Positions 1 through 49,626 of a DNA stretch of 49,626 bases are shown piece after piece. Position numbers and translations under genes: made by a program. Every line of letters begins with the position of its first letter. The stretch's first letter is position 1. Origin of the DNA: Atractiella rhizophila (lineage: Eukaryota); assembly GCA_021432655.1 (NCBI GenBank), contig MU271529.1, forward strand, positions 1 through 49,626. Reading direction: 5' to 3'. Under the pieces are notes generated by a model that saw nothing but the letters and a program-made list of their open reading frames with translations, was not told the DNA's origin and searched no databases.

Positions 1-3000
1 ATTTGAACATTCATACAAAGTCAAGACACACCTCCACGAGAGAAGCGATTGCTCGCTGGACATTCAATGAAATAGGCGGGTCAAGAGCTTTGGCCAAAGT
101 GTCTTCGATCCCTCCTTCACCGATTTTAAGGATCTTAATACGAAGTGCAAGGTCTTGAAGAGACAATCGCATCATCTCTGGCTGAGGATGTTCATCCATC
201 TATGTGCATGGTCAGCAGTCAAGAACACGATCAGAACTTGGTACGTACAATATTTTCGTAGCGCTCCTTCGAGAAGAGATGGAATGCAATACCTTCTTGC
301 ACACGTCCAGCTCGCCCTCGACGCTGAGCCACGTTGCTCTTAGCGATGAAAGTCTCCACTAAGTGGCTGATTTGCCTCTTCTCATCGAACCTGAAGGCAC
401 ATTGAGCAAGATGGTGGAGGTATCTGACATTTGCAACTACTTGCCTCATCTCACGATGTTTCCCAGTGTCAATTACGCACTGGATATCTGGAATGGTAAT
501 GCCTGTCTCAGCGATGTTGGTTGAAACGACAATTTTCCTTCCAAAAAGTGAACTGCCGCCCACTCTAGAGGGAGTCCATACCTTATACCCGGCTTCGGAA
601 CTTCGAAGACCAAGCCTTGATTGTCGTTGGAGATCGTCGAATGCAACGGGAATACTACAAATGCTTTACTGCCGAACAACTTGTGTGCTTCCAACATTTC
701 GGTCAAGCGGCGGATACTTTCTAAGGACTACACCGACGAGAATAAGTACGGATAGCCACTATAGAGGACACGGACCGGCATAAAGATGAGAATTGCTCTA
801 GAGTAGTTGGAAACGAAAAACTGGTTCGTGATGCATATTGTTTCCAACAGGGACATAATCTAGTCCAAATATCTTATTCAGCCTCACAGTACCTTTTCAA
901 TTAGCTTACCAGTTCGTAATTTATAACATAAGGATCCATCACGCTTAGTGTTGTTTTAGTGAAGGAAGAATAGGTGTTGGACAGGGACAGTCCTTTCTCG
1001 TCCTTCCTATCATCCTCGTCATTGCCAGCTTCTTCTTCTTCCCATTGGCGCGATGAGTTCTCTACAAGGCCTATTTAAATTCTCCTCAAAAAAAGAAGGA
1101 AACGCACTGCTCCTAAAGTTTCGAGCGAGATAAGGTGAGTCAGAATTCGGTGTCAAGCGATAATGGCATAGCTCCACAACATCTTCCAGATAGTGTGAAG
1201 TGACAGGAAATGTTCTCCCAGGAACTTGAGGTGCGAGATTCAGTCGCATTGAGGTAAAAGAGTAAGGAACACACACCATTGATGATTGGGCATCCTCCCA
1301 TGTATTCCGAGATTTTCTCAGCTTCGAGAGTGGCAGACATAAGAATGACCTTCAAGTCCTTCCTGACCTCCATCAACTGTTTGAGAATGATGAGCAGGAA
1401 ATCGCTCTCAATGCTTCGTTCGTGAACCTATTGGAAATTGAGCATATTGAAGTATTGTCACACAAGCCACAGACTTCATCGATGATAATATGTGTAATGT
1501 CTTCTGTAGATGCTTCATTTTCCAGCATTCGAAGAACAATACCCTGAGGGAACAAACTTCAGTCAGACCATCATTTCGACAGCTCCAGACTAACCGTTGT
1601 CGCATAAATTAAACGGGTACTAGAAGACGTCCTTGCTTCCAGCCTGATCGAGTACCCAACGAGCGAAGTCCTTCCGCCACACGCTCCAGGAGAGTCTCCA
1701 AGTTCTCTAGAGACCCGCTGCGCTAGGGAGGTAGCGGATATTCTTCTTGGTTCCGTACATAAAATTTTGACGTGCTTGCCGAGATACATGTCTGATTCAA
1801 GGATAAAGGATGGAACTTGAGTGCTCTTTCCACTGTCACAAAACATGATTAGAACTGTTTCCAAAACTTAGATTTCTGACTTGCCATCCTGTCTCACCAC
1901 ATAGGACAATAGCCTGATTATTCTCGATAGCTTCAGTTATGATATTGCGATACTGAGCAATGGGCAGAGTGAGCCTTTGAAGAAGCATGTCTTGATAGGA
2001 GGCCCAAGTTTGCCTATTTGCAAGCTCCTGTTGAATTTGAGATGCGTCAGCTCGAACCGTCGTCGAAGCTTGTGGGGCGATGGCTTCGTTAATCGCAACA
2101 TCCACCTTTGTGGCTTTGCTGGGCTATATGAACTTCAGATTGAACCTGAACTGGACGAAATAAGGGACAAACCAGGTTCCCTGTCTCGGCTCTTTCATCC
2201 ACAATATCCTTGCAAAGTTTGACAAACTCGCAGTAACTTTTCCAATCCACCTCCTTTGCATTCTCTTCTATCTCCGCCCACAAGTCCCTGAAGGCGGGAG
2301 GAAGCTGTCTATGTACAGTCGAGTTGGGGTTAAGGTGAAACAACGCAATTGTAGCAACATAGTTGAATGCCTGAGCTTCGTCGTAGCAAGCGACATCAGA
2401 CATATCAAAGTCGTTCATCTTTCCATTGTCCCAGATAATCGACACTGAGGCGCTTATCACTCGCGAACCAGTTGATGGCTTGAAAGTGGCAACTGCAAAA
2501 CGGTCCATTCTGCGAATCTGTCATGCAAGCTTAAGTCAGAAAGCATCATGTACGAATAAGTGGATGGAAACTTACAGTATCAAGGAGCAAAGCCTTTGGC
2601 GATTTCCCAGAAAAATGTTTTGGCATTTGCATATTTCGAACGAAGATGGAGGTCCCAGTAGCCTGATCGACCATTTCGCCAGGCATCTCATCCAGCATAT
2701 TGCCAAACATCCCACCATCACTCTCACTATCTCCCGCTTCAGAACTGGCAGACCTTGGAGTCAACAAGCCAGGGGATTGAGCCTCCAACAAGCTGTCATC
2801 TCCGTTCCCAGGTGTTAGTCCAAGACCTAAACCGACCGTCTTCGCAGGCGCCTGGAGTCCCGCATCGCTAGATCTCTTACCATCCGAGGGACGCGAGATC
2901 GCACCGGCTGGAGAAATTGCGCCGGACTGATCGTTCGATGCAGGCATGACATCATTGGGAGATGGCGTTTCGGGGAGGGAATGCCGTCTTTGTTTCTCGA

Positions 3001-4384
3001 GTTTGAAAAGATGGTCAGCCTCCGATCTATTGAAGTAGTACTCCTGCTCGAGAGCCTTTAATTTATCTTCTAGCTCTTTGATTTTCACCTCCCTCTCCCC
3101 GTCCTCATCAGGAGCCAGCGCATCCTTCTCCTTCTTCTTCTTTGACTGGCTCTTTTTCCTGCCTAAAGCCTTCAAAGCTTCGATTTTGAACTTTGTTCTC
3201 ACATATTTGGCATTCGGATCGTCCTCCAGCTCATTTACCTCATCGTTTTCAGCTTGCAAAGCACTGTTGAGGATACGGCTCTTGAGGTCAGGATCCAAAG
3301 ACGATTGGTCTATTTTCTCGTTCTTGCCAGAGAAGACGGAGGCTGGAATGGCCGTCGGTGTTGGAGGAATGACGACTGGCGTTGGTGTGAGAGGCGTCTT
3401 AGGAGGTTGCAGACTGGGGGTACGAGGGGCAGAAAGAGAAGAAAACGACTTAGAGATGGAGGCAGAAGGTGTGAGTGGCGTTGAACTGTTCGCCGTTGGC
3501 GAGAGCAGGGAAGACGGCGCAAGGTCTGGCCCGAATTCTGGGTGTTTGGGATCTACGACGTCCCAGTTAACAAGCAGTAAGTAGATAAATGTTATCGCAC
3601 TGTCAGCATTGAGCAGTTCGTCCTCCGAGCAATATAAGAACAACTGTGCATTGGGATAAGTGTAAGTAATCTTCTAAACGTTGAGACAGGAAGTTTACAT
3701 ACCCAATCGAAGCAATCATCCAAGTCCAGATTCCTAACTTTTCTCATGCATTCTTCAGCCCTCTCGTGAGGAAAATTGAGCTCAAGCAGTGTGCGATAAA
3801 TGACTAAAGCTTTCGTGATCTCCTTTTCTGTCGCAGACCCTGCCTTTATATCTCCTTTTTCGCTTTCTCGTGCAGCGTCTACAGCCTTCGCCTCCTGTAA
3901 CGAGCAATGGTATTAGAAACAGAATGGTCTAGCAATGAAAGAGCACTGACAACTTTATCGTCCTGCCAAATAAACTGTGGCAAAGTTTTGGATAGTCGTC
4001 TTTCATAATCGTAAACCTACAAGTGTGCGGTTAGGTGATATTCCGTCAGTAAAAGATATTGGGCACCTTCATCGCCTTAGCGACTTCTTTATCAACGCTC
4101 GGACGAATCTTTTCGGCCAAAGAACGAATGTACTGTTCCTCAACTTCACGTTCATCAAACTCTTTCACAACCCCTCCTCCGTCTCCGCTCTTCGTTGCGC
4201 CATCACCATTCACCTTCCCATCACCATCGTTGGCACCCTGAATCTCGTCTGTTTCGTTCGCGCTCGGATCACCCAGATTTGCGTCCTGAACAGGCTCCTC
4301 CTCAACTTTCTTGCTTGGAACAGATACGGAGGCGATAGGACGCGCAGGCTTCTTGATGGGAGTCTTCTTTTTCTTGGGAGGCAT
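1..4384 (-). CDS. DEAH-box ATP-dependent RNA helicase, DHX29/DHX57 (Ucp12/YLR419W)-like; multi-exon, 3' end runs off the window
   Basis: Spliced motifs GETGCGKSTQ (Walker A), CTEPRRISA, IIIDEVHERS, ILMSATL, PGRTFPV, STNIAETGITIPDI, QRRGRAGRV and the start of HA2 (LAKALDPP); N-terminus MPPKKKK at 4384; many ~50-nt introns. Confidence 0.93.
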
Positions 4385-5264
4385 TGTTCAAACCCAGGAA
4401 ACTGTATATCGACTGTAACGTTCGTTTTCAGGTGTAGGAGCAAAGTGAGATTTGAAAAGTCGCTGAGGGATATCGAATCCCAAGCTCCGGGACTGGCCGC
4501 GAGAGAGGAAAAGGAGTAGCAAAAATTTGTTGTCCCCTATTGAGAGAGGCTACAGACAAAAATTTTCCAGCAGAATTTGATGCCTGATGACTCCTCTGAA
4601 CGTCGTTATTGTCGCACAAAAGCTGTAAGCAGCCTGAGGCTAGACTCGAATTCGGTGACTCGAAGGTCAAAAGGCGGTTGACAGGCGCTTTCGAGCGTTC
4701 CCTTCCGGCGCAAACGGGGACGGATGAGTCTAAAGAATGAAACTGGCTCGCTGATTTTCTGAATTCTGGCTTGTGCTGGGCGGCTGAGAACGTGATGATA
4801 TTCATCAGATCTTCGTCGGTTCTTTCAAGAATCGCGTTTCTTGCCAGCGGTCGGATATTCAGACTGAGTTGACCACCATTTGATCATGGCCAGATGGCTT
4901 CTCAGCTGCTGTGAACCTAGCGAACTTGAGTCTGACTGCAGCGAACTCGAAGAAGAAAGGCTGCCCATAATCTTGTGGGCTTATTGCTGCTAGGACACGA
5001 GTGGGACCATATGAGGTATGTGGTATTGGCCCGTTGATGGATTGAGGGAGCTCCATCGATGACTTCCCCCAACTTAACACAACATGAATGTCAAGGCAAT
5101 TCAGACCTTATTCTGAACTGGCCGTTTCAGTGCAGCTGACCAAATGGCGGATGAAGGGATGTGCCTTATCTGTTTCCTACTCATTATTAATATTTATCAT
5201 GTAGGAGGAGCTATTCTTTTTCATTCAGCACTTTAACTGTCTCATTTAATATTTTCCACACATT

Positions 5265-5535
5265 TCAGCGCGTAGATCCACCTGGGCAAGAGGAACCAGC
5301 AGGCAAGCATCCACAACTTTTGCTGCACTTGCATTTACATCCAGGGATGTCGGGCGTATCACATAATGCTGCGCAATTGCTTTTCAAGAGATATCAGTTT
5401 AAAAGTTACTGTAATTGGCTCAAAAGCTTACCTGACGCAGGTTGTGTCGCAAACAGCTCGTTCATCTAGTTCGACAGAAGGAAGAGCTGATGCTGTCAGG
5501 GTTACGAAGAGAAGCGACCACAAGACGAATTTCAT
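5265..5535 (-). CDS. Small secreted cysteine-rich peptide (72 aa, 2 exons: 5535-5432, 5379-5265)
   Basis: MKFVLWSLLFVTLTASA-LPSVELDER-AVCDTTCVSNCAALCDTPDIPGCKCKCSKSCGCLPAGSSCPGGSTR*; signal peptide; 52-nt intron GTAAGC...CTGAT...AAG keeps frame; 10 Cys. Confidence 0.85.
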
Positions 5536-5620
5536 TTTTCCCTAACCATTCACCTGTTAGAGAGGAACGTATATGAGAAATCATCTCACTGCTTTCTTTC
5601 TTTGAATTTGAATCTCACTG

Positions 5621-5869
5621 TCACAAGCTGGAGGAGAATTCTTCTATCCATCGCCATTTTATACCCGCTTTGTTTACCCACAATGCAATCTTTCCTGACT
5701 CTTCAGCAAGGAGTGGGTTGTGGGTCCCGCCCTCATCTTCTTCCGTCCACTGATCCCTGACATGATACGTGGCGAGTTCGTCGATAGGTGATCTGTAGAA
5801 TGATGGTGTCGGAGTGGAGAAAGTTGTTGCAGATTCCAGATTCTCCTCATCTCCGCTCAGTTCACTCAT
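5621..5869 (-). CDS. Hypothetical acidic 82-aa ORF (orphan gene fragment or upstream ORF of the Cys-rich peptide transcript)
   Basis: ATG-started, protein-like ORF ending 85 nt before the peptide gene; no recognisable family. Confidence 0.25.
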   Translation of the reverse strand: MSELSGDEENLESATTFSTPTPSFYRSPIDELATYHVRDQWTEEDEGGTHNPLLAEESGKIALWVNKAGIKWRWIEEFSSSL

Positions 5870-6712
5870 GTCGTTTCATCTGCCACTGCATTCTTTTCTT
5901 TATTTAGCAGGGTTTTACATGTTCACATTCAACTGTCGAGATTTCTGTGATTTGGAATTTCGCCCTTACCAAACGGCAGAGGCGGCAGTTGGAGGCTTGT
6001 GTCACCCACAGGGAAGAATTCGGGCAATGAAAGGGATGGAAAGATATCAAACAATGGATGCATATGTAAACTGAGATGTCAATTCGTCATCTTCAACTGG
6101 GAGGAAAGGTATTTTCTCCACTCCTATATCACGTGCAGTGACATTACAGATACCTCACTTTTGACAGAAGGGGCCAGGAGAATTGTAATTATCGCAGAGG
6201 ACCAATAACTTCCATCTGTTGCATTGTTTTGACTCGGTGCTGCTTCCAGTGCTTAAGAGTAATTTTCATCACTTTAGAAATTGTTAGGTGATGAAGGAAG
6301 TTCAAGTGTTCTGCATCATTTTTAAAATTTCCATGACTCGCCACTGATAAAGAACCACACGGATCTTTACCACCTTTTTGCAATGCCGCCGTTTATTCAT
6401 TCGCTCGACTGCATCACGCTCCCGGCAATCTGAAGCTTCGGTCTTTGATGTATGGAGTTAAGGTCCACCTCATTCTGAACATTGTTCACCTCCTGCAACC
6501 GTGTAACATTCACAGCACACAAGCTTCTCACAACTTCCCGCGGTTCCGATGATGCTTATATCTGGAATCTAAGAACCAGAACTTGAGAAGGTTGGCTCAA
6601 ATGATCACGCGGCGCCATGTGGATAGGAGAAAAAGCAATCCATCCTTGCTCCATCCATCCAGCCTGAGGAGCAGCGCCACCGCCACCCTTACACATTCAC
6701 GAATCTCGCAAG

Positions 6713-7456
6713 ATGCCAGGCCCTTTCCAACGAGACGACTGGCCGAATGATTTCGACCGTTCTGAGGCGGCCAAAGTGACCGTAGCAAGGTTTCAGAATG
6801 TACAGGGGGGGACGATGATGGTCCGTAATACAGAAGGCTACGATCACGACAAAGGGAAGAAGGTGATGGGATGGTTCGTCTATTTCTTCCACCCTCGATT
6901 GAGCAACTGATGGACGTTGACGGGTCCCCCTCTGCCCCGTGATTGCGATTTTTGAAGGAAAGCGCCTTGGGAAGGACAAAACTGGCGTGTCCAGAATAGA
7001 TACAAGATTCCATGGACTCTCCTTCCAACCGTCTACTTTCTGGTGAACGAATCGACGGGAGAGCGACTTCTTGCTCGAGGTAGGTGCAACAACCTCAGCC
7101 ACAGAGGTTGCGACAGCATTTTGATAACGCCGCACAGGGAAGAATGCACCAGCAGAATGCATGTCAGAGGAGAAAATCCGCGAATTACAGAATAAAGGTG
7201 ATTGGGAGGACCATTGCGACTTTTGGTATTTCCGCAAGTACGCAAAGGACGACGGTCTCCAGGTCGTGTAAGTCATATTCATTGCCTAGGACGAGATATT
7301 GAGCAACCTCCTAGAATCCACAACGCTGGCTTCAAGGATTATGTTTTGGATTTAGCTGCGGGTCTAGGCGACGATGGGACTACAATTTATTCGTATGAAG
7401 AGAACGGAGGCAACAATCAGTATTGGAAGGTACAAATTGTGGATGAGCAGTATTAG
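6713..7456 (+). CDS. Ricin B-type (beta-trefoil, CBM13-like) lectin, no signal peptide, about 4 exons
   Basis: Last exon RIHNAGFKDYVLDLAAGLGDDGTTIYSYEENGGNNQYWKV matches the ricin-B repeat consensus (vLDl..g...G..i......g.NQ.W); earlier exons carry FQNVQGGT and YFLVNESTG repeat starts. Confidence 0.75.
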
Positions 7457-8065
7457 AAGAAGTAACAAGTAGAACCCCTTACACATTCCCAATACGTTTG
7501 CAATCATGATGTTGCAGAGTGTGCATCTGCTTTAGGGAGTCGCTAGCACGATTACGGGTTTAATTTAATAGGAACTGCACACATTGTTCTCTTTACTAGT
7601 CCATCTCATTATTGGTGCGCTCATGTGCCCATGTCTGTTGATCTAAAGACATTAATGTCTTTTAAGCTGCTAACTTGTGGATGTACGACGGGATTGCCCA
7701 CTACTGTGAATATCGCCTCTCCATCCGATACACCTGGCCCACGGATTGTTTCCTAGCTTTTCTGCAGGCCTCCTCCTCCAACACAGGAAGGGCATTGTCT
7801 TGAACACTTCGGCCCTTCGCAGCGGAACAGAATGCCCAGTGTCACAAGCAGAGGGTTTTCATACCCAACCACTGCAACGACAGCGACTGGACGAAGCTCA
7901 GCAACAGGGGTCGCAAAGCAGACAGGCATCCTTTCAAGTCTACCGGAATCCTAAGAACTCAAAGACGTACATTCTCCCTACGTAAATTAAAAGATACTTT
8001 TGCTCGCTGAGCTCACAAAACTTCCCCTCCCTCCTGTCACCACCACCACCTCTCCCGTTCCCAGC

Positions 8066-8432
8066 TCATGAACCACCGCTGCAGAGACCTGTCAGTAGGA
8101 ATGAGGAGGACAAGAAAATGAAGACGAACACAAGGATATTGTTGATGGGAATATGAATCAGTTTGACGAAATATCCAATGAAGCCCATGATCACGAATCC
8201 GACAGCGACGGCACGACAAATTTGGGCGTATTCTTCACCAAAGTGGGTTAGGCTTCTTCAACCATGACAGTAAAGAATATACCTTTTTGGTCTGGCTTCG
8301 TACAGCGGTTCATGAACTATTCCATCTGGTCGTCAGCCACAGAGAGAAGAGGGGAGCAGGAGCACCAACCTGTGTGCCATCCTTGATGAATTTTCGGGGG
8401 ATCTCAGCGATATCAGCGACTTGGGAGGACAT
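8066..8432 (-). CDS. SSS1: Protein translocon subunit Sec61 gamma (Sss1), 4 exons
   Basis: Spliced product [70 protein letters not shown]. Confidence 0.96.
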
Positions 8433-8645
8433 CTTGGCGTTTAGCTGCTGAGGAAAGGAAGGAAAGGAGAGACTGAGTATTTCTTTTGAGGCTGGATTAG
8501 CGGTGCGACGTGGTCAGAAGTTTGTTTGTGGAACGCCGTCCGGATTGGCGGGACTGCTCTTCCGATACGAGTCCGGCGGCCGATCATCGGACGAAAAAGA
8601 GTCTCACACATACAAGAAAAGGAAAGGCCTCAAAGAACGACCAAG

Positions 8646-9679
8646 ATGATTCTTTCTCACCTACTTCCCTTTGTTTTCGCTGCCTCCTATGCCCTTCCTC
8701 CCATTCGAGTTGGCCTTGCAGGCGCTGACAAAGTCGATGATCTGCACCTGAAGAGAGAGACAATTGAAGAAGCCAGTGCGTTTATAGTTTATCTGTTATC
8801 TTATCAGTTCCCCCGCAACAATCCCGTTTTGACTGGTCACCTTGTGATTGTGCTCAGCTGTGAGAGCGAGGGAGTTGGTCAAGTGGAGAAGCGATGGAAT
8901 TGGGACATTGATGAGCGTCTGGCCGAACGATTAGTGCGTCTTCCTTTCCTTGTTTGGTGGCGTGCTCCTCATGGCAATGACTTGTGTGACGTGACATGAT
9001 TTATTTTCTCGCTATTTCTTCGTTTCGGATTGCGCTGCGCCAAACAGCAAAGATGAATCCCTTGCCAATTTACCCATCGGTCTCCAAGAATACTTCGCTT
9101 CGACGGATGAAGGCGACTTCTACCTCCTCGCCATGCCCATCTCCAATATCTACTCCTTCGCTCTCCACAGTCCCGGTCGCAACATCACCCTCTCGATCAA
9201 AGACGAGCGTGGCGAGCGAGAGAAAGGGAAACTTTGGGTACTGTTTCTCTTTCCATTCTATCGACCATGAGTCTTGACTTTGCGCTCATCGGGATGACTT
9301 AGGCTGCAGCAAGAGCGAGACTCGTAGTGTATGGTCATCTGGAAGATCTAGGAGTGAACACCCCAAAGGCGAAGGTCGCAGAAGCGGCCTATTTAGCGGA
9401 ACACCCAGATAGTAAGATGTGGCTTCCTCCCGGTGGACCTCATCGCGCTTTCTGGGTCAAACTGCACGTGGACAGAGTTTATTGGTACGTGTTTCGATTC
9501 CCAAACGCTTTGAGGAGGACAAAGAACTTAGAAAGTGTTTGGTGCGTAGGTTTGGTGGTTTTGGTGATGTGGCACAGATTGGATGGCTGCCGCTGGACTT
9601 GTGGAAGGAGAGCGTGCCGAAGGAGGAAACCTTGGTTTGGGATGGTCAACAAGACAGCCTGGTGTTTCAGGATCGTTAG
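8646..9679 (+). CDS. Secreted CREG1-like / pyridoxamine-5'-phosphate-oxidase-fold (split barrel) protein
   Basis: Signal peptide MILSHLLPFVFAASYA; spliced ARELVKW..GIGTLMSVWP, PIGLQEYFA, RARLVVYG, YLAEHPDSKMWLPPGGPHRAFWVKLHVDRVYW-FGGFGDVAQIGWLPLDLW, typical of fungal CREG-like proteins. Confidence 0.82.
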
Positions 9680-10157
9680 CCCACTCTCTCAATTCGCGAA
9701 CCTGGAAGAGGAGGTTAGCGAACAGGAGGGTGACGACTAAGACGTCTTTGTTCTGTCAATATGACAATATCAAATCCCAACTTAGTGTTCCATTGTTCTT
9801 GTCATGGCAGCTGTGCCAAGGTGGCTCATCACATATATTTTTTGAGACTGAACTCCAACGCGATATAAACAGAAACTGAAGTTCTATTCCTTTGCTACAT
9901 CGCTAATCTTCATGATGGTGATAGTACACGATGGACAAATATATGAGAAATACGAACTCGTCAGCTGCAGTTGTCACAACAAAACCTCGAAGAGAAACCT
10001 TTGGATACTTTTCGTACTCTCAATCAAATGAAATCAGTCTGCACAAACTTAAAAACGCGAAAAGTAAAACATGGCATAGTGCACTGCTAGGATGTGTGTA
10101 TCCATTCATACGTCCTCTGTCCGAACTCAAGACAGTTTCTTTTTTCGTTGAAGGTGA

Positions 10158-13100
10158 TCAAAGATTATGAACCTCCATATCGAAGAGTCGATTCCAATAC
10201 TCCCCACTAGCGACGTTCCCATTCCCAACAGTGGGTCCACTCGTCGACATAGACGCAGAGTTGAGGCTAGCGCTAGTCGAAGCAGGAGGGACAGAATACG
10301 AGAATCCGATGCCCATACCCTCCCTCTCCCTCCCTTCTCCTAACCCAGAAGCGACAATCCTCTTCTTCTCAGAGGAGAACTCATGCGCTCCCATCTCCTC
10401 GGCCGACCGTTTGCGCGAGGAGGTCGTTGGACGAGGTGTTGTGGCGGTTGTGGGACGGGAGGGGACTGGTTTGCGTGCGAGTGAGAGTGGGAGAAACGGA
10501 CGGCCTCGTCACGCGTTAGAAGCTCGACGAGACGGTCTGCTGTTGTGCTGCTTTCTCTCCTCCTATTCAACACACTATTAGCTCAAGATGAAGGAGAGCA
10601 CAAGGGAACACGAACCTGAGGAATTCAATCGCAAGACTAATCATCTCCCTCCTATCGGCTACATCTCGTCGGATCCTCTCGTCCTCTCCGACGATTCCAG
10701 AAACAGGAATGTGGAAAAGGTCGAGACAAAGCGTGACGCCAGCTTTCCAGACCCATTTCTCGATCTTTCCCCAATTCAAGACTGGGAATCCAATCTCCTC
10801 GCAATGTCTCATGAGGAGAATGACCGTCTTAGCGCTAAAGATAGATATCTCCACGCTTTGACGTTTCATGGGAGTACAAAAGCCGGAGATAATGGATGGG
10901 AAGTGAAGGGCGAGCATGGTCGAGTGGAAAAGGAAGCCGATCATGATGCGAGACCATGTCAAATGTCTCAGCGAAGGCGAGTGATCGATCGTCGAGATGT
11001 CGGGACGCAGGAAGGAAGGTATGCGTTCGTATGCTTCTCGCAATTCCTTTGTAACCTCGATCACGTGCTCGTAAGGCAGTTCAGACTCTGAGCTTTGGCT
11101 TTCCCTTTGGGAGAGGTTATGAAGATCCGTCGCTCGCCGTACCACTAAGCAATGATAAATTTCTGTAGGAAATAAAGAGGTGTCGACGTACCTTGGGCGA
11201 ATGAGATCTTGCTCAGGTGATAACTCATAACCGTTGGCTTCTCGGGCGACTTCTGGTTCGCATTCCTTTCGCCTAGATCCTCATCCTCCAAATTCCAAGG
11301 GATAGAATATCGATTCTGATCCGCTGGAATAGAATATGTTTGAGTCTCGAGCGAGTCTTGATAGTCTTCTGTCATCAGAGTCCAATGGAGACGACGTAGC
11401 AGCTCGACTTGGAGGAATGGAGCGGTGGGTTGCACCTTCTGTAGGGTATGTCATCAGTCTAACCATCTAAACTTGATGAAGAGCGGGGCGGGGGACCAAC
11501 CCTAAGTTGAAGAGCGCGAAGAGCGGTGGATATAAGGACACGTTTCATCTCATGGATTCCTTGATCCTCTAACCAAACGTTCATGAGTACGATCGCCTGA
11601 AGACTTTCCACTGTTCCAGACGTCAGCGCTCCAGAGCAGCTCAGGAGGCGATACGCCATCTGCTCCCCGTTACAGTTAGATTCATTTCGGACTCCCATTA
11701 GATATTACATTAGGAAAGACGCACCTTAAAGAGCAATTTCGAATTCGGCTCAGCCGTGGGCTTGACATCCGCCCTTCCCGTTCCTAACCCAGACCCGAAG
11801 AACCTCGTCGAGAGGCAGAGAATCATGAGGAGCAAAGAGAGCCAGGCGGGATCCACTTCAGCCGAAGAATTGGCGTTGATTTGAGCGAAGAACTGAGTGT
11901 ATTGAGCTTTGAAGCTCGGAACGTGCAGGGGTTTCGAGATCCACTCGAGTTTTTGAAGCTAAAACAAATGCACACATCAGCTTGCTTCACCAGAGAGGAT
12001 GACAACTTACGTAGTTATCCACCAGCTCGTCGCAAAGATGTCGTGGAGGCAAACAGGAGAGTGCCTCTTTGAGATCTCGCTCACGATCCATTCCGCTCAT
12101 GAGGTCCAAAACGTCCAACATGCCATTCGCATTCTTCGACACCTCTTCCTTCTTCTTCAATCCCAACAATGACTTGCCGCTCGCTCCCTGCTGTCCATTT
12201 GAAGGCCAATGGGAGAATCCATCGTACGTTCCAGAACTCGATGGCGGCGTTTGGTCGTTCCTCTTCCCTTGCCCATTACGATGCAGGACATTGTTATCCG
12301 AATGGGATGAAGACGAAGAGGCGGAAGATTCCGAACGTCCAGCACGGGACTTCGTATTTGCGGTTGTTAGGGATCCCACAGTGGCAGATGGAGCGGGGTG
12401 GGTAGCAGTGGAGATGAGAGGAGGGAGTAGGTGCCCTGGCAACGAGGTTGCAGTCGATGGGCGGGTCGTACCACCGAGGACGACGTTTTCCAGATAGCTG
12501 AGACGATGGAGGATCAATTTTAGCTCTTCTTCCGTCGTCTTGGGCACAGCTGCGGGTTCGACGAGCGAAGGAGGTTGCGAAGCGAAGCTCAGTTGATGCG
12601 AGTAGGGAATTGGGACGCCCAAGGGATAGCTTGCCGCAGAAGCGAATTGTTGAGGAGGAGCCGCAGCAGAAGCTGGAGGAGCATACTGTTCGGCAGTTGC
12701 GAATCGATAGATGGGATGGGAGAGCGACGAGAGGTTGTAATTCGCAGTTGCAGTCGTCGCGGCTGAAGTGGATCCCATGACTGTGTGGTGAGGTGCGATG
12801 TTGGGTCCCGACGAGGTAGAAGGACGGGAAGCACTTTTGAGGGATTTAGTTCGGTGAGATGGGGTGCTGCGAGGGCGGAGCAGGACCAAGGAGGACAGGG
12901 GTCAATGCGGTGGACAACACGCAAGAGACAGGGGACAAACCCGTGGGATTCTGAGGCTCTACGACCTGCCGACCACTGGCACTCTTCTCCTCGTCGAACG
13001 CAATTCGAGCAGCCAGCCACGCTGTTCCTATCGCACTGAATGAAGGGAAAGGTTGATATGATAAAGATCTGGGAAAAGCGAGAATGTACGGACCTTTACC

Positions 13101-13609
13101 TTTCGGGTCTTGCATTGAATGCCTGTCAAGTCGTCACCAATGGTCAGTAATTAGAAGACGATCCAATGAATCTCCATGGAAAAGGACGCACAGGATAATG
13201 CTGCTCTATTCCGCTTCTTCTTCCCTTCTTCTCCGGAGCTGTTGCCCTCCGTGTTGATCTTCAACTTCTTCGAAGATTTGGGCGGCGCAGGTGTTGGGAT
13301 GACGAGCGTCTGTGTCTGTGGCGCCGGCTCAGGTCCAGAGATCGTGATCTGAGTCGAGGGGGCAGTTGTGGTTGTGGGTGACGGAGGAGATGGCTCCTTG
13401 TGCCGAGGCGAATTATGATGGGAGTTGTGGTGCGACTGTGGCCGTTGTGGCTCGATCGTGTGCAACGGTGGGCTGATCCTTGTGCTCGACAGTTGAACCA
13501 AAACGTTCGCTGCTGGGGAAGCACGCGCAGAATGTGAGTGAGGCGTGGGTGGTGAACGCCTTGGAGGAGGACTGGCAGTGTTTCTCTGGAGCAGTTCTCT
13601 GACGTCCAT
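10158..13609 (-). CDS. Zn(II)2Cys6 transcription factor with fungal TF middle homology region
   Basis: RNRAALSC-IQCKTRKVK-CDRNSVAGCSNCVRRGEECQW split over short exons; MHR motifs LPPRHLCDELVDNY, TVESLQAIVL, ELLRRLHWTLMTED, PWNLEDED. Confidence 0.88.
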
Positions 13610-15310
13610 CTTGCTATCTTTGGCAAGTGCAAGTTCAAGTTGTCAAAGACTGGAACAAAAAGGTGGCCGGGACAGGTGGACTGGCTGGCCTTTTATGTAT
13701 GCATGGTTCAGGCCAAAAGTTCCGAGAGGACATCTCCTAGTTCTCAACCTAACCTCAACCTGGAGACAAGCTGATGTGGCGGCCTTGATTGAAAGCGAGT
13801 CCAAATGACGGTTCCGAAATCGAACAAAACCTAATTTCTTTATCTCCAGCTGTCTTGTTCGCCGTCGGCTCGTTAACTCCTCAAACGTCCTCGGAGCGAG
13901 ATCCATTCTTGTTGTCAACCAGTCCAGCCCAGTCAACAAAGGCAAGGCAAGCAGGGGTTCATGGATAGTCAGATTCTGGAAAAGGACCCTCCGCTAGAAA
14001 CGGTGTCTTTTGGACCGGCAGAATAGCAAGAGTAGGTTCGATGTTGCACATGCTGCTCTCTCATGAATACTTCTGGAACGAATTACGAGCCAGGAAATTA
14101 GACGCTCAATAATCCCCGTTAGTGAGGAACGGATGAGAGAATTGCATGCGTTCGGGAAAACATCTACCCCGTAATCCAACGGTCACTGATTGAGTGTATG
14201 ACTGAATGAAGATAGCGAAAAGGAGAGCCGAGAAGGCATCGAGATGGACAAAGGGAGTAGAGGAGAAGTTAGTCCCACGATAGCGGATTCGGTTCGCAAC
14301 AACGTTCAATCTGCTCGGATTATCCGTGAAAATCCTACGGACAACTGACCGAGCTGCGAGCTGCGGCACTACTTGCCGAGCTAGATTTAATTGCGCCGAA
14401 GCCAAGCGCTCCAGCACCCTGTCCAGTGCAGTCCTGTGTCGTAGTCATTCCCCTAATTTGGACGATGATCTCTTCCATTCCATGCCAATGACGACACAAA
14501 GGGTAGAATGCACCGAAGCAGCAGATGCAGCAGAACAATAACTGCAGCGAAGGCGTCAACGATGCAGGCACACGGGCGTGAAAGCGAGTGGGCCTTCTCA
14601 TCAGCTTCCCCGACTCCGAAGAGTGAGATGAAACTTGCAAATCATAAATAGCGAATAGCGAAGCTGTCAACCATAGACCCAAACCAGAGTCGACAACCGA
14701 CATTGAAGCACTGAACATCGTGGAGGCGGAGCTCTTCCGGCCTTCCCATCTCTCGCGTCGGAGCGGAACAGAAAGCACCACGCAGCACCACACACCAAAC
14801 ACGAAGATTGCCCTAGAGCGATGTCAAGCAGAGTGCCTCGGGTCTGCCCATCACCTCCTGTCTGTTCTCGCCGTGTTGGCACTGTGTTTATGTCGGGGTG
14901 TTCACCACTTTCGTGATGGCTAAGTTCAAGTTTAGGGTCGCTTTCCATCCGCGCCCGTCTGTGCAGCGTCGATGGCTCACTTCGATGAGAAAAGCACGTT
15001 TGGCAGCACAACGTGTTCGGACCGTTCGGTGGCTTTTGCGAAAGCTCGGGACGAAGTGGGATGGTGATGATGAGGTCAACCGTCCGAGGTAAATTAAAAT
15101 GCGTTTTGGGACGCAATAAACGAATTATTGGCAAAAAAGTTCCTAGTACATCCGTCAAGAGATGGCCTCGGCAAGAGTGACATGCGCACTTCAATTCATC
15201 ACGACTCACTCAGCGAGATGGACCACGATGATCGCCGTTTCCGCTTCAGCTGAAAAAATCTTCTGAAAGTGAAAGAAAGAGAGCGTGACCTGGTGTGACG
15301 GAGGAACTGA

Positions 15311-17071
15311 TCAGAATTCCAAATCCTTCTTAGTAACAGCCGGTTTCGCATCTGCAAACCGTATCGTCCTCCTCTCCTTCTTCACCTCCTCCTCGATGCC
15401 AATCCGCACCGTCTCCCTACCTTTCGCGCCTCTCCCACCATCCTCCCGTTCCTCCTCCTCCATATCCCTCATCCTAATATCATTCCATCTCTCCGGCTTC
15501 CTCTCCAACCCTCTCCCTTTCCTCTTCTTCTCTTCTTTCTCCTTCGGCACGCTCCTAACCCCTCCTCCACCACCTTCAGGCTCAACGTCCAACTGCATCA
15601 CCTCAATAGCCACCCTCCTCCGTTTGACCTTCCAGACCAAATCTCCACCAGTGGCGCCAAACCCAGACCCGCCTGTGCCGCCTGTCTTGTGGGAGGAAGA
15701 GGAAGGCGCGGAACCGAGAAGGAAGGAAAGTTTATAAGCAGGAGGGAGAAGAGAGTGAGGCGTGGGTAGACGAAGGGGACGAAGGAGGCCGGTCGAGTGA
15801 GAGGCAAATGGCGTTGAAGTCAGTAACATCGACAACGTCGGAGACGCTATGCTCGTGTTAAGCATGGACTGACGAGAAGGAGTGGATGCTTACTTGCCGC
15901 ATCGTGGAGGGAGATTGTTGAATCTGCGACGTGAGAAAGTCGCTTCAGCAGCGCCTCAGAATCTGGAATCAGTTTTGGAGGGACTGTTACGAGCGCACAA
16001 CAGTGCGAAGGCGAGCTTTTGAGTGCGTGGGAGAGCCGGGAGAGAAAGAGGTAGAGTTCCTAGAAAGAAGAGTCAGTGCTACGATAGGACGATAGCAGAG
16101 AGGTGTAGCTAGCGCACACGAGGAGAGGAATGGTCCCACATTGGATGACCTAGGGATTTAACGCATATTCTTATAATCTCTTCAGATCGCGCACTGTTTG
16201 CTTACCAAGAAATGTCAGTACATCCATTGACGATTCAATATTATTATACATTGTAGATTGCGTGTGCTGTGAGCTTATCGCTTAACATTCGGAAGCATAA
16301 GAATCAAAGCGAGCTCTTAGATTATAGTCTTGTCATCGAGGGACAATCAACAAAATAATCACCCCAATCAGCTAGACCTGTCCGCAATCGAGCTTTAATT
16401 CTACAGCAAAGTGTCTCGACACCATGCATACATTGAATGACGAGCAATCTCACGACGATCGAAACTTATGCTCATCGACAAACAGCATGGCAGGCTAGGA
16501 GCTTTGCACGTGAAGTGGAAAGGACATGTAACCTTCCCTCAGAAATAATTCAGAGAACTCACCTTTTCAGACGTTGCGTTAATTCGTTCGAAGCAGCCTC
16601 CATGCCACCGTCCCAATTGATGACATTTTCCAACTTCTTCCCCTTCATGCTAATATCCCACTCTCCACCCCCGATCCCACTTTGAACTTTCTTCAATCCC
16701 TCATACCGAAATGCGATCTGCATATTCTCCTTCTTCTCTTCACCCTCCTCTCCTTCTCCTTCCTGTTCTCCTCCTCGCTTCCCATACCCAGTCTCCGCCT
16801 CACCTACGCAGATCACCGTTCCGTCGAGAGCAGCTTGAGAGACAAAGTATCGGCGAAGGAGGGAGGACAATGAATCAAGGTTGTCTTCGAGAACAAGAAG
16901 CATGGAACGCGTAGGGATACCAGTGCCACTGAGCAGATCGTCGAGGGATGGAAGGCCCGTGAGATGCGTGAGGTGGGAATTGTAGGGATTCGAAATTAAG
17001 CCGGGCTGCAGCGGAGGCGTTGTGACACTGGCATTGGTACTGCTTGTAGCTTGCTTGCGTACGAAAGGCAT
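15311..17071 (-). CDS. ELP4: Elongator complex subunit Elp4 (PAXNEB family)
   Basis: TGLPSLDDLLSGTGIP, LLVLED, RYFVSQ, MQIAFRY, IIRICVKSLGHPMW, HSTGLLR, DLVWKVKRRRVAIE, C-terminal DLEF*; includes one 369-nt intron. Confidence 0.88.
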
Positions 17072-18702
17072 GTTGCCTGCAATAGCATAAATGGCGACAG
17101 TAAAATGAAGTTGCAGGTATTCAGATAGAGTTTACTGCGCACAACCAAATAAAGTAAGCTGGCAAAGTGGCTATGAATTTTTTTCTCGTGTTGTGATAAA
17201 TACACTATTGTAGACATGGACTATTACTGGATAGCGAAGTTACATACCAATTAACTCTAACAGGAATCGTGCCTTGTACAGAGAACTCAATCTCCCAATA
17301 ATCAGTTCTCCGCAAAGGTTTCCAATCCTCTGCCTGGCGCATCGAAGAAAAGTTGGGGCTCAATGTAAGGGAGATACAGGGGAAAATTCTTTATTGATAA
17401 TCTATTAACAACCATTCTCTGGGTCACGGTTTGATGAACGGAAAAAGTTCCTTGGCTGCGATATGATGTTATCATTTGGTACCCTCTTGGTGTCACTTCC
17501 GCTAACTAATTTTCAGCGTCCCAGGCTACCGCCGACATCGGGACGTTATCCAAATGTATCCGGTTCTTCGCACTTACAGAGCTAGCACAATTCCATTCTC
17601 TTCTTCCTTTCCATTCTCTTTGACCTTACTTCGTTTCACATCCTTCCCTAACGCTTCTGGATACTCTTTCAAACGACACAACCCAGAGCGATGTGGAAGG
17701 TTATTGCCTGAAGAAACCTTTCCACTCATAACCAATTCTTCGCAACAGCACAACGACCACCATGATATTCGACTTTTGTTTCAAGCCGCTCCATCACCTC
17801 AGAAGAAACACACCTCTAATCACTACACGAGAGACTGATGCTTCTGCGCTTCTCCATCTCAAGCTTTCAAGTTGCGGTCGTAATTCTGGGCTGTTTCTGT
17901 CCACATCCTTCGACAACCACGGCAATTGATATCGACCAAGGTTACTTCCGAAACAATATAAAATCTCTGCCAAACTGAACAAACCTTCCACTGATAACTC
18001 ATTTTCGGGACGACAATAAGGATATCAAGGTGGCCGACGTTGCGACTAGGTCCCGGCTTGATGAGAAATGAGAGAATGAGAGCAAAGAAGCAGGAGTTAT
18101 TGTTGCTAGTATTGACGCTGTAGGATCAAGTGTGGAGTCCAACGGTCATTGTTTATTTTAGTCATCTATTAGAGAGATCTGAGAGGTGCTTCTTTACAAT
18201 GCACAATGACAACATACGAAATAGCGAACAAGAATCGCCACATAATTTTGTCTCCAGCGCACGCAACATGAAAACATATGTCCGTCCGTAACATGTCAGC
18301 TCGTCGATATCGATGATCACAAGCCCCGATTGACGGGCTTGACCTGAATGGCCAGTGACTTTGACGACAACGTGTTGAGCACCAGCGTTCCCGTAACTTT
18401 GGAACGAGCCAAAAAGGCATCAGCGTCGCCGTGCGACAGACTGCTTTAGTGGATTCTAGCGCAGAGAGTTTATCGCTCTCATCGATGGAGCGATGTTAGC
18501 ACTGCACAGAACAGGCCACTTCCCTAGCTCTAGCCACCCCATTCTCCTAAACTACTCACGAGCGTCCCCATGTCGCCCATTCTCCCCACCTATCCTACAG
18601 TATTAAGTAGGTCAAGTTAATAGGTTACATGATGAACGTCGCTGACAGAAGAAAGTTTGAGATGCTCGGGCCGGATGAACACACAGGGAAACGCCCAGGT
18701 CG

Positions 18703-18809
18703 GCCAAGGAGGTGCCTATTCTTGGCGTTGGCTTAGGCGCAAGACTCTCGGCCTGCCAAGCGCCAAGTTGATTTACAGTTTTCAGGCTCATTTCCCAGTT
18801 GTGCTTGGC
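18703..18809. promoter_or_regulatory. Cluster of five GCCAAG (PacC/Rim101 consensus GCCARG) sites upstream of pacC
   Basis: GCCAAG at 18703, 18755, 18762 (+) and CTTGGC at 18721, 18804 (-), about 110-210 nt upstream of ATG 18916. Confidence 0.7.
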
Positions 18810-18915
18810 AATCCTGATCTTATAAAGGTTGCCGCCTCGCCCAGCTCCCCAGAATTTATCAACGAAATTATCGTCAAAATTGTTGCTCCACGTCGTCAAC
18901 CAGAGAATTAGAGAG

Positions 18916-21202
18916 ATGGAGAGCAACACCCAGGCTCAGAAGAAACAGAAGATCTTGGAATGCCAGTGGGAGGGGTGTCAGTTGACCTACGAGGACCCGT
19001 CAGTCCCTTTTTTTCCTCGACCCCTTTGTTGGCCTGGGATGCTGATTGGTTGGGGACACAGGGAATTGCTATACATTCATCTTTGCAACGATCATGTGGG
19101 ACGGAAGTCGACTAACAACCTATGCTTGACTTGCAAATGGAAGGACTGCGAAGTTACATGCATCAAGAGGGACCACATTACCTCTCACCTTCGTGTACAC
19201 ACTCCCCTCAAGCCACACGCATGCGAGGTTCGTCTTCTAGCTTAAAGTAAAGAGGAACGTACACTGATCGTACTGACGGGATATAGATTTGCTCAAAAGC
19301 CTTCAAACGACCTCAGGATCTAAAAAAGCACGAAAAGATCCATACTGAAGAGCACCACCTCAACCATAAGCATTCGAAAGCCGTCACCGTCCCTGATACG
19401 CATCGAATCGCTCGTGCGAACAGCAGACCTGCCTCTTCTGAAACGCCAACGACATCTGCACCGAATGTTCCCGCTTTTGCCCATCCCTACCACCTTCCGG
19501 GTAAACTTTTCCGGCTTGCTCTCTCGTGCAATGCAAGTGACTGATTGATGAATTGGTAGGCTACTGTCCCTATCCTCACTTCCCACATCCTCACGCCGCT
19601 CCAACCGCTCAGTCCCTGGCCTCCATCGTCGCCCACCAACAGCAACTCAATGCCGTCACTCAGGCTCATCTCCTCGGGATGCAACGATCCGCTCTTGCGA
19701 GCGGTCTCCCACCGTACGGTGCTGCAGGGATGTTTGGATTTAACGCACACTCATATCCGCTTGGTGTCGACCCCACAATGGCAGGCATGGGAATTGGCCT
19801 GTACCCTGCTCTTTCTGGCGGACCATTGAGCAACCCGGTTGGTCTCGGCATGACTGCAATCCCCGGTGCCGGTATTGGTGGAAGAAGCGTCTCGCCGCAG
19901 GAGATAGGAAGTGAGGAGGGAGAGGAGAATATGAGTACTGGCGTAAAGAGGAAGAAGAGGAGCTTCCATGCTGATGCTGTCGCAGCGGAAGAGTTGTTGG
20001 GCGAAATCAAGAGGAAGAGATTGAGCAAGGACCACTCCAAAGAAGGTGCATTTTTAAATCGCTTTTACAATTTGTCAACATTACTAACCAATTTGGTCTC
20101 AGTGGCGAACGGGATGGACGCTATTTCGCTCTTGTTGGGCAACCCACACCCAGAGCTCATCCCAGGTCTACCGTCGCATCCTTCAGATGGTTCTGCATCG
20201 ACTCCCTCGACCTCCTCTCTCACAGGTGATGGAAACTCGCCGCTCAACGACGTGATGCCGGATCTGAAAGCATCAGACATGGACTCCTTGAACAACATCC
20301 TGCTTTCCATCGGCCGCTCATACGAGTCCAACGCACAGGCGCACGGCTTCGACGGACTCGATTCCCTCGATCATGGGTCTCGGGAAGAACACTCCCCTTC
20401 GTCTCATTCTCAGTCCTCTCCTCCAACAATCTCCAGTCTCTATCCGAACTTCGATGGACTACCGAATCTTCTCAACGGACAAAGAGGGCTTCCTTTCCCC
20501 TACGGCCATCATGGAGGAGACATCAAGCTATCTAGGCCTCTCGCAGGTCCTTCCATCGCAACACTCGATCCCTACCTCTCATCTCAAGATGGACGCAAGA
20601 TTGCGACACTCGGAGAAGCTCGCCCAGAAGACAATGATAAGATGGAAGTCGAGCTTCCTCCGATTGTCTCAGCCGGCGAGAAGGAGGGCAAAGGAACTAG
20701 GCTCCCCAGTTTGAAAGACTGGTATAAGGAGAATGGGACCGGAGAACGGTTCGAAAAGGAGCTCTATCCGTCCCTTTCGAGTCCTACGAGCGCAATTCTC
20801 TCCAGACCGTCCACTGCTGCTTCACCGTCGCCTTCGGCAGAACTGAGCAAGAAGGTCGATTCAATGGACCTTGACCATGTCGATTCTCCGCCTACTCCGG
20901 CGACAACTGCGAGTGGAACGGGCAAGAAGCATACTCACGAAGAAATCGAGGAGGGTTCGGAAATGGAGGTTGAGGAAGAGGGGTTGGAGAGGAAGAGGTT
21001 GAAGGTGAAAGAAGCGCAGGAGGAGGAGGAGAGGAAGAAGAAGCTCGAGGTCGTCACGATGCTCATCGTTAAGCTCAACGAGGCATGGAGGGCTGAGCTG
21101 GAGAGGAGGAGGAAGGAAGAGGAGAGGAAGCTGAAGGAGGGAAGGAAGGAAGTGAAGATTGAAGATGTGGAGAGCGTGAGCGTCAGGATTCCGGTCTCGT
21201 GA
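18916..21202 (+). CDS. pacC: pH-response C2H2 zinc-finger transcription factor PacC/Rim101 (true start may lie further upstream)
   Basis: Three fingers CQWEGC...[27 protein letters not shown]...[40 protein letters not shown], the diagnostic PacC/Rim101 signature; YPxL motifs in the C-terminal half. Confidence 0.95.
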
Positions 21203-21715
21203 AAAGAAAGTATTTAGTGCATGGGCTGGTTGACTTTCGTTCGTCCTTCATTGTCTCATTCCGTCGATGTGTTTTTGTCTTGCTTCGATATTCAGGTGTC
21301 TCTCACGTCCTTTCGTTCCCTATTTCTAATCATCTGCCTCCATATCGAATGTATCCTAGGTTGTATGTGTAAAATCAACAGGAATAAATACGTTGTTAAT
21401 AATATCACGATTCCTCGAAAATATGGACTCTGAACGACCAAGACATCCACCACACTATCATACCATATTAAGCGAGTCCTTCAAAAGTCACTAGTCAACT
21501 TCAAGCGGTTGGAGCATGACGTAAGGGGGCCTTTCCAAATATTTAAGACAACTGGTGATCAGGGCTTCTTGTTCATCACGGACAACGTTGCTGGTGCCTA
21601 TACGGGATATCTCAAGGGTTTTGACTATGATGTTGTGTACGCCTTTACTTTAAAATTCACAACAGCAGTCATCACCATCTCGAGAATATGAGCGAGCTTG
21701 CTGGCTCGGACCAAG

Positions 21716-22211
21716 CTACACGTTCTTTTGACATAACACTTCGACATTTATGCCATCAGGGTCGAGCAGATAAGCGGCTACTCTTTCTGTCAGTTTGATC
21801 ATCAAGATATGGATGTCGAAACACGGACCATAATAGTGCGGTCCGTATATGTCTCTTAGACCTGGTTTCCCTGGAACGCCCTTACATCAGCAATTATCAG
21901 GGTTCAAGGAGATTCAGCGGACCATTGTCTGTTCCGCCTGCCTTCAATCCAAGTTTATGAAAGGCATCTACTTCCTCCCTCTCTTTCGCAACGAATGCGT
22001 AGTGGAGGCCTTGAGCAACCTCAGCCTTATTCTCAAAAAGCCAAAACGCTGGTTCTTCGCCTTCGGGTAGATCCTTTGGCGCGTATCCAACTACTTTCCC
22101 GTCGTTGTAGACAGTGTGCTTTATGTAGGAGATGGATGAGAGAGCGGCAGTATAGAACTTGACGGATTTGGTGATGGAGCTGACGTTGATACAGAGGTGA
22201 CTGAGCGTCAT
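21716..22211 (-). CDS. Glyoxalase/bleomycin-resistance (VOC) family protein, 3 exons
   Basis: SHLCINVS..KSVKFY, LHYAFVAKEREEVDAFH..GLKAGGTDNG-KPGLRDIYGPHYY-AAYLLDPDGINVEVLC. Confidence 0.88.
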
Positions 22212-22635
22212 CGCGTCAGAACTGAGAAGCTGACAAGCCTGAGTCTGAATGTTGGTCGCAGAGTCGCAGGCTGAAGATGAGCGAAGGGGAGGATATCCTA
22301 CTGACAGAACCTGAACTGATAACCACCCCTTTATATATTCGAAGAGTGAAGTGTAGTACCTGATGGGGGATGGAAATGTTAGAAGAAATCTTACCGTCGC
22401 GGTCAGCTAACGTGGAGCTCCGGCTCTATCATTGTTCGTTCGGAGTTATAGTTGAGAGTCACCAAGATCATCACAAGAATCAAGAACATTGACATATTAT
22501 TGCAGCCTGGGATTGATATTGTCCTCTTTGCTCATTAATGCGGTGTGATGCAGTGTAGGATTAAAACAAGACGCGCTGGTAGTACACATTACTGTTACTG
22601 AGAAAACACATCGTCAATAAATGAATAGGAAACGA

Positions 22636-25600
22636 TCACGAGAAAAAACTCCTTGAAGTAGCCGCTCGAACGAGTCCGGTTCCAGGAAGAAGGCTATCCA
22701 TGACAGAAGCCTTTTTAGTCGCACCGACAGGTGCGCCAGGTATGCGATAGGATGTCAGCTCAGGCAGTGGCGGAGGCAGCTTCGGCGTCTTCTCGAGTAA
22801 GCTGGGAAGACGCGGCCCACTGACAGCCAGATTTCTGTACATTTCGTCTTCCAGCTGCACCCTAGCTCGTGAGAACTCGAGAAGAGCCTTCTGGTGGAAT
22901 TCGATCTGCGAGTCTAAATATTCTTTGACAAAAATGCGGATGTCTTCCGAGTGCTCTGAATGCGATCGCGAAATTTCTGACATCGCGATATTAAGAATAG
23001 TTTCGTTCCGGCTGCTCATGCCCTCATTCGGTGAGGGAGCGACTGAAACGCGGTTATTCGCTCGTAGGTATGAATCTTCTTCGTCAAGTTCTTCATTGAG
23101 GTTGAGAGCAGACCGTGCCACATCAATCAATGAGGCATGATGAGAATGATGAGAATGAGGATATGCGACATCCCGAAGGACCTCTTGGACGGACAGCAGT
23201 GCTGAAGCTGCATTCTGTTCGTATAACTGAGCAACCTTCTCTGTTGCTTCTGCAGACTCTTGCAGTGCTTTGGAAGCACTTAGACAGTCTGTCATTTTCG
23301 GATTAAGCGCTGAATCGCTGAGTTAATTCAATGGCTTACCATCACACTTCTCCCGCCAACACCAAGCACCATCCTCATTTTGGAGCCTGAGATTCCTTGC
23401 TCGGATGCGTTGCTTCTCCAAAGAATCCATGGCAGCTTTATCAGAATCTGATTCATCGTGTTCAGGTATCGTTGGGGTCCCTTCTGGGGGAAGAGACAAG
23501 CCAGAGCTCATCTTGACCATGTTGTGCGCCAGAAGGCGCAGATCACTGGAGGTAGCTGCGCATGCTTGAGACTAAGTATAAGCGGAAAATAAAACATACC
23601 TCGCATCGATGCCCTTAACAAACCTGTCTGGTCAATGGCATCTCGCACTCCGCCGCCTTTCTCGACGTTGTGGGCAAAGCTGGTAAACCGATCTAAGGTT
23701 TCCTTCGCCTCCATGGGATCGACATTGAAATCGGGGTGATTCACGTCTGTCATCCATCTCCGCTTCGGGTTAGCTTTCATGACATCTTCTAACTTCTTCA
23801 TTTCGGCTTGGAATTGCTAGAGAGCACGTTAGCCGGAGATTAGTTTTAAGGATGACAACAGACCTCTCTATCTTCCATCTCTAGAAACAGCTTCAACCCC
23901 TCACTAGCCCTCAATACTGGGTGTCGAACGACCCGGCGTATGAAACACCTTAGATCTCGTCTTCTTGCCTCCACGAAATCTGACCTAAACCGTCCAGTAT
24001 ATTGTTTGCTAGGAAGAGGAGGGATGATAAGAGTTGAAAAGCTCTTGATGAGATAGTTATGCAGCTTGACGAAGTCGTTGAACCTCCGCTCGACCGTTAT
24101 GATCTCTTCTTCGTATTCCGAAGATACTTGAAATATAGTATACTCCTTACTTCCATGGGCGCTTCGTTTGGACGGGGAATGGACGTCGACCTCGAAATAA
24201 GCAACTACCTCCCTCCAACTAGGGCCTTGCTCTATCCACCATTTTTCATCGCTCTCTGCTTCTGGACTTCCGTTGCGCACCCATTCATCCGCGCCACTGT
24301 CTTCCCATCCGCCTGGAACGTAGGCACCAGTGAGATATTTGAACGTGCTCTGCACAATACCAGGAGATTGGCGCGATTTTGACAAGGCTGGTTTAACTGG
24401 AGGTTGGAAGCAAGCCGCTTCTGGAGTGGTGTTCTGAGAGAAATAAATAGGAACAGATTGTGCTCCGGTGGCTGTAGATAAGGAAGAGACGAGGTTTTTC
24501 ACACCCAAGGAAGGTATTGAAAGCGTAGAACCACCTGTCGCCTGCCGCTCTGGATCGCTCATTGACCTTTCCGACCACTAATATTCATGAATTTCTGCTT
24601 TCAAATCGAATGTGTGACTTACGGCGCTATCCCCCGCTGTCGATATGCTGTTGATCCTGCTACCCGGGACCCATCCCTCGATCTTAACGCTTCCTTCGCT
24701 TGGGGCAGGCGGGCGCATCTCTTGTATGAACGTGTACCATCCACGAGGTATGAGCCCTCTTTCTCCTTCGCCCTCTCCAATGCCTTCGACGTAGCCCAAA
24801 CTCCAGCTCCCGCCAAGATTTTCAACTTCGATTTGTAGAATCTTATTCGCAGAGAACGCCAACTCGCCAAAACTAGATTCCCCACTAAAGGAAAACAAGG
24901 CTCGTGCGGGACGTGGAGGGGGAAGATCTTGAGCAGTCGTAGGGAATGGAGCCGTTGGCAGAGGGGATGGAGATTGAAGCGACTGTAAGTCTGGAACTTG
25001 ATGATCGGTTTCTAATAGTGGCTCATCTAGGAACTCCTCGCTGGATTCTGTAGCGGTAGGCTCCATGTCAGCGGACGGCGGGAGGACCACTGTGAGGGTG
25101 TCTGGAGAAGCTTGTAAGGGATGAGGAATGGTACTCTCTTTGAGTAAGGGATGGGTCCGATCTGCTTCTACCTCTAGTTGTAGATCAGAAATGAGGTCTG
25201 TGGCGGTTTCACCATCAATGCTGTCATTCGGTACAGACGATCGTTCAACAGGTCGTCTGAAATTGCTGACACTGTCTTCAGGAAAGATACTATCTTCTCG
25301 AGGTATGTGCCTTGGACGATCGACTTCAAGTTGTTCAGATGGCGGGTTTCCGTTATGAACTGTTGCAGTAGTAACAGCGAAGGTAGACTGAGGCGCGGTA
25401 GCGTAGCCGTCTTCATCAGTAACCGTTTCGCTAGAATACACTGATTGCTTAGGAGATCGATGTTGATGTGGAGAGTCGACTGGGGAGGAAGTATCAGTCG
25501 TAGGATGAAGTTCAGCCAACACTTCTGCGAAGGACCGCCCCTCGCCTCGTGTTTTGCCCTCTCTGTGCTCGATTTGCGCCTCGCGGGAGGGAGACGGTGG

Positions 25601-25705
25601 ATCCTCCTCCGCTATTGCGGCATGCTTCTCGTCAGGTGAAGGTGGGTTGGTAAATGTGTTGTCTGAATCCAAGGCTTGCATTTCCTTTAATAGATCACCT
25701 AGGAC
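22636..25705 (-). CDS. SH3-PX-BAR sorting nexin (SNX9/18/33-like); 5' end uncertain (ATG 25681 or spliced to upstream ORF)
   Basis: SH3 ARALFSFSG..ELAF..GSWSLG..RGLIPRGWY; PX VERRFNDFVKLH..IPPLPSKQYTGRF..FVEARRRDL..RHPVL; C-terminal helical BAR-like region EYLDSQIEFHQK. Confidence 0.85.
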
Positions 25706-26076
25706 CTACAAAACAATTTCACGTCAATGCTATAGTCCAAAAATAATATCGCAACTCTGTGTAAGGATAACAGGAAGCCATTGCGTTCCCATTAAAACTA
25801 TATCGAACCAGTCCGCGTACCTTGAAAGTACATTCCAACGGATTAAACAGAGCAAGTTAACAATGTCATAAATAATGATCAAATTTTTATCAAAGTGTAC
25901 ATCTCCCTTCTGTACGACAATTCGTTCACATGGATCTGCAACGCTGGAGAGGACAAAAAAAAGTAATGAAGCTCCAGCCGCCATAAGGCATTCATCGTCT
26001 TCATGAAAAGAATAGAAATCAATGGGCATCTCACTTTGGAAGATGACAAGCCGTTCTCAACCACACTTTCGTGCAT

Positions 26077-27067
26077 CTATAACGTGCTCCTCAACTATTC
26101 ATGCACACAGCTGGAGGTAATGAACCAACACAGACAAAGTCCTATCCCGCGCCTCACAGAAATAGATGCTCACCAAAACCGTATCCCTCACTCTCCCCTT
26201 TTTCAGACTGGCCAACACGCTCTTCCTCGCCACTTCCTGCTTCACACTACCTTTCCCATTCTTCCCTCGCGACGCGTACCTCTCCCTTCTGCTTAAAGTG
26301 CTCCCTTTCCTCTTAGGACCTTTGATCGTCCGCGGCGCTTCTTCTTCTTCGGCATCAGCATCTGCAGAGGCGTCGGGGGGTAGTGATCGGTTGTGCGAGG
26401 TAGGAGAATCTGAGGGGATGATGGTCTTTGTCGATGACGAGGTTGGGATCGAATTGGATGTCGATGGTGATGTTGTGTTGGAGGTGTTAGAGGTTGGAAG
26501 AGGGGAAAATAGGTCCTTGAAAGGCGACTGATCGAACGTCATCGCTCTGCCCGCACCTCTCTTTGGCAGATCCTGCAGAGCTGGAGAAGGGATGGGCGAC
26601 GAAGGAGAAGTAGGAGAAGGGGCGTCCCATATCGTCTCTCTCCGTTTCCCTACAGGTCTCTTTCCCTTCCTTCCATCCTCCTTTTCCGGTTCAACATCGA
26701 CCTCAACCTTATCCCACAAGCTCTTCAAATCCCCCACACCCCTCTGCGCACCTCCGGTCTTCCCTCCAATCACTCCGACCTTCTTAGAAGGAGCAGGGGC
26801 GAACCGAGACTCCCACATCTCCCTCTGCTTCCGAACCGTGCCTTCCCACCCTTCCTCCCTGCTCTTCCCTTTCAACGTACCCAACACCGACTCTCCCTCG
26901 CCTTCAGAAGCATCGGAGAAGAACTCCTCGCCGTCGGAGGTGTCTGAGGAGATGGGTGAGGAAGTGAGGCCTTGCTGCATGTTGGACCCGGTGATGCGGG
27001 AGACGGTGAGATGGAGTGGCTTGGGGGGCGGAGGAGGCCCGCGAAGGGTGGAGTAGCGAGAGTCCAT
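26077..27067 (-). CDS. Low-complexity Pro/Ser-rich hypothetical protein (possibly the N-terminal exon of the sorting nexin)
   Basis: Open frame of about 300 codons from MDSRYSTLRGPPPPPKP; donor GTGAGC at 26173; short terminal exon 26094-26077 or distal acceptor at 25706. Confidence 0.6.
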
Positions 27068-27380
27068 GGTGTGTCTAGATGTGGTTGAAGAAATTGCTTG
27101 ACTGCTGACTGCTTGATATGTTCTGGTCGCCAGAACTGGTGTTGTGATCGAGATAGGGGCACGCGCGTGATGGCGCGCGTTGACGCGGAGCGAAAGAGTC
27201 ACGTTTTTCGACTGCGAGTACCCGCGAGTGAACTTCTTCAAGGACTAGTTCAAGGGAACATGACGATCCGGAGTAGGATAGATGGCTGGAGGTTTTGGAT
27301 GAGATGCATTCGAAGGCTTACGGTTGGATAAAGATAGGTGGAAGATTGATGGCTGGACAACTCCTTCCTGTGGTCTGTCC

Positions 27381-28827
27381 TCAAGCTCTGCCCGTCCAAA
27401 TATCCATTTCGTTTCTCCATGTTGCATCATGGATTACGCTGCACGCGTCTTGAATATCATATTGCGACAGTATTTCCTTTACAGTAGGGAAGGTCACAAA
27501 GCGTCCTGTCCTCTCTTCCCTCTCCTTCACATCAACCAGAAGTCTAGACTTGGTTTCCTTTATTAATGTAACAGGCGGTCTATACTCCAGAATATTGGAG
27601 CCGTCTCGTTTGAAAGACGTTGCTGTTGTGGGATATTGTCTGAACCGATTCTCACGGGTACTCATGCCTGAGAATTTCTTCTCCATACTTACTGTTAAAG
27701 GAAGTAGAAAGGGTTAAACAGGCGTCAGCACATTAGACGAGGTAAATAGTCTCTCTAATGTTACCTCTTTCTCCTTTAAACTCCCTGCTCTTTCATCCTT
27801 TTGGTCACTGGATGTTATGCGCTGCTTAAAGTATCCGCGGCGGAAGGACATGTTTCAAAGAAACAAGTATTTCACCTGCCTTTGTCCTCCTCCTTTGATC
27901 CAAGGAAAGAATCTGTGGACCGTGGAGCAAGGGTGTTTGTTCACGTACACCTGCGTCACCAAACAACATACTCTCCATTACAACGTTACCCGTAAGTATC
28001 CTGCTCTAGCTGTGACGTTGCAACACGAAGGTGCACATGTTATTACCTCCATAATGAAGTTGAGGAATCGGCAGCACACGCAACAACCAGAGATACTCTC
28101 ACGCTCTAGCGACGAACAGGGTCTGCGGGAATATAAACATAGACCAAGTTGCGAGGGAGGCATAACAGCCGAAGCTCGCAGTCGAGGCTGTCGCGCTGAC
28201 GTTTGGTGGAGGCCGCTTCGCACTTCGGGTTGCGAGGTACACCGCTTGCTTTGAGAAAATTATGGACTTTGGCCAAGGTAGCCGCTGGCCGGGGTGTTTT
28301 GTTGTTGGAGACAGGGAGGGAGCTTTTTTCGAGGTGTTGTGCCGAAAGATTGTTGCCCGTTGCGCGTTTGGTTGCAGAATGCAGAGCCTTGCGGCACAGA
28401 GCTGTCCCAGCGACAGGGGTGTTAAGTGAGGAAAAGGGTGTCCAATGGATGAGCTACGTCGCGAAATGATAGTCATGATGGACACGGAAGGGGTTTGTCG
28501 ATACGTTTGAGTGTCTATCCGCACTCGAGTTCCACATGCTCGGAATCAGGATCGAAATAAAGTTTTCGCCAAGTGAGCACCAGTTAAAATGCCTCAGCCG
28601 TCGCTCATCCATCCCCATCTCACTCTTTCCAGTTCTTCATTCTCTGCGATCCTTTTCTGCCTTCGAGTCGTAGCCTTCGCTCCTCGCCCTTCCCGCCTTT
28701 CTAACCATCTGTCTTTGATCGAAAGTACCTTCTTTTGTCCAGACGTTCTTTCGCCAGCGAAACTTTCTTTCGAAACACCAGCCAAGCCTGCCTGTCCTTG
28801 ATTTCTCGCCTGAGTCGAGCCTTGCAT
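27381..28827 (-). CDS. Hypothetical multi-exon protein, divergent from the AA11 gene
   Basis: First exon MQGSTQARNQG..ENEELER followed by a GTGAGA donor; last two exons splice in frame (DQKDEKSREFKGER-VSMEKKFSG..WTGRA*); middle exons not fully resolved. Confidence 0.35.
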
Positions 28828-28989
28828 TATTTGTTAGACGAACACACCGTGAGTTCGTCCTAGTCCAATCCCATCCGAATTCCGCAACTTGTTGTCTCTA
28901 CATGTCTCGAATGAATGAAAGACCTGTCTCACCGCCGATAATATGGGATGTAGTTCAATTCACCTACATCAACAGCCTGAACAGTCAAG

Positions 28990-30329
28990 ATGCTCGCTTA
29001 CGCTTCCCTGCTCGCACTTTTCTCGGCCGCTTCCGCCCACATGGTTATTAGGAGCCCCGTCCCATACGGCCAGTCGACTTTGGACAACTCGCCTCTTCTC
29101 GCTGACGGATCGAACTTCCCTTGCAAGCGTCTCTACACCGAAGGAGACGCGGCTCGCGCTCAGAACGTCTTCCCCGCCGGCTCCAGCCAGACTCTCGCTT
29201 TCAAGGGATCCGCCGTTCATGGTTAGCATTTCTTTTTTGTTCATTTCGTTTGGAAGGCTGAGAGTGGATGGAATCAGGTGGCGGATCTTGCCAGCTTGCT
29301 CTCACCACTGAGGCTGAACCGACCGTCGACACCGTCTGGCAAGTCATTCATTCGTTCGAGGGTAACTGCCCTTCGAACGTCACTGGAAACCTCGATGCCG
29401 ATCCGAACGGTCTCGGAGCGACCGTCTTCTCCTACGACATCCCGGAGAGCATTCCTTCCGGTTTGCTCACTTTTCCTCTTGCCGAGTTAGACCTGACGGA
29501 AATATTAATAGGTGACTACACCCTGGCTTGGACTTGGTTCAACAAGATCGGGAACCGCGAAATGTAAGAACATGTTCTGAAGTCATGACACAAGCGGCTG
29601 ATTGAATATGGTCGGTAAAGGTACATGAACTGCGCTCCCATCACCGTTACTGGTGGAGGAAAGGGCGACGAGTCTTTCCCCGATATATTCAAGGCAAACA
29701 TTGGAAACGGCTGCACTACCGTCGACAGCCAAAACGTCAAATTCGTGAGTGCCATCATTTACCCGAACAGCTGAAGATTCTAATTTCCTGTCACGTAGCC
29801 CAACCCGGGAGCTTACACTGACGTCCTCGCCGACACCGTCGACCCCGTAGGAACCTGCGAAACGCCTAAAACCTCCACTCCCACTCCTGCCCCCGGCAGT
29901 GGAGGCGACGACGCTCCTGCCACCTCTTCATCCCCCGAAGTCATTTCCTCTTCCTCCTCCTCCTCCGCCCCGGTCAAGACCGTGAGCACCTCCGCCATCG
30001 CCACCGTCTCCTCTGCCCCCGGAAAGAACAACCCCGCGCCGACGACCTCTTCTTCCTCCTCTGCTCCCTCCGTCACCTCCTCCCCATCCACCGGCTCCGG
30101 TAAAGTCCTTACTGGCGCTTGCGAGCCTGAGGGTCTCTACAACTGTCTCGGAAACGCGTTCCAACGTTGCGCTTCCGGGCAGTGGTCTGTTTCTATGAGC
30201 CTTGCGGCGGGGATGAAGTGCACTGGAGGAGAGAGCAGCGAGTTGACGTTGAAGACGACGGATGCGAAGAAGGTCAGGAGGTCCGCTCATAAGGGCAAGA
30301 GGGCGAAGAGCCTCAGGATGCGTTATTAA
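28990..30329 (+). CDS. AA11 lytic polysaccharide monooxygenase (chitin-active family) with Ser/Thr/Pro linker and C-terminal four-Cys X278-like module
   Basis: Signal peptide then N-terminal His (SA|HMVIRSPVPY); [57 protein letters not shown]; C-terminal CEPEGLYNC..FQRCASGQW..LAAGMKC. Confidence 0.92.
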
Positions 30330-31362
30330 GCCATTCCACCCTCAACTTCGCATCTGTCATCGTTGCAACTCCTTATCCTAACATCTCCAACTACCGAACT
30401 CGGTTTCGTCTTTCAAGATTTGTTCTTCCTATCCGGATACCCTCGTTGAACGAATACATCCCACTCCTTGGCTGGAGCAAGGGGTGAATGGTCGGTGACT
30501 ATAAGGATCATTACATATTTCGCTTTCTGTGTGTGTGGCGGATACAATGCAAATGAATATCAAAGTAAAAATCCACTTTTGATCGTCATGTCCCTGTCAG
30601 AGTCGAAGCAACGTTGATGTGAGAATGTTATATACAATGTGGGGCTCTCAATCTAACAAAAATTCATTGAGCCAGGATTGAGCACGATTCTCCTTCTGCC
30701 TCCGATCACTAGTGGGCTTTGGAAATTGTTGAACCCATCTTCATGGGCCATTGAAATGTTCGAAAGAGTTTCATCCAGTATCCGCAAATTCACATCTCAA
30801 CCACGTCCTCATATTTGCGTTTTCATAACGTAATCTCCACCGTAATATATATCATAGATCTCATACCTGTCAAGATTGGCAGACAGTAAATGATCACGTG
30901 ATAAAGAAATGACGCGACGCGTCTTTTGGCTCCTTTTCTTTCCCAGCTGAAAAACCAAGATAACGCTACCCCAACCGCTCCCTCCAGACGACCATCCTTC
31001 ACTTCCCTTCGTGAATACTGTAACACTGGGCTAGGCTGCGCTGGAAGACGGCGAAGGCGATTATTACTCTGCAGCGATCCGAATCGGGAAGCCACGCGAA
31101 GACGGTTATTGTGAGTGCCCCTTGAGTACTTCAGCCTGCTCCAACTCCCTCTTCCCTTTCGGAAGCGTGCATGCAGGGGCTAAAGACTTTGCTCTGCGTT
31201 TCAGCTCGTTCCTCGGCTTCGTCACTTCGATGCTTTGACGCCCTCTTTCGCTCATTTCATCAGCTCGACAAACCTCCTCGACGAAGTCTTGTCGACTTTC
31301 GAGGTTCACGCTCTTTCACTGTTTCATTCGTTTCTACATAACCACAGCGTCGAATACCAGTC

Positions 31363-34300
31363 ATGGCATCTAACTCGACCCCTGCAACTATTGCATTCTC
31401 CCTTCTCTTGCCCCTCCTCCCCCTCTCCATCTTCCGTCCTTCTCTCCTCCTATTTCCTGCATTCATCTTCTTCCTTTCCTCCGTTATCTCCCTTGCACAA
31501 TTCCAAGTCCAGGGAGCAGCTTTGGGTATTATTGGATGGACGATTTTGAAAGCGTTTACTGTTTGGGTACTATGGAAAAGTGTGAAGAAGAAGGTGAAAC
31601 CGGTGGTGATACCAACCATTCTCGTCCTCGTAACTACTGGTACGTTTCTTCACCCTTCTTATCGTTGGGGAGGATAGAGCACGATTTTTGGACTGATTTG
31701 TGTGTCGTTCTGATGACGAGCAGGGACGGCACTCAGACTGGCAAATGTCTGGCGAGAGAGTAGTACGGCAGCGTGGGCCATCAGCGCTGGAGTGGTGGGT
31801 TTGGTCCAGGAACTAGGCGTAACTGCTGCAGTGGTGGCTGGGAAGAGGAAGTGGAGAAGAGAAAAGGTGCGTTTGTTCTTCACTTTATCTCCAAAGGAGC
31901 TTCGTCTTTGGATTTTTGCAATTTCGAAGAGAAACAGTTTCTTCCGAGCCCGGTGACCCTAACCATGTGCAGGGTGAAAGTTATCTTTTATTTCACAGAA
32001 AGTTGGAATTGAGCCAGAATGATTCATTGACTTATTTGTAGCTCTTCCTCCTCTCCCAACTCTTCGCCGTCGCTTTCGAGTTCATCTCGATCATCCTTCG
32101 CCCCTCCTCTTCTACAGCTCCACTATCCTCCGAATGGCAATTCTTCTACATCCCCCTCGCCTGGTCAGGGAGCACCATCGTCCTCTCCACGCTCGTCCTT
32201 CTCCGATACACATCTCTCGAAATCGGTTCCCACACACAGAGCACATTCACCCTCCCTCTCCTCCCCACATCCAACGTCTCCTCGACCCACCGCCTGCCCG
32301 TCGCCCGACCATTGCAAGATGGAGAGAAGCATGCCCTCTCCACCTCCAGCTCGCATTCCATCATCATCGAAGTCTCGTCTCCCGATTCCCTGAACGGCGA
32401 CTACGACGACCAGAGTCCTGTGGAAGAGTCGAGGTATCTCCAAGTCCCCGGTCTCTTCGCCGTCTCTGGAACTGGGGCTGGGAACGGACTCGGAGACGAG
32501 GTGTGCGCGGACCGCGATCTGAAGCGAGCACAAGCGGAAAGGAGGTTGGTTGGGAGTCCGAGTTTGAGGAGCTTTGGGCGGGAGGGGACGCCTTCTTCGA
32601 TTTATTCGGAGGATGGTGGTGGGAGTCGGAGGGCGGAAGAGGAGGAAGACGCGCTTGAACTTAGTCATGTCTCTTCCTGGGGCAATTTGGGTGTTATTCA
32701 AGAGATGACTGAAGAATTGACGGATTCGGAGCAGAAGACAGGGATCACAGGGATGGGAGGGCTCGGGATGGGTATTGTGTTTAGAGGAAGCAATGTGGAG
32801 GAGAGTGTGCATACGGATACTTCTGGTGATTCGGTGTATCAAGAGGAACTTATGGATATGGAGGTGGAGAGGATACGATCTTCTTCGACCTGCAGGCCCG
32901 CATCGTCGCTTTCAAGTTCTACGGAAAGAGACGAGAGACAAGCAGCAGGCGAGATGGAATTGGAAGAAGAATTGATAGACGACATGGTCCGATCGTCCTC
33001 CCAACAAGCGTGGGAAGCAATTGCTTCTGACTTTACTGGGGAGCTGAGTCGGTCCACTACCTCCTACACACTCTCTCCAGGATGGTCCAAGCTGCAGTTC
33101 TCGACACCAAACGCGAAGGACTACGCGCACTCCCTCACCCAAACAACTCCCGCACGCTCTCCACGTTCCCCCGATGGCTTACTTGCCCCTTTTTCCCTCG
33201 AAGACGACTTGGAGGATACCAGTCCCAGTCTGTGTCAAAAACCATATAAACGACCGGGGCTCTCGAATTCCTGGTCTCCCTCCACTTCTCCGGTAGTTGC
33301 AACTTCTTCAGAGGTTGAAACGAGCCCACGACGGTGGAGCGACTCTTATCTAATCCAGAGATCAGGAGCAGGAGCAGGGGAGAGGGTGAAACCAGTGCCT
33401 TATTCCCTTGCCCCTCTACCACTCCTGGACAGTGCATTCACGCGTTCTCCACCACCTCCAAAACACGCAAGTCTTGAAGGGAGTCTCAAGTTCCCCATAC
33501 GCAGCTTCAGTCCTACAGTCCTTCAAGCCATAGAAGAAAGCTGGGACCCACCTTTGACACCTCCATCTCCTTCTCTCGATGTGCTTCTTGCAACCGCGGA
33601 ACTCGACTCTCTCGCCAGCACGGGGAAGGTGCCCCCGCTCAACCTGAGCATCTCTCCTCGCCGCGGCGCAACGCACTCTCAGGTTCCAGCTGCCCCAACC
33701 AGCACAGAAACAGCGACCACGGCGACACTCATCGCTTCCCCTCCCACTAGTCCCGTATCAGGTCTCCCATACAGGAAACCACGCTCTTTCATTCCCATCC
33801 TCAGCAGAGACAGGGACAGGAAATGGCAATGGTGGCGGTCTGGGGTCGCATCTTCTGCCACTCCACCCCTCACAGCGTCGAGTCGAGATCGACAACCTTC
33901 GCCCAATGGAGGAGGGAGTAGTGGAGGAGAATCTTTCTCTTCCCCTTCCCTTAGCGTAGGGCTTGCTAGCCCTCGAATCCCCTTGCCGTACAGTCGATGT
34001 TCTTCAAGGCTTGATACCAAAGGCTCCTCGACATCTACCTCTTCATCCACCCCCACCAGATCAGGACCACAAGATAGCCGGCTCAGGGAAGAGGGAGAAG
34101 GGATCTTCGAATCGGCTCAAGCCGCTTTTCTCAATTCCGTTATGAATTTTAAGCCCAAGCTGGATTCGCCTGATTTCCCGAACCTCATGGATGAGACTCC
34201 TCCATTTCTCGAACGCTCAGATACGCATGAGAAGGGAGACGACTTTGCACAGCTTCAACTACGCTCTTATTGGTCTGCTGACAGTGATAGTCTTGGAGGA

Positions 34301-34471
34301 GGAGATGCGGATACCACTTCAGTCTCCGTATCAGTACGCTCGGGAGGGGGATGGAGCGCCAAACTGTCAAGTTTACAGGGAGGATCCAGCGAGAAGAGGA
34401 AGAAGGCAAAGTTAAGTCCTACCACTGCCAGTACGTGCGGGGCGAAAAGCATATCGTCAGAAAGCTCTTGA
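31363..34471 (+). CDS. Orphan membrane protein: about 7 N-terminal TM helices plus a ~750-aa disordered Ser/Pro-rich tail (3 exons)
   Basis: Introns ~31640-31723 and 31867-32041 join ORF 31363 in frame to the 32312-34471 ORF; seven hydrophobic segments before the tail. Confidence 0.7.
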
Positions 34472-34777
34472 GGTGTCGTCCTCTCATTTGATTGACTTGA
34501 TCCATTTCGACTCGGTTTTGTTTCAAGCTGTTATCCATTCATCGTTGTTTACCCATCTTTCCTGAATAGTTGTGCCTCGTTGTTATTCCTGTTTCAACGT
34601 CCAGACTACTCTTACTCATGAAGATGGTGGTCGAAGGTGAACGTTTCAGCTGTATTTGATTGAGAAGTGAAAAATCAGTTTTATGTATGTTGATTGAATA
34701 CACTATCGTTGACTGCAGATATGTTGACAACAAACTACATTTCTATCGCAGCAAAAATAGTCCGCGTCTTCAAGCCA

Positions 34778-36680
34778 TTAGACTAGCTCTCTTTGGCGGA
34801 CCCCATCGTTCTCTTTCATCCAGGCATCCAGCATTGTCAACGCTCTCCATGCGCTACCTCCTTCCTTCCTGCTATCTCTCCAAATCCTTCCCAATCTCTC
34901 TGTATTCCTTCTCTTCCTCTCAGCCTCCCCTCCAGCTCTCATTCTCATCAAGGCTCGGTGCACTTCCTCTCTTCTAGCTTCCGTTGTGCCGACCACCTCA
35001 ATTCCTCGACGAGCTTTGGTTTTCTTGACTGAATCTCCACTTCGGAACTGCAGAAGCTCGATCCCTGCATCCCAGTGGTTTTCTCCTAACAGAATTGAAT
35101 TTACAGATTGGTCGCCGATAAAGGGAAGTGTGATCATTGGAACGTCAAAGATCAATGATTCGGTGGTCGAGCTGTTGATGGACACTTCAGATGCATATCA
35201 AATATCAAACTGAAAAAACCTGACCTCTGACCCGCGTGCATCAGAAAAATACCGGTCGCTGGATGTTGAAGTAACAATGTCTGGTTAACCCAGGAAGAAA
35301 AGTAGCAGCGAGAAGTGTTAGCTTGGATGAGGGTCGTTATGGGAGGAGGAAGTGAAGAGATTGGAGTGCGCAGGGCGAAAACGAATGGAATGATTGGATC
35401 AAGGGAAAGTAAAGCGCTAATCAAGTCCTCCATCAGCTTCGAAGACGGCGAACTATCTCCCGCGTTCATCAGTGCTCGATGTACATACCAGAGAATGAAT
35501 GCTCACACAACAGTCCCGAATGCGACATAGAGGACGGTCCTATCCCCATATACTTCCTGACATCGACTCAGAAACTCCAACATTTTGCCGTCTCTCTCGT
35601 TTTCCCCTCTGAGGGCTCCCATCCTTCCCTCTGCCTTCCTCTCTGCCATTCTCCAGATTTCGTCAGGTTGTTGCGCACCAACGAGAAACAATGGCCTGGT
35701 GCCGTCCTTGCCTAACACCCTTTTAGCAGCTAGCACAGTCTCCTTCGTTTCCTAGTTAATGAGGCTATCGTGAGGTAATTTGACCTCTGCAAATGACAGT
35801 GACGCACATATTCCTCGATTGTCTGCATGATCACTCCATCAGCAGCATTTGTAGTCTCCATCATTCTGCTCGCGTACTCGAATCCATCACGACCCCTCGG
35901 AAGTGGCTGATTCTCTTGGAGAGCTCCTTCGTATTCATGAATTGGTTGTAAGCCAGGGGATTTGTCGAGGTCAGCTACTGTTGGTAGAAGATTGTTGGAG
36001 TAAACCTGTCCGGTTTGTTGAGCACATCGAACAGCCAGTTAGAGGTTGTACTCGCAGAAGCAGCTATCTCGCCCCATGTTCGACCATTTCTATCACAACG
36101 TTTACTGCGGAATTGGGAGACTTTTTTCATCGTCCTCACCTTTGCTCTGGATCATCCAAAATTTTCTTAACCTGTTCAATAAACTTCCCGACCGATCCCA
36201 TCAACCTGATCCACATTCGGTCCTCTTTGGTTCTCTCAGCTATAAGCTTGCACATACCCTAACCAAGCTGCCATCGGCGTCACAATGAAAGCCAGCAGCG
36301 GAGCATCGAGTTTTCCTTCTTTCTTCAAACGACATGATACAGCGCCAGCAGCGATGTCCTCCCAAACGCAAGTGTACTTATTCTCCTCTACGAGGTTTTT
36401 TGCTGCTTTATAGAGGGCTTCAAAAGGTGCCAAAAACGAGGGGTCAGTCTCCGGCGTATCGACACCAATCAACGTGATCTTGCTGCCAGTGGTGGAGATG
36501 TTGGATTCCAGTTTGGGTATTAAGGCAGATCCCACTAAGAAAGTGACAGAGTAGTCTTCCGAAAAGTTGGAGGCAAGGATTTCCAGAGGTCGAGCATGAC
36601 CCTATGAATAGGTGAAACGGGGATGAGAGGAAAAAAAGAAGGCAAACATAGTTGGTAGAACAAATGATCAGCATACTCAT
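34778..36680 (-). CDS. UDP-glycosyltransferase, GT1 family
   Basis: N-terminal catalytic His (NY-GHARPL), PGLQPIHEYE, VLYVAFGT, PSPG-like box WVNQTLLLQHPATGIFLMHAGQSSTTESLIFDVPMITLPFIGDQ; alternative in-frame ATG at 36710. Confidence 0.9.
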
Positions 36681-38103
36681 CTCTCTCAGTACAAAGCTGA
36701 CATTTCTCATCCAGACCTCTAGGTTTTATCTGTCATTTGGCCGAAAACCCCCCCCTCAACTAAGAAAAAGTAATTCCAACCTCCCCAGTCAAATTATCCT
36801 CCTTTGATGATCCGCCACTTTTGGGGTGGTGGACCAGCCAGGTGAGATCCGTTCGAGGTCAAATTCGGAAACAGTCAAATTTCAAAGAGAAGCTCAAACG
36901 CAACTTTTAGCCGGCAAGGCGCCTGAGCGAGCTCGTTTCGGTCTGAAGTTTGCGTACTTTGGATAATGATCTAAGATTCAAAAGATTCTGCGGAGTAAGA
37001 AGAGTATGATTAGAAAAAGAGGTGCTGTACATGTAATCCCATAACAGCACTCAGAGTAGACCATCAACGCTTCAAAGTGAGCTCTCTTGCAACAAGGAAT
37101 CCTTTACGTCAGGTCAAGAAAGTTCAAGCTTCGGCTTGTACAAGCTTGGTACAAAGTAAAGCTGCTTGAAGGCAACACAGATCTGAACTTGGGACAACAG
37201 AAAGTTCGAACACCCACCACTTTGATACCTCTCTCTGGAGGTTACCTTATTCACTGCCTTTACTAGCTTCCTAAAGACTTCCTGAAATTGTTAAACATTA
37301 TTCAACTTGACCTTTGAGCGGCCAGGCTTCGATGTCATTCCATCGAGACTTGGACTGTTCGAATTTCGCGTATCCGCGTCAAAACTTGCAGGAGAGCGAC
37401 CACACATCCTCATGAGGATGGTAGACAACGTCGAAGCTAATAGCCATTTGTATCAGAAACCACAGTAATAACACCTAACACCTGGAGTTGGTCTTCTCAC
37501 CAAAGTAAACAAATATGAACAACCAGCTCTAAACTTCACTTCGTGTTTCGCATCCGAAAGCAAAACGCGTCGAAAAGGAGGAACAGAGTTCAGAGAGTAG
37601 ATATTAGAGTGAAATAAGCCTCTACAGAACAGAGTAAGTATCTCACTTTATGCGACGGGACTTGTGGATGGTCATTGTTTCGTCCATTGAAGACGTGAGC
37701 GGTTATTGATACCCAGGATTGCTCCGTCCTTGCTTAAGCATAGCTTAATTTATGTCTTGAGATCCTTAAATATGCCCCTTAACCATGCAGACTTACTATG
37801 AGCATCCAATTCTTGTCCTTGGCGCCGTTACAACGTTCATTGTATATGCGGGGGTTGATTTACTTCATCTTTCATGTTGAATAGGTCTGAATCACACTAA
37901 GAAGTTCCCTGAACGCTCGTCTCAGTGTTAATTGCAAATATGAAAGCTTTTGAGCGTTTTCAGGACGTATGACACTATGTACGCGTAAAGCTGACTTCAA
38001 GCGATTGACTCGCTGACTAGAAACTGCAATCGTACTTGCGAGCCCATCGTCAGTCCTCTTGTAGGTCCTCATCTCACATATGTCCTTTTAGGCCCTTGGC
38101 AAT

Positions 38104-40636
38104 ATGCAAGCGCCATCGACGTTATACCAGCCTTCGTATCCAGCGGCCGCCCCTCGTCCAACACAGTACAATGCCAGAAACCCTCCACTCCAACATCAAC
38201 AAGCTGGATGGTATCCATCCACACCTCAACAAGCTCAGCATGCCGCGCCGAGCCCTTCATCCGCCCTTCCTGTGCGAAATTATACCAATTCCACTCCAAA
38301 CTCCATCCCCGTCACTGGTCCATCCACCGCCCCACAACCTCAGCGCACCTATTCGCGATCTACGACGACGACTGGTACTGGATTTGGATATCGAAAACGC
38401 GGTGACGTCGCGCCAGCTCCTCCGGTAAGGTCACACGAGGAAATAGAGAGGTTAGCGAAGGCGGAGAGGTGGAGGAAGATTCAAGAAAATCACCTTGAAC
38501 CGGGAATGAGCAATAGGCTTGTATTGAGCATCCGAAGCCGCCTGACGCACGAGATGGATTTCGCTCTTTCCACACTGGTGAAAGTCTCCCGGCATGAACC
38601 CGACCTTATTCGATTCACAGAAATTAGAGGACTGACGGAAGCTTTGGTTGCACTGGTGGAAGAGTTTTTGGAAGCTGTGAGAGGGTCAGAGGGAAGGGAA
38701 TGGGCGAAGAGGGAGCGCATGGAGGAGCTGAGGAGGGCGACGGAGGCAATGCTTGTCTTGAGGAATGCCAGTTTGGATAAGCTCAATCAAAGGTTTTGGA
38801 TCCAGTTTACTGGCTTAACTGTTGTCGGCATCGGGAATAAGAGCTTGTTGAGAATGATCTGCACAGCATTGGAGCCGCAGGAAGGGGTGGAAGAGATTAG
38901 GGGATATGCCATAGAAATGCTCGACATTTTTTGCCCATATATCAAGCTGTCGACCTTACCTCAGAACGATGGAGAAGACGGAGGAACGTACGCCATATCA
39001 TCATTTCACGATCTCGAACCAAGCGTTAAAATTCTACCGCTTCTCCTTGAATACACTCAGTCTCAAGATCGCGCACTTGTCCTCGGCAGTTACAGGTGTC
39101 TCGGGACTCTGGCTCTGGTGGAAGCTAACAGCAAAATGTTTATTCTCCCTTCTATCCATCCATCGACACCAATTCCAGACTTCCCACCTCTCTATCAGGC
39201 TCTCTTCTCAGCTCTTTCCCTTATTCCTCTTCTGGATGCAGATCTTCAACTTGCCGCGTTAGACTTCATTTACCACATCTCATGTCATCCTTCAAATGCA
39301 GCGTATCTCTGTACAAGGGACGACCTTAGTGGCGTCTTGAGTCAGTTGAAGAGAAGATTCGAATGGGGAGCAAAGAGGATGGAAAAGTCCCTGAACCTAG
39401 TGGGAGAGAGATGGAGACAAGATAAGAAGGATCCGGCTTCAGGGCAGGCGCTGCATCAGCTCAGCGAAGATGGAAGTCTCATTGGTACTCGACTACAGAA
39501 TGACGAAATGGCTGAGATCCTAAGTTTGCCTGAACCCAGGAGAACATCGGTTTGGTTCGTCTCCCCCTATACGACGCCTGCTTGGGCGAACGCTGATACA
39601 TTGTAAAACATAGGCTAAAGACTGTTTTTGAGCCGGCTCCGGGTCATGAAGTTCTTCAAGTCGACCTATGGAAAAGTTACCAGGCTAACTTCAGCTCATA
39701 TCCCGACAGACCAATCTTGGTTGCGGCGGATGTGATAAAAGCGACCAGCGACGCAATACCAGGAGCCCAACCGCAGGTTTCAGGTGGTGCGGATGGTAAA
39801 AAACGGTTTATTATTAATGGGATGAAGGTGAGGGATCGGCTAGGTTCGCTCATCCCTTTCATGTCATCTCCCGCTTTGATCAATGAAGTATAGACCTTAG
39901 GAGCTTTTATCGCTGCCGTTGGTCGAATTGCAACGATTACTCTTCTTCCTCGGCTGCCGAGTTGTATGATCATTTGGCAACAAGTCACCTTCACCAATCG
40001 GCATCCGACAATCATGGATTTCTGGGTACTTGTGGGTGGGCATCTGGCTGCAAGTTCGAGGTGTCTCCCCAGAACCGCTCCAATCCATCTTTGCGTCTGG
40101 CGGAGCTGAAGCTTCACGTTCGGACGCATATTCTGCCACATACAACAGAGAAGCGAAGACAAAAGGATTCTGAGCCAGAACCGTCCGTCAAATATGTGCG
40201 TTATCTAGGCTGGGCAGACGAGCAACAGCAACCAGCTGGTATCCCTTTACTTGCAGCTCTAATTATCCGAAACTTGGCGCAAGCCATTCAGGAAGCCATT
40301 CTTTCACCTTCCAAGATCAAACAACTGCCGAAAAAGAACACTACTGTTTATGATACCGAGGGAGAATCGATCCTACTTCAGCTTGACAGGGCTGCTAAGG
40401 AAGCTACTGATTATGTGCACCCGATTGTGTCTGAAGAGGACGATCCAACAGCAAGAGAAGGAGTTGGTCCGGAAGCAGGAGCGCCAGCTCTTGTTCTGCT
40501 TGAGGACGATATTTACCGCTGGATGGTGGACGAGCCTACTCTAGGGCAGATTTTGGGAGAGGTTGTTGTCATCATCAGAAACGTTGCCGAGTGGAAGGAA
40601 CGAAGAGACAAGGAGGAAAATATGATGGAGATGTGA
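38104..40636 (+). CDS. RSC9: RSC chromatin-remodelling subunit Rsc9-like (ARM repeats plus RFX-type winged helix)
   Basis: NRLVLSIRSRLTHEMDFAL, EAMLVLRNASL, EPRRTSVWLKTVFEP, QVDLWKSYQ, AADVIK..RFIINGM, C2H2-like HLATSH / CGW..C..HVRTH, LLAALIIRNL. Confidence 0.82.
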
Positions 40637-41047
40637 GATCGGAATTGTGACTCGTTGGGTGCGTTTCCCTTTGACAATGGATGGCGGTATTGAAGGAACC
40701 TTAGAAGTTTCACGCTCCCAGGGCAACCGAGCTCAAGCTCAACTGCCCATTATTCTCTCCCACCGCGACTGGCTGGGACGTAACACGCTTTTACTCAACC
40801 TCTTCAAATGCTATCCACTTCTGGTGCTGCGCCACCAGGCTCGCGCACATCAGTCAGTTCACTTTTTGCCACCACTGCTTTTGCCACCCAAATGACTGCG
40901 GACCGAAATACCTGACTCGTCCGTTCCGTCAACTCCCCGCAGCCAGAAATCAACCGCGTCAGTTCTTGATATAAAAGGATTCTCACTCTAGTTTTCATCC
41001 CCATGTCTTCAAATTCTGTGTTTTCTCAATCAGGTCACGTGTTTCCA

Positions 41048-42441
41048 ATGGCATCGAACGTTAACTGTAAAATATCATTCGGGGACGTGAAGCGAAAGCT
41101 CGTGGTCCAAGGTGGATGCCCTCCATGGAGCGACTTTATATCTCTCGTCAAGGAGCGATTTGGTCTTTCTGAGGAAGAGGTTCGATTGGAATACATCGAT
41201 GAGGATGGCGATGAAGTGACCATGTACGCCGTATTTTGGCTTGACATACCTCAGCTGAATGATGGTGTGGCGTTAGGAGCTCTGATGTAGAGTTGAAGGA
41301 AGCTTGGCCAATCGAGCAGGAGGGCAGGAAACCCACTCTCTATCTCCAGCTAAAACTCGTTTCTCCTGGCAGTACGAGACAATCCTCGGCTACTGTACAA
41401 GAGGAGAAGTTGTCAGAAGTGGATGACTTCGAAATGGTCGACGAGGTTGAAGAGAGATATCCGGTTGTGGATGCAGTTGTGGAGGAACCTGCATCAGAGC
41501 ACGAAACGGACAGCCAACCGGGCCTTCTCCCCAAAGTTTTCGTGGATCCCTTGGAACCTGCTATGGATGTGGATGTGGACCCATTGGTCGAGCCAAAGGA
41601 CAGCACCACGCAGGTAGAAGAACCTCAACAGCAAACTGAAGCGGCGCCGATTTCCGATACCGTCTTCATCCCAATCGAGTCTGGATCTACCCCAGCTTCC
41701 CCTTCAATTCCGTTGAAGGTTGATGAGAAGGTTGTTGAGCACGAAGACCCACCTATTGTCCCCTTGCCTCCAGCCCAACCAGCTGCTCCCGTTCACACAG
41801 ATGTTCAAGCCGAGGCATCTACCTCTCGTTTCCCAGGGTCGTTCTCTGACGATCCTCCGTCTCCTTCGACTCCGACTAGCCATCTTGCGAACGCCTTGAC
41901 GTCGGTCTTCCACGATCCCGCCATCCGAGAATCAGTCGGACAATTCTTGGACAAAACTGCGACGCTCGCTCGTTCAGCCTCTGCCGAAGGTTCTGCTAGA
42001 TTCGACATTATGAAACGAGAGCTCGAAGCGTACCTTCGACGGCTTGGAGTCCAGAGAGACGGAAGGGATGGCAACTTGGACGATTACGTCAAACCAATCC
42101 TGGAAGCTTTCTTCAAAGCCATGCAAGCTGTTGGTCGAGAGGGAAGGGAAGCTTGGAATTGGGGTGAAGAGCAATTTAACCAAAGAAGGAAGAGCATGCT
42201 GGAAGCTTTTCAGGAGAAGAGGAATCAGATCAAGTCTGAGCAACAAATTGATGGCGCCTGGGTCCAGGAGCAAACAGGATTTGCTCTTATTTTGGTTAAC
42301 CTCCAAGATATGGGGTTTCAGACGGAACAGGATGTGGTCAAAGATGTTGCAGTGGCCCAATATTGGAAGGCACACGTCGGTGGATATGAAGGAGCTGTCG
42401 AACAAATTACCGAGAATATCGTTGCTGACTTGCTGGGTTGA
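41048..42441 (+). CDS. PB1-domain protein with AIM/LIR motif and C-terminal UBA-like domain (p62/NBR1-like)
   Basis: PB1 CKISFGDVKRK...LEYIDEDGDEVTM-SSDVEL (OPCA motif); DDFEMV; C-terminal LVNLQDMGF. Confidence 0.78.
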
Positions 42442-42954
42442 TTACAGGCTGATTTATTGTGGATTCATTTTATGCTTTAATAGGTGTGCTTGTGTGTAGT
42501 ATGGTGTATTGAAAAACTCGTATCCGACCTATATCTCAGAACTACCCACAAAATTGGTCAAAGAAACGGGATACCTCAAACTACACTGGTATAAACCTGA
42601 AACGAAAAGGACGTTGCAAAGTACATCACTCATGAGCAATGAAGAAACGATGAATCACGATCGAATAATTAAGTTGTTAATGGATCACATGGAGTTGAAT
42701 GAGGAATGCTTTCTTTCGTTCATAATTCGGGAACGAAGCAAGCAACAGCCTCCTCCGAAGTCCAGAAGGGCAAGGAAGCGAAAGAAGGAAGGAGTTCGAC
42801 CCCCTTGGGCTTCTGGACGTCGGAGGAGGCCGCGCTTGAATCGATTTCCATTTCGTTCGCACCAAACTGTTATCGCCACCCCCCAACTGAACAGTTCGAA
42901 TTCGATGAAAGAATGAAAAAGCTGGACCACAATCCGACGTCTTGCCCGTCTGGG

Positions 42955-43701
42955 TCAAAGCCCAAGTCGCGTCATGACTCTCTCAAGAGCTTCCATTCGT
43001 CCATCTATGTAAACTGCTCCAAGGGTTGCCTGAAGCACCTGAGCGGACATCCTGCAACAGCCTCAGCAGAGACGAGAGATCGAACAAAGTGACTCACCTA
43101 TCCGATATCCCAGGTTTCGAGTTTCCTACGATGATGAGAGAAGGGAGAGCAAATTCCTTGCTGATTTTACAGAGATTCTGTATAGAAAATTTGTGGTCCT
43201 GCGCCGTAACGTTTACGCCGGTCGCGTTTCCTTCTAGATATAACCGCTCTGCTTCCGCCTTAGCTAACAGTATAACATAACGATATATAACAAACCAAGA
43301 CCCATTGTTTTCATCGCCACCTCCCCGAGTCTTGCTAGCCGTAAATTGCCCTCAGGTAGAGTGGTGGCGGTCGAATGTAAAAGCGCTTCTTTGCCACAAT
43401 CGAGCCCGCGCTCTGTTTGAAATTTATACTCAAGTATAACCTGTAGAAGAGTGATGTTGTGCGCTAATTTTTCCATGACGGAAGGCTCGAGAACAACTTG
43501 AGTCTTGACGACAAACGGAGACTGATAAGGTTGCTGTGGCGGATTGGATGACTTGGACGAAGCGATGCTGGGCTTTGAAAACGTAGAAGTGGCCGTGGAC
43601 ATGGAAGAAGAGATATAAGACCCAGTATGAGAAGAAGAAGAAGAGCTCTTGGGACCATCAAAGGAGTAGTTGTAAGGGTAGTTTCCAGAGTATCTTGACA
43701 T
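42955..43701 (-). CDS. Stand-alone RNase III-like domain protein with degenerate catalytic residues (3 exons)
   Basis: LEYKF..EALLHST..EGNLRLARLGE..FSIQNLCKISKEFAL..SAQVLQATLGAVYIDG..VMTRLGL*; Ser-rich N-terminus; two short introns keep frame. Confidence 0.75.
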
Positions 43702-44924
43702 TGCGGGCAGAAACGTGTTTAATCCAACTGATCGCGTCTCTCTGGCCTACTGTGTCGCTCGCGTCTATATCCAATGGGATCTCGCTCGTCAGGCGTGCGA
43801 GATTGCTCGGTGGGTTATCCGGAAGTCGGTGAGTAAAGCTGCTCAAACAAAATGAAGAGGAACGCTGCAGGTGGCCGAAGTGTTTGCACAACACTAAGCT
43901 CTCTGGGCCACACTTTCGGGAAGCGGATTCCGAGTCAGATCGTAAAATAAATTTCTTAAAAGCTTTTGACAGCTTCAGGACGATGTCCAGAAAAACCAAA
44001 TGCCGGAATGAAGAACAAAGCTGGTGGCGTCGCCAAAGTAGTGATTTCTTGATAAATTTTCAAATCCGATTTGTTTTAATTCACCTCGAGAAGCGAGAAA
44101 TCTGATCAACTGTTGGTCTCTTCCGCCTGCTGCCAGTAGAAAATGCGAGTTGGATGAAGATTTGAGAATATCGAGAAGTGCTGGTTTCGGAGTTGCTGCA
44201 GCCACGTACGCGACGAACGACGGACAAACGACGGAGCTGTACGCCTTTTTTCGACTTACTTAGGTGTGGACCAGAATGTGTTCGTCCAGCCTTGGTCCAA
44301 CTTCCGTCCCTTCTTGAATGTTAGATGAGCTTGGACCAGTGATGGGAGAGCTTTAACCGCGACGGCTCGGATATTAGAGGCTGTAAGAGTTGTAAGTTAG
44401 TTTACGTGCAAACAAAGGAGAGAAAACAAAAGAAGCGGTTTGATATGCTAACCCTGCAATCTGCTATCTTTTTTTTTTTGTTGAATCCAGGTTGTGGGAA
44501 TCCGGCGGCAGAAGCGACTGTAGAATGAGAGTCGTTATACCCGCTCGTTCAAAAGGGTGAGATGTGTCAGGTTCGTTTGCGACGTTTGAGTCGTTCTAGC
44601 TTGTCTGTCGTCCATGATGTGAGGAGAACGCAGCTTTGCCCAGTTTTCATAACAAAGGCTAATTGCCCTACTTTATGCGTTAATACATCGTTCATAGAGG
44701 CCGTGCTGCGTTTAGATTCCTGTCACCGTTTGACATGTTGGTTGTTTGTGTCCTGCATGTCTCCCACTTCACGTCAAGTTGCAATACAACCAACATCAAC
44801 ATGTGAAAGAGACATGAGCACAATTGGTCAAAGATCGTGTGAACTTGTACATTGTTTTCAAAGAGGAGCATCGGTACTGCACATCATTCCATTAGAATTC
44901 AAAGTCCATTTCTCCACGTAACAT

Positions 44925-47900
44925 TTAAATCGACTCGTCGGTATGGTAAGCTGCCCTTCTCATTTCTCCCAATTTCCTCCTCGCGTCTCCTAGCTCTTTC
45001 TCAAGTGTCACAATCGAGACTTGCACCTCCATTTCCCTCATCTTGAACTCGTGCGCACCCATGGAATTGTAGTCCGCATCATCCCTACCCAACATCTGTT
45101 TGGAAGTGATCGCCTTGACTTGCTTGACCAAAGCTTTGCATGCATCCTGAACAGCTTTAGCAGCGAGCTCGAGTTTTTCTTGTGTCTTGCTCATCAGATC
45201 GCTCTTGACCCTGGAAGCTTGAACGAGCTGAGCTGTCGAAGCGGCGACTTCGTTGGAAGCGACGATAAGCTGTTCAAGAGATTTCGAACCGTCAATAACC
45301 CCGTCAGCTGTCTGAATCAAATTCGTCGTCGCCCAAGCTACCGCTTTCGCAGCACTGATGAGACCCTCCGTCCACCGATTATTGCGCTTGTAGAACGCTT
45401 GCGTCGAACCCGACCCTCGTCCCGAAGCGACCGAAGATGGAAAGCTCCCTCTTCCCACCTCTTTAACACCTCCAATAGTTCTCGCGTTTATTGGACAGGG
45501 TCTCGTATCGCCTGCACAACCAGTTATGGTTCCCATAATGTGGGGACTGAGGCCTACTGCTACGGCGGCTTAGCAACTAGTTCCAGCGCTTCTTAGGACC
45601 TCTGCAACCTGAGGCTAAGAAGGAACGGGAAGTCAGTATGGCAGAGCTTCCTGACAGAGGGTGGCGTTCCTTGCTATAACAGCAGTTGTTGTCGTACGTC
45701 TGCGCGTGTCGCAATGTCTTCGAACGCCAACACCATCTCGTCGACTCTGGGTTCGTTTGCTTAGACAGTTTCTGGTCACCCCTCTAACCTCTGGACCAAC
45801 TCTTACTTTACCGGTTACGCCGCTTCCGCTAGCTTCGACGATGGCGAGCAGACGTCCGAGACTACAGCTCCGGCTTCCTAGCTATGAGGCGACATCTGCA
45901 AGTTCAGGTGCTACGATAAGAACTTCGAAGTGACCGGTAGTGGGCGCGGTAGCCTTCTGAATAGGTCCGACGTTGCCTCTGGGTTGTTCTTTAANNNNNN
46001 NNNNNNNNNNNNNNNNNNNNNNNNNNNNNNNNNNNNNNNNNNNNNNNNNNNNNNNNNNNNNNNNNNNNNNNNNNNNNNNNNNNNNNNNNNNNNNNNNNNN
46101 NNNNNNNNNNNNNNNNNNNNNNNNNNNNNNNNNNNNNNNNNNNNNNNNNNNNNNNNNNNNNNNNNNNNNNNNNNNNNNNNNNNNNNNNNNNNNNNNNNNN
46201 NNNNNNNNNNNNNNNNNNNNNNNNNNNNNNNNNNNNNNNNNNNNNNNNNNNNNNNNNNNNNNNNNNNNNNNNNNNNNNNNNNNNNNNNNNNNNNNNNNNN
46301 NNNNNNNNNNNNNNNNNNNNNNNNNNNNNNNNNNNNNNNNNNNNNNNNNNNNNNNNNNNNNNNNNNNNNNNNNNNNNNNNNNNNNNNNNNNNNNNNNNNN
46401 NNNNNNNNNNNNNNNNNNNNNCTCAGGTCTCTCCTCAACCTCTCCAGTTCATCCTTATGCGAACTCTTGAGCCTATCGCTCTCGAATCTCGCACGGTCAC
46501 GTTCTCGAATCATATCAGCCAACTCGAGGTTCTTGGCTTTCATATCCCTCTCCATCCTCTCCATCCTCTCAATTGCCTCCTGCGCGCTATTCGCCTTCAA
46601 CTGGAACTGCTTGAACTTGGAGAGCATGTCGAGATGCTCGGTTCGCAGTTGAGAATACAATTTCGCCAGAGCTTCGTACTTGTTCTTCCACAGCGCGACT
46701 TGCTCCTGCAGCTGCTTGATAAGCTCATCTTTACTCGATAGCTGAGCTGATAGGTTTGCGTTGTAGTTCATGAGCTCTTGCTCGAGGGCTTTCACTCTCT
46801 ACATCCCAGCCCATCCCAAAGTTAGATCAAGAGCACCCAATTGAAGTAATAGAAAGAAGGAATGCCGAACCCTATCATACTGCTCAAGCATCATCTGATC
46901 CCTCTCATATTGACCCCTCATACCCATCATCTCCCTCTCCAGTTCCTGAACCCTCATCAAAGCCTGTTGATCACGTCCCATCTGCATCTGCATCTCCATT
47001 CTCCTCCTCTCCTCCTCCTGTTCCCTCCTCAACTGCTCCATCCTCTCTCTCTCCATCCTCTCCCTCTCCTCCTGCTCCCTCCTCATCGCATCAAACCTCG
47101 CCTTCTCCTCCTCAGCCTTCCTCCTTTCTTCCTCCTGTTTCTTCTTCAAAGCAGCCTGTTGATCTTCATAATGTTTCAACATTCGTCTTTGCTCGTCGAT
47201 ATCCGGCGTGGGCTCGCCGCGGGGTGGAGGGGGAGAGGCGGGCGGCGGTGCGACGGTCTTTGGACGGGCGGGGAGGTCGGGGAGAGAAGAAGAGTCGAAG
47301 AGATTCGGAGGTTCTTGTGGCAGTTTTGGGACGTTGATCAACCCTGTGAGGTACTTCAGGTTCGAGCACTCGTAGTAGAACTTGCGCAGGTTGTAGTGCT
47401 GAGAATTGTACCGCTGTCGAAGTGGCTCAAGCGCATCGGCCGCGTCCGTACCTATTTCCAAGACCCGTCAGTTAGTGGTGCGCTCCAAGAGAGATGAGAG
47501 GAAGGGACGGACGTCGATGCATGGCACGAAGCATCGAGGTGATGAAACGGTAGATCCCATAACTCTCCTTCACCTGAGGGACGAGAGCGCTTATCCTGCA
47601 TTCATTATTTGTTGATCCTCTGAAGTGGGCAAAGATGAGTTTCTGGAAGGAGTCAATCTGGTCCTGTAAGTTCATAAGATCCGAAATGGTCTCGTATCTT
47701 CATCGTCATCCGTTACCTCCTACACATTGCTTTGAGGAGAAGCAGTACATACCCCTCATTCGGATCATCGATACCTTTCAACGTAACATACTCTTCATAC
47801 TCAAAAAGTCCATTAAAATCCGGGTGAGTCTTGTGGAATCTGAGTTTGGCGAGCAAGGAGGACACATAAGCCTTTATGAGCGGCGTATAACCTTCCCGGG

Positions 47901-48596
47901 CACCATCACTCCTCGTCCGCCGGACAAAAGATAGGCATTAATGAGGACCAGCGTACCTCGTCCATCGTTCCCTACCGTCCTTGCACAGGTTTCCAGCCAT
48001 CCTGTCTGCTGCTGCGCTTGCTTGAGCACCTGCAAGTCATCACTCAATACATGTGCCGTTGGCGCGGAAGCAGAGGGGATGCGTAGGGGAACGCACGATG
48101 GGATGCCCTTCTTGAAGGATCTTGTGCACTGTAATCAACGCTTTGAAAGTCTGCACCTCATCTGCCAGAATGGGTTGGACACGGAGGCCAGCCCAAATTG
48201 ACTGGGAGTCGTGATAGTCCCAAGAATAGACGATACACTCTACATCGCCAACAACACGCACCCGGCACCAAGACACCAAGTCAATGACCTTTCGTCACCA
48301 CCCTTCGCCCAGAGGAATGAGGATGGAAGGACGCACTCCGAACATGTTTCTGCTTCGGCGCCGTCTCATCTGGGTTCGTCGCCTTCTTGATAGTCAAAGT
48401 GAGCTCGCTCTCAGCCTTGTCCTTGTCCACGGGTCGAGTGGGCACATGCTGCTTTGTCCCATATGGATCCTCGCGGTCATAGAAGTCCGAACGATTGCTG
48501 GAGCAGGGTCAGCGCGACCTCCAAGGAGGCGGTGGACATTACCGTGACCTATCGAAGCATTAGCAATAAAGAGAAAGACAGCAGAGTAACTTACAT
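44925..48596 (-). CDS. SLA2: Endocytic adaptor Sla2/End4 (ANTH, coiled coil, I/LWEQ); interrupted by an N-gap and a reversed block
   Basis: IKKATNPDETAPKQKHVR, FKALITVHKILQEGHP, CRISALVP, FYYECSNLKYL, WKNKYEALAKLY, FYKRNNRWTEGLISAAKAVA, ASTAQLVQASRVK. Confidence 0.95.
45432..45994. other. 563-nt block reversed without complementation (SLA2 coding sequence); probable assembly artifact
   Basis: Complement read left to right gives a stop-free 187-codon Sla2 segment FYLSREKGGEIVEVIKSANNL...AATETQQEI that joins VASGRGS at 45431. Confidence 0.93.
45995..46421. other. Assembly gap (427 N) inside SLA2
   Basis: Run of N. Confidence 1.
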
Positions 48597-49205
48597 CCTG
48601 TCTGGATATCTTGATCGCAGAGTTGGATTGGAGAGTGTGAATAGTGTGAATAGTCCTTCCTGTCACTACATTGCTGCGTGCCCAAGTCAAGGACTACACG
48701 CTATTACAATAGCCGCTCAAGCAAGGATGGTGAGGGAGGTAGAGGACGATGCATCAGGTCTTTTCAAAGTAAGTGCTTGCAGCTGCAAATTACCTGTGTG
48801 GCCGAACCTCTCGTAAATCTCGCACTTTGTGAGGTTAATTTTGTTAACCCTCTCAACGTAAAAGAGAAGAGCGGAAGGTGTTTTTACGAAACGTATGCAA
48901 TATAATCGCCGATTGAACGGTTCCCATCAGGTTCCTGTAGCAGCTCTTGCGCAAGTTCAATACTACCCATGGGCGGGGAGCATTCCACGATTCTCGATGA
49001 GATCGCTAGGATGCGCTGTATGAGATGTACACGATACGAGTGGTTAGGGAAGAAGAGATCGCACCTCTTGATCCAAAGCAGCGATAGCCCAAGCAAGCCA
49101 CGCGTTTTAAATTTTGTCCATAGTTCCCTGGTGATTTACATTTGGACTGCGATGAGAGAATCCTTCTTGTTCAAATGGCTCCATTAGAGGTCATATGCAT
49201 TTCAG

Positions 49206-49626
49206 GAGGCTATTCCAGAGCAGAGGTCCCAACACAGTGGTGATTTAGGACTCTTACAATTCCAACTAATGTTTTCACCTTCCCTCCCGCAACATGCTGA
49301 TAAAATCCAACAGCATCGTCGTACATATGGAATCCTTGTTTTCACGCGAGACGCAATCGTTCTCAACAAGTCAGTGGCGATCAGCATCCTTCCATCTTTC
49401 AATGGAGCTCCCCTTCAGACGATTTGTCTGAACACCCTTCCGGCTTCTGCTATACGCGTCTCCACGGTTTCGCTATGTAGCCTTTATACGCTCGATGAAA
49501 TCTTGCATCCAGGGGTGACGACCTTTCATGCATGCATGGATGCCAATAAATGCTTCTTGGCACCTTCTCGGGATGAAGTGGACCCTAGCAGATCTGATTA
49601 TGAGACTCATGTCGTGAAATTGGAAG
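49206..49626 (+). CDS. Exon of a hypothetical protein, truncated by the window end
   Basis: About 140 stop-free codons after a TTTCAG acceptor (EAIPEQRSQHSGDLGLLQFQLMFSPSLP...HVVKLE); not in the ORF track because there is no stop. Confidence 0.4.

Follow-up and report, generated by a model that had tools for sequence, protein, structure and literature searches.

A gap-flanking segment of SLA2 in an Atractiella rhizophila scaffold that reads as Sla2 only when complemented without being reversed

The stretch of DNA analyzed here (the window, 49,626 nt) is an entire scaffold of Atractiella rhizophila, in which the SLA2 gene occupies positions 44925–48970 of the minus strand and encodes, in this order, an ANTH domain, a coiled coil and an I/LWEQ domain. 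The 3′ part of the gene is written normally at 44925–45431 on the minus strand (168 codons at 44928–45431, followed by the stop codon at 44925–44927), and its translation is exactly residues 896–1063 of KAH8925886.1, another Sla2 protein of the same fungus. Pfam recognized PF01608 (I_LWEQ) on the minus strand of 44928–45431 with an E-value of 1.7e−58 and along profile positions 1–151 of 151, i.e., the C-terminal I/LWEQ (talin-like actin-binding) domain that characterizes Sla2/Hip1R proteins. Directly to the right lies a block of 563 nt (45432–45994, not assigned to a strand), which is the subject of this work and almost certainly contains the true plus-strand sequence in reversed, and not reverse-complemented, form. 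The block adjoins the sole N run of the window, an estimated gap of 427 N at 45995–46421. On the other side of the gap, a normally written coiled-coil exon (46422–46798, minus strand) ends with ...ERLRRDL at the gap edge, and its last 40 residues are those found at 501–540 of KAH8925886.1. It is followed by a minus-strand intron of 72 nt (46799–46870), delimited both by the exon borders of the deposited protein KAH8918086.1 at 46798 and 46871 and by a joint in one of the public sequencing runs used below (X3, 46798>46871, CT..AC, equivalent to GT..AG on the minus strand). According to the exon map of KAH8918086.1, the remaining upstream exons (46871–48970, minus strand), which extend to the annotated start codon, carry the ANTH domain and the beginning of the coiled coil. 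The N-terminal ANTH domain expected of the Sla2/Hip1R family was detected by Pfam (PF07651) in both deposited proteins (E = 4.8e−73 in KAH8918086.1 and 7.7e−73 in KAH8925886.1), as well as by a partial match in the window itself (46799–47467, minus strand).

Two details of the gene structure were recorded in passing. Five residues of KAH8918086.1 (aa 29–33) were left unplaced by exact matching; they fall into 48497–48886, between the exons 48887–48970 and 48338–48496, and probably reflect codons divided between exons or an exon of minimal size. Furthermore, a 2306-nt contig of X3 that reaches 44936 skips 72 nt at 44381–44452 (joint 44380>44453), with the CT..AC ends of a minus-strand intron approximately 470 nt downstream of the SLA2 stop codon; this intron belongs either to the SLA2 3′ UTR or to a closely packed downstream gene.

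A search with the 168 normally written C-terminal residues returned two A. rhizophila proteins: KAH8918086.1 (829 aa), which originates from a 49,626-nt contig and thereby from this scaffold, and KAH8925886.1 (1063 aa, N-terminally partial), which originates from a contig of 114,205 nt. Both belong to the same submission and are placed on separate scaffolds. They differ at 2 of 534 positions in their N-terminal part and at none of the 168 in their C-terminal part, and each of the runs X1–X3 contains two variant contigs at 44982–45114, one with 0 and the other with 5 differences from the window; the strain seems to be heterozygous or dikaryotic, with both haplotypes represented in the assembly. 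KAH8925886.1 is annotated as partial and starts midway in an exon that is single in our window (48338–48496, minus strand), and as the protein begins inside a single exon, its own scaffold must at this position be interrupted by a gap, come to an end or be defective in some other way.

The 563 letters of the block can be read in 12 ways, i.e., in the six ordinary frames and in six mirror frames (reversed without complementing, or complemented without reversing). When the complement is read from left to right, frame 2 consists of two spare bases (GC) and 187 codons with 0 stops, and its last codon (Ile) adjoins the codons for V-A-S-G that continue on the minus strand from 45431. The remaining 11 readings are interrupted by 3 to 13 stops each (4 to 13 per ordinary frame, 3 to 10 in the five other mirror readings). 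The coordinates, length, frame and junction given for this block in a preliminary description, which was made from the letters alone, were reproduced exactly. No Pfam family was found in two ordinary-frame pieces of the block (45432–45569 on the minus strand and 45655–45933 on the plus strand).

All 187 residues of the complement-only frame 2 are identical to residues 709–895 of KAH8925886.1, and in that protein the normally written 168 C-terminal residues follow directly from residue 896 onward. The spare GC agrees with the second and third positions of the codon for Ser-708. Since Pfam locates the I/LWEQ domain of KAH8925886.1 at 909–1058, the block had been correctly described as the Sla2 region that precedes this domain. 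For a wider comparison, a set of 54 other Sla2 proteins with a length of at least 900 aa was searched by local blastp (cut-off E ≤ 1e−5), the mirror translation being compared solely by scripted comparison with these and the two A. rhizophila proteins. The complement-only frame 2 matched 54 of the 54 orthologues (best E-value 2.45e−77, 51–65% identity over the block), as the preliminary description had expected of the reversed block, and none of the other 11 readings matched any of the 54 at this cut-off. The conserved segment located just upstream of I/LWEQ is therefore present in the block, solely in the complement-only reading. The identity of 187 out of 187 residues to KAH8925886.1 excludes a chance origin.

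A codon-usage score trained on 8 ORFs (own scores of 0.157 to 0.297) pointed in the same direction, with +0.193 for the complement-only frame 2 and −0.087 to −0.491 for the other 11 readings. Across the window this score discriminates weakly, as some mirror runs lying over ordinary ORFs reach 0.28, and we considered it useful solely within the block, where one of the 12 readings is positive. The open frame as such was given up as a decisive argument. Mononucleotide shuffles of the block reached 187 codons in 1 of 5000 cases, but mirror runs of similar or greater length exist over ordinary ORFs elsewhere in the window, the longest being 267 codons (reverse-only, 20415–21215) and 221 codons (39598–40260), which overlap ordinary long ORFs by 261 and 175 codons, respectively. 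A further stop-free mirror run of 170 codons was observed at 29632–30141, over or near an ordinary coding region. A stop-free mirror frame is a by-product of coding composition, and because the two longest runs sit over ordinary genes, mirror-frame length is a poor signal; any screening for mirrored blocks needs similarity or codon usage and not open-frame length alone.

Public runs were searched with the stretch 44000–45994, and the contigs of four of them (X1–X4, representing at most 3 samples and 3 studies) were placed on 44000–47400. X1–X3 may be the source data of the scaffold itself, in which case they are not independent samples, although this is no weakness when a record is to be compared with its own reads. 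The fractions of sampled words of 44000–45994 that were present in X1, X2 and X3 were 0.60, 0.59 and 0.48, and the normally written part makes up 72% of this stretch; these values would agree with a lack of the mirrored part in the runs, but were not counted as evidence. In all four runs, contigs cover the normal part of SLA2 (44925–45431) up to exactly 45431 and possess loose ends directly behind this position. The 30 letters visible there form a consensus that agrees at 29 of 30 positions with the reversed block, starting from 45994; anywhere else in the window, on either strand, the best match of this consensus is 19 of 30. The one differing letter is a synonymous third-position change in a Thr codon (ACC to ACG in the coding strand), which fits the other allelic differences between the window and the runs. 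Direct read-level support for the reversal covers 30 of the 563 nt, and the remainder rests on protein identity.

At the other edge of the gap, contigs of X1–X3 begin exactly at 46422 and have a loose end before it that reads L-R-F-A-E-E-R-A-E-D-A on the minus strand, i.e., the sequence of KAH8925886.1 from residue 540, in continuation of ...RRD. Between the two edges, none of the four runs had any depth in the bins spanning 45482–46393, and none of the X1–X4 contigs joins across the whole 45431–46422 interval. As contigs and filters produce such holes by themselves, our conclusions are based on the loose ends and not on this lack of coverage. The contigs of X1–X3 that cover 45085–45431 stop exactly at 45431, from where two variant contigs continue, and we infer that the read graph branches at this junction, which would make it a natural border of a contig or component when two haplotypes are assembled. 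As X3 shows two spliced joints (44380>44453 and 46798>46871, each a 72-nt skip with CT..AC ends), it probably represents RNA, while X1 and X2 pass unspliced through 46798–46871; together with the loose end of X3, this suggests that the SLA2 transcript, too, passes 45431 and enters the reversed sequence.

Taken together, we regard it as almost certain that the block is an artefact of assembly or record building and not a biological feature, and that the true DNA is the reverse of the written letters, because the contigs of X1–X4 leave the normal sequence at 45431 into the reversed block (29 of 30 letters). The preliminary description had likewise favored a software error over biology, and both the contigs that pass 45431 with reversed letters and the Sla2 identity of the mirror reading bear this out. 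The opposite reading, in which the scaffold is correct as written and one haplotype carries a reversed, uncomplemented copy of SLA2, is extremely improbable. It draws on nothing beyond the presence of the sequence in the record, apart from the consideration that two haplotypic copies of SLA2 might in principle differ, and we found no support for the block as written being real. Against it, in contigs of all four runs it is the reversed and not the written letters that come after 45431, and the identity of 187 out of 187 residues rules out chance. Owing to the polarity of DNA, any inversion or template switch produces the reverse complement, and we know of no biological process that yields reversed, uncomplemented copies.

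Under the artefact reading, the true plus strand runs up to 45431, continues with the block in reverse order (45994 to 45432), passes through approximately 500 nt that are hidden by the gap, and resumes at 46422. With the block reversed in place, the minus strand encodes residues 709–895 of KAH8925886.1, preceded by the second and third base of the codon for Ser-708, in one Sla2 frame that is continuous with the 168 C-terminal residues up to the stop, just as had been anticipated. The gap itself would contain residues 541–708 of KAH8925886.1, that is 168 codons minus four bases at its edges, or approximately 500 nt if it is free of introns, in which case the 427 N written underestimate the hidden part. 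A plain reverse is the complement of the opposite strand; the simplest cause would be a routine that was due to reverse-complement a piece of the opposite strand and performed just one of the two operations when placing it beside the gap. The responsible program or step is one that we infer, and an extension into the gap that was put down in the wrong orientation, as initially proposed, is a plausible cause. A description of the assembly method used for the A. rhizophila genome was not found in the literature searched, including parts of PMC13347111.

The consequences for the deposited protein differ from what had been foreseen. The preliminary description held that SLA2 would look truncated in automated annotation; KAH8918086.1 is instead chimeric, its 829-aa model being spliced across the gap and through the block. 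The model leaves the exon right of the gap at 46442, skips the gap, resumes in a spurious exon (45696–45863, minus strand, as-written block, 56 residues, aa 580–635, codon-usage score −0.216), and then jumps to 45509, where the last exon begins with a spurious 5′ extension at 45432–45509 (minus strand, as-written block, 26 residues, aa 636–661, score −0.03). After these 26 residues it enters the real frame at 45431. Residues 580–661 (82 in total) have no counterpart in KAH8925886.1, and conversely 361 residues of KAH8925886.1 (535–895) are missing from KAH8918086.1. Pfam still detects ANTH and I/LWEQ in this protein, and with both domains found the model appears plausible to automatic checks.

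The same 82 residues locate the error in the public record, since KAH8918086.1 holds them as translations of the as-written block. A corruption of the block during our own handling of the window, with a flawless public record behind it, can for this reason be given next to no credence: the protein comes from the 49,626-nt contig and its spurious residues correspond exactly to the as-written 45696–45863 and 45432–45509. The gene model was built on mirrored letters, so that the fault must also predate the annotation. This bears on another version of the artefact reading, distinguished solely by where the fault is located, namely that it did not occur in the assembler or during gap filling, but while the public record was built (when the FASTA was generated from components and an orientation table, or at submission). 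We consider this variant rather unlikely, yet it has its merits, because the block lies flush against a contig end and the gap, as a separately oriented component would, and because the junction at 45431 coincides with the putative branch point of the read graph, which would make a natural component border. It is opposed by the annotation, which was made on the mirrored letters, and by the lack of a gap between 45431 and the block, as separate components of a scaffold are normally separated by N. Moreover, the rest of the window is correct on both sides of the gap, whereas a general fault in the treatment of minus-oriented components should affect more than 563 nt.

The biology of A. rhizophila is unchanged by these results, as its SLA2 is an ordinary one, and their value lies in curation. 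A deposited protein with 82 meaningless residues and without about a third of the real sequence can distort alignments, the assignment of orthologues and statistics on domains. Errors of this type are invisible to normal checks, because neither strand resembles the gene and the region is taken for an intron or for diverged sequence. We think it possible, although on balance doubtful, that the block is one case of a systematic pipeline fault that left reversed, uncomplemented pieces at many gap edges of this assembly, and possibly in further assemblies made by that pipeline. Should this be so, spurious peptides produced by gene callers would now circulate in nr and UniRef, and the fault would be cheap to screen for and repair; such blocks should show up in BLASTX searches with the complement-only version of gap flanks. 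Among the literature matches listed, there was no report of reversed, uncomplemented blocks as an assembly error, which is weak evidence, as the wording used by others may differ.

Several known phenomena resemble the block in part. An ordinary misoriented contig would likewise leave a wrongly oriented piece beside a gap, but ordinary misorientation amounts to a reverse complement, so the gene stays readable on the other strand, whereas here neither strand reads as Sla2 and only the physically impossible complement-only reading does. Both this explanation and a true inversion were rejected, given that the three plus and three reverse-complement frames had 0 matches at E ≤ 1e−5 to the 54 Sla2 proteins. 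A natural mirror repeat (e.g., H-DNA-forming tracts) was also considered and does not fit as far as the first 30 letters of the reversed block show, since these, in the form of the loose-end consensus, gave no second arm in the window and attained at best the 19 of 30 matches reported above. The same transformation is known as a deliberate one: reversed, uncomplemented DNA serves as a negative control in two papers, one of them a preprint on repeat annotation that uses reversed genomes as decoys. Such decoy or null sequences are made on purpose and kept apart from the data, in contrast to the block described here, which forms part of a public scaffold and went through annotation. With regard to the gene itself, there is nothing biologically different from the Sla2/End4/Hip1R family, whose ANTH domain, long coiled coil and C-terminal I/LWEQ domain it shares as an ordinary member, and the corrected reading of the block aligns end to end with the 54 fungal Sla2 orthologues.
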